Of a stretch of DNA of 64,000 nt, positions 1 through 64,000 are shown piece after piece. A program made the translations under genes and the position numbers. Below the pieces are notes generated by a model. It saw only the letters and a list, made by a program, of their open reading frames with translations, did not search any database and was not told where the DNA came from. This stretch comes from Opitutaceae bacterium (GTDB taxonomy: Bacteria > Verrucomicrobiota > Verrucomicrobiia > Opitutales > Opitutaceae), in assembly GCA_037969015.1 (NCBI GenBank), contig JBBKWO010000057.1, forward strand, positions 17,837 to 81,836, given 5' to 3'. How positions within the stretch are numbered: the stretch's first letter is position 1; each line of letters starts with the position of its first letter.

Positions 1-1058
1 ACCACAATCGGCAGCTTATAACGCTCATGGAGGAACTTTGCCCCCCAATAAAGCGAGTCGGGAATAACCTCCCAGTTGAAGTGGGTGCGCGGGCTACCGG
101 GCTGCGTCGGTGCGGCCATTTCCTGCCCATCGGGTCCCGCCTGCACTGCCGGGCCGGTGTAAATATTGGCCCCGTAAAAATCGAGCGGCTGCGCGATAGT
201 TGCCATCTCGGCGTCGGTATGCGCGGGCACCGCACGGCCATAAGCGCGCAACCCTTCCTCAGGATAACAGCCAAAGACCACCGGGTCGCCCCACCAGGTG
301 TTGTTCCAAACTCCGCCCGGATAAACCGCCGCCATACCGAGCATCGCAGCATGACGATCTGCCTCGCTATCCGTAGCGGGCGTGTAGGCCGAACCCACCG
401 GCGCCCAACCGACACTCGGCTTGGTTTTGGCCCGCGCGCGAATCACCTGCACCGACTCACCGTGCGCCAACAACACATGATGCGCGGCCAGCAAAACCTC
501 TTCCAGACCGAGCTTAAGACCGGGAGCGTGTTCACCGTTGAGATGCCCCATGCCAACGAAGCATTGCGGTTCGTTAAGCGTCATCCAATTGCTCACACGA
601 TCCGACAACCGGTCGACTACGGCAGCCGTGTATTCAGCAAACCACTTCGGACTGTCGGGATTCAGCCAACCGCCGCGTTGAAAAAGCGCGTAAGGGAAAT
701 CCCAGTGAAACAACGTCACCCACGGGTCGATGCCCGCGGCGAGTAATTCATCAACCAAACGGTCATAGAACCCGAGACCGGCGGTATTGATCCGCCCCGT
801 GCCCTCGGGCATGACTCGTGGCCACGACACGGATAACCGGTAGGCCTTTAAACCGATCTTCCCCATCAGGGCAACGTCGCCCTGGTAACGATTGTAGTGA
901 TCACAAGCCACATCTCCGGTGTGCCCTTGCCAAACCTTGCCGGATTGACGCGTCATCATATCCCAGACCGAGAGGCCCTTGCCGTCGGCCTGGGCGGCAC
1001 CTTCGATTTGGTAGGACGCCGCGGCGGCGCCCCAGATAAAATCATCACGGAAACTCAT
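1..1058 (-). CDS. GH1 beta-glucosidase. About 352 N-terminal aa are present and the C-terminus runs off the left edge.
   Basis: It is absent from the ORF track because there is no stop inside the window. Reverse-strand translation from the ATG (rc of 1056-1058) reads MSFRDDFIWGAAAASYQIEGAAQADGKGLSVWDMMTRQSGKVWQGHTGDVACDHYNRYQGDVALM... and later ...NWMTLNEPQCFVGMGHLNGEHAPG. These are the classic GH1 N-terminal and NEP acid/base motifs. The frame stays open to base 1 and ends ...ERYKLPIVV, just before the expected TENG nucleophile. Confidence 0.9.
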   Translation of the reverse strand, partial: MSFRDDFIWGAAAASYQIEGAAQADGKGLSVWDMMTRQSGKVWQGHTGDVACDHYNRYQGDVALMGKIGLKAYRLSVSWPRVMPEGTGRINTAGLGFYDRLVDELLAAGIDPWVTLFHWDFPYALFQRGGWLNPDSPKWFAEYTAAVVDRLSDRVSNWMTLNEPQCFVGMGHLNGEHAPGLKLGLEEVLLAAHHVLLAHGESVQVIRARAKTKPSVGWAPVGSAYTPATDSEADRHAAMLGMAAVYPGGVWNNTWWGDPVVFGCYPEEGLRAYGRAVPAHTDAEMATIAQPLDFYGANIYTGPAVQAGPDGQEMAAPTQPGSPRTHFNWEVIPDSLYWGAKFLHERYKLPIV

Positions 1059-1235
1059 GGGAATAGGGATATGTGCGAAAGAGGGAAAAGGGGGCGGTCC
1101 GTAAAACCGAGGGACGTTCACTATAGTCCAACTACCGCATCTGCATAAGCCCGCTCCCGACCCGTCATGTGCCGTCTTCCGACCAAAACGGCTGTAAGCT
1201 TGAGCCGCCGCAGTGAGGAGGCATTGCATCGCGAC

Positions 1236-2729
1236 ATGCCAGAAATCCCCCCAATCATCATTGATCTGTCCGGCCCGACGATTCCGTTCAACCGCTACTT
1301 TCAGCGCGGGGTCGGCTCCTGTCACGCTTACCTCACGCTGCGCGAGGATTTCCGTGATCATGTGCGACTCATCCAACGCGAGATCGGCTTCAGCGGCATT
1401 CGCTTTCACAACATTTTTAGCGACTGGGTCAGCGTGGTCCAGGGCGGCGAAGACACCGACGGTGGACCGCGGCTCAACTTTCAGAACGTTGATAAGATCT
1501 ACGATTTCTTCGTTGCGGAAGGCATGACGCCCTTTGTCGAGCTCGGCTTTATGCCGACACGACTGGCGAGCGGACCACAAACCATTTTCGACTATCGCGC
1601 CAACGTCACCCCACCGGCCGACTGGGCGCAATGGGCACGCCTCGTGCATCGCTTCACCCAGCATCTAGTCAATCGCTATGGCATCGACGAGGTGCTCGGC
1701 TGGCACTTTGAAGCATGGAACGAACCCGATCTGACCGGCGCGTTCTGGACCGGCACCCAAGCGGACTATTTCCGCCTCTACGCCGAGGCCGCCCGTGCCG
1801 TGAAGTCCGTCGACAACCGCCTGCGCGTCGGTGGCCCCGCCACCTCCAAAACCGCCTGGGTCCCCGCTTTCCTCGACTACTGCGCCAAGGAAAACGTGCC
1901 GGTGGATTTTGTTTCCACCCATCACTACGGGGTCGACGCGGACCTGGTCATCGGCGAGCCCGACGGACCGATGTATTACCGCGGGCCCTCGGCCATGGCA
2001 CGTGACGTTGCCCGCGTGCGCGCAGAAATCGCCGCCTCGGCATTTCCCGATGCCGAGCTGCACTTCACCGAGTGGAATGTGTCGCCAGCGCACGAGGACA
2101 TTTTCGGTAAAGACAGCGCCTTCACCGCCGCCTTTGCCTTGCAGTCCATTAAAGAAATTTCAGGCCTCGCCGACTCCTACATGTGGTGGACGCTCAGCGA
2201 CATCTTCGAGGAAAGCGGCGTCGGTCGCGGACCATTTTCCGGCAAATACGGTCTGCTGAATATTCACGGCATTCCAAAACCGGTCTTCCATGCCTTCCGC
2301 TGGCTGAGCCGCATGTATGATATCGAATTGCACGTTTCCCATTCATCAGCCCGAGCCACGGTATCACCGGCCGGCGACATCCGCCTGCTGGCTTGGAACC
2401 TGCCCGACATTGACAGCACGAACCTGACCGGTGGCGACTGGGCGACTCGTGGCGGCAAACGCCGCGACGTGTTCAAGCTGGCCGGGTTGCCCACCGGACA
2501 ACGACAACTTCGTATATGGATCGTGGATACTGAACGCGGAAATGCGGTCACTGCCTGGCGCGCGATGGGAGCCCCCGAGTATCTGACCACCGATCAAGTC
2601 GAAGCGCTAAGAGCCGCGGCCGAACCGATGCTGCTACGCGACGAGACAATCGATTCTGACGGAATGGTGGAGCTGGTGATCGAACTCCCCCCGCAAGCCA
2701 CTGCCTACGCCGAGCTGGCCCGGGTTTGA
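1236..2729 (+). CDS. GH39-type glycoside hydrolase (beta-xylosidase-like)
   Basis: It lies in ORF 1167-2729. An internal ATG at 1236 sits about 15 nt downstream of GGAGG. HFEAWNEPDL (acid/base) and LHFTEWN (nucleophile) match the GH39 pattern. Confidence 0.75.
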   Translation: MPEIPPIIIDLSGPTIPFNRYFQRGVGSCHAYLTLREDFRDHVRLIQREIGFSGIRFHNIFSDWVSVVQGGEDTDGGPRLNFQNVDKIYDFFVAEGMTPFVELGFMPTRLASGPQTIFDYRANVTPPADWAQWARLVHRFTQHLVNRYGIDEVLGWHFEAWNEPDLTGAFWTGTQADYFRLYAEAARAVKSVDNRLRVGGPATSKTAWVPAFLDYCAKENVPVDFVSTHHYGVDADLVIGEPDGPMYYRGPSAMARDVARVRAEIAASAFPDAELHFTEWNVSPAHEDIFGKDSAFTAAFALQSIKEISGLADSYMWWTLSDIFEESGVGRGPFSGKYGLLNIHGIPKPVFHAFRWLSRMYDIELHVSHSSARATVSPAGDIRLLAWNLPDIDSTNLTGGDWATRGGKRRDVFKLAGLPTGQRQLRIWIVDTERGNAVTAWRAMGAPEYLTTDQVEALRAAAEPMLLRDETIDSDGMVELVIELPPQATAYAELARV

Positions 2730-3616
2730 GGCTTGGAGAGCCCTCTCGCCTGACGCGCCACTCGCCAGGCACGAGGGGAAAAGCCCTCGTGCTCGGTAAA
2801 CCAGTTGGAGAAATGCGGCGGCGAACTGAACCCCAGTTCAAAGCCCACCTCCTTAATGGGCAATGAACTCTCGGCGAGTGCATGCCTGGCGAGCTCCAGA
2901 CGCCTCGTTTCATAATACTGAAACGGCGAAACGCCCAAATCCCTCCGGAAAAGTCGCCCTAGCTGGTTTACGCTCAAACCGCAACCGCGCGCCAGATCAG
3001 CCTCGGAAAACTTATCCCGCATCCGGTGGTCTTCGATCAGGACCAATGCCTTGGCCACCCGGGAATCGCGTTCATCCAGTGCCTCTGCCACCTCACCGGC
3101 CGATTCCATCACATCCACATATCCGCCCAACCAATCCATGAACGCAGCCTCGATACGAAAGTTATCCACCAAGCTCAGCCGTTCACGCGCGATATAAATA
3201 ATACCCGGTGCACCGACCGCTTCGTAAGCCTCGATCAAGCGACGCGCCACCACCGCCAGAGCTTCAGCGCGCCGCCCCGTCACCACCACATCACTACGCC
3301 TAGCGAACAATGGCAGACCTCCGCGAAGCCGTAGATGAAACCGCAACGACATCAGACGCGCTCCACCGGAAAAATGCTGCCGCCCCTGCTCCGCCCGCAA
3401 TAACAACCATTCCCCTTCGGTTGCCTTCACGGAGCCCCGCGCATAGGATACCGAAACCTCCCCTTCTTCAATATACCAAGCCACCGTTTCCTCCGAGCTC
3501 TCGGTCTTGTCCATGTCGCGATACTCCTCCTCGACCATGCGCTCGTTGGCCCACATCAGACGGGCCTGCAATCCGTAGATGTCCATCTTCACACGTTGAG
3601 GTGAGCGATCAGCCAT
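2705..3616 (-). CDS. AraC/XylS-family transcriptional regulator (cupin-like N-domain plus HTH)
   Basis: It lies in ORF 2705-3820 and the likely start is MADRSPQ... (rc ATG 3614-3616). The C-terminus has the AraC double-HTH signature: GLSVNQLGRLFRRDLGVSPFQYYETRRLELARHAL...LGFSSPPHFSNWF. Confidence 0.85.
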   Translation of the reverse strand: MADRSPQRVKMDIYGLQARLMWANERMVEEEYRDMDKTESSEETVAWYIEEGEVSVSYARGSVKATEGEWLLLRAEQGRQHFSGGARLMSLRFHLRLRGGLPLFARRSDVVVTGRRAEALAVVARRLIEAYEAVGAPGIIYIARERLSLVDNFRIEAAFMDWLGGYVDVMESAGEVAEALDERDSRVAKALVLIEDHRMRDKFSEADLARGCGLSVNQLGRLFRRDLGVSPFQYYETRRLELARHALAESSLPIKEVGFELGFSSPPHFSNWFTEHEGFSPRAWRVARQARGLSKPQTRASSA

Positions 3617-3707
3617 GGTGCTATTCTGTATCCTTTTGGTTATTTCGCGCAACCCCTTAAACTTTATAGATCGTGAAAGTGCCCCAAGATCGCAGCACAG
3701 TATAACT

Positions 3708-4526
3708 ATGAAACCCCAAATTATTACCTCCCTGCTAGCCCTTGCTTTAACCGCGTCAGCTTCAGCCAGCGTGCTGATGCTCGACTTTGGCCCGACCACG
3801 CCGACTAGTGCGACCACCAACAGCCCCTACCACACGGCCAACGGTTCTTTCACGAACGGGAATTGGAATGTGCTCGGCTTAAGCGATATCGCCTCCGGAC
3901 TTGTATTCAGTGACAACAGTGCCGCAACCGGCGTGTCCGTGAATCTTGGCATCACCACCACCACCACTGTGAACCTAGCCTCTCAGCCAGGCTCTACAAG
4001 TGCCCTCGCCGCAGGCACCAGCGTCGGCGTCTACTCAGGAAACTCGGTCGGAACCGATGGTATATTCAGTGGCAATTCCACCAGCGGCACTGCCGTAGGC
4101 CTGCAAATTGGCGGCCTATCCGCCGGCACTTACGACATCTATGTCGCTGCGCGTAACACCAACGTCGGCACCAATGCAGGTGCCTACACCCAGATCGTCT
4201 ACGCCAGTGCAGCTGCCTCCGGAGACCCATTCAATTTCTCCGGCTACAGTAACGGCACGCTCAGCTACACCAGCGCGAGCACCAGTGAATTCACCACAAG
4301 CTGGGTTCAGGGTGAAAACTATATCAAACTCAGCGTCTCCCTCTCTTCCGGTGAGCTCCTTAACGTCGCGGTCGACGGCGGCGGCACAGGTCGCGGCTTT
4401 ATCAATGCCGTGCAGATCGTGCAAACGAGCTCGGCTATTCCCGAGCCTTCGACCTACGGCGCCATTGGTGGTCTGGCCGTCCTCGGTCTCGCGATGGCCC
4501 AACGTCGTCGTCGCTGCCAGGGCTGA
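3708..4526 (+). CDS. PEP-CTERM sorting-domain secreted protein (Thr/Ser/Gly-rich)
   Basis: The start MKPQIITSLLALALTASASA is a signal peptide. The C-terminus IPEPSTYGAIGGLAVLGLAMAQRRRR has the PEP motif, a TM helix and an Arg cluster. Confidence 0.8.
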   Translation: MKPQIITSLLALALTASASASVLMLDFGPTTPTSATTNSPYHTANGSFTNGNWNVLGLSDIASGLVFSDNSAATGVSVNLGITTTTTVNLASQPGSTSALAAGTSVGVYSGNSVGTDGIFSGNSTSGTAVGLQIGGLSAGTYDIYVAARNTNVGTNAGAYTQIVYASAAASGDPFNFSGYSNGTLSYTSASTSEFTTSWVQGENYIKLSVSLSSGELLNVAVDGGGTGRGFINAVQIVQTSSAIPEPSTYGAIGGLAVLGLAMAQRRRRCQG

Positions 4527-4554
4527 TTTTTTATTTCCCCTGATCGCATTTGCT

Positions 4555-4588
4555 AAAAACCGCCTTTCTCTCGGAAGGCGGTTTTTTG
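4555..4588 (+). terminator. Rho-independent terminator after the PEP-CTERM gene
   Basis: The stem AACCGCCTT / AAGGCGGTT has an 8-nt loop and is followed by TTTTTT. Confidence 0.7.
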
Positions 4589-4603
4589 TGCCGTCAGCAC
4601 CCG

Positions 4604-5554
4604 TCAACCCGTCGCTTCACGCAACGCCTTCCGCTGAAACTCGCCCGGCGGTATTCCCACCAAACGACGGAACGCCTTGCTGAAATGAAAGCGGTCCGAG
4701 AATCCCGATAACTCCGCAGCGTCCTCAATCGTCACCTTGGGATTAGCCAGCAGGCGCTTGGCCCGGTTAATACGAGCCTGCAGCAGATAAAGGCTGAGAT
4801 CCGTGCCCATGGACTGCTTGAACTTCCGCCCGAGAAAATCCGGATGGCAGTTCAGATGGTCCGCGAGATCCTTCACAATAAACGGCTCCTGCAAATGCGC
4901 CGCGATGTAAGCGATGGCCTCACGCACAACATACGGGACGTCCTCTGGATCGTTGTAAGGGTAACGTAGCGCACGCACCTTGTAGAGCTCCGGACGCACC
5001 CCGCTCGCATCAAAGAAAAACCGCGCCAACCGCGCCACCGTGCGCAGGGTCTGCTGGTGCATCGGAATACTTTCCGCATCGATCTTCGGCACCTGCTTCA
5101 GCGCCTGCAAATACGGCTCCGGATCATAGTTCATTCGTGCGCAATAGCGCCGGATGCGCAGCGCCGAACGCTTCTCCTGGCCACGCACGACGACCGAACC
5201 AAAATAAAATACGCCGAGCACGCGATTGCTGATGATCAGCGGTTCGGCGATGTCGAAAAGCCCCAGATGGCACAGGCCGTTGAGCCCCGCCTTGCGGCGA
5301 ACAACCAGTCGGTTGACCGCCACTTTGTTACGCGTGCAATCGCGGCTCCAATCCGGCTTCTTCGCCAGCTGGCAATACTCGCACATGTGGAACTGATGCC
5401 CCGCATCCAGCCGCATCGCCGGCACGTCCGTATGCGCCCCATTCAACATCCCCGTCAGATCATCGAAGCTCATGTGCATGCCGCTTCCCGCCTCAAACGA
5501 CTCCATTAACTCCTGAAGCATTGGACGCTCGCTACTGATCGGGGAACTTTCCAT
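4604..5554 (-). CDS. PocR-like sensor domain fused to an AraC-type HTH regulator
   Basis: The likely start is MESSPISS (rc ATG 5552-5554). The N-terminal half has a PocR-like Cys/His pattern: HMCEYCQ...DC...GLCHLGLFDIAEPLI...LGVFYFG. The C-terminus is an AraC HTH: ...LLQARINRAKRLL...AELSGFSDRFHFSKAFRR. Confidence 0.8.
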   Translation of the reverse strand: MESSPISSERPMLQELMESFEAGSGMHMSFDDLTGMLNGAHTDVPAMRLDAGHQFHMCEYCQLAKKPDWSRDCTRNKVAVNRLVVRRKAGLNGLCHLGLFDIAEPLIISNRVLGVFYFGSVVVRGQEKRSALRIRRYCARMNYDPEPYLQALKQVPKIDAESIPMHQQTLRTVARLARFFFDASGVRPELYKVRALRYPYNDPEDVPYVVREAIAYIAAHLQEPFIVKDLADHLNCHPDFLGRKFKQSMGTDLSLYLLQARINRAKRLLANPKVTIEDAAELSGFSDRFHFSKAFRRLVGIPPGEFQRKALREATG

Positions 5555-5710
5555 GTCGGGCAAAGGCAACACCCTCCAGACAATCGCCGCCCATCCACGG
5601 CACAAGCGACAAATCCGCGATGCCTTCCACTGAGTCGGCAGACGACACATCGCAGGTCGGCAAACAGGTCACCCCCCTGAACGGGGTTACGGTAGACTGA
5701 CGCCCTTCCG

Positions 5711-7087
5711 ATGAAGACCCATTCTCTTAACACCCGCCAAATCCCAATCGACGACAGTTGGGATATTATTGTTGCCGGAGGTGGTCCCGCCGGCTGCACC
5801 GCCGCCATCGCCGCCGCCCGTGAAGGCGCCCGCACGCTGCTCGTCGAATCCACCGGATCGCTCGGAGGCTCCGGAACCAGCGCACTCGTGCCCGCTTGGT
5901 GTCCGTTTTCCGACAAGGAAAAAATCATTTACCGCGGCCTCGCCGAGACCGTCTTTAACGCCGCCAAAGAAGGTATCGCCCACGTAAAATCCGGCGATCT
6001 CGACTGGGTTCCGATCAACGCCGAAAAGCTTAAACGCGTTTACGACGATCTCCTGACGACAGCCGGCGCCAGCGTCCTGTTTCAAACCACACTGTGCACC
6101 GTTGAAAAATCGGCCGACGATACCGTGTCCACCCTCATCGTGGCCAACAAGGCCGGCCTCTCCGCACTGCGCGCCAAGGTCTATGTCGACTGCACCGGTG
6201 ACGCCGATCTGTCCGCGTGGGCAGGCGCGGAGTTTCAACAAGGCGACGAAAACGGCGAGACCCAAGCGACGACTCACTGCTTCACCCTGGCGAACATCGA
6301 CTCCTACGCCTACGCACACTCCCCCGATCTCGGGTGGTGGGATCCGCTCAGTCCCATTCACAACATCGTCGCATCCGGCCGGTATCCGGAAATCCCCGAC
6401 AAGCACCTTTGCGCGAATCTGGTCGGACCGGGAACGGTCGGCTTTAACGCAGGCCATATCTGGGACGTTGACAACACCGACCCCAGCTCCATCTCCCGAG
6501 CCCTGATGCAGGGCCGTCGCATGGCCGAAGCATACCGCAAAGGCCTCGCGGAGTTTGCCCCGCAAACGTTCGCCAACGCCTTTGTCGTCAGCACCGGAGC
6601 CGTTCTCGGTGTGCGTGAATCCCGACGGGTTACCGGCGACTACGTGCTCACACTCGAAGACTTCCTCGAACGCCGCAGCTTCCCCGATGAGATCTGCCGC
6701 AACAGCTACTTCATCGACCTGCATCAGACCAAAGAGGAACACGCCAAACACTTGACCGAGGTCGATACCGCCACGCGCTTCAAGCAGTATGGCAAAGGCG
6801 AATCACACGGTATTCCCTACCGTTGCCTGACCCCCAAAGGCCTCAAGAACGTGCTCATCGCCGGACGCTCCGTTTCCTGCGAGCGCATTGTGCAAGGCAG
6901 CGTGCGCGTCATGCCCGTTTGTCTCGCCATGGGAGAAGCCGCCGGAGTGGCCGCCGCACTCGCCGCCGCCACTCCCGGACACGATGTGCATGCCGTAGAC
7001 ACCGAGATTCTGCGCATACGATTACAAGCTCACGGAGCCCATCTGCCCCCTGTGAAAGCCGCGGTCAACGAACCGGTGTTTTCTTAA
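5711..7087 (+). CDS. FAD-dependent oxidoreductase (FAD_oxidored / PF12831-like)
   Basis: The N-terminal Rossmann motif is WDIIVAGGGPAGCTAAIAAAREGARTLLVE, and the ORF is 458 aa. Confidence 0.8.
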   Translation: MKTHSLNTRQIPIDDSWDIIVAGGGPAGCTAAIAAAREGARTLLVESTGSLGGSGTSALVPAWCPFSDKEKIIYRGLAETVFNAAKEGIAHVKSGDLDWVPINAEKLKRVYDDLLTTAGASVLFQTTLCTVEKSADDTVSTLIVANKAGLSALRAKVYVDCTGDADLSAWAGAEFQQGDENGETQATTHCFTLANIDSYAYAHSPDLGWWDPLSPIHNIVASGRYPEIPDKHLCANLVGPGTVGFNAGHIWDVDNTDPSSISRALMQGRRMAEAYRKGLAEFAPQTFANAFVVSTGAVLGVRESRRVTGDYVLTLEDFLERRSFPDEICRNSYFIDLHQTKEEHAKHLTEVDTATRFKQYGKGESHGIPYRCLTPKGLKNVLIAGRSVSCERIVQGSVRVMPVCLAMGEAAGVAAALAAATPGHDVHAVDTEILRIRLQAHGAHLPPVKAAVNEPVFS

Positions 7088-8690
7088 ACTCAGCACCAAG
7101 TCCAGCCCGGCTCGCAGGATCATTAAATACATATCCCCTGGCCACTCGTGTGTAGGCCTTCACCTGCGCCTGCTGCCAGGCCACGTCGTGGCCCAGTTCA
7201 CGGGCGACCAACCGGGCCACTTCCGGTGCCGCTTCGATCGAGGCCCGGGCATCCAGCAAGAGCGCCCGGGTCCGCCGTGACAAAACATCCTCCACCGTGC
7301 GCGCCATTTCCTCACGAACCGCCCAGACCACCTCACACTTTTCGTAAGGGAGATCCTTATGCAGACGCACCGCCATGTGCGGGTCGTCGTCGGCCATTTG
7401 CTCTATCTTCGGCGCATCCGCCCCGTAGACCCGCCAATGATCGGCCGCCCCCTGCACCAGCGACCAGCCGTGAATGTGCAACAACTCGGTGTTGCCCTTG
7501 CCCAACTTGCGTTCCACCCCCGCCACCGTCTCCGCCTGATCAATCACATCTTCGGCCATCTTGCGATAGGTCGTCCACTTGCCGCCCGTCACGGTCACCA
7601 AACCACTCTCGCTCACCACAATCGTGTGATCCCGCGACAACGCCGCCGTATCCGCACCGCCATCACCGTCAGCCTTCACCAACGGACGCAGCCCAGCATA
7701 AATACTCAACACATCCTCCGCCGTCGGATCCATCGCCAGATACTTGCGCGCATGCTCCAACACAAAATCGCGCTCCTCATCCAAAGCTCGCGGCTCCATC
7801 GATGCTTTCCCCAACGGTGTGTCCGTCGTGCCCACGATCACCCGGTCGTGCCAAGGCACCGCAAACAACACCCGACCATCCGCAGTCTTTGGTATCATGA
7901 TCGCGGAGTTCCCCGGCAAAAACCGCTTCGGCAACACCAAGTGAATCCCCTGGCTCACCGCAACCATGGGCCGCGCCGACGGATCATCCTGCCTGCGCAC
8001 CTCGTCCACAAATACGCCCGTCGCATTGATGACCGCCCGCGCCCGCACCGTGAACACCTCTCCAGTCTCTTCGTCGCGAGCCTGCACCCCGTGCACCTGA
8101 CCGCCTTCCTTCACCAAGCCGATCACCGCACAGTGATTCAACACCGCCGCGCCCAACTCATCCGCCGTCTGCGCCAGATTGATCGCCAACCGCGCGTCAT
8201 CAAACTGCCCGTCATGATACATCACCCCGCCCAAAAGCCCCGCGGTCTCAATCGTGGGAATGTGGTTGATCGTCTCCTCACGACTCAAACGCCGCGACGG
8301 TGCCAGCCCCAGCTTGCCCGCCATCTGATCATAGACCTTTAAACCCACCCCATAAAACGGCCCGTCCCACCAATGGTAAACCGGAATGACAAACGCCATA
8401 TCGTGCACCAGGTGCGGCGCGTTTCTCGCCAACCGGCCACGCTCGCGCAGCGCCTCCAACACCAGCGAAATATTACCCTGCTTCAGGTATCTCACGCCAC
8501 CATGCACCAGCTTGGTCGACCGACTGGAAGTGCCCTGCGCAAAATCAGACCGCTCCAACAACGCCACCCGATGCCCGCGCGCCGCCGCATCCACCGCCGC
8601 GCCCAGACCCGTCGCCCCGCCGCCGATGATCAAAAAATCAAACGGTTCTGCCGCGTTATGCAGACGCCCCATGGACACCTCGCGTTTCAT
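7065..8690 (-). CDS. glpD: FAD-dependent glycerol-3-phosphate dehydrogenase
   Basis: [53 protein letters not shown] is typical of GlpD. Its ATG overlaps the glpK stop in an ATGA junction at 8687-8690. Confidence 0.9.
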
Positions 8691-10198
8691 GTCCCGTCCT
8701 CCGGTTCGGCCCAGCCCTTGGAACGTTCCAGCGCTCGCTCCCAGCCGCGTCGCAACGCCGCCGCGTCATCCGCCGGTTTTGCCGGACTGAAGGTCTTGTC
8801 CGTATCCCAATGCCTTAAAATCTCATCTCGGTCGGACCAAAAGCCCACCGCCAACCCAGCCAGATAAGCCGCGCCCATCGCCGTGGTTTCAATGTTCTTC
8901 GGCCGCACCACCGGCGTGCCCAGCAGGTCGGCCTGAAACTGTAGCAACGGGGCACTGCGCGAAGCGCCACCATCGACCCGCAGCTCCTTGAGCGTGATGC
9001 CGCTATCCTTTTCCATGCAAGCAATCAGGTCCGCGCTTTGATACGCGATCGCCTCCAACGCCGCGCGGCAAAAATGCGCACGGTTGGTCCCCCGCGTCAT
9101 GCCCACGGCCACACCGCGTGCATACGGATCCCAATGCGGCGCGCCCAACCCGGTGAACGCCGGCACCAAAAACAAACCGCCCGCATCCGGCACCGACGCC
9201 GCCAACGCGTCCAACTCCTTAACCGACTTTACCAACTGCAGCTCATCGCGCAGCCACTGAATCACCGCGCCACCGACAAACACCGACCCCTCCAACGCGT
9301 ATTCAGTTTTCCCCGACACCCTCCACGCGATAGTCGTCAACAAGTTGTTCTTCGAAACCACCGGCTCGGTGCCTGTGTTCATCAGCAGAAAACAACCGGT
9401 GCCATAGGTGTTCTTGGCCATGCCGGCGGCAAAACACGCCTGACCAAACAACGCCGCGTGCTGGTCACCCGCCATGCCGGCGATCGGCACGCCGCCCGGG
9501 AACAGGTTGCGGTCCACCTCGCCATACACCTCAGAGTTAGAACGCACTTCCGGTAGCATCGCCCGCGGCACGCCAAAGAGCTTGAGCAACTCATCGTCCC
9601 ACTCGCCCGTGCGCAAATTGAGCAACAGGGTCCGCGATGCATTCGTCACGTCGGTCGCGTGGACCTTGCCCGCGGTCAACTGCCAGAGCAGCCACGAGTC
9701 CACTGTGCCAAACAACAGTTCACCCGCCTCGGCCCGTGCCCGTGCGCCGGATACGTTGTCCAGAATCCAGCGGATCTTCGTCGCCGAAAAATACGGATCA
9801 AGCCGCAGCCCCGTGCGCTCGGTGACCATCGCCTCCGCGCCATCACGCTTGAGTCGTGCGCAGAAGTCCGCGGTGCGACGGTCCTGCCAGACGATCGCGT
9901 TGTAAACCGGCTTACCCGTTACGCGCTCCCACACGATGGTCGTCTCACGCTGATTGGTGATACCCACCGCCGCGATGGCAGACGTGCCCAGATTGGCCTG
10001 AGCCAGCGCATCGCCGATTGTCGCGCTCTGACTCGACCAGATCGCCATCGGATCATGCTCCACCCAGCCCGGTCGCGGATAAATCTGGGGAAACTCCTTT
10101 TGAGCACTACTCGCCACCGCCCCGTCATGGCCAAACAGCATCGCCCGCGACGACGTCGTGCCCTGATCAAGAGCGAGAATATAGCGGGGTTTGCTCAT
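8687..10198 (-). CDS. glpK: Glycerol kinase
   Basis: [22 protein letters not shown]..., [12 protein letters not shown] and the FGGY-family C-terminus support the call. The start was chosen at rc ATG 10196-10198; the ORF track start at 10219 is 7 codons upstream. Confidence 0.95.
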
Positions 10199-10491
10199 AG
10201 GAAAACGCGGGATTTGCACCGAAGGCGCTCACTCGGCGCCGCTGACTATAACTATCATCATGCCAAGGACAAACAACTTGGCACAAAGCCACCCCCGCCT
10301 CCTGCAGTTTTTTAAACTCCGGACTTGCACTAGACAACTAGTCAACTATCTATCATTTCATAGCCACTTGATCTACGGTAAATAAAATCGTTATACCAGC
10401 TACGGGCCATCGCCCAAACCAGCCATACCCCGCAAAGCCCTGCGTCTTTTTTTAAACCACATACTTTACCATTTAGTTAACTACTCTAATC

Positions 10492-10689
10492 ATGAACGCA
10501 CTCACCTTTATTCCCGTCACCAGCGCCCACCGCCAGGTCAACCGCAGCGCCAAGACCTCGCAAGCCGCCACCAACCAGCAGGCCGCCCGCCTGGCCGGGC
10601 TCATCACCACCAGCCGTCGCCCGGCGCTCTTCTGGGACCCCCACGTGGTCGACCGGCTCACCGCGCCCGTTTCCCGAATCCGTGAATAA
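10492..10689 (+). CDS. Small hypothetical protein (65 aa)
   Basis: It starts with ATG. By hand count, third-codon positions are about 85-90% G/C, matching the coding bias of neighbouring genes. It has no recognisable family and lies 40 nt upstream of trxA. Confidence 0.4.
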   Translation: MNALTFIPVTSAHRQVNRSAKTSQAATNQQAARLAGLITTSRRPALFWDPHVVDRLTAPVSRIRE

Positions 10690-10728
10690 CCGACCGGCTC
10701 CCCGCATCTCCGACCAACACCAATCATC

Positions 10729-11067
10729 ATGAATACGTCCAACAACACACCTGTTCACCTCACCGAGTCCTCGCTTGCCAACGCCATCGCCGCCTCCCAC
10801 GACCGTCCGGTCCTTGTCGACTTCTGGGCTCCGTGGTGCGGCCCCTGCAAAGCGCTCGGCCCCGTCATCGACCAACTCGCCGCCGAATCCGGCGACAAGG
10901 CACTGATCACGAAGCTCGACATCGACGACGCCCCCGAGGCCGCCGCCGCCCACGCCGTCCGGTCCATCCCGACGCTCATCGTCTTCCGCCACGGCAAGGA
11001 AGCCGCCCGCCTCGTCGGACTGCAATCTGCCGGCGCCCTCCGGTCGGCCATAAGCGCCGCCGCCTAA
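10729..11067 (+). CDS. trxA: Thioredoxin
   Basis: The active site is WAPWCGPCK, the length is 112 aa, and a cis-Pro region IPTLIVF is present. Confidence 0.9.
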   Translation: MNTSNNTPVHLTESSLANAIAASHDRPVLVDFWAPWCGPCKALGPVIDQLAAESGDKALITKLDIDDAPEAAAAHAVRSIPTLIVFRHGKEAARLVGLQSAGALRSAISAAA

Positions 11068-11202
11068 AGACCGCGCTGCCAATCAACCAAAACAGCAAAG
11101 GCGCTGGCGGGACGCTCACCACACGCTTTTCCCTCCGCGATCTTTGCGACGCGACTCCGCATTAAAACTCCGACTTCTTTAAAACCAATCACGACCTCCA
11201 TC

Positions 11203-12273
11203 ATGCATCTCCTCCAGCCCGGCCAACTCGGCTCCCTTTCCATTCCCAACCGTGTGCTCTTTGCACCGCTCACCCGCAAACGCGCCTCCCCCGAAAACGT
11301 GCCCGGCGAACTCATGGCTCAATACTACGCCCAACGCGCCTCCGCCGGCCTGCTCATCGCCGAAGCCACCATGGTCGCAGCCGACGCCCAGGCCTGGGAA
11401 CAACAACCCGGCATCCATTCCCAAGCCCAGATCGACGGCTGGCTCAAAGTCACCGACGGCGTGCACGCCGCCGGCGGCCGCATCTACCTGCAAATCTGGC
11501 ACCCCGGCCGCGCCACCCACCCCGCGCTCAACGCCGGCGTGCAACCCGTGTCCTCGTCCAACAAACCCATCCGCGACGGCCACATCCACACGCCGGGAGG
11601 CAACCAACCCTACCCGACCCCGCGCGCTCTGCGCACCGACGAGATTCCCGGCATCATCGAATCCTTCCGCCAAGGCTCCATCAACGCCCAGACCGCCGGC
11701 TTCGACGGCGTGCAAATCCACGGTGCGCACGGCTACCTCGTCGACCAATTCCTGCGCGATAGTGTCAACGATCGCACCGACCAATACGGCGGCTCGCTCG
11801 AAAACCGCGCCCGCCTGCTCTTCGAAATCGTCGACGCCGCTAGCTCCGTTTTTGGTGCCGGTCGCGTGAGCCTGCGCTTTTCACCGATCGTCGGTTTCAA
11901 CGACATGGCCGACAGCGACCCCGTAGCCCTCGTCACCCATGTGGCCAAGGAAAGCGAAAAACGTGGCCTCGGTTTCCTCGAGCTCCGTCATGACAACTAC
12001 GACAGCGCCGCCGAATACGAGCTGGCCCGGATCGCCCGCGCCAACTTCACCGGCGCCCTCGTGCGCAACGGCGGCTTCACCCGCGAAGCCGGCGAGCAGG
12101 CCATCAACGACAACCTCGCCGACGCCATTGCCTACGGCGTGCCCTTCCTCGCCAACCCCGACCTGCCGCGCCGCTTCCTGCTCGACGCCCCGCTCAATGA
12201 AGCCGACATGTCGACCTTCTACGCCGCCGGCTCTCCCAAGGGATACATCGATTATCCGGCTTTGGCAGTTTAA
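11203..12273 (+). CDS. Old Yellow Enzyme family NADH:flavin oxidoreductase (alkene / N-ethylmaleimide reductase-like)
   Basis: OYE motifs are present: NRVLFAPLTR, GFDGVQIHGAHGYLVDQFL and GRVSLRFSP. Confidence 0.9.
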   Translation: MHLLQPGQLGSLSIPNRVLFAPLTRKRASPENVPGELMAQYYAQRASAGLLIAEATMVAADAQAWEQQPGIHSQAQIDGWLKVTDGVHAAGGRIYLQIWHPGRATHPALNAGVQPVSSSNKPIRDGHIHTPGGNQPYPTPRALRTDEIPGIIESFRQGSINAQTAGFDGVQIHGAHGYLVDQFLRDSVNDRTDQYGGSLENRARLLFEIVDAASSVFGAGRVSLRFSPIVGFNDMADSDPVALVTHVAKESEKRGLGFLELRHDNYDSAAEYELARIARANFTGALVRNGGFTREAGEQAINDNLADAIAYGVPFLANPDLPRRFLLDAPLNEADMSTFYAAGSPKGYIDYPALAV

Positions 12274-12297
12274 GCTCCGTCAACATATTCACCAACG

Positions 12298-13527
12298 TCA
12301 TGGCTTCGGCACGAACCCAATGTCTTTTGTGCTGAAGGGTATGCCCTTGCTGGCCGCCTCACGCACAAGACCGATGCCCTGTCCGACACTATCGCCAGAC
12401 GGACCAGGTATCATGAAGACACCGCCAATCGTATTGTTTCGGGTTGATACGATTTTGGTCCTGCCCCCGGATGTAACGGTCGAATAGGTGAGATAACTGC
12501 CGGAAAACACACCGGTGGATGCATTGAGCGACGCCTTCCATTTGTTTTTACTGAATTTGATGAAGTAGTCGTGACTGATCATACTCAGCTTGGAATTAAA
12601 CTGCACGGTAACCGGAACCGCGGCAAAATACACAACGCTGATATCACGACCGCCATCACGTAAGCGACCGGCCATGGAGATCGCCATGACTTGGTTGTTC
12701 TCCCATCCCAAGACACTGTTGATGTTCGTCTTCTTACTATAAAGCCAAGGCTCCGCCCAGGGGGAGAGTTCAAGTTCGCCCCTATCCGGATGCGCCGCGG
12801 CTAAAATCGGCGACTTCAACCAAAGACCCTCCGACTGGCCGTCGGAGATATGGTAATGATGATCTACACGCTCCTCGAACTGCAGTTCACCCTGCAGGTA
12901 TCCATTGGCGCCGTATGGCAAAAGATAAACCTGCACAGTCAAGGCGTCATCCAGAACAAGCCGCCCGGTGAGTTTGGTGCCATCGAGTAACACACCCGTA
13001 ATGGTCGCCATCCCGCGTTGATCGATGACAATGGAGGCATAGCTCTTGCTCCCGTAGGGATAGTTATCCGATGCGGACTGCATAACCATGGTGTAGGGCC
13101 CCTTTAACCCCGCCAAAACACCTGCCTCGGGGAGTGCACGTTTCACTCCACCACCCGTCCACACGACCTCGGAATTACTTTTGTCGATTAATACGCAGGC
13201 AAGCACACCGTCACCATCCAACAAAAGCTGCAGCTGATAGATTTGTGTCTTGGAAGCTCCCGTAAATGACACCGCCGCGGACGAAACGCCTCCCGAAGCG
13301 ACCAACTTGCCCTTCAGGCTACGGGCACCGGTGCCTTGGGTGATAACTCCGGAGAAAGACCCTTTGGTGGTGACCGAAAGGTTGAGTTTACCGACTATCA
13401 AGCCGTCCTCACGCGCAATAATTTCGTAGTCACCAACCTGATTGGGATTTAACGCGCCGAATGCCGCGGGATTGCCCATCAAAAGCATCAACAAAGTAAA
13501 CAGTAGAGATGGCCGGATACTCTTCAT
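12298..13527 (-). CDS. Secreted hypothetical protein (409 aa, beta-rich)
   Basis: The signal peptide is MKSIRPSLLFTLLMLLMGNPAAFGA. I recognise no family. The gene is visibly lower in GC than its neighbours, for example 12541-12600 at about 35% GC. Confidence 0.7.
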   Translation of the reverse strand: MKSIRPSLLFTLLMLLMGNPAAFGALNPNQVGDYEIIAREDGLIVGKLNLSVTTKGSFSGVITQGTGARSLKGKLVASGGVSSAAVSFTGASKTQIYQLQLLLDGDGVLACVLIDKSNSEVVWTGGGVKRALPEAGVLAGLKGPYTMVMQSASDNYPYGSKSYASIVIDQRGMATITGVLLDGTKLTGRLVLDDALTVQVYLLPYGANGYLQGELQFEERVDHHYHISDGQSEGLWLKSPILAAAHPDRGELELSPWAEPWLYSKKTNINSVLGWENNQVMAISMAGRLRDGGRDISVVYFAAVPVTVQFNSKLSMISHDYFIKFSKNKWKASLNASTGVFSGSYLTYSTVTSGGRTKIVSTRNNTIGGVFMIPGPSGDSVGQGIGLVREAASKGIPFSTKDIGFVPKP

Positions 13528-13742
13528 ATTTCAGGAGTTTTAATGATGAATTCCCGAGAGTTACCGCAAGCACGGATACTTCACCTGAAATCTGGCGTCC
13601 CGAGGTAGGTCCATAAAGGCCCGGACCTAATTTCGCCGATGGACCCAAACCTGACGCTGCCTGTTTTCAGTCCGCCGGCCCCCCGCCAGAAGACTTGACG
13701 CGGGGGCGATTGATTGCACGTTTAGCCCTTCGCCAAACTCAT

Positions 13743-13816
13743 TGCCTGATGGTGTAATGGCAGCACAGGTGACTTTGACTCACCTAGTCATGGTTCGAAT
13801 CCATGTCGGGCAGCCA
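13743..13816 (+). tRNA. tRNA-Gln (anticodon UUG), CCA encoded
   Basis: I folded a 74-nt cloverleaf by hand. The acceptor is TGCCTGA/TCGGGCA, the D stem GTGT/GCAC, and the anticodon stem GGTGA/TCACC with loop CTTTGAC. The T arm is CATGG-TTCGAAT-CCATG, the discriminator is G, and CCA follows. Confidence 0.9.
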
Positions 13817-13820
13817 CTTT

Positions 13821-13846
13821 AGCCGACTCGAAAGAGTCGGCTTCTT
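13821..13846 (+). terminator. Hairpin immediately after tRNA-Gln
   Basis: The hairpin is AGCCGACTC-GAAA-GAGTCGGCT followed by TCTTG, which is a weak T tract. Confidence 0.5.
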
Positions 13847-13944
13847 GCTGCCCAGAATGGAGGAGAACCTTGGTTCGACGAAGCGGAGCGGAGATGGGAC
13901 GCCCACAGGGCGGTCGCGTAGCGATTGGGTCAGCAGACCCAACC

Positions 13945-14008
13945 AATCCATGTCGGGCAGCCAATTTAACCGACTCGAAAGAGTCGGCTTTTTGCTGCCC
14001 AAAATGGA
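13945..14008 (+). repeat. Direct repeat of the last 19 nt of tRNA-Gln plus its downstream hairpin (second copy; the first copy is 13798-13862)
   Basis: AATCCATGTCGGGCAGCCA is identical in both copies. The next ~45 nt (TTTARCCGACTCGAAAGAGTCGGCTTYTTGCTGCCCARAATGGA) differ at only 4 positions. The copy offset is 147 bp. Confidence 0.85.
13970..13993 (+). terminator. Terminator hairpin in the second repeat copy
   Basis: The hairpin is CCGACTC-GAAA-GAGTCGG followed by CTTTTT. Confidence 0.6.
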
Positions 14009-14034
14009 TGGCAAGCAGGCCCCTACCTGAGACC

Positions 14035-14067
14035 AGAAAAAAGGGAGCCGTGGATGGCTCCCTTTTG
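14035..14067. terminator. Bidirectional terminator (downstream of carB on the minus strand)
   Basis: The structure is AAAAAA-GGGAGCC-GTGGAT-GGCTCCC-TTTT. The A and T tracts flank a 7-bp GC stem 31 nt from the carB stop. Confidence 0.7.
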
Positions 14068-14097
14068 TGAGAATCAACTGCGCCGAAGAGTCCCCGC

Positions 14098-17334
<3,237 letters not shown>

Positions 17335-17444
17335 GGACGTAGATTGCGCGCAGGGTTGAGCCCCGTTTGAGGCTGGGCAAGCGGAAAGGCAGGGGTGTCC
17401 GGAAACGTCACGGACACGGAGGAGAAAACTCTCCGTGGAAAGCG

Positions 17445-18698
17445 TTAACTGATCCGCGAAACCTCGATCCCAAGAATCTGGGCGGCGAGGGTTTTATCGC
17501 CACGGCAGGCTCGCATAACCTGCTCGGTATAATGCTTTTCCTCACCAGCCAAGTAAGCCTCGAGCGACGGCCAAGACTTGAGATCCTTGATGCGAAGCGG
17601 GATTTGCTGGATGGAAACCATGCGGGTCTCAGTGCTCGCGGCGATCTTGGTGACAACTTGCCCCAAATCGGTGAGATTGCCCGGCCAAGCGTAAGCCTTG
17701 AGTGCGGCGAGGGCATCGGGACTAAATTCCACCAAATTGGCGTCGAAATTGGGGTTCGTGGCCTGGGAGGTGAAAAACTTGACGAGTGAAGGGACGTCCT
17801 CCGCACGTTCACGCAGGGGACAAAGCACCACCGGCAGCGCGGCGACGCGGTAGAAAAGTTCGTCGTTGAAGTGGCCTTCATCGGTCAACTTCTCGAGATC
17901 GGCGGTCGTGGTGCAGATCAAGCGGAAGCCATGCGCGGTATTTCGCAGCACGCCGACGAGCTCGGCCTGCATGTTCTCGGGAAGCTGATCCAGATTTTGC
18001 AGGAGCAGGGTGCCGTTTTTGGCCTGCTGAACCCAGGTGCCTCCCTGGCCGTTTTCGCCGAGCAGGCCGGCCCGGAAATTCTCCTCCGAACTGACAGTGC
18101 AGTCGATCCGCACGATCGGCACGGATCCGCCGGCGGAGGCTTCGTGCAGGATTTCGGCCACGGTGGTTTTACCGGTGCCAACCTCACCCTGTAGAAGAAC
18201 CGGGGTGCGGACCGCGGAGAGTTTTTTGACCTGTTGAACGAGTCGCTTGTTTTCAGCACTGCCACCGACCAGTCGTTGCTCAAGGTTGAGGTTCGACTGG
18301 GCACCCACGGCGGCCACCGGTTGCTCATCTGCGAATTGCTTGAACTCAATACCCCGCTTGAGCGTGGCGAGCAGTTCGTCCACCCGGAAAGGTTTTTGCA
18401 GGTAGTCAAACGCACCAAACTTGAGAGCTTGAACCGCACTTTCAGTCGAAGCGTAGGCGGTCATGATGATGACCACACAGTTCGGATCGTAGGCCTTTAG
18501 CTGCTTAAGCAGGGTGATGCCGTCCATCGGCTTCATGTCGATGTCGGCCAGAACCAGGTCGAACTTGTCCTGCTTGTAGCGCGCCAGCGCTTTTTCACCA
18601 TCAGTGGCAAAGGCCGTGGAGTAGCCGGTCGGCTGGATCACGGCATCAAGCATCTCGTGAATGGAGAGCAGGTCGTCGACAATAAGAATGGAAGGCAT
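17445..18698 (-). CDS. Response regulator with REC, an AAA+ (NtrC-type) domain and a Fis-type HTH. The ATPase and sigma-54 contact motifs are degenerate.
   Basis: The REC domain reads ILIVDD...[10 protein letters not shown]. Walker A is GEVGTGKT. Where GAFTGA...GTLFLDE is expected, the sequence reads [25 protein letters not shown]. The C-terminal HTH is [17 protein letters not shown]. Confidence 0.8.
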
Positions 18699-18762
18699 GG
18701 AATGGGGGGACGGGAAACGCGGCCGGGGTTAGGCAACCGCGTCGTTATCGAAGAATGGACCC

Positions 18763-19950
18763 TTAATTATTAAGTCCGCCGGCAACAGCGCCGAGTTGGA
18801 AGATCGGCAGGAACATCGCCATAACAATGCCGCCGACAACAACACCAAGGAATACGATAAGCAACGGCTCAATCAGTGAGGTGAGCGAAGCCACGGTGGC
18901 TTCCGACTCGGTATCATAAAAATCGGCGATCTTGTTCATCATGCCGTCGACATTACCGGTGGATTCACCGGCCTTGACCATGTGTTTCATCATGGGAGGG
19001 AAAAACGCGTTGGCGGCGAGCACTTCGGAAACCTGACCACCCTGGCTGACGTGGCGTGCGATGTCAGCGCAGGCGTCTTCGACCTGAACTTTGTTACTGG
19101 CCGCGGCGACAATTTCGAGCGTGCGCAAAATGGGCACGCCGGAACGAATCAGTGTGGCGTAGGTGCGACAGAAACGCGAAAGGGCGATTTTGTGAATCAG
19201 ACCGCCGAAAATGGGGGCACGCACCAAGGCAAGATCCTTCAATCGGCGACCATTGGGCGTGGAAATGAATTTCTTAAAGAGCCAGACAAAGACGATCGCA
19301 CCAAGGATGAGCCAGTGAATGTTGTGTTTAAGAAAGTCACTCAGATCGATGAGCATCTGCGTCGGTGCGGGGAGCTTGGCGCCGAAGTCCGAGAACATGT
19401 TCGCGAAAACCGGAATAACAAAAATCAACAGCACGTTGACCAGGGCAACCGCCAGACCGATAACCGCGATCGGGTAGGTCATGGCGGACTTGACCTTCTT
19501 GGTCAGCTTGACGCTCGACTCGAAGTAGCCGGCCACCTTGCTCAAAATTTCCGCGAGCGCACCGGAGGCTTCACCGGCCTCGATCATCGAGGTGAAAAGC
19601 GAATTAAAGGACTTGGGGTAGAGTTTGACCGCAGAGGAAAACGAGTTGCCGGACGAGATGTCGTTGCGCACATCGCGGATGATAATGCGGAAGACGGCAT
19701 CCTCGGTCTGATCCTGCAGCGCTTCAAGGCATTGCACCAAGGGAAGACCGGCGTTGAGCAGCGAAGAGAGCTGCTGGGTAAAGATCGCGAGCTCGCCGAG
19801 CGGGAGCTTGTATTTCTTGGCCCTCTTCTCGAGAGCCTTCTGTTTGGCAAGGGCTTGCGCCGCCCCGAGACTGATCTTTCTTTTCGGAGAAGAGGACGAT
19901 CCACGCAGCCCAGATCCCTGACCGCCGGAAGCACTGGAAATAAATGCCAT
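18763..19950 (-). CDS. Type II secretion / type IV pilus platform protein (GspF/PilC family)
   Basis: The protein is 395 aa with two T2SSF repeats and three TM segments (LSSLLNAGLPLVQCLE..., TLIRSGVPILRTLE...). It is typical of PilC/GspF. Confidence 0.9.
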   Translation of the reverse strand: MAFISSASGGQGSGLRGSSSSPKRKISLGAAQALAKQKALEKRAKKYKLPLGELAIFTQQLSSLLNAGLPLVQCLEALQDQTEDAVFRIIIRDVRNDISSGNSFSSAVKLYPKSFNSLFTSMIEAGEASGALAEILSKVAGYFESSVKLTKKVKSAMTYPIAVIGLAVALVNVLLIFVIPVFANMFSDFGAKLPAPTQMLIDLSDFLKHNIHWLILGAIVFVWLFKKFISTPNGRRLKDLALVRAPIFGGLIHKIALSRFCRTYATLIRSGVPILRTLEIVAAASNKVQVEDACADIARHVSQGGQVSEVLAANAFFPPMMKHMVKAGESTGNVDGMMNKIADFYDTESEATVASLTSLIEPLLIVFLGVVVGGIVMAMFLPIFQLGAVAGGLNN

Positions 19951-20103
19951 ATGCTCAGCAAAAACATCCGTTCTCTCCGCGGCAATCCGCGATTTTACAA
20001 TTCATGCAGGTATATTTCTCCTCGGAAAAACCCGCTTTTGAAGTCGCCGCAGAGTTGACATGGCAGGGCGGGCGCAGGCATTGATTCCGGACCGGTTAGA
20101 CAT

Positions 20104-20177
20104 GCGGCTGTAGTTTAGTGGTAAAACTCCACTCTTCCAAAGTGGTCTCGAGGGTTCGATTCCCTCCAGCCGCACCA
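20104..20177 (+). tRNA. tRNA-Gly (anticodon UCC), CCA encoded
   Basis: The 74-nt cloverleaf has acceptor GCGGCTG/CAGCCGC and anticodon stem CCACT/AGTGG with loop CTTCCAA. The T arm is GAGGG-TTCGATT-CCCTC. Confidence 0.9.
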
Positions 20178-20216
20178 CTCTCAAGACCAGTCAGTCAGCG
20201 TAGCAGTGTGCAGGCG

Positions 20217-20250
20217 CAAAAAAGCCGCGCTCCCGAAGGACCGCGGCTTT
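20217..20250 (-). terminator. Rho-independent terminator of gnd
   Basis: The minus strand reads AAGCCGCGGTCCTTCGGGAGCGCGGCTT followed by TTTTT, 30 nt after the gnd stop. Confidence 0.75.
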
Positions 20251-20279
20251 GTAATTTTGAGACTCCGGCCGCCTTGGGC

Positions 20280-21791
20280 TTAAGCCTCGAGCTGCGGACG
20301 CTTGGCCTCAGGCCAGTCGATGTGGAAGAACTTGCCACGGGGCTTGTCGGTGCGCTCGTAGGTGTGAGCGCCGAAGTAGTCGCGCTGAGCCTGAAGCAGA
20401 TTGGCCGGCAGACGGGCCGAACGGTAACCGTCGTAGTAGGCCAACGAGGAGCCGAAGGTCGGGACCGGCACGCCGTTTTCGGCGGCGAGGCTGACGACCT
20501 TGCGCCAGTTTTCCTGGGCCTTCTGGATGGTCTTGTTGAAGTAAGGATCGAGGAGGAGGTTGGCCAGCTTGGGGTTCTTGGCGTAGGCCTCGGTGATCTT
20601 CTGCAGGAAGGCGGCGCGGATGATGCAACCACCGCGGAAGATCTGGGCGATCTGGCCGAAGTTGAGCTTCCAACCGTATTCACCTTGGGCGGCACGCATC
20701 AGCTGGAAGCCCTGCGCGTAAGAGCAGATCTTGGAACAATAGAGGGCGTCGCGGATGGCCTCGATGAGAGCTTTCTTCTTGGCGGGAGAAGTGATCTTTT
20801 TGACCTTCGGGCCCTTGAGAACCTTGGAGGCGGCGACGCGCTCGTCCTTGATGGCGGAGAGGCAGCGCGAGAACACGGACTCGGCGACGGTGGGGGCGGC
20901 GACGCCCATGTCGAGGGCGTTGACCGAGGTCCACTTGCCCGTGCCCTTTTGGCCGGCGGTATCGAGGACGACGTCAACAAAGGCCTTCTTAGAGGCGGGA
21001 TCCTTCTGCTGAAGGATATCGGCGGTGATCTCGATGAGGAAGGAGTCGAGGTTGCCCTTATTCCAGTCGGCGAAGATCTTGCCCATCTCGGCAGGCTTGA
21101 GACCGAGCAGATTTTGCATGAGATCGTAGGCTTCGCAGATCATCTGCATGTCACCGTATTCGATGCCGTTGTGCACCATCTTGACGTAGTGGCCCGCGCC
21201 GTTTTCGCCGATGTAGGTGGTGCAGGGCACGCCGCCCTTGACGGGTTTGCCGGGCTTGGCGCCGGGGATGGGCTTGCCGGTCTTCTTGTCGACCTTGGCG
21301 GCGATGGCGTTCCAGATGGGCTTGATCTCGTTCCAGGCGGACTTGTCGCAGCCGGGCATGAGGGACGGGCCGAAGCGCGCGCCTTCTTCACCACCGGACA
21401 CGCCGGAACCGATGAAGCGGAGACCCTTTTCCTTGAGGGCCTTTTCGCGACGGATGGTGTCGGTCCAGAGGGCGTTGCCGCCGTCGATAATGATGTCGTT
21501 GGGCTCAAAGAGCTCGGCGAGACCGTCGATCACCGCGTCGGTGGCCTTGCCGGCCTGCACGAGGATGATGGCCTTGCGGGGCTTGGCGAGGGACTCAACG
21601 AATTCCTTAAGGGTCTTCGAACCGATGAGACCACCGGGTGTATCAGGATTTTCGGCGACAAACTTGTCGGTTTTTTCGACCGTGCGGTTGTAAACCGAGA
21701 TACGGAAACCGTGGTCGGCAATGTTGAGGGCGAGGTTTTGACCCATAACGGCGAGGCCGATGAGTCCGATGTCGGAGTGCGTCTTGGACAT
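20280..21791 (-). CDS. gnd: 6-phosphogluconate dehydrogenase (decarboxylating)
   Basis: The start is [29 protein letters not shown] (rc ATG 21789-21791). [19 protein letters not shown] is present. A ~20-aa Lys/Pro/Gly-rich insertion lies before that motif. Confidence 0.95.
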
Positions 21792-21943
21792 AAAGTAAAA
21801 CGCAGGTGTAGGGAGATGACTCCCCGAAACCAATCCCAATTTCATGGATACGTTCTCATAAGGACTAACAGTTTTCCTCATCCGAACGAGCCGGCCCCGC
21901 TTCCGCCGTTGCCAGCGACTAAACAACGCAACACGTTCGCCCC

Positions 21944-23026
21944 ATGGAGGTCGAAGATTCCAGCCGCATCCGCACCCAACAAAAAAAGCCCAGCGTGCCC
22001 ATCCGCGACGGCTTACGCGGCTATTTGACCCGCTACCGCCGCGAGCGCGACCTGCCCCTGACCTACGAACGCCTGCGGCGATTCGCCGACAGCGTTCCTT
22101 TGAGTGATGCCAAGGGCCGGGCCACCTTGTGGGACAGTGTTTACTACGACGCTCAGGAAATGCGCTCGCTGCAAGATGACCTCAAACGCGTCTACGCCAT
22201 CCTCCGCGTCGATGGAGATCTCTCGGTGATGCAACATCTCTACATTGACCGCATCGACTTCTGTGCCTTCGGCAACTCTGCCCCTTTCCGCATCCGGATT
22301 GTCAACGCCTACAACGACAATCCCGATCATTTCTACGTCAAACGCGGCGACGCCTCCCGTGTCTACGGCCTCGAGCTCGAGCACCTGCTTTCGCCCAACC
22401 GCCTCAATTACCTCACCTGCGGCAACACCCTGGTCGAGGAACACATCGCCGGCATTCCCGGCAACGAGTTCATCGACCGCTGGATGAGCAGTCCCGAGAT
22501 CAAACCCATCCGCCTCGCCAAGGAACTGGTGAAATTCAACGAGCGCTGTTTTGTCCGCCTGCTCGGCGACATGCGCAGTTATAACTACGTGGTCGTCTTC
22601 ACCCCCGACTTCGAGGGCGCCCAGATCCGCATCCGCGCGATGGACTTCGACCAACAGGGCTACGAGGGTCGCATGAACCTCTACCGTCCCCAGTTTTTCA
22701 AAGAAAACCTGCCCCTCGCCAAGTTCTGCATGAAACACCTGCGGGTTGAAACCGCGCAGCAATATCAACGCGAAGAACAGGTGCTCATCCTTCAACGTGT
22801 CGCCATCATCGAGGACCGCCTCAACCTGCTCCTCGACATCATGGCCGCCGATCGTATCGCCCCGCCTGAAAACGTCCGCCAACTCCGCGGCGAACTCGCC
22901 CAATATTTTCAGCGCGACTCCTACCTGCACTGCGAGTCCATGGGCGCCCTCGTCCGCGAAAATCTCGCCACCATCCGGCTAAACGTCAGCAACACCCTCG
23001 CCCCGAAACCCGGCCTGGGCATGTGA
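21944..23026 (+). CDS. Hypothetical protein with protein-kinase-like (RIO / Kdo-kinase-like) motifs
   Basis: The motifs occur in the kinase-fold order: HFYVKRGD (beta3 Lys), [11 protein letters not shown] (hinge), [12 protein letters not shown] (D-x4-N catalytic loop) and IRAMDFDQ (metal-binding Asp, IDxxQ-like). The assignment rests on motifs only. Confidence 0.45.
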
Positions 23027-23204
23027 TTACCTGCCCCGCGTAGCAAAGGCATTCCCACCTGTGCTTGGCGTCCGCCTCCGGCACATCACTCGCACACGGA
23101 AAGCCGCACAGGCAAGAATCCTGAGCCACGCGCCCGCACTCCCTCCGCTTCGTTATTTACGCCGGCACACCTGCCCGCGCATGCTGTCGGTTATCACTGT
23201 CACC

Positions 23205-24095
23205 ATGCACGCCCTCCGCGCCCGTAGTCTCATTCTCATGCTTTGCGCCCTTTCCGCGCCCCAGTTCGCCGCGGCCCAAACCGCGGTGGATGAGCTCGCC
23301 GGTCTTGTCGCCCGTCAAAAAAACCTGCTGGCCGCCGCCGCCACCAAGGAAACACCGTCCGAACTGGAAGACCTCCGGCCCGGGCTGCAAAAGCTCGTCT
23401 TCGACTACAACGCCTTGCTGGCCCGCCACCCCGACTTCGCCGCCGGCCACGCCAGCTTCGGCCTCTTACTCGGCAACCCCGTCATCGGCGAAAACAAGGA
23501 AGCCACAAAAGAACTGCTGATCGCCAACCGGCTCGACCCCGACATCCCCGTGGTCAAAAACCAACTCGGCAACTTTCTGGCCGAGGAAGGCCGCCCCATC
23601 GAGGCGCTTCACTTCTTTCTGGAAGCCGTGGAGCTCGCCCCCAAGGAACCGCTCTACCACCTGCAAATCGGCACACTCCTGATCGAGGCCCGCGAAGACT
23701 TTTTGAAAAGCGGTCAATGGACCCGCGAGAAGATCGACGACGCCATGCTCGACGCCTTTGCCACCGCCGCCGACCTCGCGCCCGAACGCTTCGACTTGGC
23801 CTATCGTCACGCCATGGCCTACTACGACCTCGCCGACACCGAATGGCCCGCCGCCCTCGACCTCTGGCGCGAACTCATTGAACGCGCAGCCACCCCGCTC
23901 GACCGCCAAACCCTGCAACTCCACGAGGCCAACGTCCTCGGAAAACTCGGCCACCTCGACGAAGCCCGCACCGTCCTTCGCAAAATCACCGAGCCGGTCC
24001 TCGCCGTGCAAAAGCAAAAACTCCTCACCGAGCTCAACACGCCGAAACCCGAGCAAAAACCCGCCGCCACCATCCCCGTTGACGCGGCGCCCTAA
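23205..24095 (+). CDS. Secreted TPR-repeat protein
   Basis: The start is MHALRARSLILMLCALSAPQFAAAQT, a signal peptide. The body is helical with TPR-like repeats such as GRPIEALHFFLEAVELAPKEPLYHLQIG. Confidence 0.7.
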   Translation: MHALRARSLILMLCALSAPQFAAAQTAVDELAGLVARQKNLLAAAATKETPSELEDLRPGLQKLVFDYNALLARHPDFAAGHASFGLLLGNPVIGENKEATKELLIANRLDPDIPVVKNQLGNFLAEEGRPIEALHFFLEAVELAPKEPLYHLQIGTLLIEAREDFLKSGQWTREKIDDAMLDAFATAADLAPERFDLAYRHAMAYYDLADTEWPAALDLWRELIERAATPLDRQTLQLHEANVLGKLGHLDEARTVLRKITEPVLAVQKQKLLTELNTPKPEQKPAATIPVDAAP

Positions 24096-24145
24096 ACTCG
24101 CGCCTCAACAATACCCGACACCCGTATCCCCTCTTCCATCGCCTG

Positions 24146-24964
24146 ATGTCTTGGCTCAATAAACTCGAATCCCGGCTCGCTCCCTTCGCCATCCCCCACC
24201 CCACGCTCTGCCTCGTCATCGGGCAGACCTTTGTTGTGCTCGCCAGTCTGCTCGGACTGATCGATCCGAACAAACTCCTGCTGGTCCCCAGCCTCGTCAT
24301 GGAGGGTGAGATCTGGCGCCTGGTGACCTTCGTTTTTATCCCGCCCAACGCCAGCTGGCTGTTCATCGCCTTCGCCATCTACCTGCTCTACCTCTTCGGC
24401 ACTACCCTGGAGCAACAGTGGGGAGCCTTCCGGTTTAATCTTTTCCTGCTCACCGGCTACCTGCTCACCGTCGGCGTCTCGTTCATCTACCCGCACTCCG
24501 TCGCCACCAACACCTTCGTCAACGGCTCCATCTTCCTCGCCTTCGCCCAACTGAATCCGAGCTTCATCATGTTGCTCTTTTTCATCCTGCCGGTGCAAAT
24601 CCGCTGGCTCGCGATCGCCACCTGGGTTCTCGCCATCATCGCCTTCATCCAAGGCGATGGCGCCATCCGCGTCATGATCCTCGCCGCCTCGGGCAACTTC
24701 CTCCTCTTCTTCGGCCGCTCAATCATCAGCGACCTGCGCTCCGGCAAACGCCGTATCAAATACCAGGCCAAGACCGCCTCCGCCCGACGCGAAGCCGTCA
24801 GCAAACCACGCCATACCTGCGTCATCTGCGGCAAAAACAGCATCAAAAACCCCGACCTCGATTTCCGCTACTGCTCCAAATGCGCCGGCGACCAGTGCTA
24901 TTGCCCCGATCACCTGCGTGACCACGAACATGTCACCGAAGAGCAACCCGATGCCTCCGCGTAA
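24146..24964 (+). CDS. Polytopic membrane protein, rhomboid-like fold, with a C-terminal Cys-rich zinc-ribbon-like tail
   Basis: GEIWRLVTFVFIP resembles the rhomboid E-x-WR-x-x-T motif, but I see no GxSG or TM6 His. The tail is CVICG...YCSKCAGDQCYCPDHLRDHEH. Confidence 0.4.
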   Translation: MSWLNKLESRLAPFAIPHPTLCLVIGQTFVVLASLLGLIDPNKLLLVPSLVMEGEIWRLVTFVFIPPNASWLFIAFAIYLLYLFGTTLEQQWGAFRFNLFLLTGYLLTVGVSFIYPHSVATNTFVNGSIFLAFAQLNPSFIMLLFFILPVQIRWLAIATWVLAIIAFIQGDGAIRVMILAASGNFLLFFGRSIISDLRSGKRRIKYQAKTASARREAVSKPRHTCVICGKNSIKNPDLDFRYCSKCAGDQCYCPDHLRDHEHVTEEQPDASA

Positions 24965-25880
24965 ACCAAAGTCCAAACCAGCCGTCCCCGCCGGCCCTCC
25001 CCGCACCCTCGGCCAGTGGTTGGAGCACGCGCTCGAACGCTACGCACAACACAAGGTCGCCGTCGGCCAGACCACCGACAACCACCACGACGACGCCCTG
25101 CTGCTCCTCTTACGCACGCTCGGTCTGCCGCTCGACAGCAAACCCGAAGTCCTCGACCAACCGCTGACCGCCGCGCAAATCAAACGCGTGCAGGCCACCC
25201 TCCACCGCCGCATCGATCAACACGTGCCGACCGCCTACTTGATCGGCGAAACCTGGCTCGGCGGTTACCGCTTTCACGTCGACGAACGCGTCATCATCCC
25301 CCGCAGCTACTTCGTCGAACTCATCCCCATGCTCTCCGACCTGCTGCCGACTGACACCACCGTCCGGCACGCCGCCGACATCTGCACCGGCTCCGGCTGC
25401 CTCGCGCTGCTCCTCGCCCACGAATTTTCAAAAGCCACGGTCGACGCCACCGACCTCTCCCCCGACGCACTCGACGTCGCCAAAATCAACGTCACCGAAC
25501 ACCGCCTCGCCTCACGCGTGAAGCTCTACCGCACCGACACCTTTGCCGATGTGCCCGTGCCTCCCGGCGGCTACGATATCATCATCAGCAACCCGCCCTA
25601 CGAGCCCAGCGCGCACGTCGACAAGCAACTCCCCGAGTTCAAAGCCGAGCCCCGCATAGCCCATGACGGCGGTGCCGACGGCCTTGTGATCATCCGAAAA
25701 ATCCTCGCGCAAGCGCTGCCCCGCCTCGCCCCCCACGGCGTGCTCCTGATCGAAGTCGGCGGTATCCAAAAATTAATTAACCGCACCTTCGCATCCCTCA
25801 ACCCCGAGTGGCTCGAGACCGAAGACGGCAGCAACTGCGTCTGCCTGTTCCGCGCCACTAACGCCGGTGCCACGGGCTGA
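24951..25880 (+). CDS. prmB: Ribosomal protein L3 N5-glutamine methyltransferase
   Basis: WLGGYRFHVDERVIIPRSYF is a PrmB-type motif. The SAM motif is DICTGSGCLALLLA and the catalytic motif is IIISNPPYEP. The start is ambiguous among ATGs at 24918, 24930 and 24951. Confidence 0.8.
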   Translation: MPPRKPKSKPAVPAGPPRTLGQWLEHALERYAQHKVAVGQTTDNHHDDALLLLLRTLGLPLDSKPEVLDQPLTAAQIKRVQATLHRRIDQHVPTAYLIGETWLGGYRFHVDERVIIPRSYFVELIPMLSDLLPTDTTVRHAADICTGSGCLALLLAHEFSKATVDATDLSPDALDVAKINVTEHRLASRVKLYRTDTFADVPVPPGGYDIIISNPPYEPSAHVDKQLPEFKAEPRIAHDGGADGLVIIRKILAQALPRLAPHGVLLIEVGGIQKLINRTFASLNPEWLETEDGSNCVCLFRATNAGATG

Positions 25881-25892
25881 GAGGCACTGGGA

Positions 25893-26026
25893 TTTTTGCC
25901 ACAAAAAGGCGCAAAGAATCGGCCCAACGCTCATCCGGCCCGATCAACCGATGCCCATGCGCCTATAGGCGCACAACCGGCGTCCGGCCCGAGGACGGAA
26001 ATTTTTGCGCCTCTTTGTGGCCAAAA
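25893..26026. repeat. Long imperfect hairpin element (family B, copy 3)
   Basis: The left arm TTTTTGCCACAAAAAGGCGCAAAG pairs with the right arm TTTGCGCCTCTTTGTGGCCAAAA. It lies between the convergent prmB and cyclophilin genes. Confidence 0.7.
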
Positions 26027-26201
26027 CCTCCGGAAAATCAGACCCAGCGCACGGCCTGATTTTCTATGCATTATTGAATGCATTATACCCCGATCACCCC
26101 CGAGGGATCGCCTCGCTTTTTTAATGCAGAATTCAATGCATTATGTTTTTACGCATCCGCGCCTTTCCGTCGAAAATCAAAGGCCTACTTAGAAAGCCCC
26201 A

Positions 26202-26807
26202 TCACTTGCGATCCAACACCGCGTTCCACTTGGCCAAATTGGCAGCCTCCTTGGCGAACAGCGCGTCGGTAGAGTCGAGCACCTCGATGCTCTTGATCTT
26301 GTCCCCCTTCGCGATCGCGTTGACCACGTCCTGACCCTTGGTCACTTCGCCAAAGACGCTGTGCTTGCCGTCGAGCCAGGGCGTGGCGATGTGGGTGATG
26401 AAAAACTGGCTGCCATTGGTGCCGGGCCCGGAGTTGGCCATGGAGAACATGCCGGGCTTGGAGTGGCGCAGGTTCATGTTGAACTCATCACCAAACTTGT
26501 AGCCCGGACCACCGGTGCCGTTGCCGAGCGGGTCGCCACCTTGGATCATGAAATCAGGAATCACGCGGTGGAAGGTCAGGCCGTCGTAAAAACCGCGTTT
26601 CGCGAGATTCAGAAAGTTCGCGGCGGTCATCGGCACCTTGCTCGCGAAGAGCGTGCCCTCGATGTCACCCTTCGTCGTGTGCACCACCAGGCGGATATCG
26701 GTCACCAACGGAGCAGCGTCATCGGCGGCACGCAGCCCGGGCAGGGCGGCCAGCAGGGACAAAGAGGTAAAGGCGACGAGGCGACGTAGGAAAGAGGAAC
26801 GGTTCAT
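26202..26807 (-). CDS. Periplasmic/secreted peptidyl-prolyl cis-trans isomerase (cyclophilin type)
   Basis: A signal peptide is followed by [15 protein letters not shown]...[11 protein letters not shown]...LDGKHSVFG. Confidence 0.92.
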
Positions 26808-26992
26808 AGGTTTTGGATTCAGGGTTTTAAGGGAAGGTCATGAGTCAGCGGATTCTTCCGAAGGTTTCCACACTCCATTCAGATATCTCCCCGATTTGAT
26901 CGATTCCGATAGAATATGGCAGATTTTGCCAACTTTGGAGCGCGGATTGGCGTAGGGTTGTTCTCAGCACTTCTGCGACCGATATTCTGATC

Positions 26993-28282
26993 ATGGACAC
27001 CACAGCCTGGCTGCACCCGAGAGCCGAATTGGTCGCGACGATGGACCGCATTTATCGCTACCACATGACCACCACCTCCGGTGGCAATCTCTCCATACTT
27101 GATCCCGACGGCTCGATCTGGATCACCCCGTCCCGCGTCGACAAGGGCTCGCTGCGGCCCACCGACGTCATCCGCGTGCACGCCGACGGCACCAAAGAAG
27201 GCCTGCATCCGCCATCCTCCGAGTTTCCCTTTCACCGCGAGATCTACCGTCGCCGCCCCGACATCAAAGCCATCGTGCACGCCCATCCCGGCGCGCTGGT
27301 CGCCTTCTCGATCGTGCGCCGCCTGCCCGAGACTCGCGTGCAAACCCACGCCCATCACCTCTGCGGCAAGGTCGCCTACGCCGCCTACGCTTGCCCCGGC
27401 AGCCAGGAACTCGGTGACAAAATCGCCGCCGCCTTCGCCGAGGGTGCCGACTGCGTGATGCTTGAAAACCACGGCGTGGTCATCGGCGGCCGCGATCTCG
27501 CCGACGCCTTTCAACGTTTCGAAACGCTCGAATTTGTCGCCCAAACCGTCATCCGCGCCTCGGCGCTCGGCGAGCTCCACACCCTGCCCGACAACTGCCT
27601 CGCCGGTCAGGCCGTGACCGACCTCGCACCGCTTGAAACCGGCGCGCCAAGCAATCAAGAGAAGGAACTGCGTTCCGAAATCTGCAACTTCGTCCACCGC
27701 GCCTATCGCCAGCGGCTCATGATCAGCACCGCCGGCTCCATCTCCGCCCGACTCGATGACAAACAGTTCGTCATCACCCCGCGTCGCCGCGACCGGCTTG
27801 ACCTCAAACCCTCCGGCCTTGTTCGCGCGACCAAGGACTCCACCGAGGCCGGCAAACGCGCCAGCCGCACCAGCCGCCTGCACGGCCTCATCTACGAAGC
27901 CAACCCCGACATCGGCGTCATCATCAACGCCCAACCCATGTGCGCCTCAGCGTTCTGCATGAGCGACGCGGAGTTCAGCTCCCGCACCATTCCCGAGAGT
28001 TACCTGGTGCTCAACGATGCGCCCAAAGTTCCCTTCGCCTGCGTGGTCAACGACGCCGAGGCACTCGCCGCCCGCATGTCGCTCAAAAAGTGCCCCGTGC
28101 TGCTCATCGAAAATGAAGGCGCGCTCATCGTCGGCCGCACCTTGCTCGAAGCCTTTGACCGGCTCGAAGTGCTTGAGGCCACCGCCGAAGCCCTCCAGCT
28201 CGCCCGTCCCCTCGGCGCCCTCGTGCCCATGCCCGACAGCGCGTTGCAGGAACTCCGCACCGCCTTCGGCATGGACGACTGA
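26993..28282 (+). CDS. Tandem class II aldolase/adducin-domain protein (two fused domains)
   Basis: Domain 1 has the metal-binding motifs AIVHAHPGALVAFS and ENHGVVIGG. In domain 2 the equivalent positions read VIINAQPMCASAF and ENEGALIVG. Confidence 0.8.
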   Translation: MDTTAWLHPRAELVATMDRIYRYHMTTTSGGNLSILDPDGSIWITPSRVDKGSLRPTDVIRVHADGTKEGLHPPSSEFPFHREIYRRRPDIKAIVHAHPGALVAFSIVRRLPETRVQTHAHHLCGKVAYAAYACPGSQELGDKIAAAFAEGADCVMLENHGVVIGGRDLADAFQRFETLEFVAQTVIRASALGELHTLPDNCLAGQAVTDLAPLETGAPSNQEKELRSEICNFVHRAYRQRLMISTAGSISARLDDKQFVITPRRRDRLDLKPSGLVRATKDSTEAGKRASRTSRLHGLIYEANPDIGVIINAQPMCASAFCMSDAEFSSRTIPESYLVLNDAPKVPFACVVNDAEALAARMSLKKCPVLLIENEGALIVGRTLLEAFDRLEVLEATAEALQLARPLGALVPMPDSALQELRTAFGMDD

Positions 28283-28376
28283 AGTTGTAGCCACGGGCGT
28301 CCCCGCCCGTGTAGGCGACGTCCCCGGCGGGCACCCTATCCAACACGCCCCCCCGGGGGACGAGGGCGGCTACACC
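28281..28376. repeat. REP-like GC-rich palindromic element (family A, copy 1)
   Basis: The sequence is GAAGTTGTAGCCACGGGCGTCCCCGCCCGTGT...GGGGACGAGGGCGGCTACAC. It fills the whole gap between the convergent aldolase and mgtE stops. The second copy is at 59749-59843. Confidence 0.85.
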
Positions 28377-28377
28377 C

Positions 28378-29760
28378 CTAGAGCAACACGCCGCCAAGAA
28401 AGAGGTAAGCCACGCTGAAGTAGATCACCAATCCCGTCACATCCACCAGCGTCGCCACAAACGGCGCGCTGGATGTCGCCGGGTCAAAACCCAGTCGCTT
28501 CAACAACAGGGGCAACATCGACCCGGTGAGTGATCCCCAAAGCACGATGCCGACCAGCGCGCAGCCCACCGTCAACGCCACCCGCATCCAGTGTGGACCG
28601 TAGACATCGGACACCGCAGACCACATTGCGATGCGGACGAATCCCACCGCACCAAGAATCCCGCCGAGCGCCAGTCCGACCGCCAACTCGCGTTTCATCA
28701 CCCGCCACCATTCGCCAAGGGTAAACTCGCCCATGGCCATTGCGCGGATAACCAAGGTCGCCGCCTGCGAACCCGCGTTACCACCCGAGCTGATCACCAG
28801 CGGAATAAACAGCGCGAGCATCACCGCCTTCTCGATTTCATCCTGGAAAAACGCCATCGCCGTGGCCGTCAGCATCTCGCCGAGAAACAACACGATCAGC
28901 CAGCTCGCCCGCTTCTTCACCATGCGCGAAAGCGCGATACTGATGTAGGGCTCGTCCAGCGCTTCGCTGCCGCCCAGCTTTTGAATGTCCTCGGTGGCCT
29001 CCTCGTCGGCCACGTCGAGGATGTCGTCGATCGTGACGATACCGATCAACTTGTCCCCATCGTCCACCACCGGCAGCGCCACCCGGTCAAACCGCCGGAA
29101 TTTTTCCAAGGCCTGCTCGCGATCATCCGTCGCGTGCAAACGCACAAAGCCCCCGTCCATCAGATCGCTCACCTTGCGATCCGGCGCGGATAATAAAAAC
29201 CGCCGCAACCGCACGTCGTCGGTTAAGCGTCCCTCGTCATCCAGCACATAAATCACGTTGAGCGTCTCGCGATCGTAGCCGTGGGCGCGGATAAATTCCA
29301 AGACCTGCCCCGCCGTCCAGTCCCTTCGCACCGCCACAAAGTCGAGGGTCATCATGCGGCCCACACTGTCCTCCGGATAGGCCAGCAAATCCTTGGCCAC
29401 CTCGCGCTCAACCGGCGATAGCAGGCTGAGCATCTGCATGGCCACATCCAGCGGCAGCTCCTCAATAAACGCCGTGCGATCGTCCGGTGACAACGCGTTG
29501 AGCATCGCCGCAGCCTGCGCCTGACTGAGCAGTTTGAGCAACTTGCGCTGCGCCTCGAGCGGCAGATAACCAAAGGTTGCCGCCGCCAGATCGTGCGACG
29601 TGAAACGGAACAGCGCGGCCATCTTTTCAACCGGCAGCTCAGCCAGAAGCGGCGCCAGGTCGGCGTCCATCCACGGCGCCAGATACTTGCGCAAACCGGC
29701 CACATCCTTACGCGCGACCAGCGCGTTGATATCAATGAGTAGATCGGCCTCTTCGGACAT
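28378..29760 (-). CDS. mgtE: Magnesium transporter MgtE
   Basis: It has an N-domain, two CBS domains and a C-terminal MgtE TM domain (SSGGNAGSQAATLVIRAMA, PFVATLVDVTGLVIYF). The start is MSEEADLL (rc ATG 29758-29760). Confidence 0.93.
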   Translation of the reverse strand: MSEEADLLIDINALVARKDVAGLRKYLAPWMDADLAPLLAELPVEKMAALFRFTSHDLAAATFGYLPLEAQRKLLKLLSQAQAAAMLNALSPDDRTAFIEELPLDVAMQMLSLLSPVEREVAKDLLAYPEDSVGRMMTLDFVAVRRDWTAGQVLEFIRAHGYDRETLNVIYVLDDEGRLTDDVRLRRFLLSAPDRKVSDLMDGGFVRLHATDDREQALEKFRRFDRVALPVVDDGDKLIGIVTIDDILDVADEEATEDIQKLGGSEALDEPYISIALSRMVKKRASWLIVLFLGEMLTATAMAFFQDEIEKAVMLALFIPLVISSGGNAGSQAATLVIRAMAMGEFTLGEWWRVMKRELAVGLALGGILGAVGFVRIAMWSAVSDVYGPHWMRVALTVGCALVGIVLWGSLTGSMLPLLLKRLGFDPATSSAPFVATLVDVTGLVIYFSVAYLFLGGVLL

Positions 29761-29955
29761 ATCGATGAGGCAGACAGCTCGCCGAACGCATTTCAACGTC
29801 CGCCATGTATTCCGCTGCAAATACTCCACCCGCAGATTCCACCAATCCGGAATCGGTCTGGAAAGGAGGCTCAGAGTCTGTCTTACATCATCTCCCCCCG
29901 GCTTTATTAAGCCCGCTCCTTTGCTATCTTAATCCGCCCCACCCATCTTCCCCTT

Positions 29956-30603
29956 ATGCAAGTTCACGCCCGTATCTCCAAGGAATGGCGCCGCCGCATG
30001 TTTTTCATGGCGCTCATGATCAACGGTTCGGCCGCCTGGTTTCTCTACGACGGCTACATCGCCTGGCCGGCCGAGGCGAAACGCTTTGAGCAACTCGTCC
30101 CGATCGTCGAAACCCTCGCTGCCAACGGACAGGACATAGACCCCAAACACCTCGACAAAAACCCCGAGGTGATGCGTGCGTGGGAACGCTACGCCAAACA
30201 GCACGATCTTGCACTGAAACTGCCCAAGAACCGCACCGCGGGCGACATGTCCGGCCAGCGCACCATCGGCGGCATCTTGCTGCTTATCGGATTGAGCTTC
30301 ATCGGCTGGGTCGCCCTGCAACATCGCAAAAGCGTGCGCGCCGACGGCGATATCATCACCGGCCCCGGCGGTGAGAAGGTCGACATCAACACCATCGTCG
30401 AAATGGACCGCCGCAAGTGGGTCAAAAAAGGCATCGCCTACGCCATCTACGAAATCGACGGCCGCCAACGCCGCCTCTGCCTCGACGACCATAAATTCAT
30501 CGGTTGCGAGGAGATTATTCTCGAAGCCGAAAAACGCATCGTGGCCAAAACCCCCAAGGCCGAAAACGACGAAGCCAACGAATCCGCCTCGATCGAGGCC
30601 TGA
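29956..30603 (+). CDS. Hypothetical membrane protein (two predicted TM helices)
   Basis: The protein is 215 aa. The hydrophobic segments are FFMALMINGSAAWFLY and IGGILLLIGLSFIGWVAL. I recognise no family. Confidence 0.55.
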   Translation: MQVHARISKEWRRRMFFMALMINGSAAWFLYDGYIAWPAEAKRFEQLVPIVETLAANGQDIDPKHLDKNPEVMRAWERYAKQHDLALKLPKNRTAGDMSGQRTIGGILLLIGLSFIGWVALQHRKSVRADGDIITGPGGEKVDINTIVEMDRRKWVKKGIAYAIYEIDGRQRRLCLDDHKFIGCEEIILEAEKRIVAKTPKAENDEANESASIEA

Positions 30604-30632
30604 GCGCTGCTCTTAGCTCAGACCATTATTTG

Positions 30633-31430
30633 ATGCCCCTGCCCCGCCTGCTACTGCCTGCACTATTCGCATTGATGCCCGTGGCTCTGCACGCCGCAGA
30701 CGTGACCGAATTCGGCTCCACCACCCGCAACACCAGTTCGCTGATCGGCATCCTCTACGACCTCAAACAAACTCAGGACGGCGAGAAAACGCCGATGGAT
30801 GTCCCGCGCTACAACAAGTTCATCAACAAGTTCATCGCCTCCGAGTGGGACGAGGCTGTGCTCAATGACTACTTCCGCGCCCCGCTCCCGCTCTACACAA
30901 CCCAGATTTTCCTGCCGCTCATGCCGGCGAGCAACGCGCCCCGAGCCTTTCAAGTTGCCGATGTCGTCAAGCCGATGTTCTGGGTCATCCACTACAAGGG
31001 TCAGGTCTCCGCACCCGAAACCGGCGACTGGCGCTTTTGGGGTTACGGCGAGGAAGTCTGTAGCGTCGCGGTCAACGGCAAGATCGTGCTGCTCAGCAAC
31101 TGGAAGGAAATCACCACCCCCTCCGTCAAATGGGAGCGTCACAACGACCGCGGCCAACCCATCGCCAGCGGGGCGTTACACGCCGGCGACTGGATGCATC
31201 TGGAGAAAGACCAGGTCATCGACCTCGACGTGCTCATCGGCGAACGCGGCGGCGGCGTTTTTTGTTCCTTTCTGATGATCGAGAAACGCGGCGAAACCTA
31301 CCGCATGCTCAACGGCGCTCCGGTGCTGCCGGTTTTTAAACTCGCCCCGTCAACCATCCCCCAACCCGAAGTCCCGAGGACCGGACCATTAATCACACAG
31401 GACGGCCCGATCTGGAAAGGCGTGGAGTGA
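30633..31430 (+). CDS. Secreted protein with a PA14/GLEYA-like beta-domain (tentative)
   Basis: The signal peptide is MPLPRLLLPALFALMPVALHA. FWVIHYKGQVSAPETGDWRFWGYGEEVCSVAVNGKIVL follows the PA14 pattern. Confidence 0.5.
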   Translation: MPLPRLLLPALFALMPVALHAADVTEFGSTTRNTSSLIGILYDLKQTQDGEKTPMDVPRYNKFINKFIASEWDEAVLNDYFRAPLPLYTTQIFLPLMPASNAPRAFQVADVVKPMFWVIHYKGQVSAPETGDWRFWGYGEEVCSVAVNGKIVLLSNWKEITTPSVKWERHNDRGQPIASGALHAGDWMHLEKDQVIDLDVLIGERGGGVFCSFLMIEKRGETYRMLNGAPVLPVFKLAPSTIPQPEVPRTGPLITQDGPIWKGVE

Positions 31431-31551
31431 ACACGGGGCGAACTTGCACGCACCGCTCAATCATCTGTTAAGAGTCCGTGAACTTAAAGAAAGCTCCCGC
31501 GTGATTCGCCACGGAGCTTGTGTGTCTCCTTCATCGAAGAACAATTCACCC

Positions 31552-32523
31552 ATGGTTTTTTCGGTTAAAATACTCCGCAAGTTCGGGGCAATCAGCGCCC
31601 TTCTGACGATGCTGACGGGCTTGTCTGCGGAAGAACCGCCAAAAGGCCCGTCCATTAGTGACCCCAACAATCCAGACATGGTCGAGTTGCACTCGATGGC
31701 CCAATCCCTGTGGGACGAACTCGTGCCTGAAAACATCAAGGCCGAGTATGAACTGATGGGCCCCGATGAAATGCAGGCATTGCTCAACGAGGTCGTTACC
31801 GCCGGACAAGAGGAAAACCTGCAAGCCTACATCAATCACGCCCCCGCCGCCCGCAACGCCATGACCGCGCTACAAAGCATGCCTGCGTTTGCCGACTACG
31901 CCGGCTGGTTGCGCGCCCAACTCGAAGACATGGAGGCCGCCCAAACCTCTCTCGAATCCTCCCCCATGCCGGCACCCGAGGTGAACACTGTGCCCATGTT
32001 GGACGTCTGGCTCGGTCGCATGGCCAAACGTCCCCGTCCCGAGCGTGCCGATAAATTTTTGCCAATACTGACGTCTGCCTTTGCGGCTGAAGGTATTCCC
32101 GCATCGCTGGTCTGGCTGGCCGAAACCGAGAGCTCGTTTAACCCCTCCGCCCGCAGCCCGGTCGGCGCGCGTGGACTGTTTCAACTCATGCCCGCGACCG
32201 CCAAATCGTTGGGGCTCTCCCTCTTCCCGCTCGACCAACGCACCCACCCCGAAGCCAGTGCGCGCGCGGCCGCCGTGTATTTGAAAAAACTGCACACCCG
32301 CTTTGGCGACTGGCCGCTCGCCCTCGCAGCCTACAACGCCGGTGAAGGCCGCGTCGGCCGCACGATGAAAGCCGAGAACGCCACCGACTTCGCCGGCATC
32401 GCCGCCCACCTCCCGGCCGAGACCCAACTCTACGTGCCCAAGGTCCTGGCCACCGTGCAAGTCCGCACCGGAGTAACGCCGGGCCAACTTGAGAACGTAA
32501 AGTCAGCTTCAGCAAAACCGTGA
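31552..32523 (+). CDS. Lytic transglycosylase (SLT domain), secreted
   Basis: The SLT motifs are AETESSFNPSARSPVGARGLFQLMPATA and AAYNAGEGRV. An N-terminal signal/anchor is present. Confidence 0.85.
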   Translation: MVFSVKILRKFGAISALLTMLTGLSAEEPPKGPSISDPNNPDMVELHSMAQSLWDELVPENIKAEYELMGPDEMQALLNEVVTAGQEENLQAYINHAPAARNAMTALQSMPAFADYAGWLRAQLEDMEAAQTSLESSPMPAPEVNTVPMLDVWLGRMAKRPRPERADKFLPILTSAFAAEGIPASLVWLAETESSFNPSARSPVGARGLFQLMPATAKSLGLSLFPLDQRTHPEASARAAAVYLKKLHTRFGDWPLALAAYNAGEGRVGRTMKAENATDFAGIAAHLPAETQLYVPKVLATVQVRTGVTPGQLENVKSASAKP

Positions 32524-32701
32524 ATACCCAGACTCTGGAATCATCCCCCCGGACGTTACTCGCCCGTCAGGGATGGGCTCTCGTCGACGGCAGGCCTGCA
32601 AAATCGATGTCTGAACAGTTGGTCCGCGAAGTCTTTCCACTGGGTGCAAAGACCTCTCGAACCGTCTGGTAAATCCACTACTCATCCTAAATATCACCCC
32701 A

Positions 32702-32734
32702 TTGACACTAATGCAGTGCACACTATTATAGTGT
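32702..32734 (+). promoter_or_regulatory. Sigma-70-type promoter with an overlapping palindromic operator for vapBC. The transcript would be leaderless.
   Basis: TTGACA (32702-32707) is followed by 16 nt and then TATTAT (32724-32729). The vapB ATG lies 6 nt downstream of the -10 element. The palindrome ACACTAT-T-ATAGTGT (32720-32734) overlaps the -10 element. Confidence 0.55.
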
Positions 32735-32735
32735 A

Positions 32736-32954
32736 ATGAAAAACATTACCCTCAGTGCCGACGAACGCATGATCGAACGCGCACGTGAACAAGCCCTGTC
32801 TCACAAAACCACGCTCAACCAATTATTCCGCGACTGGTTGGCCAGTCTGGTGGCCGAACAGGAACGCACGGCCAAAATCGACGCACTCTTTGAGCGTTTC
32901 GACCATGTAGATGCCGGCGGAAAATTCAGCCGAGAGGACATGAATGCCCGCTGA
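32736..32954 (+). CDS. vapB: Ribbon-helix-helix antitoxin (VapB-like)
   Basis: The protein is 72 aa and begins with MKNITLSADERMIERAREQA, consistent with an RHH beta-strand and helix. It overlaps the PIN gene by 11 nt. Confidence 0.7.
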   Translation: MKNITLSADERMIERAREQALSHKTTLNQLFRDWLASLVAEQERTAKIDALFERFDHVDAGGKFSREDMNAR

Positions 32955-33369
32955 ACTGTTTCTAGACACCAACATCCTAGTTTACGCCTTCGACCAAACC
33001 GCGCCGGCCAAGCGTAACCGAGCCCGGGAAATCATTCGCGGAGACGACGACTGGTCGGTCAGTTGGCAAGTGGTTCAGGAGTTTTGCTCGGTCGCGCTGC
33101 ATCGCTTCGCCGCACCGATCAGCGCGACCGATCTGCGCGACTATCTGGATGTGGTGCTATTGCCACGCTGTCGGATCATGCCCTCCGCTGATCTCTATCG
33201 GCATGCCTTGGACGTGCAGGCCCAAACCGGCTACCGCTACTACGATAGCCTAGTCGTCACCGCGGCACTGGCGTCAGGCGCGCACCGACTCCTCTCCGAA
33301 GACCTCCAACATGGCCGCCAAATCGGCAACTTGCGGATCGAGAATCCGTTTTTAGCGAAAACCAGTTGA
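32944..33369 (+). CDS. vapC: PIN-domain toxin (VapC)
   Basis: FLDTNILVYAFD carries the first acidic residue, later acidic positions include YYDSLVV, and the length is 141 aa. Confidence 0.85.
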   Translation: MPAELFLDTNILVYAFDQTAPAKRNRAREIIRGDDDWSVSWQVVQEFCSVALHRFAAPISATDLRDYLDVVLLPRCRIMPSADLYRHALDVQAQTGYRYYDSLVVTAALASGAHRLLSEDLQHGRQIGNLRIENPFLAKTS

Positions 33370-33381
33370 TCGACGCTCCCC

Positions 33382-36300
33382 TCAGCCCTCGATCACCACG
33401 AGCGTTTCGCCGGCGTTGACCGGACGGCCCTCGGCGCAGCGCACTTCACGGACCTTACCGGGACGACTAGCGACCACGGAGACTTCCATCTTCATGGACT
33501 CGAGGATCACCAACACGTCGCCTTCAGCCACGGTCGCACCAGGCGTAACCAAGACCTTCCAGACGTTGCCGGGGATGTGCGCCGGCACCGCCAGGCAACC
33601 TTCGGGCAATGCGCCTTCATCGACCAATGCCGCCGACTCTTCGTTGGCCGAGAAGTTGAGCTGACCACTTTCCACCCAGCGCTGACGCTCGGCCTCAAAC
33701 GCGGCCTGTTGGTGCGTCTTGAATGCGGTAATCGTATCGGCGTTGTCGGTGAGGAATTTCTGGTAGTCCCGTAGCTTGAAGGTCGTCTGCTCGATCTTGA
33801 GCTTCACCTTACCCTGCGGGAAATCCTCGCGGAACTTGGTGAGCTCTGCGTTCGACACCGGATAAAATCGGATCTGGTCAAAGAAGCGCAGCAGCCACGG
33901 TTTGCCGTCCACGAAATCGGCCGTTTGTTTATGGCGGTTCCACATCTGACAGGTGCGTCCGATAAACTGATATCCGCCCGGACCCTCCATGCCATAGACG
34001 CACAGATATGCACCGCCGATGCCGACGGCGTTCTCGGGAGTCCAGGTGCGGGCCGGATTATATTTTGTAGTGACCAACCGGTGACGTGGATCAACCGGAG
34101 TCGCCACCGGCGCCCCGAGATAAACATCACCCAGCGCGAGCACCAGGTAGCTCGCGTCGAAACAAATACGGTAAACCTCTTCGAGGTTCGGCAGGTCGTT
34201 GATGCGGCGGATGAACTCCAAATTGCTCGGGCACCAAGGCGCGTCCTTGCGCACGATCTGCATGTATTTGCGAATCGCCAGCAACGTGGACTCGTCTTCC
34301 CACGACAGCGGTAGGTGCACGATGCGCGACGGCACTTCAATGTCGTCGATCGCCGGCAGCTCAGATTCGGCTCGCAGCAAAATCTCCAGCAGTCGCTCCA
34401 TCGGGAGCAGACGGTAATCGAAATGCACCTGCAACGAACGAATGCCCGGCGTCAGGTCAATGAGGCCCGGCACCTTGTGACGTTCCAGCCAAGTTTTAAG
34501 CGCGTGCACCCGCATACGCATGACGATGTCGAGTTGCAGTGGGCCGTATTCGACCAGCAGGTTGGCGTCGCCCTGACGGCGATACACCACTTTCGGCGCC
34601 ATCGGTCGCTCCGCAAGTTCATGCAGCACAGCAGGCTCAGATAAAGTATAACCCATTGGGTTAAACTTTATCAGGGAAGGTTTGGGCACGCGCTTTAGGT
34701 TTTCGATCTCGGACTCTTGGGCGAAAGCGAGTTCGCGGGCCACCTGTGCAGTGAGCGGCAGAAAGCGGACTTTGTCGCCGGGCTTGAGCTGACCCATCTT
34801 CCAGAGCTCGGACTGCACTATCGTGAACGGGCAGACGAAGCCACCGCAGCTGGGGCCGTCGGGGCCGAGGATGATCGGCATGTCGCCGGTGAAATCGACG
34901 GCGCCGATGGCGTAGGCGTTGTCGTGGATATTACTCGGATGCAGGCCAGCCTCGCCACCATCGCGGCGGGCCCACTCGGGCTTAGGACCAATCAGGCGCA
35001 CACCAGTGCGGGCCGAGTTGTAGTGAACCTCGTAAGCCGTGCTAAGTAGCGTGCCGATGTCCGCCTCGGTGAAGAAGTCGGGCGCACCGTGCGGTCCGTA
35101 GAGCACACCGATGGTCCACTCGCGGGTGAGTGGTGGCTGGATGCTAGCGGGAGCTCGCAGCAAGGGAGCATCATCGGTGACACCAGCCGGCGTGGAAGTA
35201 TTGACGCGTAACACGTCGCCGACGCGCAGCGCTCGGCCAGCGTGGCCGCCAAAGAGGCCGAGGGTGAAAGTGGACTTGCTGCCGAGGTAGTCCGGCACGT
35301 CGAGTCCATGCCGAATGGCGAGGTAACCACGCAGACCGGGGCCGTCGACCGCGCCGAGGCGAAGCGTCTGACCGGCCTTCACGCGAAAGGCGCGGAAGCC
35401 GGCAACGGGTTTGCCGTTGAGCGTGGCACCGAGGTGCGCGCCGGTCAGCGCGACGACCGCCGGCGTGTTAAAGCGCAGGGTCGGACCGTTGACGGTGATC
35501 TCCAAGCCGGCCGCCGTGTCGGGATTGCCGACGAGGCGGTTGGCGAGGCGGAAGGACAGGTTATCCATCGGGCCGGAAGGCGGCACGCCGACATCCCAGT
35601 AACCAATACGCGCGGGATAGTCCTGCACGGTGGTCTGGGTGCCGCCCTCAAGGACTTCGATGGTGGCAGGCACGTAGGGCAGACTGGCGAGATATTTTGT
35701 CGTGACCGGACCACTACGGAACCCCTCGCTGGCGATAATTTGCCGCAGATAACCGAGGTTATTCTCGATGCCGTAAACGCGGGTGTCGGCCAACGCGGCG
35801 TCCATACGCGCGAGGGCATCGGCGCGGTCGCTACCTTTGACAATGATCTTGGCGATCATCGGATCGTAGAACGCGGAGACTTCGCTGCCGGTCTCGACCC
35901 AGGTCTCGACGCGCGCGGTCTTGGCGAAGTGAACATTGGTCAGCAAGCCAGCGGCGGGCTGGAAGTTTTTGCCCGGGTCCTCGGCATAGAGCCGCACCTG
36001 GATGGAATGCCCCGTCGGGACGGGCTGTAACCCAATGTTCGTATTACGAACATTGGGATCAGCCTGTATGCCGATGGGGGCGTCTAGAATGTTCGTATTA
36101 CGAACAAAGTCACAGAGGTTGAGTTCGCCGGCGGCGGCGCGGATCATCCATTCGACGAGGTCCACGCCGGTGACTTCCTCGGTGACACCGTGTTCAACTT
36201 GGAGGCGAGTGTTGACCTCAAGGAAATAGTAATGGCCCGCGGCACTGTCGTAGACGAACTCGACGGTGCCGGCATTGGTGTAGCCAGCCGCAGTGCCGAG

Positions 36301-37080
36301 ACGGGCGGCACAGGCGAGGAGCTCGGTGCGCTGTTCGGCGGTCAGACCTGGCGCGGGGGTTTCTTCAACGACCTTTTGATTACGGCGTTGCACCGAGCAG
36401 TCGCGTTCGCCGAGTGCGACGACATGGCCGTGGGAGTCGCCGAAGATCTGGACTTCGATGTGGCGGGCGTGTTCGACGAATTTTTCGAGGAAGACGCCTC
36501 CGTCCTTAAAATTGTTTTGCGCGAGGCGGACGACCGAGGTGAAGGCGTTGGCGAGCTCGGCCGGTTTGCGAATGAGCTGCATGCCGATACCGCCGCCGCC
36601 GCCGGTGCTTTTGAGCATGACGGGGTAGCCGATGCGGGCGGCCTCGGATCGCGCGGTGGCGAGGTCGGGCAGAAGTTCGGTGCCGGGCAGGAGCGGGACG
36701 CCGTTGGCCTTGGCGAGGGCGCGGGCGGAGTGCTTGGGACCGAGCAGGCGCATCTGTTCAGCGCGGGGACCAATGAAGGCAATGCCGGCTGCGGCGCAGG
36801 CTTCAACAAAGGCGGTGTTCTCCGAGAGGAATCCGTAACCGGGGTGGATGGCTTGGGCGCCGGTTTGTTGGGCGGCGGCGAGGATCTTGTCCGCATCAAG
36901 GTAGGATTGCGCGGCAGGCGACGGACCGATGTGGACGGCTTCGTCAGCGAGGGCAACGTGCAGGCTGTGACGGTCGGCGTCGGAGTAAACGGCGACACTA
37001 CCGATGCCCATGCGTTTCAGCGTGCGAATGATCCGGCAGGCAATGGCACCACGGTTGGCGATGAGGACTTTGCTGAACAC
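33382..37080 (-). CDS. Urea carboxylase family biotin enzyme (urea/guanidine carboxylase: BC, KipA/KipI-like carboxyltransferase and BCCP domains)
   Basis: With a GTG start at rc 37078-37080 the N-terminus reads (M)FSKVLIANRGAIACRIIRT, as in biotin carboxylases. The BCCP motif ESMKMEV is at the C-terminus. The ORF-track ATG at 37131 lies inside a hairpin repeat and adds a non-homologous MPFVTFVVKNNPTLPFP extension. Confidence 0.9.
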   Translation of the reverse strand: MFSKVLIANRGAIACRIIRTLKRMGIGSVAVYSDADRHSLHVALADEAVHIGPSPAAQSYLDADKILAAAQQTGAQAIHPGYGFLSENTAFVEACAAAGIAFIGPRAEQMRLLGPKHSARALAKANGVPLLPGTELLPDLATARSEAARIGYPVMLKSTGGGGGIGMQLIRKPAELANAFTSVVRLAQNNFKDGGVFLEKFVEHARHIEVQIFGDSHGHVVALGERDCSVQRRNQKVVEETPAPGLTAEQRTELLACAARLGTAAGYTNAGTVEFVYDSAAGHYYFLEVNTRLQVEHGVTEEVTGVDLVEWMIRAAAGELNLCDFVRNTNILDAPIGIQADPNVRNTNIGLQPVPTGHSIQVRLYAEDPGKNFQPAAGLLTNVHFAKTARVETWVETGSEVSAFYDPMIAKIIVKGSDRADALARMDAALADTRVYGIENNLGYLRQIIASEGFRSGPVTTKYLASLPYVPATIEVLEGGTQTTVQDYPARIGYWDVGVPPSGPMDNLSFRLANRLVGNPDTAAGLEITVNGPTLRFNTPAVVALTGAHLGATLNGKPVAGFRAFRVKAGQTLRLGAVDGPGLRGYLAIRHGLDVPDYLGSKSTFTLGLFGGHAGRALRVGDVLRVNTSTPAGVTDDAPLLRAPASIQPPLTREWTIGVLYGPHGAPDFFTEADIGTLLSTAYEVHYNSARTGVRLIGPKPEWARRDGGEAGLHPSNIHDNAYAIGAVDFTGDMPIILGPDGPSCGGFVCPFTIVQSELWKMGQLKPGDKVRFLPLTAQVARELAFAQESEIENLKRVPKPSLIKFNPMGYTLSEPAVLHELAERPMAPKVVYRRQGDANLLVEYGPLQLDIVMRMRVHALKTWLERHKVPGLIDLTPGIRSLQVHFDYRLLPMERLLEILLRAESELPAIDDIEVPSRIVHLPLSWEDESTLLAIRKYMQIVRKDAPWCPSNLEFIRRINDLPNLEEVYRICFDASYLVLALGDVYLGAPVATPVDPRHRLVTTKYNPARTWTPENAVGIGGAYLCVYGMEGPGGYQFIGRTCQMWNRHKQTADFVDGKPWLLRFFDQIRFYPVSNAELTKFREDFPQGKVKLKIEQTTFKLRDYQKFLTDNADTITAFKTHQQAAFEAERQRWVESGQLNFSANEESAALVDEGALPEGCLAVPAHIPGNVWKVLVTPGATVAEGDVLVILESMKMEVSVVASRPGKVREVRCAEGRPVNAGETLVVIEG
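36034..36105. repeat. In-frame 72-nt insertion-like segment inside the carboxylase ORF, bounded by two identical AT-rich palindromes
   Basis: AATGTTCGTATTACGAACA occurs at 36034-36052 and 36088-36106. The left copy extends to a perfect 13-1-13 palindrome, CCCAATGTTCGTA-T-TACGAACATTGGG (36031-36057). The segment encodes VRNTNI-LDAPIGIQADPN-VRNTNI. Confidence 0.9.
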
Positions 37081-37103
37081 GGGAAAAGGGAGAGTTGGAT
37101 TAT

Positions 37104-37192
37104 TTTTAACCACGAAGGTCACGAAGGGCACGAAGCCCGGACAGCAGAGCCGTTAATCTCTTCGTGAATCTTCGTGACCTTCGTGGTTAAAA
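37104..37192. repeat. Long hairpin element (family B, copy 1) between the DUF1989 gene stop and the carboxylase start
   Basis: A perfect 23-bp stem is formed by TTTTAACCACGAAGGTCACGAAG (37104-37126) and CTTCGTGACCTTCGTGGTTAAAA (37170-37192). The arms consist of a 9-nt periodic CACGAAG repeated three times. Confidence 0.85.
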
Positions 37193-37194
37193 TT

Positions 37195-37854
37195 TCAGGG
37201 ATTCCAGATAAGGACTTCGACGGGGGTGGGGTTCCAACCGTTGCAGGGGTTGTTGAGCTGGGGGCAATTGCTGATGAGGCAGACGACGTCGAGGTCGGCA
37301 CGCATTTCGACGTAACGGCCGGGGGCACTGACGCCGTCTTCGAATTGCAGGCCGCCTTCGGGCGTCACGGGGACGTTCATAAAGAAATTAATGTTGGCCG
37401 GGAGGTCGCGCTTGTTCAGGTCGAAGGAGGAGTCGGGCCAGTTGGCCAGGCCGAGCAAAAAACTCTGGCGACAGGAGTGCATGTGGCGCGTGCCATGGCC
37501 GTAGCGGACCGCGTTGCTCTCGCAGGAGCAGGCGCCGCCGAGGGTGTCGTGGCGACCGCAGGTGTCGGCGGTGATGGTAACCAGCGGCCGGCCGGCGTTG
37601 GACATGAGCTTGGTGCCGGTGGTCAGGTAGAGCGCGCCCTGTTCACGAATGGTGTCCTGCGCGCTGTAGCGTTCGGTGAAGTCGGCCGCGTAGTAGAAGA
37701 GCGTATCGGCGGCCTGGTTGCCCTCGAGATCGAGGATGCGCAGGGTTTGGCCGGCCTTGATCTCATGCATCCAGAAATCACCGGCGGGAATAACCCGGCG
37801 GTAGACGGCGGCCTCGGGAACGAGCGTGGATTCGGTGTAGTTTAAAGTGCTCAT
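37195..37854 (-). CDS. Urea-carboxylase-associated protein 2 (DUF1989 family; carboxyguanidine deiminase subunit-like)
   Basis: [24 protein letters not shown]...[14 protein letters not shown] is typical of DUF1989. It lies immediately upstream of the carboxylase on the same strand. Confidence 0.85.
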
Positions 37855-37899
37855 GGCAGGTGGCGAAGCGCCCGTAAGCAGGCGGCCTACGGTGATGGT

Positions 37900-38703
37900 T
37901 TAGCTGTAGAGGATTTCGGTGTTGTAGAAGGCGCGCTCGTTTTCCGGGCGCATGATGCGGCAGTAATCATCGGCGGCGGGCGGGGCGGATTCCCAGAGCT
38001 GCATCCGCACGGGGCGAGGACCGTAGGTCTTGGCGGTATCCATCGGATGGTGACAGGTGGTAAAGACGACGAGCTGATCCATCTCGGCACGCAGATCGAT
38101 GAAGTCACCGGTGCGGGAATGCCCGGAAGCGAAGCCAAGGCGGCCTTCCGCATCGGACTGAAGCTTGCTGAAGAAATTGATGTTGGGCACGAGGTCGCGG
38201 CGGTTGAGGCCGTGTTTGGCGAGCTCGATCAGGAACAGGTCGTGACTGTTGCGATGGTGGGCGTTGCGCGCGGTCTGGTAGTTTTTCTCACTCCACTTTT
38301 GCGCGACGATGGCGGGGGTGTCGTGCCCGCCGATCGGGTCGTGCCAGCCGAGGGTGTCGCCGGTGATCGAAAACATCGCCCGGCCCATGTCGGAGACGAG
38401 GATGTGGCCGGTGGTCAGCTTGGCGGTGTGCTGGCCCTTGAGGGTGTCGGCCATGTTGTAACGATCAATCAGCTCATGGCGGTTGTAGCAGAGGAAGGAG
38501 ACGTTGGAGCCGGACTCGAGCGCGGTGAGCCGTAAGGTGGTGTGGCGGCGGACGTTGAACGACACGGCAACGCCGCCGGGGATGATTTCTTCACGCAGCA
38601 AACTACCCTCCGGGATGAGCGGCATGGGGACGGGTCGCGGGCCGGACGGTCGCTTGGTGGTGAAAGAGGTGCCACTGGGGGCGGGAGGTTTCAACAAAGG
38701 CAT
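37900..38703 (-). CDS. Urea-carboxylase-associated protein 1 (DUF1989 family)
   Basis: It is a paralogue of the downstream gene, with motifs LCYNRHELIDRYNMADT and GDTLGWHDPIGGH. The start is ATG at rc 38701-38703; the track start at 38715 is a TTG. Confidence 0.85.
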   Translation of the reverse strand: MPLLKPPAPSGTSFTTKRPSGPRPVPMPLIPEGSLLREEIIPGGVAVSFNVRRHTTLRLTALESGSNVSFLCYNRHELIDRYNMADTLKGQHTAKLTTGHILVSDMGRAMFSITGDTLGWHDPIGGHDTPAIVAQKWSEKNYQTARNAHHRNSHDLFLIELAKHGLNRRDLVPNINFFSKLQSDAEGRLGFASGHSRTGDFIDLRAEMDQLVVFTTCHHPMDTAKTYGPRPVRMQLWESAPPAADDYCRIMRPENERAFYNTEILYS

Positions 38704-38746
38704 GGCGTTAATCAAAAGTGTTACGAAGTGTCGTTTTTGTAATACC

Positions 38747-38762
38747 GCAAGATCGATGCCAA
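38747..38762 (-). promoter_or_regulatory. Sigma-54 (-24/-12) type promoter upstream of the DUF1989-DUF1989-carboxylase operon
   Basis: The minus strand reads TTGGCATCGATCTTGCG. This is TGGCAT-N5-TTGC with the canonical GG/GC spacing, about 45 nt upstream of the ATG at 38703. Confidence 0.45.
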
Positions 38763-38895
38763 GTCCTATCCATTGATAAAGATATCAACCGACCCAAGCA
38801 CCGGCCTCCCACCTGGGTGTAAAATAAATGCTATTTGCCAGCTGGCGGGGCTTCCGTGCTAAAATGTAGTGAGGCGGCCCTACCACCGTGAAGGC

Positions 38896-41502
38896 ATGAC
38901 AAACAATTACACCTCAAGGAATTCACCGGAACCGTCCGCATACAATTCCAGCGGTGACGGTTGTGTTCACACGCTGTTTTGGCGTCAGGCTTCACAAACC
39001 CCGGACCTGACGGCGGTCCGCTGTGGTGACGTCAGCCTGACCTATCGCGAACTGGCGGACCGAGCCGACCGGCTGGCCGCACGACTGGCTGGAGCAGGAG
39101 CTGGACCCAACCAAATCATCGGACTTTCGGTCAGCCACTCCGTCGACATGGTCGTCGGCGTGTTCGGCATTTTGAAAAGCGGGGCCGCTTATCTGCCGAT
39201 CAATACCGACCATCCGGCCGAGCAGACAATCTACATGCTCGAAAACGCTGGGGCGACCACGTTGGTCACGCAGAGTAAACTAGACGCCACTCCCGCCTTT
39301 GCCGGATTGCGCCGGGTGCTGATCGACCTAACTACCGCCGAAATGGCGACGACCGTAGTATCCGACCCTCAACCGACAGATCTGGCCTACGTCATCTACA
39401 CCTCCGGTTCGACCGGCCGCCCCAAGGCGGTGGCGATCGAACACGGCAGTCTCACCAACGTGGTGGCCTCGATGGCCAGCCTCATGGAAATCAGTGAACC
39501 CGAAGTCGTTGTGTCGATCGGCTCATTCACCTTCGACGTAACCCTGCCCGATTGGCTTTGGGCACTGATGACCGGCGGCACCGTCGTGCTCGCCCCACCG
39601 GAAACGATCCGCACGCCCAAGCTCCTGCAGGCGCTGATCAACGAGGTTAAGCCCACCCATTTCCAAGCCACCCCGGCCATGTGGGAAACCCTGCTCGGCG
39701 CCGGGCTGCAACTCTCGTCCGATGTCCGCGTCGTCACCACCGGCGAACACATCAGCACTCCACTGCGCGAACAACTTCGCGTCCGTTTTCGGCGGGTGTG
39801 GAATCTCTACGGCCCGACCGAGACCACCGTCTGGTCAACCGCCTGCGAGCTGCACGCCGACCGGCAGACCGACTCCATCGGGGTGGCCATTGACCAGACC
39901 ACACTCCACGTTCTCGCCGAAACCACCGCACAACCCATCGCCGACGGTGAACTGGGCGAACTATGGATCGGTGGCGTCGGACTTGCCCGAGAATACCTGA
40001 ACAATGCCAAGCTGACCGCAGAGCGTTTCGTGCTCCTCCCTCAGGCTGGTGGTGAACGGCTCTACCAGACGGGTGACCTCGTCCGCCGTTTGCCGGATGG
40101 CGCTTTGGCGTTTCACGGTCGGCGCGACAATCAGATCAAGTTGCGGGGGTTTCGCATCGAGCTGGGCGAGATCAACGCAGCACTGCTCACCAATCCGTCG
40201 GTGCAGGCCGGCGTCACGGTGCTGCGCGAGGACACCCCGGGGGAAAAGCAAATCGTGGCCTACGTGGTCCCGCGGACCGGCACACCCTGCTCCTCCGCGC
40301 AGTTACGACACGCGCTCCAACAAACCCTTCCCGAGCACATGGTGCCGACGACCGTGGTCCTCATCCCCGCCCTCCCCCTCAACACCAACGGCAAGATCGA
40401 CCGCCGCGCGCTGCCTCCTCCGCGGGAACTCACCGACACCCGGGCCCCCGTCGCTGCGGACGCGCCGGACGGCCCTGATGAAAAAAACGTGACCGCCATC
40501 TGGTGCGAAATGCTCAACGTAAAACATGTCGGCCGGCACGATAGCTTCCTGGATCTCGGCGGGCACTCGCTGCTCGTCATCAAAATGCTCGGCCGGCTCA
40601 AACGCACGCTTGGCTGGGATCTGTCCTACGAGGAATTTCTGCGCACGCCAACCGTGGCCTTGCTCTGCGCCAGCCGCGGCCAAAAACCGCATGTCGGACA
40701 TCTGTTGCCCCTGCGCGCCCAGCCGGACGGGGACGTGCTCGTTTGCCTGCACGGTCACGACTTCAGCAACAGCGCGACCGTCTGGAGCCAACTCATCGGC
40801 ACACTGCCCGCCAATCTGGCGGTCTGGGGTCTTCAAGGACAAGGCTGGGACGGCGGCCCCGTCCACCGTCTGTCACGCAAGGACATCGCCGCTGACTACG
40901 CGCGCCTGATCCGTGACAACTTCCCGGGCCGTCGCATCAATCTGACCGGCTATTGCCTGGGCGGCGTGCTGGCCGTTGATGTGGCCGCGCAGCTGCAGGC
41001 ACACGGAGCCGCCGTGCATCGCCTAGTGTTGATTGAATCGTTCTCAGCGGCAACCCGCCAGGGACAAGTGGCTGTTGAAAAAAAACTGCGCCGCCCCGCC
41101 CAAATCGCCCGCAAAATCCTGAACGCGGACGGCGGATTTTCGGCGGCGTTGGCCGCCCGGAAAATTCGCGGCCAATTGGAGATGATCAGCGCTCGCTCCG
41201 GCCGGCAAACCCGTGGCCTCCTCTCCGCCACGTTCGCCACCCTGGGCCTGCGCGTGCCCCGCGCCTGGCGTGCCGCCTACTACGCCGCGATTCAAGGCGA
41301 TATGCTGCGGGAATCCAGCCAGACCCGCCTCGCCGGACGCATCGACCTGATTCGCAGCTCCGATGGAGAATACAGCCACTCGCCTCACGGCTGGGAGGAA
41401 CATGCCGAACAGGTCACGGTGCATCCCGCCAAAGGGTCCCACCATGGCAAAATGCTCACGGCCGACAACGGCCGCATTCTCGCGGCGATTCTACAGGCAT
41501 GA
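38896..41502 (+). CDS. NRPS-like single-module enzyme with adenylation, PCP and thioesterase domains and no condensation domain
   Basis: A-domain core motifs are present: LTYRELADRA, YVIYTSGSTGRPKAV, NLYGPTETT, YQTGDLVR, GRRDNQIKLRGFRIELGEI and NGKIDR. The PCP motif is FLDLGGHSLLVIKM. The TE has LTGYCLGGVLAVDVA, with Cys in the GxSxG position, and a distal GSHHGKM motif. Confidence 0.88.
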   Translation: MTNNYTSRNSPEPSAYNSSGDGCVHTLFWRQASQTPDLTAVRCGDVSLTYRELADRADRLAARLAGAGAGPNQIIGLSVSHSVDMVVGVFGILKSGAAYLPINTDHPAEQTIYMLENAGATTLVTQSKLDATPAFAGLRRVLIDLTTAEMATTVVSDPQPTDLAYVIYTSGSTGRPKAVAIEHGSLTNVVASMASLMEISEPEVVVSIGSFTFDVTLPDWLWALMTGGTVVLAPPETIRTPKLLQALINEVKPTHFQATPAMWETLLGAGLQLSSDVRVVTTGEHISTPLREQLRVRFRRVWNLYGPTETTVWSTACELHADRQTDSIGVAIDQTTLHVLAETTAQPIADGELGELWIGGVGLAREYLNNAKLTAERFVLLPQAGGERLYQTGDLVRRLPDGALAFHGRRDNQIKLRGFRIELGEINAALLTNPSVQAGVTVLREDTPGEKQIVAYVVPRTGTPCSSAQLRHALQQTLPEHMVPTTVVLIPALPLNTNGKIDRRALPPPRELTDTRAPVAADAPDGPDEKNVTAIWCEMLNVKHVGRHDSFLDLGGHSLLVIKMLGRLKRTLGWDLSYEEFLRTPTVALLCASRGQKPHVGHLLPLRAQPDGDVLVCLHGHDFSNSATVWSQLIGTLPANLAVWGLQGQGWDGGPVHRLSRKDIAADYARLIRDNFPGRRINLTGYCLGGVLAVDVAAQLQAHGAAVHRLVLIESFSAATRQGQVAVEKKLRRPAQIARKILNADGGFSAALAARKIRGQLEMISARSGRQTRGLLSATFATLGLRVPRAWRAAYYAAIQGDMLRESSQTRLAGRIDLIRSSDGEYSHSPHGWEEHAEQVTVHPAKGSHHGKMLTADNGRILAAILQA

Positions 41503-42095
41503 ACCCCGACGTTGCCAAGCCACCGCTAATCGCGCCCGCCGGACTTAACTGGGCGCTGGCAACTCCCCTTCACCACGGCGCCACTCCCTTCATCGCCGGC
41601 CGCGCACTCGCCTCCCGGCTGCTGACGGATGCCGGCGCGCGCACCACAAATGTCGCGCGGGGACCACGCGGCGAACCCGTATGGCCGGATGGATTCACCG
41701 GCAGCATCAGCCATCGCGACGACGACCTGCTGGTGTGCGTCGCCAAAACCAGCGCGCTTATTTCGGTCGGCTGCGACGTCGAGCGCATCTGTCCATGGGA
41801 GCCGGAAGCCGCCGCCATCGCCTTCACCCCCGTAGAGCTGATCTGGTTGAATCAACAACCGACGGCGGAACGTGATCGCCGGGCAACCTTGCTGTTCGGT
41901 CAAAAGGAAGCCGCGCTCAAGTGCCTTTCTCCATTGCTCGGCCGCATCGTCGACTTCCGTCAGCTGTCGGTGAGCGTCGACATCGCGACGCTGCGTTGGA
42001 GTGCCACGTGCGCCCTGTCGGGCGCGAGGCCGGTCGGAGTCAGCATGTTGGACGAAGTGCGCGCCGTCAGTCTGGCGTGGATCACGGCGGGGTAA
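41499..42095 (+). CDS. 4'-phosphopantetheinyl transferase (Sfp/EntD type)
   Basis: GEPVWPDGFTGSISHRDD, VGCDVERI and FGQKEAALKC are PPTase motifs. The gene overlaps the upstream NRPS-like gene in an ATGA junction at 41499-41502. Confidence 0.8.
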   Translation: MNPDVAKPPLIAPAGLNWALATPLHHGATPFIAGRALASRLLTDAGARTTNVARGPRGEPVWPDGFTGSISHRDDDLLVCVAKTSALISVGCDVERICPWEPEAAAIAFTPVELIWLNQQPTAERDRRATLLFGQKEAALKCLSPLLGRIVDFRQLSVSVDIATLRWSATCALSGARPVGVSMLDEVRAVSLAWITAG

Positions 42096-42107
42096 CCCGA
42101 TAGAAAC

Positions 42108-43949
42108 TCAGACCTCGACGAGGTCTTTTTCGACGCGGAGGTTGTCGATGATGAAACCCTGGCGGTCCGGGGTGTTCTTACCCATGAAGAACGAGAGCAG
42201 GTCTTCGCTGCTATGGAGGTTCTTCAAGCTGATGGACTGCAGGCGGATGTTCTCGCCGATGAAGTCTTTGAACTCACCGGGCGAAACCTCACCGAGACCT
42301 TTGAATCGGGTGATTTCGGCGGACTGACCGAGCTTGTGCAGGGCGGCCTGTTTTTCGGCTTCGCTGTAGCAGTAGATGGTCAGCTTCTTGGTGCGCACGC
42401 GGAAGAGCGGCGTCTCCAGGATGTGGATGTGGCCGTTGGTGATGAGCTCGGGGAAAAACTTTAGGAAAAAGGACAACAACAGCAGGCGGATGTGCATGCC
42501 GTCGACGTCGGCGTCGGTGGCGATGATCACGCGGTTGTAGCGGAGCGTGTCGAGGCCGTCCTCGATGTTCAGCGCGCTCTGCAGGAGGTGGAACTCCTCG
42601 TTCTCGTAGATGACCTTCTTGGTGAGGCCGTAGGTGTTGAGCGGTTTGCCCTTGAGGGCGAAGACCGCCTGGGTCTGCACATCGCGGCAGGCAGTCAACG
42701 AACCGGCGGCGGAATCACCCTCGACGATGAAGATGGTGCTTTGTTCGGCGCGCTTGTCCTTGGTGTCGAGGTGCACGCGGCAGTCGCGGAGCTTTTTGTT
42801 GTGCAGGGAGGCTTTTTTAGCGCGGTCGCGGGCGAGGTTGCGGATGCCGGAGAGCTCTTTGCGTTCGCGTTCGCTGGCCTCGATCTTGCGCTTGATCGCG
42901 TCGGCGGCCTCGGGATTGCGATGGAGCCAGTTGTCGAGTTCGCGGGTAAGGAAACCGGTGATGAAGAGGCGGACGGTGGGGCCATTGGGGCCGACCTCGT
43001 TGGAGCCGAGTTTGGTCTTGGTCTGGGACTCGAAAACGGGTTCCTGCACGCGGATGGAGACGGCGGCGACGATAGACTGGCGGATGTCGGCGGCGTCGTA
43101 GTCCTTCTTGAAAAAGTTACGCACGGTGGTGACCAAGCCTTCGCGGAATGCGGCAAGATGGGTGCCGCCCATGGTGGTGTGCTGGCCGTTGACGAAGGAG
43201 TAATATTCCTCGCCGTAGTGGGCGCCGTGGGTGATCGCGACCTCGATGTCCTCGGCCTCGAGGTGGGCCATCGGGTAGAGCGGGTCGCCGGTGAGCTTTT
43301 TCTCCAGGAGGTCCTTGAGCCCGTTCTCGGAGCGGAAGGGCTTGCCGTTGAAATAGAGGGTGAGACCGCGGTTGAGGTAGGCGTAGTTCCAGAGCATCTC
43401 CTCGATGAACTCGGGACGGAACTTAAAGTCTTTGCCGAAGAGCGCTTCGTCGGGAGTGAACTCGATGAGGGTGCCGTTCTTCTCGGTCGAGGAGGCGACC
43501 TTATGGTCTTTGGCGAGTTTGCCCTGGGTGAATTCGACGAATTTCACCTGACCTTCGCGGATGGCCTGGGCGCGGAAGGAAATGGAGAGGGCGTTAACGG
43601 CCTTCTGACCGACGCCGTTCAGACCAACGGATTTCTGGAAGGTTCCAGAGTCGTATTTGGCGCCGGTATTGATGATCGAGACGCAGTCGATGAGCTTGCC
43701 GAGCGGGATGCCGCGGCCGTAGTCGCGGACGGTCATGGTGCGTTCATCGAGATAGATCTCGATCTTCTTGCCGTGCCCCATGGTGTATTCGTCGATACTG
43801 TTATCGACGGTCTCCTTGAGCAGCACGTAGATGCCATCCTCGGCATTATTGCCGTTGCCCAATCGCCCGATATACATGCCGGGACGCAGCCGGATGTGCT
43901 CGAGGGGTGAGAGGGTTTTGATGGAGTCTTCGTTATAGTTGGAGGCCAT
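42108..43949 (-). CDS. parE: Type IIA topoisomerase subunit B (topoisomerase IV ParE-like, 613 aa)
   Basis: [24 protein letters not shown] is followed by GHKL ATPase and TOPRIM ([12 protein letters not shown]) motifs. The size fits ParE rather than long GyrB. Confidence 0.8.
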
Positions 43950-44039
43950 GGATGCAAAAACGGGATGCTAACGGGAAAAGGACAGCCCTTGAGGGTTCGG
44001 CCGGCACAGGGGGAGACAAGCGAAAAGGGAAATCCGCCC

Positions 44040-44402
44040 CTACTCCACCACTGCAACCGCCTGCCGATGGTAACGCACGATCACCTGCAACGATCCTTGG
44101 CCGGTGTGGAAATCGACCGGACGTGCGGCGTTTTCCTCGGCCAGGTAGGACAATTGCAGCAAATCCCCGCGCCAGCGGCAGATCGCCCGGATGGTCCGGC
44201 CGGCGCCAGCACCTGTTTCGCAGACGATATCGAGCGCGGAAGGAACCTCCGCATGATTAAAATAGAGCCACCCACTGTCCGGGGCCGCCCCTTCCGTCTC
44301 CATAGTGTAGCGCCCGTCGTTGATAAGCAGACGCGCAGAGGGCACCGGCGCGGGGCCGCCACCAAACTCCACCGACTGAGGAATCCAAATACCGTCCAAC
44401 AT
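44040..44402 (-). CDS. TIGR03067-type (Planctomycetes-type lipocalin-like) small protein
   Basis: The sequence MLDGIWIPQSVEFGGGPAP...LLINDGRYTM...PSALDIV...GRTIRAICRWRGDLLQLSY......RPVDF follows the TIGR03067 pattern as I recall it. Confidence 0.6.
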   Translation of the reverse strand: MLDGIWIPQSVEFGGGPAPVPSARLLINDGRYTMETEGAAPDSGWLYFNHAEVPSALDIVCETGAGAGRTIRAICRWRGDLLQLSYLAEENAARPVDFHTGQGSLQVIVRYHRQAVAVVE

Positions 44403-44529
44403 CGCCCCAAACCAGCGTCTCTACCCTTGCGGGGCAAGTCCGCAGACAAAACCAGAGGCGAGCTTGCCCCAAAAGCCCCCCGTCCATATGCTCCACACTT
44501 AATCCGTAAATCCCTTCGATCCCAATATT

Positions 44530-45276
44530 ATGCTCAAAAAAATCCTCATCTTTGTCGCGGTTCTCGCGGTGCTCGGCGTCATCGCGCTGGTCGCCATCGG
44601 CTTCTTCATCAATCCGATCATCACCAAGGGCGTTAACTCGATCGCCCCAAAAATCACCGGCACCAAGGTCGAGCTCGCCAGCACCAACGTCTCCATGCTC
44701 ACCGGTGGTGGACACCTCAAGGGCCTGTTTGTCGGCAACCCCGAGGGCTGGAAGTCGGACAAGGCCTTTTATCTCGGCGAGATTCGTGTCAGCGTAGTCC
44801 CGACCTCCCTGCTCAGCGACTGCATCGTGATCAACGAGGTCTTCATCGATTCCCCTGAGTTCGTCTACGAAACCAACCTGCGCTCGTCCAACATCGCCGC
44901 ATTGCAAAAACAGATTCAGGACAACCTCGGCATGGGCGGCTCCGGCAGCGAGCAACCTGGTGAAACGCCCGCCAGCGGCTCGGCCAAGAAAATCATACTC
45001 AAAAGCTTCAAGCTCCAGGGCGGCAAAGTCACCCTCGGCCTCGGTGCCAGCGCGATCACCGTGCCCATGCCTCCGCTCTCAATCACCGACCTTGGCGTGG
45101 CCGAAGGCGGAATCACTCCCGACCAAGCCGTCTCCGCCGTCATGAAGGCGGTGCTCAATAACGTCACCAAGGCCGCCACCGGCGCCCTGCTCAATGGCGG
45201 CGGGGCCGGCGTGGATGGTATCAAAGATGCCACCAAGGGCGTCACCGAAGGCCTCAAGGGTCTCTTCGGCAAGTAA
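44530..45276 (+). CDS. Membrane-anchored hypothetical protein (AsmA-like N-terminus, tentative)
   Basis: The N-terminal TM segment is MLKKILIFVAVLAVLGVIALVAIGFFI, and the protein is 248 aa. Confidence 0.55.
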   Translation: MLKKILIFVAVLAVLGVIALVAIGFFINPIITKGVNSIAPKITGTKVELASTNVSMLTGGGHLKGLFVGNPEGWKSDKAFYLGEIRVSVVPTSLLSDCIVINEVFIDSPEFVYETNLRSSNIAALQKQIQDNLGMGGSGSEQPGETPASGSAKKIILKSFKLQGGKVTLGLGASAITVPMPPLSITDLGVAEGGITPDQAVSAVMKAVLNNVTKAATGALLNGGGAGVDGIKDATKGVTEGLKGLFGK

Positions 45277-45317
45277 ACTGGACGCGCACGCGAGTCGCCG
45301 CCTCCGTTCACATCACC

Positions 45318-45346
45318 AAGCCGGTCCGATTCGGGCCGGCTTTTTT
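45318..45346 (+). terminator. Rho-independent terminator
   Basis: The hairpin AGCCGGTCC-GATTC-GGGCCGGCT is followed by TTTTTT. Confidence 0.7.
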
Positions 45347-45462
45347 GTGCACTACCCCAAGTCGCGATTAACCCGAGACCATAGCCTGAACGTGGCACAG
45401 GCATTCCTTCCTGTGCCACTTCGAAGCGCTCACATTCGGCCCATCAGGAACGCGAAATGGAA

Positions 45463-45681
45463 TCAGTAGTGCGGAGGACGGTCATCCGCCGGCGACGCCA
45501 TTCCACCACTTTCGCCGGCGGCCTCGCCACCTGCTCCCGGACGTTCGGCCAGTCGCTTCACCTCGGCGCGCAAACGATCCAGCTCACGCGAATACTCGAG
45601 CATCGCCTTGTCCTGCTCGACCACGTGGCGCTCCAACCAGGCCAGACGCTCTTCAACGTAATCAAGTCGTTCGTTTGGCAT
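45463..45681 (-). CDS. slyX: SlyX family protein
   Basis: The 72-aa coiled coil contains LDYVEERLAWLERHVVEQDKAM and ends in the characteristic ...PPHY C-terminus. Confidence 0.8.
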   Translation of the reverse strand: MPNERLDYVEERLAWLERHVVEQDKAMLEYSRELDRLRAEVKRLAERPGAGGEAAGESGGMASPADDRPPHY

Positions 45682-46294
45682 TAGGCTTTTTGCGTGGTGT
45701 TTTAGTGGCTCCGATTTCTCCCGGAGACATTTTTTTTAACTGCTCCAACTCCGGCACCACCACCCGTTGATAACAATCGGGGCACACCGAATGGCTGAAG
45801 TCGGTGCCGGTGCGCTCGTTGATGTAGCTCTCGATCTGTTGCCAGTAATTGCCGTCATCACGGATTTTTTTGCAGTAACCACAGATCGGCAAAAAGGCCT
45901 CCAGCTGACGCACCTGCGTGGCAAACCGCAGGATACGCTCGGCCACCCGCAACCGCATCCAGATCTCCTGACGGGAAAGCGGCTTGGTCAAAAAGTCGTC
46001 CACGCCCGCCTCGATCGCCTCGCGCTGGTTGTCCACCGATCCGCTCTGGCCGGTCAGTAAAATGAAATAAACATAGTCAGCCTCGGGCCGGGCACGCACC
46101 TGACGGCACAGTTCCAGTCCATCCATTTCGGGCATCACCCAGTCGCTCACCACGACACGAACCGGTTCACGTTGCAGTTGCTCCAATGCCTCCAAGCCGT
46201 TGCCAGCCTCGACCACCTCATGACCCAGCATACGCAGGGTCTGGCCCAAAACCGCGCGGGCCACCGGATCGTCTTCTACCGTGAGGATTCTCAT
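45662..46294 (-). CDS. Response regulator: REC domain plus a C-terminal Cys-rich (ICGYCKKIRDD...CPDC) module
   Basis: The REC domain reads MRILTVEDDP...VVVSDWVMPEMDG. The tail is PICGYCKKIRDDGNYWQQIESYINERTGTDFSHSVCPDCY. Confidence 0.8.
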   Translation of the reverse strand: MRILTVEDDPVARAVLGQTLRMLGHEVVEAGNGLEALEQLQREPVRVVVSDWVMPEMDGLELCRQVRARPEADYVYFILLTGQSGSVDNQREAIEAGVDDFLTKPLSRQEIWMRLRVAERILRFATQVRQLEAFLPICGYCKKIRDDGNYWQQIESYINERTGTDFSHSVCPDCYQRVVVPELEQLKKMSPGEIGATKTPRKKPNAKRTT

Positions 46295-46364
46295 AAGAAC
46301 ACCCCCACCCTAGCCGACCGGGACTAAGTAAACACGCCCAAATTTCAGCACCCCCAACGTCGGC

Positions 46365-46748
46365 TCAACCACTCGCCCCCGGTCCACCCAGAATTCTGAT
46401 CGCGTCAATCGCCCCCTCCAGCACCTTCCAGTCAAACGGCTTGGGCAATGCTAGCGTCGCTCCGCACGCCGTCGCCAAAGCCGTCAACTCGTGCGGGGCC
46501 CGCCCCGACATCAATAGCACCGGCACATCCGCCTGATGCCGACCGGCCCGGATCTCCCGGCACACGTCCGGTCCACGCAGACCGGGCATATCCACATCCA
46601 CGATCACCAAATCCGCCCCGCCCTCGGCCAGCCTCGCCAACCCCGAAGCCCCGTCGGCCGCCGTCACCGCCTCCAGCCCCGTCATACGGCACCACAGCGT
46701 CAACAGCTCCCGAATCGACTCACAATCATCGATGATCAAGACCCGCAT
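46365..46748 (-). CDS. Single-domain response regulator (REC)
   Basis: MRVLIIDDCESIRELL...DLVIVDVDMPGLRG...LPKP is a REC domain. The start is rc ATG 46746-46748. Confidence 0.8.
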   Translation of the reverse strand: MRVLIIDDCESIRELLTLWCRMTGLEAVTAADGASGLARLAEGGADLVIVDVDMPGLRGPDVCREIRAGRHQADVPVLLMSGRAPHELTALATACGATLALPKPFDWKVLEGAIDAIRILGGPGASG

Positions 46749-46975
46749 CACCGCTCCCCCTCCCCCGACACGCAAGCGCCGGCCGACTGATTCGACTGCA
46801 TCTGCTCCAACAAAACCAACACCTCCCGGCAAGCCGCCCGGGCCGACTGCGTGCCCTGCATGCGCTCAAGCCCCCGACAAATCTCCACCAACGTCGCCAA
46901 CACCCTCATGCGGTGCCGCGCCCTGAACGCCAATTCCTCCGTGGAGCGGGCCTTGCGCAGAGTCTTGATCGGCAT
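46748..46975 (-). CDS. Small helical hypothetical protein (75 aa)
   Basis: It starts with ATG. Its TGA shares one base with the downstream REC ATG (TGATG), which suggests translational coupling. GC3 is high but G-biased, with many TTG/GTG codons. I recognise no family. Confidence 0.4.
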   Translation of the reverse strand: MPIKTLRKARSTEELAFRARHRMRVLATLVEICRGLERMQGTQSARAACREVLVLLEQMQSNQSAGACVSGEGER

Positions 46976-47117
46976 AAAAACATGTTTTGTGTGCGTTCTA
47001 TTTTATGTCAACCAACGAGATTTACGGGTTTTCAAATCACCCGCCTCCACGACCGATGTGTGGACCCTGACGCCGCCTGCGTTGACACCGGCCCAAACCC
47101 GCCGCTACTCCCAACGG

Positions 47118-47618
47118 ATGCATTACACCCAGCTTTTCCGGAACCTACGGGAAGCCAAGGGCCTCACGTTGGACTCGCTGGCCACCCAAGCACGCTGCCA
47201 CCGCAACACGGTGATCAACGTCGAATCCGGCCGTCCCGTGAAGTTCAAGACCATCAGCCGCCTCGTCGAAAAAATGGGCTACCCGGCCGATTCCGCCGAC
47301 ATGAAGAGCATCGCCCTGCTCTGGCTCGAAGCCGCCAGCGGCATTCGCTTTTCCCAACCAACCGTCACCGCCGAGGCCATCGACACCATCAATCGGCACC
47401 AAGCCGACGTCACCCACGCCGCCGCGGAGCTTCGGGCCGCGGCCCTCGACGCCCATCTCACTCCTGAACAGATCAACCTGCTGATTTTCGCACTTCGCCA
47501 CCCCGAAGTCCTCAACATCCTCGGGAGCATCCAAACGCTAACCAACCGCCTAGGCGCCTACCCCTTGGCCGATGACGACGACGACCAACGGCTCGTCGCC
47601 GAAGACGAGCCCATGTAG
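47118..47618 (+). CDS. XRE-family helix-turn-helix protein
   Basis: The start MHYTQLFRNLREAKGLTLDSLATQARCHRNTVINVESGRPV is an HTH_3/XRE motif. The C-terminus is acidic. Confidence 0.7.
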   Translation: MHYTQLFRNLREAKGLTLDSLATQARCHRNTVINVESGRPVKFKTISRLVEKMGYPADSADMKSIALLWLEAASGIRFSQPTVTAEAIDTINRHQADVTHAAAELRAAALDAHLTPEQINLLIFALRHPEVLNILGSIQTLTNRLGAYPLADDDDDQRLVAEDEPM

Positions 47619-47737
47619 TCCGCGCGACAAGCGGGTAACTGAGAATGATAATGAGAAAGAGTAATGACGAAAGATGGGGGCCCCCGCGCTGACTCTTTCT
47701 CGTTATTCTTTATCTTTCCACCCTCGCCCCCCTCCCG

Positions 47738-49885
<2,148 letters not shown>

Positions 49886-49976
49886 GTAGGGAAAGGGACT
49901 AGGTTCAACCCAAACCCCGGTCGAGTCCAAGGCAAAGCTACTGTGGGCAAATCGCGTCAGCCCTTACTCCGTTCAT

Positions 49977-50157
49977 TAGGCCGTGTTTTCGAAATAAACC
50001 GGTGCTTCGTGAGAGGGAAACCATGCTCGGTCAAGGCGACCGAAGCGGAGGCGGGCCAGCGGCCCGTGCCGCAGAAGGGTAACACCGGCCCAGCTTGGTT
50101 TCCTTCTCACCCGTAGGGCGTAAGCAGAGCGCTGGTTTATTTCGAAAACACGGCCTA
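49977..50157. mobile_element. MITE-like non-autonomous element (181 bp) with perfect terminal inverted repeats
   Basis: TAGGCCGTGTTTTCGAAATAAACC (49977-50000) is the exact reverse complement of 50134-50157. If the outer TA dinucleotides are a target duplication, the TIR is 22 bp. The interior also pairs (GAGAGGGAAACCA with TGGTTTCCTTCTC). It has no coding capacity. Confidence 0.65.
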
Positions 50158-50306
50158 GCCTCAACGACCTGCGAGCCAGGCTGTATTCGGATTTTTAACA
50201 ATCCCTCCTCGAAACTCTGCCGTATTTTACCCAAAGGGTTCCATGCTGGCCAACGTCTATATGTTACGCCGCTTCCATCGGCCAACACCAAGCCCCTTTA
50301 CTCCAA

Positions 50307-53300
50307 ATGCCTCGCTTGTCCGCGCTCCTGCTTTTTTCCCTCACCATAATCGGCCTCATTCCCGCTGGGCGCGCTGACCCAAACCTTAGCTCCAAGACGG
50401 TCGAGAGGAACATTCCCATAGTGGCATTGCTGGTGGATAATCCCGATCTGGAGGCCCTCCTGATCTCGGAGCTATCCGACGTTACGATATTATCGAGAGC
50501 AGACCTCCCGCTCCTGTCCACCGAGCGCCTTCTGGCTGGCGAGCGCGTTGATCTCGTGGGGGCCACAATCGCGATAATCGTGGATCATTCCGACAACCAC
50601 GGCTCTGTTCGTATGGTCGATTGCTCATCAGCAGCTACAGTTGTGGCACTGGATTTTCCGACCATGCCGACAGCCGAGACCGCAAAATGGATCGTCACTC
50701 GTATCCGGCCTCTACTGGACTTCAACATAGCCGGAGACCGCGCCCTCGTCAGCTTGGCCGGTCTGCATTTCGTCACAGATTCGCCGGAAAATCGTTCAGC
50801 TGAACGCACGATAAACCTCATACTGACCGCCCGCCTGCAAGCCCGCGGAGCCATCGTTCTCGAGCGCTGGCGCATGCGCGATCTCGTCTTTGAAAAGTCC
50901 CTCCGCTCCGAGGAGAGCCCGTTCTGGAAAACTTCCGAACTGGTGGACGGGAGCATTTCCACAACCGAAGGTCGGCTCCAGGCGACTGTCCGCATCCGCG
51001 ATGCAAACGGCACACAAAAACTCGTTCAAGCCGAGGGCGACGGGCCGTTCGCCTTGGCCGATAAAATCTCGGCATTGATTATCGCGAGCCCTCAACCCGT
51101 GGGTAACAAATCAGGGGCGCCATCTGAGGCGGATGCGTTTCTGATCGAGGCGCACTGGATGCTGGACCACGGATTGCCGCGCGAGGGGTGGCAGGCGACG
51201 GAGGCGGCGCTCGCACTGGGGGTTGGCCAACGACGGGAGGCCGAAATGCTGCGAGTCAGAGCCGCCGCGATGTGCGCATATCCGGATGATTTGAAGAACA
51301 GTGGCTACGGCCAGGATGGCGGCTATCGCGTATGGGCATTCAAAGATTTCGATTTCACCACAAGCGTGGCGGCGGCCACCGAGGCTGTGCTGCTGTCTGG
51401 AGATTACTGGATCGCATATCCGCCGGAAGTCCCCTCCCCGCGACGCGAGCTTGGAGATGCAGACAGCCTCGGCATTCGCGCGCTTTACACAGGGCTTCGA
51501 GTCTTGCGCGGCGCGCACGCATTCGGCTGGGCCAGTGATAACACCGAAGCGGTGCGCAGACTTCGCGACTCCATCCGACGTATCATGGCACTCATGCAGG
51601 ACGGCCCCCTGGGTCATCAGCGCACCACTTTTCTAATCTATCTCACCAACTACGCCGGCTACTGGAGTGAGACGCCGGATGAGGCCGTGGCGTTTTATCG
51701 CAAGGTGCTGTCTCCAGATTTTGATGCAGGTTTGGTCACATGGCCCGAGGCAATCCGAGGTGAATTGGCCTACAGCGATTTACCCCACCAGCCGTTTCTC
51801 ATCGGAACCGCCCCGAAGGCGGATTTCCCATTTGGCAGCGGTTCAGAGCGGGTGATCGCGCGTGATGAGGCGACGGCGCGCGATGCTTGGGCGGGTTTCC
51901 TCGATGAGTTGGCTCGTTCGCCGCACGCCCTGAACCGCGCCGACAGCCTGGCGCTCCGATGGCAATCGACCGCTGATAAAAACGCGCGCATCGCCCTTGT
52001 CGAACGCATGGCCGTCTTCATGTCGGAGAACGTCGAGACGTTGTCCGGACCGCTCGGCTACGCGATCTTCTGTCAGTTTAGGGAACCATTTCGGCACGCG
52101 GGTCGCTCGACAGATTTCATGGCCGGGCAACAAAGTGCTATCGACGCTTATGTCGCTCTCATACGAGCGGAGTCGCCGGTTTCTCCAACGATACTCAGTT
52201 CCATCTGGGTGTTGTTTGAGAATAGTAATGTAAACATCACCGACGCTCAGGGACGCGCGATACTCGCGGCGCTGGATGTCCGGCAGTCACGGGGCGCGCT
52301 TTCTACTGGATATCTCGCGGGAATCGATGACGCGCGCTCAAGTATTTGGGAACGGCTCCCCGCACTGCGTCCGGTGGAAAACATGGAAGGCGCTCTCGTG
52401 GCCCGTTCCCTGTGGATCGCCGCTGAACACTGTCCCAAAGACCTTCGCGGACAAGTCGGATTTAGTCCGGATGCCGCGGTTTGGCGGGAGGGTTTTTTGT
52501 GGGTTCTTGATCCTCGCCAAGGCAGGCTTTGGCAGATCGATCCGCAGAGCGGCGATGCATCCGTGCATTCGGCTGAGAATCGCCCAAAGCCCGATTACGA
52601 ATCTCAACTCGTCCCGTGGGGGCGGCGGTTTGCCATCACGGCTGAACGGGGAGTGTGGGTTCTTGACCAAGCCAAGGGTCACTGGGTCCGGCTGGATTTG
52701 CCAACGGCCCGCTACCAGATTGGGGTTGCCCACGGTGATCTCTGGGCCGCCTCCGGAGAGCGCGAAATGGCCGGAAGGGTGAAGCAGACCGAGGGAAATA
52801 CCCTCTACCGCATCTCGCCCGAGCTGACCTGCGAACTCATCGTGTCTTCGCGTCGCCGTCCTCCGGTGCATCCGCTGGATACCGCGTTGGCGGGAGAGCC
52901 GTTTTCAGTATCTCCCTCCGGTAACGACGGAGTCTTGATCGGGTCTTTCGGTGAGCGTTGGCTGTTTCAGGATAGCGGAAGTGGAATTCCCCTGAAGCCA
53001 CTGGAAGAGCGCTTCGTTGGGAATATAGAGGTAACCAGCAACCCGGAGCTGATCGTCCGACACGTCCATCAGGCCGGAGATCGAAACCGACTCGTAGGTA
53101 TCGAACAATTGAATGCGTCAGGTGCCGAACGGCTGATCAGCCATCCGTCACGAGACCGCCGTGGTCCGGCGCGATTTGTTTACCCGCAGGAACTCGACGA
53201 TCTACCCGCAACCAAGCACGTGGCAGCTTGGCATAACAACGCCCTCTATGTTTTGGCATGGTCCTCCCGTGGCTCACCGTGGGGAGCTTCCGAGGCCTGG

Positions 53301-53522
53301 CTCGTGCGCATCAATGCAGAGGGTTACACGCTGCACCCGCTGGCCTTCGATTGGCCTGAAGGGGCAGATAAAAGAGCCCGCCGGTCGGGACATGACCCCC
53401 AAGTTTTGCATTACCCAAGTATTGATGCCAAAGGACTGATCTCCACTGATCACGGGCTGGTGATAACTGGACGAGCCATGCCCGGCTTCTGGTTTATCCC
53501 CAACGAAGAGCTCGCCCGGTAA
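50307..53522 (+). CDS. Large secreted hypothetical protein (1071 aa)
   Basis: The signal peptide is MPRLSALLLFSLTIIGLIPAGRA. The N-terminal modules carry the pattern ...VSLAGLHFVTDSPENRSAERTINLILTARLQARGAIVLERWRMRDLVFEKSL. This is reminiscent of CsgG / LpoB / TolB-N-like envelope domains. A helical middle section and a beta-rich C-terminal third follow. I cannot assign a confident family. Confidence 0.7.
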   Translation: MPRLSALLLFSLTIIGLIPAGRADPNLSSKTVERNIPIVALLVDNPDLEALLISELSDVTILSRADLPLLSTERLLAGERVDLVGATIAIIVDHSDNHGSVRMVDCSSAATVVALDFPTMPTAETAKWIVTRIRPLLDFNIAGDRALVSLAGLHFVTDSPENRSAERTINLILTARLQARGAIVLERWRMRDLVFEKSLRSEESPFWKTSELVDGSISTTEGRLQATVRIRDANGTQKLVQAEGDGPFALADKISALIIASPQPVGNKSGAPSEADAFLIEAHWMLDHGLPREGWQATEAALALGVGQRREAEMLRVRAAAMCAYPDDLKNSGYGQDGGYRVWAFKDFDFTTSVAAATEAVLLSGDYWIAYPPEVPSPRRELGDADSLGIRALYTGLRVLRGAHAFGWASDNTEAVRRLRDSIRRIMALMQDGPLGHQRTTFLIYLTNYAGYWSETPDEAVAFYRKVLSPDFDAGLVTWPEAIRGELAYSDLPHQPFLIGTAPKADFPFGSGSERVIARDEATARDAWAGFLDELARSPHALNRADSLALRWQSTADKNARIALVERMAVFMSENVETLSGPLGYAIFCQFREPFRHAGRSTDFMAGQQSAIDAYVALIRAESPVSPTILSSIWVLFENSNVNITDAQGRAILAALDVRQSRGALSTGYLAGIDDARSSIWERLPALRPVENMEGALVARSLWIAAEHCPKDLRGQVGFSPDAAVWREGFLWVLDPRQGRLWQIDPQSGDASVHSAENRPKPDYESQLVPWGRRFAITAERGVWVLDQAKGHWVRLDLPTARYQIGVAHGDLWAASGEREMAGRVKQTEGNTLYRISPELTCELIVSSRRRPPVHPLDTALAGEPFSVSPSGNDGVLIGSFGERWLFQDSGSGIPLKPLEERFVGNIEVTSNPELIVRHVHQAGDRNRLVGIEQLNASGAERLISHPSRDRRGPARFVYPQELDDLPATKHVAAWHNNALYVLAWSSRGSPWGASEAWLVRINAEGYTLHPLAFDWPEGADKRARRSGHDPQVLHYPSIDAKGLISTDHGLVITGRAMPGFWFIPNEELAR

Positions 53523-53670
53523 AAAGCCCCGACGGCCAAAACCCAAAAGCCCGATAGCCAGAAGGAGCCGGGCACCTGCAATCCACCGGTTGAAATGCCG
53601 TTGTCGCCACGGCCAATCCGTGGATTGATTGAGACGCGCCCAGGACAGCCCAGCATGGACGCGTCTCGCC

Positions 53671-55839
53671 ATGGCCACCCCTCCAGCCTGCCAGCCAGCC
53701 TTTGCCCCCAACTTGGTTTCAGGTGCACTGACCGCGTTTGTCACCCTCGCCTACGCGAGCAGTTTTGCGCAGCTGATCTTTGGCGGCGACCTTGAGCCTT
53801 ATGTCGGCCTGGCCCTGCTCGCGGCGCTGATCGGCAGTGTCGTAATCATGTTCACCTTGTCGCTGCGCACTTCCATGTTCTTCAGCATCGGCAGCCCCGA
53901 CGCCAACCCGTCGGCGATCATCGCGGCCACCCTGGCGATTCTCTCGACCCAGATTATCACCGGGGAGGGAGCCAATTCACCACACCTGCTGCCCACGGTA
54001 TTGATGTTTGTCTTTATGTCCTCACTCGGTTGCGGACTCATCATCTACGGCATGGGCGAGCGCGGCTGGGGGCGTTACGTGCGCTACATGCCCTACCCCG
54101 TGGTCGGCGGCTTCCTCGCCGGCACCGGCTACCTGCTGCTGCGCGGCGCCTACCGCATGCTCACCGGCGCACGTCCGGCTTCGGATATGCTCGAACGACT
54201 CGGTAACCAGCACCCGCTCGCGCTGGCCACCGCCGGTATCGTCGCGGCGACACTGTTTATCCTGACCCGCCGCATCCGCCACTACCTGGTCATTCCCGTG
54301 GTGATCGTCATTGCCGTGGCGGTTTTTCACGGCGCTCGAATCGCACTCGGTTTCGACCTGATCGCCGCCCGTGACGCGGGGTTTTTACTCAGCCCACTGC
54401 GGCTCGGAGACTGGAGTTATGTCGGGCACTTTGATTACCGCGAAGTGCGTTGGGACCTCATGCTTTTTCACGCCAAGGACTTCATCGCCATGACCATCGT
54501 GGTAGCCATCAGCACTCTGCTCAACACCACCAGTCTCGAAGTCGCCACCGAACGCGAAGCCGACGCCGATCAGGAACTCCGCGCACTCGGCCTCGGCAAT
54601 ATCTTTGCGGGTCTGGCCGGCGGCATGGTCGGCGTCACGTCCTTCAACCGCAGCCTGCTCAATGTGCAAGCCGGGGCCACCTCCGGCTGGTCGGCACGCA
54701 TTGCCGCGCTGCTGGTCGCGACCATCATGCTACTTTCGCCCGGCTCGGTCGGGCTGTTGCCCAAACCCGTGCTCACCGGCCTGATCGCCTACCTCGGCGT
54801 CAACCTGTTGGTGACCTGGGCCATCGAGTCGCGCCGCCGCATGCTGCCGGTCGACCACCTCATCGTGGTGGCCATTCTCGGCGCCATCGCGCTGTTCGGC
54901 GTGGTGGCCGGCGTGGTGCTGGGCATCGTGATCACCTGCCTGAGCTTCATCGTTGGACTGAGCCGGAGCCCAACGATCAAATACGCGTTCACCGCCGGAA
55001 ACCGCCGATCCAACGTCGAACGTCCCGCCGAGCACCTCGACTACCTGCGCACCCAGGGGGACGCACTTCACGGCTTCGTGCTGCAGGGTGTGCTGTTTTT
55101 CGGCACTGCCAACGCCGTGCTGGAGCGCATCCGCGGCACCCTGAGCCAAACCCGTTTCGCGTTGCTCGATTTTCACCTTGTGCACGACGTCGACGGGTCT
55201 TCCACGCTCGTCCTTTCCAAGCTGCAAAAGCTCTGCCGCGACGCACAAATCGAGCTTATCTTCACCGGCCTCCATCCCGAGGTGGAGCACGTTCTGCGGC
55301 GCAACGCGTTCGATCTCGACCAAGCCGGACTGCATCGCTTCGAGGATCTGGATCACGGTCTGGAATGGTGCGAAGACGCGCTGATCGCTGGATCCTCCGG
55401 ACTGGCCGGACTGACCACGCACTTCAGTGAATCATTGTCGGACGACGATCTGAGCCTGCTCAACACCAGCTTTGAACACATCACCCTGCGTCCGGGCGAA
55501 AACCTCGTCACTCAGGGCGAAGCCAGCGACGCCATGTTCATCATCGAGACCGGCCGCCTGAGCGTGAGCCTGCACCTCGACACCAACGGTGCGAGTAAAC
55601 GCCTGAGGGCCTACGGACCCGGCACGGTGGTCGGCGAGATGGGCCTCTACACCCAATCTCCCCGCAGCGCCGACATCATCGCGGACGAAGACACCCGCCT
55701 GATCAAACTGACCACCGAGCGCGTCGCCGCGTTGGAACGCGACCATCCCGCACTCGCGTTAAAACTCCATCGTCACGTCGTCCGCACCCTTGCTGCCCGC
55801 CTGCAGTCGGCCAACGAAGAGGTGCGGCTGATGTCGTGA
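53671..55839 (+). CDS. SulP-family anion transporter fused to STAS and cyclic-nucleotide-binding domains
   Basis: A polytopic SulP core is followed by a STAS region (LLDFHLVHDVDGSSTLVL). The C-terminal cNMP-binding motif is FIIETGRLSVSL...GPGTVVGEMGLY...RSADIIA. The ATG is at 53671; the track start at 53629 is a TTG. Confidence 0.85.
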   Translation: MATPPACQPAFAPNLVSGALTAFVTLAYASSFAQLIFGGDLEPYVGLALLAALIGSVVIMFTLSLRTSMFFSIGSPDANPSAIIAATLAILSTQIITGEGANSPHLLPTVLMFVFMSSLGCGLIIYGMGERGWGRYVRYMPYPVVGGFLAGTGYLLLRGAYRMLTGARPASDMLERLGNQHPLALATAGIVAATLFILTRRIRHYLVIPVVIVIAVAVFHGARIALGFDLIAARDAGFLLSPLRLGDWSYVGHFDYREVRWDLMLFHAKDFIAMTIVVAISTLLNTTSLEVATEREADADQELRALGLGNIFAGLAGGMVGVTSFNRSLLNVQAGATSGWSARIAALLVATIMLLSPGSVGLLPKPVLTGLIAYLGVNLLVTWAIESRRRMLPVDHLIVVAILGAIALFGVVAGVVLGIVITCLSFIVGLSRSPTIKYAFTAGNRRSNVERPAEHLDYLRTQGDALHGFVLQGVLFFGTANAVLERIRGTLSQTRFALLDFHLVHDVDGSSTLVLSKLQKLCRDAQIELIFTGLHPEVEHVLRRNAFDLDQAGLHRFEDLDHGLEWCEDALIAGSSGLAGLTTHFSESLSDDDLSLLNTSFEHITLRPGENLVTQGEASDAMFIIETGRLSVSLHLDTNGASKRLRAYGPGTVVGEMGLYTQSPRSADIIADEDTRLIKLTTERVAALERDHPALALKLHRHVVRTLAARLQSANEEVRLMS

Positions 55840-55894
55840 GTGATGGAAAATACGCTGCCTTGGCATGCGGCGCTATTCCGATCATTTATCGGCG

Positions 55895-56140
55895 ATGGTC
55901 CAAAGCTCTTCGAGCAAGCTGTTTTTGTTCTCCGGTCTGTTTGCTCTGCTCTTCCTGATCCAGCTGGGCACGGGAAACCTGCTTTTCACCTCCAAACAAT
56001 CGGGCATCCGCAAGCCGATCATCACCAAGGAGGACAACGTGGAAGGCTATTGGCTGGCCCAGGGCTTTATCTTAGGCAGTTCGGCCTTCGCCCTCGTCGC
56101 CGGCTGGGTTGTGCGCCGCCGGGAATTGTCGGAGGACTGA
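55895..56140 (+). CDS. Small membrane protein (about 81 aa, two TM helices)
   Basis: The hydrophobic segments are LFLFSGLFALLFLIQLG and GFILGSSAFALVAGWVV. An alternative ATG lies at 55865. Confidence 0.45.
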   Translation: MVQSSSSKLFLFSGLFALLFLIQLGTGNLLFTSKQSGIRKPIITKEDNVEGYWLAQGFILGSSAFALVAGWVVRRRELSED

Positions 56141-56147
56141 GAACGAT

Positions 56148-56480
56148 TTACCGGCGCTGACGGCGACGATTCGCTTCCTGTTTCGCGAAGGTCGGCAACA
56201 GACGCGCGTTCATGTAATCAAACGCCGTGGCCAATCCGTCGCGTTGATAAACCAGTCCGATCTCCGCCTCGACCCGTGTGGGCCGGGCGATGCCTTGCAG
56301 ATATTCGTTGGCGGTCAGTTGGCGAAAAGCCGTCGTGTCGATGCCGCCGCGTTCGCGGAGCACACGTTCCCGCGCCCAGAGGCCGAGGACCGCGTCACCA
56401 ACCCAAGCCAGCTCCTGCTCCGCCGTCGGATCAGACGGTGGGGAAACGGGTTGGAAGACTTGGTCGGCTGACGACGACAT
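56148..56480 (-). CDS. Small RNase III-domain protein (Mini-III-like)
   Basis: ELAWVGDAVLGLWARERV matches the RNase III signature (E-x-L-x-x-L-G-D-A-x-L). The protein is 110 aa. Confidence 0.6.
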   Translation of the reverse strand: MSSSADQVFQPVSPPSDPTAEQELAWVGDAVLGLWARERVLRERGGIDTTAFRQLTANEYLQGIARPTRVEAEIGLVYQRDGLATAFDYMNARLLPTFAKQEANRRRQRR

Positions 56481-56502
56481 AGGGCAAAAATTCCGACTCA
56501 GA

Positions 56503-56596
56503 TTTTAACGCAGAAGCGCGAAGCTCGCAAAGGTATCGGAAAATCTATCGCTCATCTGGATCGAATCTCCGCGACCTTTGCGTCTTTGCGTTAAAA
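56503..56596. repeat. Long imperfect hairpin element (family B, copy 2) between the deoxyhypusine-synthase stop and the RNase III-like start
   Basis: The left arm TTTTAACGCAGAAGCGCGAAGCTCGCAAAGG pairs with the right arm CCTTTGCGTCTTTGCGTTAAAA. The interior shares CGCTCATCYGG...GATC with the copy at 25893-26026. Confidence 0.7.
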
Positions 56597-56618
56597 CTCC
56601 GAAACGTATCCTCAGGTC

Positions 56619-57665
56619 TTAGTTGCCCAAGACCCAAGCGAAGATCAACGGAGCCACGATGGTCGCGTCGCTTTCGACGATGAACTTCGGGGTCTTTTGG
56701 CCGAGCTTGCCCCAGGTGATCTTCTCGTTCGGCACCGCGCCGGAGTAGCTGCCGTAGGAGGTGGTCGAGTCGCTGATCTGGGAGAAGTAACCCCAGAGCG
56801 GCACGGTGGTGCGGCCAAGGTCTTGATGCAGCATCGGCACGACACAGATCGGGAAGTCACCAGCGATACCGCCGCCGATCTGGAAAAAGCCGATGGAGCC
56901 TTCGCCGGTTTTGAGCAGCTTGGCGGTCTTGGTATACCAGCCGGCCAACCAGGACATGTATTCGATGCCGGTGCGCACGGTGTGCACGTTCTTGATCTCA
57001 CCGGTGATGCAGCGGCCGGCGAACATGTTGGCGAGGGTGGAGTCTTCCCAGCCCGGGACGACGATCGGCAAGTTCGCCTCGCAGGCGGCCAGCATCCAGG
57101 AGTTCTTCGGGTCGATCTGGTAGTGTTTCTTCAACTTACCGGACCGGATGACCTTATACATGAACTCGTGCGGGAAGTAGCTTTCACCGGCCTTATCGGC
57201 GGCGATCCACTCCTCGGCAACTGCCGCCTCGATGCGACGCATGGCCTCGCCTTCGGGAATGCAGGTGTCGGTCACGCGGTTCATGTGACGGTCGAGCAGC
57301 TCTTGCTCGTCGGCAGCGGTGAGGTCGCGGTAGCCGGGAACGCGCTCGTAGTAGTCGTGGGCGACGAGGTTAAAGATGTCCTCTTCGAGGTTGGCGCCGG
57401 TGCAGACGATGGCGTGGACCTTGCCCGCGCGGATCATGTCGGCAAGGGAGAGACCGAGCTCGGCGGTGGACATGGCACCGGCGAGGGTGACGAGCATCTT
57501 GCCGCCGGCCTTGAGGTGATCCTCGTAACCCTTGGCGGAATCGAGCAGGGCGGCGGCGTTGAAGTGCCGGTAGTGGTGCGCGATGAACTTGGAGATCGGG
57601 CCTTTTTTGGCGGCGAGCTTGGCGTTGATGTCTTCAGGGCGTTTCTGGAGCTTGGCTTTCTTCAT
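56619..57665 (-). CDS. Deoxyhypusine synthase family protein (possibly homospermidine synthase-like)
   Basis: VTLAGAMSTAELG, AIVCTGANLEEDIFNLV and QIGGGIAGDFPICVVP are DHS motifs. The ATG is at rc 57663-57665, with an alternative GTG at 57710. Confidence 0.85.
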   Translation of the reverse strand: MKKAKLQKRPEDINAKLAAKKGPISKFIAHHYRHFNAAALLDSAKGYEDHLKAGGKMLVTLAGAMSTAELGLSLADMIRAGKVHAIVCTGANLEEDIFNLVAHDYYERVPGYRDLTAADEQELLDRHMNRVTDTCIPEGEAMRRIEAAVAEEWIAADKAGESYFPHEFMYKVIRSGKLKKHYQIDPKNSWMLAACEANLPIVVPGWEDSTLANMFAGRCITGEIKNVHTVRTGIEYMSWLAGWYTKTAKLLKTGEGSIGFFQIGGGIAGDFPICVVPMLHQDLGRTTVPLWGYFSQISDSTTSYGSYSGAVPNEKITWGKLGQKTPKFIVESDATIVAPLIFAWVLGN

Positions 57666-57866
57666 AAAATCAAGCCCCAGACTTACAGCGTCCCGGAAAG
57701 CCGACGCCACAAAAATCCGGTTGTCGCCGATTTGTTACCTAGGAAGGGCCGAGCGACCGCCGCGGCCCTGCTGAAAACAGTCCCTCGCCCAGTAAACGCC
57801 GTCATAGCCCCCATCAGGATGAGACGTTGACCCTTGGCACGGCCCCCGCTTGGTTGAGTGGTTTAC

Positions 57867-59738
57867 ATGCTGACTATCGCCGACGTTTCCAAGTCCTACG
57901 GCACCCGCGAATTGTTTTCCGAGGTATCGCTCTTTATTTCCCGCAACGACCGTCTCGGCCTGATCGGGGCCAACGGCGCGGGCAAATCCACCCTGTTCGG
58001 CCTGATCCTCGGCGAGGAAAAACCCGACACCGGCACCATCGAATGGGAGCGCGGCGCCGACTTCGGCTACCTCCCCCAGGAAAGCGCGCCCGCCGGCGAC
58101 GAAACCATCCTGCACATCGCCACCAGCGGCAAACAGCTGGAGCCCACCGAGGACAACTACGACATCGACTACACCCTCGAACCCCGCGCCCGCAAAATCC
58201 TCGACGGTCTCGGCTTCAAACAGGACGACGCCGACAAACTCGCCAAGAGCTTCTCCGGTGGTTGGGTCATGCGCGCCCACCTCGCCCGCCTGCTCGTCGC
58301 CGAGCCCGCCCTCCTCCTGCTCGACGAACCGACGAACCATCTCGATCTGGAAGCCCTGCTCTGGTTCCAAGAATACCTGACCCGCTACCCGGGCGGCCTC
58401 GTGGTCATCTCCCACGACCGTGCCTTCCTCAACGCCCTCTGCACCGGCATGCTCGAGCTGCGCTCCGGCACCCTGCACTACTACGACGGCAACTACGACC
58501 GCTTCCTTGTCGAAAAAGAGGCCCGCAAATCCCAGCAGGCCGCCGCCTTCAAAAATCAACAGCGCGAGATCGCCCACCTTCAAGTCTTCGTCGACCGCTT
58601 CGGCGCCAAGGCCTCCATGGCCTCCCGCGCCAAGTCCAAGGAAAAACAGATCCAACGCCTCAAGGACGTCGCCGTCGACGAACCCACCGAGGAGTTGCGC
58701 AAAATGAACTTCAAGTTCCCGCAGCCCCCGCGCTCCGGACTCAAGGTCGTTGATCTCCAGCACATCGAGCAGGCCTACGGCGACCACGTCGTCTACGAAG
58801 ACCTCAACTTCCAGGCCGAACGCGGTCAGGGCATCGTGCTCATCGGCCCCAACGGCGCCGGCAAATCCACGCTCCTCAAAATCCTCGCCGGCGTCCTCCC
58901 CTTCCAGGCCGGCACCCGCGAACTCGGCAGCAACGTTGTCCCCGGTTACTTCGCCCAAAACCGTCTCGATAACCTCAACGCCGAAGCGACGGTGTTCGAG
59001 AACGTGATGGAGCTGCGCACCAACGAAAACCAGCTCACCGAACAACAGGCCCGCGCCATTCTCGGCGCCTTCCTCTTCCGCAAGGACGACGTGCACAAAC
59101 CCGTCTCCGTGCTCTCCGGTGGTGAGAAAACCCGCCTCGCCCTCGCCCGCCTGCTCGTCCGTCCGCCCAACCTCCTCCTCATGGACGAGCCCACGACGCA
59201 CTTGGACATCCAGTCGATCGACGCGCTCGTCATGGCTCTGCGCGCCTACGAAGGCACCTTGATCTTCATCTCCCACGACGTGCATTTCATCAAGGCCCTC
59301 GCGAAAAACGTGCTCCACGTTCACAGCGGCAAGCTCACCGCCTACGCCGGCGACTACGACTACTTCTTGGAAAAATCCAAAGCCGGCGACGCCCGCGCCG
59401 CGCTCACCTCCGGCCTCTCCGACAACCGCCCCAAGCAGGCCGCGCCTGCTCCCAAGCCCCAGGCCACCAGCGACAAAAAGAGCAGCGGCGCCGGCCAGCT
59501 CTCGCAAAGCGAAATCCGGAAACTCCGCTCCGAAGTCGAACGCCTCGAAGCCGAGGTCACTCAACTGGAAGAAAAACAGTCCGAGATCACCTCCGCCCTG
59601 GAGGCCCCCGAGACCTACGCCGACAAGGGCAAGTTCCACCACCTCAACATCGAGCTGAGCACCATCGTCGACCAACTCCAACAGGCCACCGCCGCCTGGG
59701 AAAAAGCCGTCGAAAAACTCACCGCCGCCGAGAGCTGA
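57867..59738 (+). CDS. ABC-F family ATPase (two ABC cassettes, no TM domain)
   Basis: The motifs are GLIGANGAGKST, LSGGWVMRAHLARLL, LLLLDEPTNHLD, GPNGAGKSTLL and LSGGEKTRLALARLL. A coiled-coil C-terminus is present. Confidence 0.92.
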   Translation: MLTIADVSKSYGTRELFSEVSLFISRNDRLGLIGANGAGKSTLFGLILGEEKPDTGTIEWERGADFGYLPQESAPAGDETILHIATSGKQLEPTEDNYDIDYTLEPRARKILDGLGFKQDDADKLAKSFSGGWVMRAHLARLLVAEPALLLLDEPTNHLDLEALLWFQEYLTRYPGGLVVISHDRAFLNALCTGMLELRSGTLHYYDGNYDRFLVEKEARKSQQAAAFKNQQREIAHLQVFVDRFGAKASMASRAKSKEKQIQRLKDVAVDEPTEELRKMNFKFPQPPRSGLKVVDLQHIEQAYGDHVVYEDLNFQAERGQGIVLIGPNGAGKSTLLKILAGVLPFQAGTRELGSNVVPGYFAQNRLDNLNAEATVFENVMELRTNENQLTEQQARAILGAFLFRKDDVHKPVSVLSGGEKTRLALARLLVRPPNLLLMDEPTTHLDIQSIDALVMALRAYEGTLIFISHDVHFIKALAKNVLHVHSGKLTAYAGDYDYFLEKSKAGDARAALTSGLSDNRPKQAAPAPKPQATSDKKSSGAGQLSQSEIRKLRSEVERLEAEVTQLEEKQSEITSALEAPETYADKGKFHHLNIELSTIVDQLQQATAAWEKAVEKLTAAES

Positions 59739-59748
59739 GGACCCCTCC

Positions 59749-59843
59749 GAAGTTGTAGCCACGGCCGTCCCCGGCCGTGTTCCGGAAGCGACGTCAAACG
59801 TAGCCTCACGCCAAATACGCCCTCGGGGACGGGGCGGCTACAT
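59749..59843. repeat. REP-like GC-rich palindromic element (family A, copy 2)
   Basis: The sequence is GAAGTTGTAGCCACGGCCGTCCCCGGCCGTGT...GGGGACGGGGCGGCTACATC. It fills the gap between the convergent ABC-F and methyltransferase stops. Confidence 0.85.
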
Positions 59844-60553
59844 CACTTTCGCAGCACCAGCATCGTGCCGCTGCCGACGAAGAACCGGTGCTCAACCGAC
59901 CGCACCTCCACTTCAATGCCGAGCGCAGCCAACTCCACGCGCAGCCGCTGATGTTCGTAATACGAACATCCATCAGAACCACAAACAGGGTAGATGCGCA
60001 CCTCGCCGCGACTCACGCGCACCAGCTCGCGGCAGGCCGCCAAGTGAAAATTAAAGTCGAGCTGCTTGGCGTAGATGAACAGCAGGTGCGCACACAGCAC
60101 CGTATCGAAAGCGCCGTCCTCAAACGGCAGGTCCGGCAACGCACCGCCGACATAACGGCCATGCACAAAGTGCTGCTCGTAGTCTTCGACAAATACGCGT
60201 GCCGATTCGCGGCGGGAGCCGACCGCCTCGTCGATCGAGCCAAACGTGCCGCGTTGAAACAACTCCGGTTTGCGTCGCATTTCCGCGGCCACCCGGCGGT
60301 GGTCGATCAACGCATGCGTGGCCAACGCATCCGCCGTCAACCCGTAGAGCGGATCAACCGCCGTCGCGTCGACTCCACGCGCATTAGCCCCGGCGGTAAA
60401 CGCCGACGGACCGGCGGCGACATCTAGCACCCGTCGCCCTCGCAGCGCGTCGGCATCGAGTGCGAACATGGAACAGTATTCGTTAAATTCGCGCCCAAAG
60501 AACGCGATGGATGACAGGGAAAAGGAGGGAAGAACGGAAGAAACAGCGTGCAT
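59843..60553 (-). CDS. Class I SAM-dependent methyltransferase
   Basis: Motif I is RVLDVAAGPSAF and the post-I acidic residue lies in VDATAVDP. The protein is 236 aa. Confidence 0.7.
   Translation of the reverse strand: MHAVSSVLPSFSLSSIAFFGREFNEYCSMFALDADALRGRRVLDVAAGPSAFTAGANARGVDATAVDPLYGLTADALATHALIDHRRVAAEMRRKPELFQRGTFGSIDEAVGSRRESARVFVEDYEQHFVHGRYVGGALPDLPFEDGAFDTVLCAHLLFIYAKQLDFNFHLAACRELVRVSRGEVRIYPVCGSDGCSYYEHQRLRVELAALGIEVEVRSVEHRFFVGSGTMLVLRK
59950..59970. repeat. Third copy of the AT-rich palindrome, inside the methyltransferase ORF
   Basis: GATGTTCGTA-A-TACGAACATC is a perfect 10-1-10 palindrome. On the coding strand it is read as ...DGCSYYEHQ..., a different frame from the VRNTNI reading in the carboxylase. 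Confidence 0.9.
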
Positions 60554-60703
60554 GAGAATATGAAATCAAAGGTTGGTTTAGGTGGAACGTGTTGTCCTCA
60601 ACACGTTCGGTTCGGGTGACCCGTGCGCCTTGGGCAGGAACCCGATGGGCGCTAACCCGCCGGCATTAAATGCCGCGCCCTTGCGGGCCGACCATGTCGG
60701 GGT

Positions 60704-60732
60704 AAAAAAACCCGGCTCGGATTTGAGTCGGG
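60704..60732 (-). terminator. Intrinsic-terminator-like hairpin inside the 0.5-kb non-coding gap
   Basis: The minus strand reads CCCGACTC-AAATCC-GAGCCGGG (one mismatch) followed by TTTTTTT. Confidence 0.5.
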
Positions 60733-61082
60733 TTCGGAAAACGTGAAGATGGTTTTGGTCGCAAGACCGTGCGCTCAATCGAGCGTCACCATCGCCACGT
60801 CAGGCCACGCCACCAGCCCGCACCGGCGTTACCGGCGACAACATGGAAGGACTGCGTGGTGGATTTCATCTGCCGAAACCATGAGGCCGTCCATCGCGTC
60901 AGACAAGCGTTCAGATCACTTTAGATCGGTTCAAAGAAAACCATAGAGCACTTCAACTAGAGATGAAGCCACTCCGTCCGAGGTAGACAGCCTACCTGCA
61001 AAAAGGCGCTCTGGTTTACTCCCATAATTGAACCCCGGATACGCCCAACCCCGGGGCAAGCCGCGGGCTTACTGCGCGTGCC

Positions 61083-64000
61083 TCACCGCACCGCAAGTTC
61101 GTAGGCCAGTTGAGTCCCGTCGGGCGTCACTGTCTGCGCCTGCAGCACCCATGAATCACCATCGCGGGCAAGATTCACCTCCCTCTCTCGCTTGCCCGTG
61201 GCATCAACCGCCCACGCCTGCCATGTCTTGCCGGCGTCCAGCCGCAGTCGGATCTCCGCTCCTCCGGCCCGCACCAAGTGGGGAGCGCCGCCCCGCGCCA
61301 ACTCCAGACGCCGGTCCTGGTCGGCAAACTTCATTCCTGTGGCCAGCACATCCGTCAGATGCATGACCAACACTCGGCCGCTTACCGCCAGTGATTTCCC
61401 ATCGAGCGCAATCACCGAAACCGTCCCGAAGGTCGTTCCGTTTTTGACTGTCACGCGCGCGCCCTCGGACAACTGACCGGCCGGCAGCACGAACAACTCG
61501 CTGCGTTCCGTCACCACCTTCAGCGCACCGTCTTGCTGCCGGAGTTCGATCTGCCCCGTGTCGCTCACGAATCTCAATCCTTGTTGATCCGTCGAGCCCG
61601 GCGGCAGCACCCCGTCGATTTCCAAGCGGCGCGCAATGTCAGCGTTCGCAGGATAGATCCTGCTTGCCGGGTTTTCAGGAGAAACCTCCGTTCCGCCCAC
61701 GACCGCATCCAGACCGTGACGGGCCAGTTCTTCGGCTGCGGAGCCCGTTCCCGAGCCAATGCGGGTGACGAGACCCAGCCGGGCAAACTCCGCAGGAAAC
61801 CCCTTCCCCTGCGAGCTGAACGCCTCGGACGCCTGAACCGCATAGCCGATGGCATGACGTCCCGGAGCAATATCACCCCGCCGGAAAAGCAGAGCGGACA
61901 CGCGGTCGGCAAGCAGGCCGATGGGGTCCTCGGCGATTGAGAACGTGCTGGCGGCTCCTCCATCGAGAGCTGCCGCGCGTTTCGCCGCATAGTCGAAATT
62001 GTAGAGCCCGTCCCAATCCTGAAGCGATGCATAGGCGGGCATGAGCACGCCGCCCTCGGCCCGGTATTGGTTGGGCCGGACATAATTGAATTCCGACACA
62101 ACATAGGGTTTCCCCCACAGTCGGGCCGACATCATCCCGCGCGGGACATGCCCGGCGAAGCGCACAGCACTTACCTGCTCAAATCCATACGGCAGGGACC
62201 ATTGCTTTTCGGGAAAGCTCGGATGATCCCAATACTGGTGGTTGTCCACGTAGTCGTAATGTTCGCGCAGGAAGGTCTGCGCTTGCGCGTTCATGAAATT
62301 CACTCCCGTAATCGGCGCCTTCACTCCGATGGAACGCAGGAAGGCGTGCATGCGCGCGTCCGACGCGCCCTGCCGCTCGTTCAGGAAACGATTAAAACCA
62401 ACGACACGGTCGCCTCCTGATTTTTCACTGTTGCCGGGTTCCATCCACCACACAGCAAACGCCTCATCATAACGCCGCCGCACGTCGGGGGTGCAGTCGA
62501 CCCAGACCGTCAGCGTATCCTCGTTTACCGGACAAATACCAATCAGGGCCGGATCCGCCGCCCACGTCAGCCCGGTGTAGGGATTCTCGTGGGTGAGCAG
62601 GAGTTGCGCAAACCGCGACCACGCCGCAAACGCATCCTCGGAAATCGGCACCAGCGCCTTGAACTGGGCCACGGTGTCCGCCTGCCGGTCGATGCCCATC
62701 GCCGCCATCTCGTCCTTACTGAAGACGCGCACGGTGAAGAGATCGATATTCACATAAATTCCGTGGCGTTTCATCGCGGCGAACAGGTAGTCCAACTTGT
62801 CCAGTTGCGATGGATCCGGCTCGTGCGAGGGGCCGCCCTTGGCGATCAGTTCCCGGTCGTAGTGGTGAAAACGCACGGTGTTGTAGCCCGAAGCGGCCAG
62901 ACGCGCCGCCAGCCGGTCGGCCTCGGCAGGCTCCAGATAGTTGGCCGAAAAACACAGATTCACGCCCCACAGGCGCACGCGCGTCCCCGGTTGTCCCGCA
63001 AACTCAAAATGCCCCGCCGGTGTCGCCACCAATGGCCCGTGCTTCCCCGCGGGCGCATCGGCGAGCTCGGAAAAATCAAACACGCCGCCCGACTCGATCT
63101 CAACCGAGTGCGCATAAGGCGCCCATTCAAGGCCGGCCTTCACCTCCAATGGAATCATGTGACGAACAGGGGTAATGTCGTCCGGCGAGCCCGACATCCC
63201 CGCCACCATCCACAGCGCATCCCCCTCGCCTTCCAGCACAACCTCGACCACCGGTTTTTGCTCCAAGGCAAACCGGGACACATAAAGTCCGACCATGCTG
63301 CTGGCGTTTTCGCCCTCCCAGCCCACCACGGCGTTTGCTCGCGGGGTCGGGTGCCACCAGTTGCCCACGTCACGACCAACCTGCACCGCCTGCACTCCCT
63401 CGGTGCCGTCGGCGTAACGAACGCGCAACCGCCCCACCGTCGCACCATCGTCCGGCAGACGTTCCCCTGCATGCAGCAGATAAAGATTCCGCCAGACCGG
63501 CCGGTCCGGCACAGGCACCACCGCCGAGGCCGCCACGCCACCACGACCGGAATGGCTCAGCACCAGCGCGGCCCGCCCGTCATTGGTGGCCGGATCTGCG
63601 ACGTCGAACGTCACTCCCGCCAGCGCCTGCGTGCCCGGTGTGAAGGCCGCCAAGTCATTGGTCGGCCCTTGGTCGGTCCAACCACCTTTACGATCATCCT
63701 CCACCTCGTCGCGAAATCCGCGGTTGGCCACCCCACGCAACGAAACCGGAACACTGAGGGAGGGAATATGCCGCAGGCTGAGCTTGAGCGCGGCTTGCTT
63801 GAGTTGGCCGTCTGGGAGCGGAACCTGCAGGCGCACCGTATAGGCGTCCTGTTTCCACTGGCGGTTATCCTGCACGAGCACGCCAAAGACACCCTTGATC
63901 TCGATGGTGCCCGTCGCAGCTGGCAGCAAAAGTGTGCGTTGCTTTACCGCCGGCTCCGCCAGCAGGACCTTGCGTTCCGCCTGCTTCGGCAGCTCCCGTG
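61083..64000 (-). CDS. Large putative glycoside hydrolase (TIM-barrel, GH5/GH42-like). The N-terminus runs off the right edge.
   Basis: The reading frame is open from 61083 to base 64000; the track start at 63929 is a TTG and no stop lies upstream. VRLWGVNLCFSANYLEPAEADRLAARLAASGYNTVRFHHYD, KRHGIYVNIDL and GICPVNED resemble cellulase-superfamily motifs. The family assignment is tentative. Confidence 0.6.
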   Translation of the reverse strand, partial: RELPKQAERKVLLAEPAVKQRTLLLPAATGTIEIKGVFGVLVQDNRQWKQDAYTVRLQVPLPDGQLKQAALKLSLRHIPSLSVPVSLRGVANRGFRDEVEDDRKGGWTDQGPTNDLAAFTPGTQALAGVTFDVADPATNDGRAALVLSHSGRGGVAASAVVPVPDRPVWRNLYLLHAGERLPDDGATVGRLRVRYADGTEGVQAVQVGRDVGNWWHPTPRANAVVGWEGENASSMVGLYVSRFALEQKPVVEVVLEGEGDALWMVAGMSGSPDDITPVRHMIPLEVKAGLEWAPYAHSVEIESGGVFDFSELADAPAGKHGPLVATPAGHFEFAGQPGTRVRLWGVNLCFSANYLEPAEADRLAARLAASGYNTVRFHHYDRELIAKGGPSHEPDPSQLDKLDYLFAAMKRHGIYVNIDLFTVRVFSKDEMAAMGIDRQADTVAQFKALVPISEDAFAAWSRFAQLLLTHENPYTGLTWAADPALIGICPVNEDTLTVWVDCTPDVRRRYDEAFAVWWMEPGNSEKSGGDRVVGFNRFLNERQGASDARMHAFLRSIGVKAPITGVNFMNAQAQTFLREHYDYVDNHQYWDHPSFPEKQWSLPYGFEQVSAVRFAGHVPRGMMSARLWGKPYVVSEFNYVRPNQYRAEGGVLMPAYASLQDWDGLYNFDYAAKRAAALDGGAASTFSIAEDPIGLLADRVSALLFRRGDIAPGRHAIGYAVQASEAFSSQGKGFPAEFARLGLVTRIGSGTGSAAEELARHGLDAVVGGTEVSPENPASRIYPANADIARRLEIDGVLPPGSTDQQGLRFVSDTGQIELRQQDGALKVVTERSELFVLPAGQLSEGARVTVKNGTTFGTVSVIALDGKSLAVSGRVLVMHLTDVLATGMKFADQDRRLELARGGAPHLVRAGGAEIRLRLDAGKTWQAWAVDATGKREREVNLARDGDSWVLQAQTVTPDGTQLAYELAVR

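Follow-up and report, generated by a model that had tools for sequence, protein, structure and literature searches.

The type genus of the family to which the present DNA belongs holds the published record for REPs lying in frame inside genes: in Opitutus terrae, single and dimeric REPs decorate about 70 ORFs (PMC3733652). The elements concerned are GTAG-17/18/19; singles add 7-8 residues to the protein and dimers roughly 15-50, with DnaE-type polymerases and helicases among the proteins so altered (Di Nocera et al. 2013, PMC3733652). An earlier note on this DNA, which knew of nothing equivalent in the lineage, was therefore mistaken on that point. What is new here is the palindrome family itself; in-frame palindromic repeats were already documented in Opitutaceae. 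The peptides it usually encodes, VRNTN and VRITN, are not among the published O. terrae intragenic REP peptides (PMC3733652).

The repeat described below resembles the O. terrae REPs in being a short interspersed palindrome that occurs as singles, dimers and clusters (REP dimers have variable spacers of 20-100 nt), in lying mainly between unidirectional and convergent ORFs, near their 3' ends, and in coming from the same bacterial family. It differs from them in having an AT-rich perfect core where they have a G+C-rich imperfect palindrome, in lacking the terminal GTAG/CGTC tag, and in being identical across a whole order, whereas REPs are specific to a species or genus; moreover, where REPs flank the gene of a RAYT (HUH tyrosine transposase), this palindrome brackets the gene of an Xre-like helix-turn-helix (HTH) protein. 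As the tag is absent and no RAYT was seen near the copies, the family falls outside the described REP superfamilies.

Rickettsia palindromic elements (RPEs) are about 100-150 nt long, with an interior conserved within each family, and are not known outside Rickettsia. The earlier comparison with them was apt: in both cases, palindromes lie in frame in conserved genes and add a surface peptide without destroying the protein. Here, in contrast to RPEs, the conserved unit is 17-25 nt, each doublet spacer is unique, and copies are mostly intergenic. REPtrons, in which a RAYT gene is flanked by REPs, share with this family the consistent bracketing of one gene by an interspersed palindrome (11 of 11 loci); unlike a RAYT, the protein bracketed here has no HUH or tyrosine motif and no Pfam domain, and models as a helix-turn-helix. 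The dRS3 units and NIMEs of Neisseria are 20-bp inverted-repeat units present in hundreds of copies, in arrays with variable segments of 50-150 bp, and the dRS3 units are targets of a site-specific recombinase or phage; the resemblance lies in dispersed inverted-repeat units set in arrays, whereas sequence and lineage differ and no association with a recombinase was seen here. Finally, parS/ParB, matS/MatP and NBS/Noc each pair one dedicated small protein with tens of near-perfect palindromes of 13-16 bp, both intergenic and intragenic; these systems differ from the present one, with its doublets containing inserted spacers and its strong depletion in genes, and the protein families are unrelated.

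A palindrome doublet in a urea carboxylase gene

The window (the whole 64-kb stretch of DNA analysed) contains, at 33382-37131 on the minus strand, an ORF of 1249 codons identified as a urea carboxylase gene by its translation, by its closest homologues, which carry the names urea carboxylase or urea amidolyase family, and by PDB matches to 3va7 and 5i8i. Its product comprises biotin carboxylase, allophanate-hydrolase-type CT and BCCP domains; judged by the homologue N-termini (MF.KVLIANRG), translation probably begins near 37080. The gene is preceded by two DUF1989 genes, an arrangement also present at the orthologous loci L119 and L120.

Inside this ORF, the 19-nt sequence AATGTTCGTATTACGAACA forms a direct repeat at 36034-36052 and 36088-36106, with a spacing of 54 nt, exactly where the earlier note had placed it. 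The repeat is AT-rich (6/19 G+C) in a GC-rich ORF (codon-position GC 0.66/0.45/0.74). The left copy belongs to a perfect 27-nt palindrome, CCCAATGTTCGTA-T-TACGAACATTGGG, at 36031-36057, with arms at 36031-36043 and 36045-36057 and a 17-nt core at 36036-36052. The right copy (36088-36106; core 36090-36106) has a distal arm that abuts, or is partly made of, native codons (GAC TTT GT|T). Between the two cores lies a G+C-rich 37-nt spacer, TTGGGATCAGCCTGTATGCCGATGGGGGCGTCTAGAA (36053-36089), which is unique sequence: BLAST of all doublet spacers against all loci collected found no donor, and a metagenome scan gave three chance matches of 20-21 nt only, on unrelated contigs without the palindrome.

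The minus-strand translation around the block, ...LNLCDF-VRNTNILDAPIGIQADPNVRNTNI-GLQPVPTGH..., agrees with the one first written for it; its length needed correcting from 72 nt (24 codons) to 78 nt (26 codons) once homologues were aligned. So defined, the insertion occupies 36026-36103 on the minus strand, with boundaries ambiguous by 1-2 nt; it consists of the two palindrome copies and the unique spacer and encodes (V)RNTNILDAPIGIQADPNVRNTNIGLQ. It is missing from all 46 aligned homologues, including two that are ~84% identical, and the genes of P0001 and P0002 show a clean 78-nt gap opposite it, the empty counterpart of the filled site. Relative to 3va7, the insertion falls between aligned blocks 233-348 and 360-468; the solved urea carboxylase of K. 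lactis has 11 residues between the flanking aligned blocks, as against 36 here. The site is the loop that joins the ATP-grasp part of the biotin-carboxylase domain to its C-terminal part. In the AlphaFold2 model, residues 347-367 have pLDDT below 50 and no secondary structure in an otherwise confident model, and the added 26-residue loop is predicted to be disordered. Homologues, the 3va7 alignment and the model thus all bear out the proposal of a lineage-specific, frame-preserving insertion in a biotin-carboxylase loop. The insertion is private to this lineage and neither breaks the ORF nor disturbs any invariant residue; it looks like a tolerated passenger with no catalytic role.

A third copy, ATGTTCGTAATACGAACAT at 59951-59969 (core 59952-59968), lies in a SAM-methyltransferase gene (ORF 59843-60553, minus strand). 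There, it is translated in a different frame, as C-S-Y-Y-E-H, and overlays native codons with no change in length, the alignment of 59 representatives showing no gap at the site. Allowing two mismatches, the 17-nt core occurs three times in the window, against 0.00 expected from 100 dinucleotide-preserving shuffles; even three mismatches yielded no further copy there. Local tandem duplication was rejected: the spacer is not repeated after copy 2, and the palindrome is dispersed, in the window and across Opitutales genomes.

The palindrome family in Opitutales

The 25-nt family consensus is CCAATGTTCGTAWTACGAACATTGG, with an essential perfect core of 17 nt, GTTCGTAWTACGAAC. The palindrome was found in more than 118 genome stretches, of which 103 are labelled Verrucomicrobiota or Opitut*, and the complete chromosome OY970130.1 carries at least six loci dispersed across 1.0-4.9 Mb: it is an interspersed repeat of Opitutales (Verrucomicrobiota). 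Loci occur roughly once per tens of kilobases (three copies in the 64-kb window). In 898 kb, there are 143 exact copies and 7, 1, 3 and 4 copies with one, two, three and four mismatches, a letter-perfect share above 90%. A purely selfish repeat would not usually stay so nearly perfect throughout an order, which hints that this one does something for the host. A phage origin was rejected, as 2.9 million viral contigs gave only 8 single matches; none of the papers covered by a literature text search contains the core sequence.

Copies avoid genes and favour their 3' ends. By crude in-house gene calling, 33 of 136 copies are intragenic (~76% intergenic), although at least 82% of the DNA is called coding, and the intergenic copies are distributed 30/48/13 among convergent, tandem and divergent gene pairs, against a background of 94/264/90, so that convergent pairs are enriched. 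The median distance from copy to stop codon is 81 nt. The reading of the block as an insertion, made in the earlier note, holds for the urea carboxylase; most family members are intergenic, and several intragenic copies overlay native codons and are not insertions.

Such placement could suggest that the palindrome acts as an RNA hairpin, be it a 3'-end stabiliser, a terminator or a protein target, the urea-carboxylase copy then being an mRNA structure that affects translation or decay. Most copies do follow a stop codon by no more than ~100 nt, and the whole insert, as coding-strand RNA, folds to -40 kcal/mol (z = -6.3), copy 1 giving a 12-bp stem of -19.2 kcal/mol (z = -6.7) and copy 2 a stem of just 7 bp and -6.6 kcal/mol. 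The pattern of variation speaks against such a role: the 17 core positions are conserved with no compensatory variation, covariation being confined to the second flanking pair, and the central W, the sole asymmetric base, is unbiased with respect to transcription (31 T versus 30 A downstream of stops). (The long variable flanks were tried as evidence of hairpin covariation and rejected; the excess of complementarity extends no further than flank position 4, and most of it comes from a longer consensus.) A T-run is lacking and nothing terminator-like was matched; neither an intrinsic terminator nor a promoter consensus was found at the block, and no Rfam 15 match overlaps it, the only hit in 35500-36600 being a weak one to Xoo5 elsewhere (E = 0.5). 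The candidate partner protein, considered below, is predicted to have a DNA-binding type of fold. An RNA role, which the earlier note had listed as an alternative, gains no support, there being neither an Rfam match nor an orientation bias, and we regard it as distinctly unlikely.

Copies are arranged as singles, doublets and small arrays. The 28 doublets have copies from 37 to ~200 nt apart (longest 197), with modes near 54 and 65-67; the 54-nt spacing is shared by the window, L002, L018 and L021. Doublet spacers show no similarity to one another or to any of the loci except for embedded palindromes. CRISPR-like addition of repeat and spacer was considered for the recurring periods of 54 and 66-67 nt. 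It was set aside, and a CRISPR array rejected: copies are mostly singles and doublets, spaced 37-197 nt apart, W is often flipped between neighbours, and copies lie in frame inside genes; the 25 families listed for neighbouring proteins include no Cas family.

The doublet might also be a single conventional element, a MITE with two terminal inverted repeats or a RAYT-mobilised REP, whose transposase is encoded elsewhere. The distribution and dimer organisation are as in REPs (PMC3733652), and in L024 palindrome copies form the boundaries of an insertion sequence that has a DDE_5 transposase. W tends to flip within doublets (19 inverted versus 9 direct), a tendency that falls short of significance (two-sided binomial ~0.09). 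An element with a conserved interior is hard to reconcile with a spacer that differs in every doublet. The flanks have the consensus CCAA...TTGG, and neither GTAG nor CGTC occurs at either palindrome end in 135 instances. No transposase family, whether Y1_Tnp, HUH or other, recurs among the 99 proteins whose genes lie within 700 nt of copies. Many copies overlay native codons with the length unchanged, and the urea-carboxylase insert has no target-site duplication when the filled site is set against its empty counterparts at L119 and L120; one junction carries a truncated palindrome, the other 11 extra nt. Conventional transposition is, on this evidence, an unlikely explanation. Since the palindrome is truncated, the extra nucleotides are present and target-site duplication is lacking, we infer that microhomology-mediated copying or template switching would fit the insert better than cut-and-paste transposition.

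The intragenic copies show what coding sequence can accommodate. The core is open in five of six frames, and the usual frame gives the hydrophilic V-R-N/I-T-N: 19 of the 22 in-frame copies are translated as V-R-[N/I]-T-N. They sit in linkers, for example between GT4 domains, after a cobW domain, between GcpE blocks, and in DnaE and SNF2. Length-changing in-frame blocks comprise, besides the +78 nt of the urea carboxylase, +54 nt in an RsmB-like gene and +69 nt in a GT4 glycosyltransferase gene; several other copies overlay native codons without changing length. RsmB orthologues carry graded intermediates (NITIVREP, NVRITDIP and NVRITNIP), and the site is phylogenetically patchy: L091 has the palindrome, whereas its closest relatives (84% and 79% amino acid identity) have NITIVREP. 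The overlays and the RsmB intermediates imply that point substitution or short-patch recombination also makes or erodes copies.

Another conceivable mode of spread is that of a DNA uptake sequence or a biased-recombination drive, favoured fragments overwriting native alleles wherever the peptide is tolerated. Native codons are indeed overlaid in tolerated frames, and in the L091 RsmB patch ~15 of 24 nt differ from the closest relatives, against ~15% divergence elsewhere in the gene; a few bases flanking the patch are also common to palindrome-bearing lineages. Known DNA uptake sequences occur about once per kilobase, far more densely than this family, and are not known to be palindromes, and such a drive leaves unexplained both the doublet insertions with unique spacers and the bracketing of the HTH gene. 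We judge it very unlikely.

The bracketed helix-turn-helix gene

The only recurrently bracketed gene encodes the Xre-like HTH protein. It is bracketed by the palindrome in all 11 genomes examined; it is present in 6 of 118 loci selected by motif, and the palindrome flanks it in all five loci picked by the protein alone. Upstream, in all 11 loci, the inferred HTH start codon follows the end of an exact palindrome by 0-6 nt. Downstream, a palindrome (two mismatches at most) lies 1-100 nt past the stop codon, and 1-17 nt past it in 9 of 10 extragenic cases; at L031 it is inside the C-terminal codons of the gene. Farther out from the HTH gene, 3 x 20 kb of flanks contained no palindrome. The gene is apparently single-copy, and the orientation of W around it has no significant bias. 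At L121 and L125, the called HTH ORF overlaps or runs through the upstream palindrome. Gene callers also read through the palindrome more generally, which extends ORFs at their 5' ends.

The protein has about 120 residues, which are predicted to form a long, coiled-coil-like N-terminal helix, a basic arm (RRGATLRP) and a helix-turn-helix of the Xre/Cro kind. The family comprises 264 members, no Pfam domain, and named sources in Opitutales/Verrucomicrobiota only. The AF2 model has four helices, at 54-67, 72-80, 84-91 and 100-120, with pLDDT 80-87 (overall model pLDDT 70); the lambda-repressor-like domain of Xre/Cro regulators has five. Nearly all of the top 50 Foldseek matches are Xre, Cro, HigA or C-protein HTH domains, the best of them at a non-significant E = 0.3; profile matches to YdaS and HigA are weak (E = 0.01-0.04, below curated cut-offs), and a profile search of the family against PDB sequences gave no match. 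HTH proteins at the bracketed loci are ~50-60% identical to the query P0121, yet their upstream 17-nt sites are identical. There is moderate support, then, for a putative DNA recognition site: the palindrome is probably what this dedicated protein binds. The protein contains neither HUH nor tyrosine motifs, and DNA cutting or joining should not be presumed of it.

If the protein does bind, the two intragenic palindromes might be working operators, at which it or another dimeric regulator blocks transcription or loops the DNA to control the urea-carboxylase gene, the insertion being kept for that purpose. The earlier note had raised intragenic operators, and the HTH gene lends the idea some support: a perfectly conserved palindrome is tied to a protein of DNA-binding type, the sites overlap the start region of the HTH gene as autoregulatory operators do, and the two sites are 54 bp apart (~5 helical turns), a spacing that recurs. 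Against it, doublet spacings range widely with no helical periodicity; intragenic copies sit at linkers of unrelated housekeeping genes; orthologous urea-carboxylase genes, including the two ~84% identical ones, have no site; and genes as well as divergent (promoter) regions contain disproportionately few copies. We hold regulation of this gene through such operators to be improbable.

A better-known regulator can be considered on grounds of sequence. The Verrucomicrobia LexA motif that Erill et al. are reported to have described in 2016 is TGTTC-N4-GAACA, with half-sites (TGTTC and GAACA) identical to those of the palindrome. The half-sites here are 7 bases apart, not 4, with all seven central bases invariant. 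LexA (SOS) boxes sit upstream of recA, lexA and mutagenesis-cassette genes; these copies are mostly 3' of genes or intragenic, and their neighbours are ordinary metabolic genes with no enrichment for repair genes. That the sites are LexA boxes is barely credible.

Spread and possible function

The account we prefer, and consider probable, is that the block is a doublet of an Opitutales-specific, REP-like palindromic repeat inserted in frame, and that the palindrome would be bound by the HTH protein and might spread by microhomology-mediated copying or template switching. Events that insert palindrome and unique spacer together, changing length, would recur; within genes, selection would spare only those whose length is divisible by three, that bring in no stop codon and that fall in linkers. 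The HTH protein would recognise the palindrome, and the bracketing of its own gene would give a 'REPtron-like' layout without an HUH transposase.

A broader and more speculative possibility, which we put forward tentatively, is that the palindromes and the HTH protein form an undescribed chromosomal system of Opitutales. Letter-perfect sites of 17-25 bp, on the order of tens to 100 or more, would be kept by selection near the 3' ends of genes, in convergent intergenic regions and on either side of the HTH gene; they might bound or block transcription there, or help to organise the chromosome; a non-transposase mode of multiplication would occasionally write sites, with captured spacers, into coding loops.

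In practice, the repeat can serve to mark its lineage: some MAGs that carry it bear the label 'Akkermansia' but are probably Opitutales. In-frame palindromic repeats also show how much foreign sequence enzyme loops absorb, and in this case a predicted disordered loop of 26 residues was added to the well-studied biotin-carboxylase fold. If the HTH protein binds the palindrome, both the function of REP-like repeats and their transposase-free spread would become testable, in a phylum that has little molecular genetics.

An in-frame insertion in a urea carboxylase linker

The sequence AATGTTCGTATTACGAACA occurs at 36034-36052 and again at 36088-36106, 54 nt apart, with the first copy inside a perfect 13-1-13 palindrome (36031-36057), just as the earlier note described. 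Both lie in the 1249-codon urea carboxylase ORF on the minus strand (33382-37131), which is preceded, here and at orthologous loci, by two DUF1989 genes. The block they define is absent from all 46 aligned homologues, including the closest two (84% and 83% identical by BLASTP), and none of these carries the same extra residues. Nucleotide alignment with the genes at the orthologous loci L119 and L120 opens a single clean gap of 78 nt (36026-36103), GAC TTT GT[T CGT ... TTA CA]G CCC GTC; the palindrome motif was not found in either locus, and comparison with them reveals no duplicated target site at the junctions. At one end of the insert the palindrome is short of its first 2-3 bases, which native codons supply; the opposite end extends 11 nt beyond the second palindrome. 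The proposal of an in-frame, lineage-specific insertion thus stands, with its length corrected from 72 to 78 nt.

When the protein is aligned to the solved structure of the K. lactis urea carboxylase (3va7), two blocks match, separated by 36 residues in the query and 11 in 3va7. An AlphaFold2 model of residues 1-534 is confident overall (mean pLDDT 84; 90 or above at 354 residues), but at residues 347-367, which follow the final helix of the ATP-grasp part and precede the opening strand of the C-terminal part, pLDDT drops below 50 and secondary structure is lacking. Every invariant column of the family alignment is kept in the window protein. Because the model puts the insert in a low-confidence linker and the invariant columns are intact, it is a loop, at the surface or in a linker, whose presence the enzyme probably tolerates. 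The event is a lineage-specific insertion into a disordered linker within the biotin-carboxylase domain, and its palindrome doublet would be a tolerated passenger, a reading we favour over a functional pair of intragenic operators.

The neighbourhood varies. At L119, the closest relative's locus, the second DUF1989 gene and the carboxylase gene are separated by a PDDEXK_3 gene (5493-5900); L121 has one too, and the corresponding window interval (37132-37194) does not. Downstream, on the opposite strand, the carboxylase gene adjoins a PIN-domain gene (32944-33369), a candidate toxin from a toxin-antitoxin pair. Elsewhere in the window, 147 nt downstream of a tRNA-Gln gene (13743-13816), its 3' end and adjacent terminator hairpin are directly repeated at about 13930-13990 (CCATGTCGGGCAGCCA...CCGACTCGAAAGAGTCGGCTT); the repeat resembles what is left of the att site when an element has integrated.

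A REP-like palindrome family across the Opitutales

The motif is not confined to the carboxylase gene. With up to two mismatches, its 17-nt core, TGTTCGTAWTACGAACA, whose only asymmetric position is a central A/T base (W), has three sites across the 64 kb of the window, where shuffled sequence gives an expectation of 0.00, the third being in a methyltransferase gene (59952-59968); relaxing the search to three mismatches adds none. It is also the top-repeated non-trivial 13-mer there. A search of relatives, as the earlier note had proposed, uncovered a dispersed family: a scan of 185,579 species-representative genomes placed the exact core in at least 118 genome stretches. Among the matches listed, 103 of 118 are labelled Verrucomicrobiota (Opitutaceae, Opitutales, Opitutia, Lacunisphaera, Rariglobus, Opitutus, unclassified bins and 'Akkermansia' bins), and the remaining 15 have one site each in unrelated phyla. 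The sole complete chromosome in the set, OY970130.1, carries at least six palindrome loci spanning 1.0-4.9 Mb.

At least some of the single sites outside the Verrucomicrobiota resemble ordinary operators in front of genes. The exact sites from Comamonadaceae, Pseudacidovorax and Rhodospirillales (L037 5769, L053 1657, L114 1904) lie 13-51 nt ahead of gene starts, each followed directly by a half-similar second site (for example ...CGAACAaaTGTTCGATTTCCGAACA), and are probably operators of an unrelated regulator with the same half-sites. The palindrome-rich MAGs named 'uncultured Akkermansia sp.' (loci L023, L027, L028, L032, L034, L040, L047, L052, L056, L066, L070, L079, L082, L086, L087, L093, L095, L102 and L113) have 64-69% G+C, and L032 has a close orthologue in the Opitutaceae bin L050; the label is probably wrong.

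Alignment of 135 instances gives the consensus CCAA-TGTTCGTAWTACGAACA-TTGG. The second flanking pair covaries (A:T 79, G:C 19, against about 4.5 G:C expected from column frequencies), and in the symmetric variant AGTTCG...CGAACT the outermost pair changes jointly on both sides; past the fourth flanking pair these instances show no excess complementarity. In 898 kb of high-GC loci, 143 copies are exact, and 7, 1, 3 and 4 carry one, two, three and four mismatches, four being the chance level.

To judge placement, genes were called from codon usage by a simple method trained on the loci themselves, and 82% of the sequence came out as coding. On this basis 33 of the 136 copies fall inside genes and 103 between them, the latter lying nearest to stop codons (median distance 81 nt). 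Intergenic copies are enriched in convergent and depleted in divergent regions (convergent/tandem/divergent 30/48/13, against 94/264/90 across all intergenic regions; chi-square ~8.3, 2 degrees of freedom). The central W is unbiased relative to the direction of the upstream gene (31 T, 30 A). An RNA hairpin and an uptake-sequence-like drive are less likely accounts of the family. Neighbouring copies form 28 pairs, 37-197 nt apart, with spacings clustered at 53-54 and 63-69 nt; the doublet spacers all differ, and a source was detected for none.

This distribution and organisation are those described for REP elements (PMC3733652), and the block belongs to an order-wide interspersed palindrome family that behaves in the same way. 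Di Nocera et al. 2013 (PMC3733652) surveyed GTAG- and CGTC-tagged REPs across prokaryotes and found O. terrae strongly enriched in GTAG REPs, with the most intragenic ones of all: their supplementary table has about 70 ORFs, among them UvrA, DnaE2, DNA ligase and helicases, in which singles encode 7-8 residues and dimers roughly 15-50. In-frame palindromic repeat dimers in Opitutaceae genes are thus already known, contrary to the earlier belief that the lineage offered no precedent; the analogy drawn with the Rickettsia palindromic elements was apt. Unlike the REP superfamilies, the window palindrome carries neither the GTAG nor the CGTC tag, and none of the published O. terrae intragenic peptides matches its family.

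Intragenic copies and changes of length

Only one of the six frames of the core contains a stop codon (TGT TCG TAA, when W is A on that strand). Where coding potential continues in frame on both sides (22 copies), the core reads V-R-[N/I]-T-N in 19 and [ML]-F-V-[IL]-R-T in three; the window methyltransferase uses the third frame, C-S-Y-Y-E-H. The hosts are unrelated proteins and the copies lie at domain boundaries: between two GT4 glycosyltransferase domains, directly behind a cobW domain, between two GcpE blocks, behind the HhH domain of a DnaE-type polymerase, within an SNF2 domain and, in the urea carboxylase, at the junction of its ATP-grasp part with Biotin_carb_C.

Judged from sequence alignments, some intragenic copies are not insertions. 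The window methyltransferase aligns ungapped (GSDG-CSY-YEH-QRL against GADG-EPY-PEL-ERL), and in an RsmB-like rRNA methyltransferase the palindrome-encoded R-L-x-NVRITNI aligns ungapped with the native R-L-x-NITIVREP of palindrome-free orthologues. Exact VR[NI]TN occurs in 37 of 120 RsmB orthologues; the other 83 lack it, and some of these have peptides that grade between the two forms (NVRITDIP, NIRITSDP and NVRVTTNP, for example). The site is also patchy: perfect in L091, it is native in the closest relatives (84% and 79% amino-acid identity), and at 85% nucleotide identity overall about 15 of 24 nt differ within the patch. Ungapped copies in native codons, together with these graded and patchy sites, show that substitution or short-patch recombination, too, can create copies or wear them down.

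Three length changes were seen. Beside the shared RsmB palindrome, L021 and P0460 are 54 nt longer (a 33-nt spacer and a second palindrome with W flipped); the L032 GT4 gene has 69 nt beside a shared palindrome that are missing from its 88%-identical orthologue L050. The urea carboxylase event, arithmetically 24 + 54 = 78 nt, is the only one whose relatives have no pre-existing palindrome, and is therefore a true insertion in the window's lineage; for the +54 and +69 events, the relatives may instead have undergone a deletion from one palindrome to the other. No transposase family recurs in the 99 proteins whose genes lie within 700 nt of palindromes. We infer that the palindrome spreads by copying or template switching, or by recombination, rather than by a transposase, and we do not favour a classical MITE or a REP mobilised by a RAYT (HUH tyrosine transposase).

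Two further elements were observed near copies. In L024 (1350-5100; OY970130.1, about 1.016 Mb) an 1814-bp IS with a DDE_5 transposase is present in two tandem copies, each bounded by CGATGTTCGTATTACGAACATCG, and is adjoined by 37-nt tandem units that each hold a palindrome; the palindrome may be the target of this IS, or may be duplicated when the IS inserts. In L144 (2904-3000) a different in-frame insert, PVIARSP..DD.AIQLDRHGAL.APRDD, follows the (decayed) palindrome position in the same RsmB-like loop, as in P0427, P0455, P0470, P0473, P0477, P0478, P0495 and P0509. It is encoded by an inverted repeat, GTCATTGCGAGGAG...CCTCGCGACGAC; a second palindromic repeat family uses this loop site.

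A putative helix-turn-helix gene bracketed by the palindrome

The same small gene, of about 120-135 codons, is present in six of the 118 loci selected by motif, and in all six an exact palindrome ends 0-6 nt ahead of the ATG. A second copy lies 6-17 nt past the stop codon in four of them, ~100 nt past it in L100 and within the C-terminal codons in L031; the downstream copy in L004 is the symmetric variant. Five members picked by protein similarity, without motif selection (P0131, P0209, P0235, P0237, P0220), are bracketed too, so that bracketing of this one gene is invariable across the eleven loci examined. Although protein identity to the query P0121 is only about 50-60%, the upstream 17-mers are identical, unbiased evidence that the sites are under purifying selection. 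Arrays adjoining the gene have a period of 66-67 nt. On one of the five loci chosen by protein, a Tara Oceans contig of 55% GC (L141, 1660-2375), four palindromes follow the gene at this period and two, 101 nt apart, precede it; this is the most array-like arrangement observed, with the repeat unchanged in a lower-GC marine lineage. Flanks of three 20-kb loci hold no other copy.

The family has 264 members in a collection of 5.8 billion proteins, all 'hypothetical', none with a Pfam domain; wherever a source is named it is Opitutaceae, Opitutae, Opitutales or Verrucomicrobiota, and each protein cluster occurs on few contigs. A convergent gene for a 185-residue membrane protein comes next in three genomes, so the small gene is a resident chromosomal one. 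Features of its product are a long helix at the N terminus (7-37), a basic segment that is invariant (R-R-G-A-T-L-R-P...T-P-L-W-N) and, within 54-120, four helices that include ALLARELGVHRARIGEYF. Support for its fold is weak: the best Foldseek match is not significant (E = 0.3), and nearly all of the top 50 are Xre/Cro-type helix-turn-helix domains (HigA, GraA, C.Esp1396I, SinR, HipB, CapH and lambda cI included, none significant); profile matches to YdaS and HigA are below threshold, and a PDB sequence-profile search gave no match.

Gene callers and the longest-ORF rule run through the upstream palindrome and extend the gene 5' (e.g. MRACAYGNVRNTNIG-MAAY...), as in L121 10001, L125 10001, P0214 and the ORF lists for L013, L031 and L069. 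With the palindrome ending 0-6 nt from the conserved start, a Shine-Dalgarno sequence would not fit, and the mRNA may therefore lack a leader.

The palindrome would be the DNA site of the putative helix-turn-helix protein; a LexA box is improbable. The core sequence was not found in the literature searched, and the family and its partner appear not to have been described previously. Their pairing is the most valuable lead to come from this locus.

Follow-up and report, generated by a model that had tools for sequence, protein, structure and literature searches.

An inserted A-T-TE enzyme with a cysteine thioesterase and its own phosphopantetheinyl transferase in an Opitutaceae bacterium, and its possible Fem-like partner

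A 64,000-nucleotide stretch of DNA from an Opitutaceae bacterium (the window) encodes a single nonribosomal peptide synthetase (NRPS)-like module in which adenylation (A), carrier (T) and thioesterase (TE) domains follow one another with no condensation (C) domain in front, and in which the TE carries a cysteine where a serine is expected. Its only companion is a phosphopantetheinyl transferase (PPTase) gene, which raises the question of what such a minimal enzyme activates and how the activated unit leaves it. The two genes and their domains are located as follows:

38896..41502, forward strand: NRPS-like A-T-TE enzyme of 868 amino acids, C-less (Pfam and NCBIfam domain matches)
38977..40413, forward strand: A domain, residues 28-506 (Pfam and family alignment)
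40489..40671, forward strand: T (carrier) domain (PP-binding match, E 1.8e-11)
40699..41499, forward strand: type I TE domain (phmmer, family alignment, AlphaFold model and Foldseek)
41499..42095, forward strand: Sfp/EntD-type 4'-phosphopantetheinyl transferase of 198 amino acids (4PPT_N and ACPS)

With a reading frame intact over its 868 residues, four Pfam domains (AMP-binding, AMP-binding_C, PP-binding and Thioesterase) and no match to the condensation domain (PF00668) when this was sought with Pfam, the enzyme is indeed the single C-less module described in the initial annotation. Its best sequence matches in the PDB are NRPS modules, and the A-T-TE core aligns over its full length with termination modules of the EntF and AB3403 type (C-A-T-TE; 5JA1 and 4ZXH, query residues 26-725 and 27-715). 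An indigoidine-type A-Ox-T-TE enzyme such as BpsA/IndC, in which an oxidase domain interrupts the A domain and the code is for Gln, was ruled out by the length of 868 residues and the contiguous AMP-binding_C. Ser558 in the motif LGGHS (codon 40567-40569) is the predicted phosphopantetheine attachment residue of the T domain. The overlap claimed for the two genes is borne out by the sequence at 41499-41502 (...CAG GCA TGA / ATG AAC), where the ATG of the PPTase gene lies over the stop codon of the A-T-TE gene as ATGA.

The PPTase passes the cut-offs of PF17837 (E 7e-13) and of PF01648 (E 3e-11), and its translation contains the metal-binding and KEA motifs in the form GCDVE and QKEAALK. It is a member of the superfamily that belongs to none of the EntD, AcpT, PptT and Npt groups, because its scores are far under the cut-offs of these equivalogs. 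It is also the sole two-domain (Sfp-type) PPTase of the genome, the only other ACPS-family gene being a 137-aa ORF of AcpS size, and a search of the genome for further NRPS found none.

To place the pair in its genomic context, we compared the locus by tblastn and blastn with the same-genus genomes G001 (L028) and G002 (L029). In each of them a spacer of 370-460 bp separates parE from DUF1989a, DUF1989b and a carboxylase gene, in this order, and the two genes are missing. The homology of the window to these genomes ends at about 38762 on the left and restarts at about 42106 on the right. The A-T-TE and PPTase genes are a clean insertion, probably a lateral one, in agreement with their earlier description as a self-contained two-gene unit. 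The elements of the insertion and its borders are:

38763..42105, forward strand: inserted two-gene cassette of 3.34 kb, absent here in the two same-genus genomes
38763..38895, forward strand: upstream region borne by the cassette, GC 0.53, presumed to be its own promoter region (read from the sequence)
38745..38762, reverse strand: sigma-54-type -24/-12 element TTGGCATCGATCTTGCGG of the carboxylase operon, outside the cassette (from the sequence)
42108..43949, reverse strand: parE-like topoisomerase subunit, a housekeeping gene outside the cassette (Pfam)

The GC content of the insert is 0.634 versus 0.597 for the genome, both GC and GC3 of the cassette are inside the host range, and no convincing direct or inverted repeats were found at its ends. 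The cassette clearly illustrates how a biosynthetic unit can bring its own PPTase into a genome without one. That the two inserted genes also constitute a self-sufficient carrier-protein aminoacylation module is a tentative proposal, to which we give a little less than half of our belief.

The A-T-TE gene had further been described as sharing an AT-rich promoter region with the divergent nitrogen-assimilation (carboxylase) operon. The extended -10-like TGCTAAAAT reported there is present at 38857-38865, within the upstream region of the cassette; this region has no homology to the spacer of the relatives, and a scan of it with the sigma-70 consensus found no -35/-10 pair. The sharing itself did not stand. 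The TTGGCATCGATCTTGCGG element directly abuts the left insertion boundary and is conserved in the cassette-less G001 and G002, and the 'shared promoter' arose by chance through the insertion, because the carboxylase operon keeps this conserved sigma-54 promoter of its own. Taking the conserved ATG at 38703 as the start of DUF1989a gives a spacer of 192 bp, of which only 38704-38762 is the share of the carboxylase operon, the remainder having come with the cassette. At the right-hand border the stop codons of parE and the PPTase gene are 12 nt apart. A role of this GyrB-like gene in self-resistance was rejected, since the gene is the parE conserved in the congeners (93% identity) and GyrB-family genes number exactly two in each genome examined.

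The A-T-TE family is very rare and confined to Opitutales. No orthologue was found in 40 relatives, strong matches to the TE family occur in 2 of the 401 genomes of the order, and an exhaustive TE search of 1.84 billion representative proteins returned below 1e-30 only the query and one other protein, P0004. Using TE-specific peptide patterns, which divergent members may escape, a scan of species-representative genomes found two loci only, in Cephaloticoccus and Puniceicoccaceae MAGs. P0004 is the closest short-form relative (47% identity) and has the three domains of the query without an N-domain; no Fem-like gene was found on its short contig. Long forms, with 1,180-1,260 amino acids and the layout N-domain-A-T-TE(Cys), are seen in five database members and in a sixth (Puniceicoccaceae) locus. 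Their additional 370 or so residues are N-terminal and GNAT-like and not an inserted Ox domain, which rules out a BpsA/IndC-like A-Ox-T-TE architecture for them.

Regarding the substrate, the enzyme scores 384.7 bits against TIGR01733, the amino-acid adenylation domain model, with a cut-off of 317.4. The equivalents of Asp235 and Lys517 are present as Asp214 (codon 39535-39537) and Lys500 (40393-40395), and F213-D214, in FDVTLPDW, and K500 are invariant across the family alignment. Their retention argues for an alpha-amino-acid substrate, which supports the earlier proposal made from the Asp at the GrsA Asp235 position. With Asp214 kept, the identity of an aryl-alpha-keto-acid synthetase was ruled out. 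The fungal and Ralstonia quinone and furanone synthetases (atromentin, polyporic acid and ralfuranone types) share with the query the C-less three-domain layout and have a TE that forms bonds (PMC9047271), but they activate aryl alpha-keto acids, whereas the query keeps the alpha-amine-binding Asp214 and its closest relatives are bacterial NRPS modules.

The specificity code derived from the motifs, DVPQVTLVWK, is an unusual one and is identical in 8 of 8 family members, although these relatives are only 36-48% identical. Judged by its residues, it would be a neutral variant of the Gly-type code, and the neighbouring A-T-TE proteins P0281 and P0009 have the canonical Gly-type codes DILQLGM[IV]WK. 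ObiF-type synthetases load a beta-hydroxy amino acid, and we take the present code to be unlike that for Thr. No anionic residue was found at positions 3, 4, 8 and 9 of the code in this pocket; such a residue is present in all diamino-acid A domains, and the code of the Dap-activating SulA3 is DVWEMNADD (PMC12042044).

The catalytic positions of the TE were assigned from alignments and an AlphaFold model (pLDDT 80). In the phmmer alignments G-Y-C-L-G-G matches, column for column, the TEs of EntF (GYSLGG), skyllamycin and NocB, with Cys687 (codon 40954-40956) where these have the nucleophile Ser, confirming that Cys replaces Ser at the elbow. Glu714 (41035-41037) occupies the EntF-type acid position directly after strand 108-112 of the model, and five other aligned family members have Asp there; His850 (41443-41445) is family-invariant. 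The query is like EntF in its type I TE fold and in the placement of the acid, which comes, as in EntF, behind the strand next to the elbow in sequence, and unlike it in lacking a C domain, in the Cys for Ser, in a much longer helical lid (about 90 residues) and in standing alone with its own PPTase. Cys-type TEs had been considered rare, yet among the nearest relatives of this domain, taken as the 150 best representatives, the elbow has Cys in 65 TE domains versus Ser in 130. Small, uncharacterised NRPS modules commonly have a Cys nucleophile, and its presence alone does not predict a beta-lactone or beta-lactam, which corrects a genome-mining heuristic.

The N-domain of the long forms has a free homologue in the genome that harbors the cassette:

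G000 contig C43, 32502-33635, reverse strand: free Fem-like protein P0271 of 377 amino acids, homologue of the long-form N-domain

This gene lies on another contig and not next to the cassette, so that the absence of other biosynthetic genes holds for the adjacent genes only; P0271 is a candidate partner. By hhalign the N-domain and P0271 match over 308 columns (probability 99.3%, E 1.3e-20). The AlphaFold model of P0271 (pLDDT 86.6) has its best PDB folds among the aminoacyl-tRNA-dependent peptide synthases Sba18 and Sbb17, followed by FemX, A-PGS/L-PGS/MprF, FemA and ATE1. The top 30 Foldseek matches are almost all Sba18/Sbb17, FemX, A-PGS/L-PGS/MprF and FemA, with a probability of 1.0 and E values down to 4.5e-11; the TM scores of the fold match are modest (0.41/0.53). 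The model suggests that P0271 folds as a double GNAT like the aminoacyl-transferases FemX, MprF and Sbb17. FemX, PacB, Orf11(Sbb17) and MprF are its best predicted-fold matches, and similarity to them at the sequence level was not found; searching the PDB with a sequence profile of the Fem-like family returned nothing but noise and aligned no solved member. P0271 has a weak match to PF13480, and the Fem-like partner reaches 22 bits against TIGR03019 (cut-off 260). A conserved Y-K-[AS]-K-[WF] motif presumably resembles the Lys-containing motif of Fem proteins. A link to the PEP-CTERM/exosortase-associated suite of ligase, ACP, hydrolase and FemAB is doubtful, the matches being all sub-threshold (TIGR03098, 220 versus 592 bits; TIGR03101, E 0.004).

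Of the 401 genomes of the order, 4 have the Fem-like domain, and these include the two that carry the TE family, a co-occurrence that supports a link; for the single unfused case a chance overlap is about 3/400, by simple arithmetic on very few genomes. A single copy, fused or free, is present in each of the four genomes that were checked. Strain IMCC26134 encodes a close Fem-like homologue; its NRPS is of another kind, with a Ser TE, and the present A-T-TE family is missing from it. Translational coupling links the Fem-like gene of G082 to that of an ATP-grasp ligase, a further class of enzymes that activate amino acids. At the P0271 locus the neighbouring TGT and histidine-kinase genes are kept in the congeners and the CxxC/Fem-like/DUF218 segment is not; the Fem-like gene therefore lies in a variable region, with no clean single-gene insertion.

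Taking sequences and predicted folds together, we lean towards a system for aminoacyl transfer or dipeptide formation that depends on the carrier protein and has a Fem-like partner, a possibility that we rate somewhat below an even chance. The PPTase would convert Ser558 to its holo form, and the A domain, with its glycine-like pocket, would adenylate a small neutral alpha-amino acid and load it on the T domain. The aminoacyl group would then move to Cys687 and so remain a reactive thioester, to be released by an amine or hydroxyl nucleophile and not by water, jointly with the Fem-like transferase. Two roles are conceivable for this transferase. It might pass the aminoacyl group, bound to the carrier or to the Cys, on to an acceptor and so perform FemX/MprF chemistry without tRNA; or it might take the position of the C domain, like PacB, and add a residue from an aminoacyl-tRNA to the tethered one, the TE releasing the dipeptide at the end. 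Double-GNAT Fem-like transferases act in natural-product pathways, as PacB does in the NRPS pathway of pacidamycin (PMC12945691). What results would be a small aminoacyl conjugate or a dipeptide, either linear or cyclic, and neither a beta-lactone nor a beta-lactam; a conjugate or dipeptide is likelier than a beta-lactone because the other family members are mostly fused to a domain of the cell-wall aminoacyl-transferase type. Counting against this reading are the location of the Fem-like gene on a different contig from the cassette, the Fem-like homologue of IMCC26134, the surroundings of P0004, and the modest TM scores and missing sequence-level matches of P0271.

More doubtfully, the Opitutales family might be an undescribed Fem/NRPS hybrid in which a double-GNAT domain replaces the C domain (Fem-A-T-TE(Cys)), and which would here be split, the A-T-TE and PPTase genes forming a mobile cassette and the Fem-like protein acting in trans. 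To our knowledge no Fem-type double-GNAT transferase has been found fused to an A-T-TE enzyme. Such a hybrid could work with an aminoacyl carrier protein that replaces aminoacyl-tRNA as the donor of a Fem/MprF-type reaction, or as a minimal dipeptide synthetase that joins tRNA-borne and carrier-borne amino acids. If the link to the Fem-like protein is true, it would bridge two routes to non-ribosomal peptide and ester bonds, the aminoacyl-tRNA-dependent Fem/MprF and the carrier-dependent NRPS routes, so far treated separately, in a compact, self-activating unit, two or three genes in size, that is testable in E. coli. A shuttle of another kind is known from SyrC and CmaE, free-standing Cys alpha/beta-hydrolases that move aminoacyl groups between two carrier proteins without hydrolysis; the query would resemble them in its Cys nucleophile and TE-like fold and differ in that no second carrier is linked to the cassette.

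A rather unlikely alternative, though the best of those considered, is that the A-T-TE enzyme acts alone and the Fem-like gene is unrelated. The TE-Cys would hold one aminoacyl unit while the T domain reloads, and would couple two identical units, giving a diketopiperazine or linear dipeptide, or pass one on to some small nucleophile of the cell. There is established precedent in iterative TEs (EntF) and in dimerising fungal A-T-TE enzymes, and this TE has that of EntF among its best matches by sequence and by fold. The three-domain layout of P0004, the fact that just two genes travel in the cassette, and the Fem-like protein of IMCC26134, which occurs without this A-T-TE family, also fit solitary action. 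It is harder to reconcile with the fusion to the Fem-like domain in the five database members and the Puniceicoccaceae locus, and with the co-occurrence in this genome of the cassette and a free Fem-like gene, both of them rare.

We regard as improbable that the TE is an acyltransferase that aminoacylates a glycan, glycolipid or envelope polymer, with a Dlt-like outcome and the TE logic of Pks13 or FrsA. The Pks13 TE region is the best NCBIfam match for the TE alone (E 2.9e-9) and Pks13 TE structures are among its top Foldseek matches, but this likeness is of the general kind seen among type I TEs. The genes on either side of P0004 encode a GT4 glycosyltransferase and an MFS_3 exporter, whereas no glycan genes were found near the window cassette or the long-form genes. 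Counting in favour of such transfer, TE-mediated intermolecular transesterification is documented for FR900359 (PMC7794379).

The release of a strained ring (beta-lactone or beta-lactam) by an ObiF/SulM-like synthetase, at which the initial annotation had hinted, is very improbable. The query shares with ObiF/ObiF1 and SulM the GxCxG elbow, by which an acyl-enzyme intermediate would be kept as a thioester, and Asp823 (41362-41364), at the alternative acid position, precedes His850 by 27 residues, the spacing expected for the RifR/ObiF type. In ObiF, however, the catalytic Asp has moved to the RifR-like position and the EntF position has Gly (PMC6668435), whereas in this family the EntF position is filled in every member, by Glu714 or Asp, and Asp823 is not conserved in P0059. 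TEs of the SulM type combine a Gln-Cys-Asn motif and a positively charged pocket with a Dap-specific A domain (PMC11298585, PMC12042044); the query has Y-C-L in place of Q-C-N and an A pocket without the anionic residues of Dap-activating domains. It has no upstream C domain to N-acylate the substrate, Cys is frequent in related TEs, and both ObiF and SulM are distant in the sequence and fold ranking, ObiF1 being absent from the 50 best Foldseek matches of the TE. Hardly credible, to the same degree, is a remnant of some larger NRPS, silent or in decay and now functionless: the gene is an orphan with no tailoring or export genes as neighbours, but the core motifs, the carrier Ser, the Cys, His and acid residues and the PPTase motifs are all intact, the two genes are translationally coupled, the architecture is kept in P0004 at 47% identity, and the code is invariant across its divergent relatives.

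The cassette consists of two overlapping genes:
38896-41502, plus strand: synthetase ORF (A-T-TE, 868 residues) whose domains are AMP-binding, AMP-binding_C, PP-binding and Thioesterase
41499-42095, downstream of the synthetase: Sfp-type phosphopantetheinyl transferase (PPTase) ORF with 4PPT_N and ACPS domains

No condensation domain is found among the domain matches of the synthetase ORF, which beats the cut-off of TIGR01733, the NRPS amino-acid adenylation model, and whose closest solved structures are NRPS modules such as LgrA, EntF, SrfA-C and AB3403. Pairwise HMMER alignments place the cysteine of its G-Y-C687-L-G-G motif exactly on the nucleophile serine of the EntF, skyllamycin and NocB thioesterases (TEs), and the enzyme retains the carrier Ser558 (LGGHS), the A-domain Asp214 and Lys500 and, close to the C terminus, His850. 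The condensation-less A-T-TE enzyme with a cysteine at the TE elbow described in the initial annotation is thus confirmed, and so is its coupled Sfp/EntD-type PPTase, given the 4PPT_N and ACPS matches and an ATGA sequence in which the PPTase start codon shares bases with the synthetase stop codon. As such, the two genes make up an NRPS-like module whose general kind is already known.

The family searches covered 5.8 billion proteins and 1.84 billion representatives. Using the TE domain alone, only 30 proteins fell below 1e-10, and only the query protein and the metagenomic P0004 (864 aa, 47% identical, with the architecture of the window's enzyme) fell below 1e-30. The next relatives, of 1,180-1,260 aa, are P0059, P0066, P0077, P0083, P0105 and a Puniceicoccaceae locus; in these long forms the A-T-TE part is 36-38% identical and keeps a GYC[IL]GG elbow, and it is accompanied by an N-terminal domain of approximately 370 residues. 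When one genome per species was scanned by pattern, long forms were seen in just two MAGs, one of Cephaloticoccus and one of Puniceicoccaceae, and a TE-family profile search of the order gave strong matches in two of 401 genomes, those being the window's genome and the Puniceicoccaceae MAG. Judged by these searches, the family is extremely small, very rare and confined to Opitutales. P0083 departs from its close relatives over its last ~50 residues, starting just ahead of the catalytic His, apparently through a frameshift or an error in assembling the metagenomic record.

To describe the substrate pocket, the ten specificity positions were mapped from the core motifs, whose spacing is within 1-2 residues of that in GrsA. 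The resulting code, DVPQVTLVWK, is identical in all eight family members, including the A-T didomain P0106, and because it is invariant across proteins only 36-48% identical it argues for a family that activates a single, specific substrate. That Asp and Lys are both kept points to an alpha-amino acid, in agreement with what had been proposed from the Asp. There is no charged residue in this pocket; by contrast, one of positions 3, 4, 8 and 9 of the code is anionic in every diamino-acid-activating A domain that has been compared, the code of SulA3 (Dap) being DVWEMNADD (PMC12042044). Of recognisable patterns, DVPQVTLVWK comes closest to the glycine-type DILQLGM[IV]WK, found in domain 2 of P0009 and in P0281, an A-T-TE of another Opitutaceae genus, and the pocket may, at low confidence, fit glycine or another small neutral amino acid. 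P0106 (48% identical, with no TE) is encoded directly downstream of a cytochrome P450 and amid sulfatase genes (locus L013, 5373-8503), which suggests that another organism oxidises this amino acid in its carrier-bound state.

The TE was modelled with AlphaFold from the six-sequence family alignment (mean pLDDT 80), giving a type I TE core with three long lid helices. The best PDB fold matches of the model are the skyllamycin, NocB, Pks13, EntF, fatty-acid synthase and AB3403 TEs, and ObiF1 is not in the first 50. Glu714 is located directly after the strand following the elbow helix, which is the EntF-type acid position and is occupied by Asp in all five other aligned family members, whereas ObiF has a Gly at this position and an Asp on the next strand (PMC6668435). 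In addition, the SulM TE has a Gln-Cys-Asn motif (PMC11298585) where the window's TE has Tyr-Cys-Leu. An alternative acid position, Asp823, is found 27 residues before His850 and is absent from P0059; either Glu714 or Asp823 could be the acid partner of His850. Cysteine TEs are not as rare as had been claimed, since the TE domains in the 150 best representative matches have Cys at the elbow in 65 cases and Ser in 130. Many of these Cys TEs (among P0124-P0268) are the first of a tandem TE(Cys; GxCxGG)-TE(Ser; GHSFGG), a recurrent architecture on which no literature was found. A different A-T-TE of 941 aa, from another Opitutaceae genus (L040, contig C1 of genome G242, 7805-11465) displays the elbow GYCMGG together with the canonical Gly code DILQLGMIWK, and its gene is convergent with that of its own 260-aa Sfp-type PPTase, beside a VPDSG-CTERM protein and a PIG-L deacetylase.

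Using tblastn with the long-form N-terminal domain against the window's own genome, we obtained one match on another contig (C43, 32502-33635, minus strand), a gene encoding the 377-aa protein P0271. Profile-profile comparison matched the P0271 family to the long-form N-terminal domains with a probability of 99.3% (E 1.3e-20, 308 columns). A search of 5.8 billion proteins yields just nine homologues of P0271, every one of them from Opitutaceae or elsewhere in Verrucomicrobia; the genes of several adjoin recQ, as several long-form genes do. The AlphaFold model of P0271 (pLDDT 86.6) best matches the aminoacyl-tRNA-dependent peptide synthases Sba18 and Sbb17, followed by FemX, the alanyl- and lysyl-phosphatidylglycerol synthases (MprF), FemA and the arginyl-transferase ATE1, so the predicted fold is that of a double-GNAT aminoacyl-transferase (hereafter Fem-like). 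Such transferases act in several natural-product pathways, for example PacB in the pacidamycin NRPS pathway (PMC12945691). The Fem-like gene was not found in 24 relatives and occurs in only four of 401 genomes of the order, apparently the same sample as that used for the TE family. Both TE-family genomes are within these four, one with fused genes and the other, the window's genome, with separate ones; the probability of the unfused case landing by chance in one of the three genomes where the Fem-like gene is free is about 3/400, an estimate based on very few genomes. In the four genomes checked for copy number, the domain is present once per genome, either fused or free. In G082 (locus L039, contig C20, 8555-11298, minus strand) the gene for a 391-aa Fem-like (Acetyltransf_6) protein overlaps, by 4 nt, the stop of the 523-aa ATP-grasp gene that precedes it, and is thus translationally coupled to a ligase of another amino-acid-activating class; the two may represent a distinct system for amino-acid ligation that employs this rare transferase family.

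In the mechanism that we tentatively favour, the PPTase would prime Ser558, the A domain would load a small neutral alpha-amino acid, and Cys687 would take over the aminoacyl group as a thioester, to be released by an amine or hydroxyl nucleophile with involvement of the Fem-like transferase. The latter might transfer the aminoacyl group from the carrier to an acceptor; alternatively, it might join an amino acid brought by tRNA to the one already tethered, with the TE freeing the dipeptide. As a whole we give this mechanism somewhat less than an even chance. The link between the Fem-like protein and the A-T-TE enzyme is weakened by strain IMCC26134, which has a free Fem-like protein and no A-T-TE of the window's family, and by the position of the Fem-like gene in the window's genome, where it is unlinked to the cassette and sits in a variable region with no clean insertion. 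Dimerisation or transfer by a stand-alone cassette, lacking any Fem-like protein, is a serious if rather doubtful alternative, against which stands the co-occurrence of the two families. Aminoacylation of a glycan or lipid by the TE seems unlikely; the P0004 gene, flanked by a GT4 glycosyltransferase and an MFS exporter, speaks for it, but the long-form genes stand singly among housekeeping genes. The strained-ring release hinted at in the initial annotation fares much worse: the cysteine is real but is not a specific pointer, with the EntF-type acid position occupied, unlike in ObiF, and the Gln-Cys-Asn of SulM absent, and beta-lactone or beta-lactam formation is highly improbable. Equally hard to credit is a silent remnant, the domains being intact.

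What is new is a very rare Opitutales-confined lineage with an invariant, unusual code, most of whose members carry a Fem/MprF-like domain at the usual place of the condensation domain. No description of a Fem/MprF-like-A-T-TE architecture was found in the searchable literature, which is not proof of its absence.

No synthetase orthologue was found in 40 related genomes, two of the same genus included. In these two congeners (G001 and G002) no more than 370-460 bp separate parE from the DUF1989-DUF1989-carboxylase operon next to it, and because their homology to the window stops at ~38762 and restarts at ~42106, the parE stop codon, 38763-42105 is, on this comparison, a 3.34-kb insertion of exactly two genes plus 133 bp of upstream DNA. 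Its composition is inside the host range and no terminal repeats were found at its ends. The window's genome has no other NRPS, and its one remaining ACPS-family gene is an AcpS-sized ORF, which explains why the cassette brings its own PPTase. The 59 bp adjoining the carboxylase operon are conserved and hold a -24/-12 sigma-54-type element, TTGGCATCGATCTTGCGG (38745-38762, minus strand), which is also present in cassette-less relatives. The promoter region said to be shared with the nitrogen operon is therefore an insertion accident, and the divergent arrangement is no evidence for nitrogen co-regulation. Upstream of DUF1989a (38721-38762, minus strand), an inverted repeat GTTACGAA-N..-TTCGTAA followed by the element is kept in both congeners. 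The cassette begins 1 bp upstream of the element, so that activator sites further upstream of the carboxylase operon, if there are any, have been displaced in the window's genome.

On the other side, the PPTase gene and parE are convergent with stop codons only 12 nt apart; no obvious intrinsic terminator for either gene is present in 42096-42126, where the sole hairpin (42110-42126) is within the parE coding end. The GyrB-like downstream gene was considered as a resistance gene and rejected, as it is the housekeeping parE, 93% identical in the congeners, with two GyrB-family genes per genome. The parE-DUF1989 spacers of the congeners (L028, G001 contig C225, ~6790-7250; L029, G002 contig C7, ~7920-8285) contain long perfect palindromes, e.g. 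AAAGTGTAACTCATTAAGTGACACTT ... AAGTGTCACTTAATGAGTTACACTTT, and a GC-rich parE terminator hairpin, none of which the window retains, the cassette having taken the place of the spacer.

Follow-up and report, generated by a model that had tools for sequence, protein, structure and literature searches.

In Deinococcus, DdrO is an XRE-type helix-turn-helix (HTH) protein of ~130 aa, and the associated RDRM is a 17-bp palindrome of 8-1-8 organization, found at tens of sites per genome, including DdrO's own gene. The RDRM is degenerate and lies in the promoters of a coherent DNA-repair regulon. The chromosome-organizing pairs matS/MatP, SBS/SlmA, NBS/Noc, parS/ParB, and ram/RacA use highly specific palindromes of 12 to 16 bp (matS has 13 bp with a central base) and have in common a function that is independent of local transcription. 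The dRS3 repeats of the Neisseria NIMEs are 20-bp palindromes with a variable 8-bp center, present in hundreds of copies and without a dedicated HTH gene; they bound variable spacers of 50 to 150 bp in intergenic arrays and are a target of mobile DNA. REP/RAYT systems are defined by a GTAG (or CGTC) terminal tag on an imperfect palindrome of 20 to 40 bp, and REPs within genes are documented (PMC3733652).

We analyzed a window of 64,000 nucleotides from an Opitutaceae bacterium (the whole stretch of DNA under study), in which three copies of one palindrome lie within genes. These copies belong to a lineage-restricted family that is physically associated with the gene of a ~120-aa protein. As in REP/RAYT (REPtrons, REPINs), a short dispersed palindrome goes with one dedicated gene bracketed by repeat copies, the lineage-specific repeat and the gene change together across several distinct families of such pairs, and the copies are mainly extragenic, with doublets, clusters, some intragenic cases, and lasting persistence at orthologous positions. 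Unlike in REP/RAYT, the partner gene is HTH-like and predicted to be non-catalytic, not a HUH/Y1 transposase; the consensus (CCAATGTTCGTAWTACGAACATTGG) lacks the GTAG/CGTC tag and forms, around a 1-nt center, a perfect palindrome instead of an imperfect stem-loop; and the copies number tens, not hundreds, with a far less degenerate core. Unlike REPINs, the doublets have no conserved spacer.

Three copies of the palindrome in the window

The copies and their host genes are the following.

33382-37131, minus strand: urea carboxylase gene, 1249 aa, host of copies 1 and 2
36010-36115, minus strand: in-frame insertion of ~78 nt relative to the 1203/1204-aa orthologues (from Pfam limits, orthologue alignments, the gene tree, and allele DNA)
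36031-36057: palindrome copy 1, CCCAATGTTCGTATTACGAACATTGGG, perfect 13-1-13, coding for PNVRNTNIG in the urea carboxylase
36089-36107: palindrome copy 2, perfect 17-nt core at 36090-36106 with asymmetric flanks, coding for FVRNTNI
59843-60553, minus strand: class I SAM-methyltransferase-like gene, 236 aa, host of copy 3
59950-59970: palindrome copy 3, GATGTTCGTAATACGAACATC, perfect 10-1-10, center A on the plus strand, in the methyltransferase-like ORF

All three copies lie inside real ORFs on the minus strand. A search of the window found the 17-mer TGTTCGTAWTACGAACA exactly at 36036-36052, 36090-36106, and 59952-59968, and no further copy with up to three mismatches to the 19-mer. Copy 1 matches the entire 25-nt consensus of the family and is 54 bp (18 codons) from copy 2, while copy 3 is 107 to 127 nt 5' of the stop codon of its ORF, close to the convergent junction with an ABC-F gene that ends at 59738. 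The preliminary description, made from the sequence of the window, had read the perfect 10-1-10 palindrome at 59950-59970 and the 17-nt core common to both carboxylase copies, and both readings agree with the sequence and with the exact matches at 36036 and 36090. It had also called this recurrence far beyond chance: the chance expectation for the 17-mer in the window is 0, and 100 dinucleotide-preserving shuffles produced no match, even at two mismatches. The element is nevertheless no abundant repeat. The density of copies in the window is unusually high compared with related genomes. Translation yields CSYYEH in the methyltransferase and VRNTNI in the carboxylase, as first described, and such different reading frames imply that the conservation is not at the protein level.

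Insertion and patch replacement in the host genes

The insertion in the urea carboxylase falls in the linker between the ATP-grasp and the C-terminal domain of the biotin carboxylase part, and it consists of copies 1 and 2 plus a freely evolving spacer. An in-frame loop insertion carrying palindromes was found in 12 of the 120 orthologues, with a patchy presence across the gene tree. The core GTT CGT AWT ACG AAC was identical in all urea carboxylase copies read except that of L177 (CGT to CGC). Its codons are GC3-poor and kept across the orthologues read while the neighboring codons diverge, and the spacer between the two copies cannot be aligned across orthologues. In the methyltransferase, the DNA alignment showed that a patch of ~19 nt had overwritten the ancestral sequence with zero net length change, and this patch is common only to L164/L165 (P0242). 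The palindrome is absent from most orthologues of both enzymes, and the filled and empty alleles inspected in the two genes showed neither target-site duplications nor direct repeats. The idea of an element at the nucleic acid level, belonging to a repeat family that tolerates coding regions, thus holds, given the three reading frames across the copies and the carboxylase palindrome codons kept among diverging neighbors.

A conserved family in Opitutaceae

Scanning 185,579 species genomes for the 17-mer revealed at least 118 loci, ~100 of them in Opitutaceae or related Verrucomicrobiota, often with two to four copies each. Among the matches listed, the 17-mer is almost confined to these lineages, and its occurrences in other phyla are single and at chance level. 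A phage origin was rejected, with only 8 single matches across 2.9 million viral contigs, and in the literature searched neither the 17-mer nor its 15-nt core had a match, nor did any paper on Opitutaceae palindromic repeats describe the palindrome. Roughly 5 to 40 clusters (tens of copies) are estimated per genome, or about one cluster per 100 to 400 kb. Since the family has many more than three copies and most orthologues are without the palindrome, it is not the ancient coding sequence that the preliminary description had contemplated.

The strong consensus spans 21 bp (AATGTTCGTAWTACGAACATT), with a weaker 25-bp form, CCAATGTTCGTAWTACGAACATTGG, and the information content drops symmetrically past ±2, giving a footprint of ~21 bp. 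None of the 212 copies among the matches listed has G or C as its central base, which is always A or T, and in 954 kb of loci 155 copies are perfect, 7 differ at one position, and 1 differs at two. Among secondary sites, perfect copies outnumber one-mismatch copies by ~5:1. Solo 8-mer half-sites are barely enriched (22 observed versus 12 expected), part of the 22 being remnants of decayed copies, and these counts led us to reject the idea of an uptake sequence. In L067/L075/L089 the sites are kept at orthologous positions with a flank identity of ~72%, and in the pairs L061/L103 and L016/L091 the site is at the same position with flanks 74 to 88% identical. Copies at orthologous positions persist while their flanks and the spacers between copies diverge to saturation. 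This sharp conservation, together with the conservation of position, indicates from sequence comparison that the palindrome is under selection as DNA. The symmetric flank positions ±1 to ±4 covary more than base composition explains, and in a few copies the palindrome is perfect over arms as long as 25 nt. Both features point to hairpin or template-switch processes, or to pooled lineages with different preferences.

Position and arrangement of the copies

About one-third of the copies are intragenic and two-thirds intergenic, in loci of which 80% is coding sequence. Copies are underrepresented in coding regions and in divergent promoters, and there is a modest positional bias to sites directly 3' of stop codons and between convergent genes (the lean of non-intragenic copies to gene 3' ends is marginal, with P of ~0.05 and crude gene calls). 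On the 5.16-Mb chromosome OY970130.1, palindromes extend from 1.0 to 4.9 Mb (among the matches listed). The 185 adjacent or host proteins include almost no recurrent families apart from orthologue pairs. They share no function, which argues against an ordinary promoter regulon, and we rejected a common regulon; likewise, the copies are not found mainly in the promoters of one regulon, the other outcome that the preliminary description had envisaged.

We found 28 clusters of two to three copies and arrays of up to 16 copies (L125), with start-to-start spacings of 37 to 339 bp. This range, with no uniform spacers, does not correspond to a CRISPR array. The spacers of the 28 doublets have no mutual similarity, even within one genome, except for one marginal 20-nt match, and the doublets look like diverged local tandem duplications. 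A MITE or REPIN with a conserved interior was rejected on the same grounds, since the doublet spacers are unrelated, no direct repeats are seen at the filled and empty alleles, and the unit is the palindrome of 21 to 25 bp itself. Inspection also excluded integron attC sites, given the reversed order of GTT...AAC and the array spacers without ORFs. In L024, palindrome copies bound two tandem IS701-like elements. Their transposase was found at no other locus, so that the palindrome does not represent abutted IS ends. L024 thus records a single event in which an IS entered a palindrome array, and the IS is not the source of the family. The array in L125 and the IS insertion in L024 are features shared with dRS3/NIMEs.

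The same arrangement could suggest a selfish miniature repeat of the REP kind, that is, a non-autonomous mobile element acting via ssDNA or RNA hairpins and spread by a transposase or by repair processes. The HTH gene would then be either a site where the element prefers to land or a regulator carried along as a passenger, and the copies would persist as nearly neutral sequences in 3' regions and protein loops. The patchy loop insertion in the urea carboxylase, the short-patch replacement in the methyltransferase, the doublets and arrays (up to 16 copies in L125), the depletion from coding regions and divergent promoters, the covarying flanks with some very long arms, and the IS701-like element bounded by copies are all compatible with such a repeat. 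Yet neutral repeats decay, while perfect secondary sites outnumber those with one mismatch by the ~5:1 given above, and the cores stay constant at orthologous positions where adjacent neutral sequence is saturated. Moreover, the alleles examined had neither a GTAG/CGTC tag nor a target-site duplication, doublet interiors are not conserved, and no RAYT was found, the bracketed gene having no match to the Y1-transposase Pfam family. The one transposase seen beside copies is the IS701-like DDE enzyme at its single locus, the copy number is low (tens per genome), and a "loop" of a single base is what protein sites typically have, unlike elements recognized as hairpins. On this evidence, a selfish repeat is an unlikely explanation.

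A gene for a small HTH-like protein bracketed by the palindrome

In six loci ascertained by the palindrome, two copies flank the gene of a ~120-aa protein that belongs to no Pfam family. The window itself has no gene for this protein. Of 45 metagenome loci found by the protein alone, 30 carry the main palindrome (0 to 1 mismatch) within ~170 bp of the gene, as against a background of about one cluster per 100 to 400 kb, and where the contig of a main-palindrome locus spans both gene ends, most have copies on both sides. When any W-centered 8-1-8 palindrome is counted, the number rises to 42 of the 45. In 10 of the 12 displayed loci the upstream copy directly adjoins the ATG, and in two lineages the palindrome is extended to take in this ATG; the downstream copy is ~10 to 20 nt past the stop codon or reaches into the final codons. 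The Opitutaceae pair resembles XRE/Cro-type repressors and their palindromic operators in that the gene adjoins palindromic sites of its own.

The family is small, with ~220 representatives in a set of 1.84 billion proteins. Prediction divides the protein into an N-terminal helix, a linker rich in arginine (RRPRxxRGATLRP), and an HTH of the XRE/Cro kind, with HRARIGEYF as the predicted recognition helix of the main type. The AlphaFold model (pLDDT 70) has a helical C-terminal domain, for which most of the top Foldseek matches were HTH domains of the XRE/Cro/cI type (CapH-N, lambda cI, HipB, C-proteins), all with E values of 0.2 or more. Pfam gave a sub-threshold YdaS/Cro-like match (15 bits versus a cut-off of 30), and a PDB sequence profile search found no homologues. 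Apparent multi-repeat homologues (P0372, P0490) are TPR-like and match only a GDAERAL motif, so that they were discarded as spurious. The protein has no Y1_Tnp Pfam match, only one invariant His, and no HUH motif.

Divergent homologues carry other palindromes, all of them 8-1-8 with a W center. The variant sites and the predicted recognition helices found with them are the following.

AGTTCGTA: HKARVGEFF
AGTCCGTA: HVSRITEYF
CTTGCGTA: DPARVTEFF
GAACCGTA: APGRVHEFF
TTTGCGTA: HPARVTEFF
GTCACTTA: PRQRMHDFL

Across protein subfamilies, these pairs show gene and site varying in step at the sequence level, and it is this matching variation of recognition helix and site that supports the predicted specific protein-DNA binding.

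Two other explanations were considered. An RNA-level element, with a stem of 9 to 12 bp and a triloop in 3' UTRs or coding regions, would stabilize mRNA or pause the ribosome or RNA polymerase, a role of the kind proposed for classical REPs. The predicted hairpins of −13.1, −22.4, and −9.0 kcal/mol (z-scores of −2.4 to −6.3), the modest bias to sites past stop codons and between convergent genes, and the upstream copy at the start codon, including the ATG in two lineages, would suit such an element. Against it, loop and stem sequences are invariant, and the compensatory changes that a constraint on structure only would allow are limited to the outer positions ±1 to ±4. No T-run follows the hairpin 3', so that it is not an intrinsic terminator, and no Rfam family matched it, the Rfam matches in the window being two tRNAs only. 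An RNA element would also leave the subfamily-specific palindromes unexplained, and we regard it as improbable.

The preliminary description had likened the half-site to the operator of a DeoR-type glycerol-3-phosphate repressor. Its 7-mer ATGTTCG presumably resembles the E. coli GlpR operator half-site, and the same description had placed glpK and glpD in the window. It had also remarked that the glp promoter there has no such site, as does follow from the three window copies being intragenic, with no others found. The 8-1-8 spacing differs by 1 bp from the GlpR arrangement, which we take to be even; the neighboring genes are functionally unrelated; and the gene that travels and varies with the palindrome is XRE-like, not DeoR-like. 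Taken together, these points make a GlpR/DeoR operator extremely improbable.

The palindrome as the putative site of the small HTH-like protein

The best explanation is that the palindrome is probably the cognate, operator-like site of the ~120-aa protein, whose binding is predicted. Repressor-binding sites were among the candidates of the preliminary description, and they are now the reading with the best support; the likeness to a DeoR/GlpR operator is not supported. The palindrome would act as double-stranded DNA, as a high-affinity, two-fold-symmetric site for a dimer of the protein, and the bracketing of the gene by this site implies autoregulation. Base contacts can be proposed as well: the recognition helix has an invariant Arg that may contact the CG conserved within CGTA, and the A:T center, which is obligatory, may be read by the Arg-rich arm. 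Tentatively, protein bound outside promoters could form a symmetric roadblock or insulator, or could mark chromosome architecture, at gene ends and in tolerant coding loops. Insertion or short-patch replacement would create new copies, and tandem duplication of the palindrome with its flank would add others locally. Among the points that weigh against an operator-like site, the fold assignment is weak, the 3'-end bias is marginal, and the window does not encode the protein; the association of gene and site could also reflect local autoregulation alone, with the dispersed copies being something else, and a dimeric protein does not require flank covariation or long palindromic arms.

The Opitutaceae pair is like DdrO/RDRM in combining a small XRE-like HTH protein with an 8-1-8 palindrome at its own gene and in tens of copies. 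It is unlike it in that the sites are near-identical, one-third intragenic, depleted from promoters, and next to genes without a shared function, in contrast to the degenerate promoter sites of a coherent regulon; Pfam and PDB profile searches detected no sequence similarity of the protein to DdrO. With the chromosome-organizing pairs it shares a highly specific palindrome, tens of copies per chromosome, often intragenic, and a dedicated binding protein (here predicted), but the protein family is another one, the site is longer, and it would arise by insertion or patch replacement and not by point mutation.

A broader reading, possible but doubtful when its parts are taken jointly, is that of a vertically persistent partnership of palindrome and gene similar to REP/RAYT, but with a partner protein that binds DNA, lacks catalytic activity, and comes from a new family. 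Several paralogous pairs of protein and palindrome would exist side by side, among them the TGTTCGTA-W-, GTCACKTA-W-, and AGTCCGTA-W- types. Each protein would maintain binding-selected sites and promote their local duplication or spread, and the sites would be symmetric roadblocks or architectural marks, written even into coding loops.

Implications

The intragenic copies mean that a DNA-level constraint can push foreign peptides (VRNTNI, CSYYEH) into enzymes, which matters for annotation and for the reading of "insertions" in protein alignments. The family also bears on the long persistence of short bacterial palindromes, which here is apparently tied to a binding protein and not to a transposase. 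If the REP/RAYT-like partnership were true, it would add a new class to the genome-wide systems of site and protein. If the ~120-aa protein binds the palindrome, it would represent a new DNA-binding family whose recognition code may be read from natural protein/site pairs, and it would provide a genome-wide site/protein system for Verrucomicrobia, a phylum with almost no characterized regulators or nucleoid proteins.

Copies of the palindrome in the window

The three copies in the window share a 17-nt core of 8-1-8 design centred on A or T (W) and lie in two genes:

33382-37131, minus strand: urea carboxylase, 1249 aa (Pfam domains), hosting copies 1 and 2, translated VRNTNI
36031-36057: palindrome copy 1, perfect 13-1-13
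59843-60553, minus strand: SAM-methyltransferase-like ORF, 236 aa, hosting copy 3, translated CSYYEH
59950-59970: palindrome copy 3, GATGTTCGTAATACGAACATC, perfect 10-1-10

The 17-mer TGTTCGTAWTACGAACA has exact matches starting at 36036, 36090, and 59952 and none in dinucleotide-preserving shuffles, with two mismatches permitted. No fourth copy was found in the window at up to three mismatches to the 19-mer. The preliminary description of a perfect 10-1-10 palindrome, three shared 17-mers, and the same DNA encoding different peptides in the two genes was thus accurate. The nearest proteins to the urea carboxylase are from Rariglobus and Opitutaceae, which places the window in this clade. An ABC-F-type ATPase gene (57858-59738, plus strand) converges with the methyltransferase-like gene across a gap of 104 bp; copy 3 lies 212 bp past the ABC-F stop and therefore in a 3'-3' junction region, though formally intragenic. 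The sole Rfam matches in the window are two plus-strand tRNA genes (13743-13813 and 20104-20174).

Taxonomic range, sharpness, and copy number

The genome-wide count proposed in the preliminary description was made with TGTTCGTANTACGAACA, centre base left free, in one genome for each of 185,579 species, and gave at least 118 loci. Among the matches listed, about 100 are from Opitutaceae and related Verrucomicrobiota (Lacunisphaera, Rariglobus, Opitutus, and MAGs), often with 2 to 4 copies per 8-kb stretch; about 16 are single copies in other phyla, the chance expectation for 596 Gb. Judged by its sequence distribution, the palindrome is a lineage-specific family. In Comamonadaceae, Pseudacidovorax, and Rhodospirillales (loci L037, 5769-5803; L053, 1657; and L114, 1904), the same 17-mer is followed by a second half-repeat (TGTTCGTAATACGAACAAATGTTCGTATAATGAA) in a divergent promoter, beside a gene with an IclR/PcaR-like-looking N-terminus. 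These matches probably represent a conventional proteobacterial operator with no relation to the Opitutaceae family.

No copy has G or C at the central base (0 of 212), which is always A or T. Information content is maximal across the 17 core positions, 1.5 to 1.6 bits at ±1, about 0.9 to 1.0 at ±2, 0.15 to 0.3 at ±3 and ±4, and nil further out, hence a footprint of about 21 bp with a weak 25-bp consensus, CCAATGTTCGTAWTACGAACATTGG. Across the 954 kb of fetched sequence, the core was perfect in 155 copies; one mismatch was seen in 7 copies, two in 1, and three in 5. Solo half-sites were enriched barely above expectation, so the unit is the entire palindrome. In a minority of copies the perfect arms are longer, reaching 25 nt, and flank positions ±1 to ±4 covary; both features suggest superimposed template-switch or hairpin processes. 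Part of this covariation may come from pooling lineages with different preferred flanks, such as CGAT...ATCG in OY970130.1.

In 837 kb, only two extra clusters were separated by more than 500 bp from the copy through which the locus had been ascertained. The matches listed include at least six clusters on a 5.16-Mb chromosome, at least four across 3.8 Mb from an isolate, and at least 5 to 6 per Mb in two MAGs. From these tallies we estimate about 5 to 40 clusters per genome, against which two clusters in 64 kb make the window unusually dense.

Placement relative to genes

Crude GC-frame gene calls, which labelled 80% of the sequence as coding, placed 38 of 119 clusters inside genes, 24 in convergent gaps, 34 in tandem gaps, and 11 in divergent gaps. 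By these same crude calls, copies are about threefold depleted in coding sequence, convergent gaps are over- and divergent gaps underrepresented (P = 0.046), and the copy in a tandem gap is closer to the upstream stop codon in 23 of 34 cases (P = 0.058). Given the convergent excess, the divergent deficit, and the lean toward stop codons, this placement differs from a promoter-operator distribution. Intragenic copies occur in all combinations of frame and orientation except the one creating TAA. The 185 proteins hosting or flanking copies had no common function, and recurrent families were almost only orthologue pairs. This speaks against an ordinary operator in the promoters of one regulon, an outcome considered at the outset. 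The half-site had also been likened to that of GlpR/DeoR; such an operator is highly improbable, its sole support being a 7-mer resemblance. An RNA hairpin, which may coexist with protein binding, would have stable predicted stems and is compatible with the mild 3' bias, but we consider it improbable as the identity of the element, because the sequence itself is invariant beyond pairing and the palindrome matches no Rfam family.

Origin and conservation of copies

Compared with their orthologues, the two window genes show two putative modes of copy origin. In the large majority of 120 urea carboxylase orthologues, fixed anchors are separated by 55 residues. Twelve orthologues, scattered over the gene tree, contain one or two translated palindromes; in the 10 carriers that the alignments include, these lie within an insertion of 10 to 40 residues at one shared position in the linker that follows the ATP-grasp domain. 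All carriers have GHS or GCS just downstream, and empty alleles have GAS. Two orthologues (P0019 and P0063) have GHS and a short residual insertion in the linker with the palindrome absent, and look like scars of its loss. The core GTT CGT AWT ACG AAC is identical in the window and in loci L105, L177, L179, and L180, except for a synonymous CGT-to-CGC change in one L177 copy; the sequence separating the two copies cannot be aligned, yet keeps a length of about 18 codons. The methyltransferase has no indel: CSYYEH stands in place of (R/Q/L)(P/E)Y(P/A)E(L/I), and about 12 positions of a patch of about 19 nt differ from the closest orthologues, all without the palindrome. Among the orthologues compared, it is present only in the window and in P0242.

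Doublets seem to arise when the palindrome and its flank are duplicated in tandem and then diverge: two copies 54 bp apart in L021 correspond to a single one in its orthologues L016 and L091, and two in L032 to one in L050. Three modes of appearance are in evidence: insertion in frame, replacement of a patch with no change in length, and tandem duplication at the locus.

L067, L075, and L089 have the palindrome at matching codons of orthologous genes, where mean identity around it is 72% and the core is unchanged save for A/T flips at the centre; the pairs L061/L103 and L016/L091 behave in the same way. Since cores are fixed at orthologous positions while adjacent neutral sequence is saturated, the core is kept by selection on DNA or by a homogenising process, which argues against a passively decaying selfish repeat. 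The alternative of ancient coding sequence limited to three copies is contradicted by the number of loci and by the absence of the palindrome from most urea carboxylase and methyltransferase orthologues. Across orthologous copies (urea carboxylase alleles and L067/L075/L089), the centre flips between A and T, never G or C, with the other 16 core positions fixed. Such flips fit a symmetric site needing an A:T centre, or hairpin-mediated inversion.

One locus, L024 (1351-5090; OY970130.1, 1.016-1.024 Mb), carries two tandem IS701-like copies (DDE_5 transposase of 504 to 550 aa, 1814-bp period), each bounded by the palindrome and inserted in a 37-bp tandem array of palindromes. The terminal inverted repeats are continuous with the palindrome (CGGGCCAAACTCCAGGCGATGTTCGTA / TACGAACATCGGCTGGAGTTTGGCCCG). 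Two explanations are possible: IS ends that mimic a half-site and are directed to the centre of the palindrome, or duplication of the whole palindrome upon insertion.

A putative HTH gene bracketed by palindromes

In L005, L013, L031, L069, and L100, two copies 380 to 456 bp apart bracket a conserved ORF of about 120 aa, which in L004 likewise lies between two copies. This putative helix-turn-helix (HTH) family has 264 clusters in a collection of 5.8 billion proteins; where given, names are all hypothetical and sources are Opitutaceae, Opitutales, or Verrucomicrobiota, and no precomputed Pfam domain is attached to any of the 264. When 1.84 billion representatives were searched exhaustively with a profile, only 223 members emerged; a few long matches were spurious TPR-like proteins. 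Of 45 metagenome loci gathered through the protein alone, independently of the palindrome, 30 carry the main palindrome (0 to 1 mismatch) no more than about 170 bp from the gene, and most of these with a contig spanning both gene ends have copies on both sides. A W-centred 8-1-8 palindrome, main or variant, lies near the gene in 42 of the 45. The gene and dispersed copies occur together in at least seven MAGs; the window does not encode the protein.

The upstream copy stops 1 to 3 nt short of the ATG (...ACATTGGC ATG) in 10 of the 12 loci displayed, and a second upstream copy is frequent about 55 to 115 bp farther up. The downstream copy is either located about 10 to 20 nt past the stop or overlaps the final codons, in which case the C-terminus reads NVRNTNIG. 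In L125 (2581-4466), 16 palindromes spaced by 54 to 339 bp occupy 1.9 kb around the gene, with a segment of about 345 bp duplicated internally, making its neighbourhood a hot spot for copies. This array also surrounds an apparent tRNA gene, judged by eye. In L031 (3528-3562) and L129 (179-213), the upstream arms are extended (13 and 17 nt) and include the ATG (CATGCC...GGCATG); as RNA, this palindrome would sequester the start codon.

In the AlphaFold model (pLDDT 70), an arginine-rich unstructured linker with a near-invariant RRPRxxRGATLRP joins an N-terminal helix (residues 7-34) to a four-helix C-terminal domain. Most top Foldseek matches in the PDB are XRE/Cro/cI-type HTH domains, including the CapH N-domain, lambda repressor, HipB, and restriction-modification controller proteins, with E-values of only 0.2 to 1. 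Pfam gave a below-threshold match to YdaS (Cro-like), and a PDB sequence profile search gave none. We infer that LARELGVHRARIGEYF...MPDAERAL is the HTH and next helix of an XRE-type domain. A RAYT-type transposase was rejected because the protein has one invariant histidine and no HUH motif.

Site variants and recognition helices

The palindromes flanking divergent homologues differ in sequence but keep the 8-1-8 layout with a W centre, and the recognition helices predicted for these homologues vary to match.

Palindrome arms and predicted recognition helices
TGTTCGTA-W (main): HRARIGEYF
AGTTCGTA-W: HKARVGEFF
AGTCCGTA-W: HVSRITEYF
CTTGCGTA-W: DPARVTEFF
GAACCGTA-W: APGRVHEFF
TTTGCGTA-W: HPARVTEFF
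GTCACTTA-W: PRQRMHDFL
GTCATATT-W: PRQRLHQFL

A second W-centred perfect class, TGTCAnnTA-W-TAnnTGACA, with arms of up to 22 nt, was by-catch in the same Opitutaceae genomes, once inside a urea carboxylase gene:

L021, 2148-2192
L042, 2973-3003
L071, 7497-7523
L046, 5156-5186
L065, 7075-7091
L178, 2830-2846

Related 17-mers (GTCACTTAATACGTGAC) flank a divergent HTH gene subfamily (L154, L158, L160, and L163), which, with this class, suggests several paralogous protein/palindrome systems, possibly in one genome.

A REP-like selfish element would account for the insertions and arrays, but it is unlikely, as it leaves the sharpness, the orthologous conservation, and the protein-specific palindromes unexplained.

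Proposed function

The best-supported reading is that the palindrome is a candidate cognate double-stranded DNA site of an HTH protein dimer, the gene of which would be autoregulated through its flanking copies. The arginine-rich arm would contact the minor groove, which the obligatory A:T centre and AT-rich TAWTA core suit. Within the recognition helix, the invariant arginine may recognise the CG of CGTA, conserved in most subfamilies' palindromes, and the variable positions may recognise the variable outer bases.

At the level of mechanism, the closest systems are XRE repressors with palindromic operators and chromosome-organising site/protein pairs; the 17-bp DdrO/RDRM site has the same 8-1-8 design. 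At the system level, the closest analogue is REP/RAYT, in which a population of repeats has a single dedicated gene lying between copies of the repeat, but all its defining features of sequence and enzyme fail here. GTAG REPs in Opitutus terrae, as well as REPs inside genes, were described by Di Nocera et al. (PMC3733652); these are different elements. The literature searched held no description of the palindrome or the HTH family, and a distinct class of repeat-protein partnership is a tentative possibility. With low confidence, binding at gene ends and inside genes may act as a symmetric transcriptional roadblock or insulator, or play an architectural role like that of matS/MatP or SBS/SlmA, either of which would fit where the copies sit, how few there are, and the absence of a common regulon.
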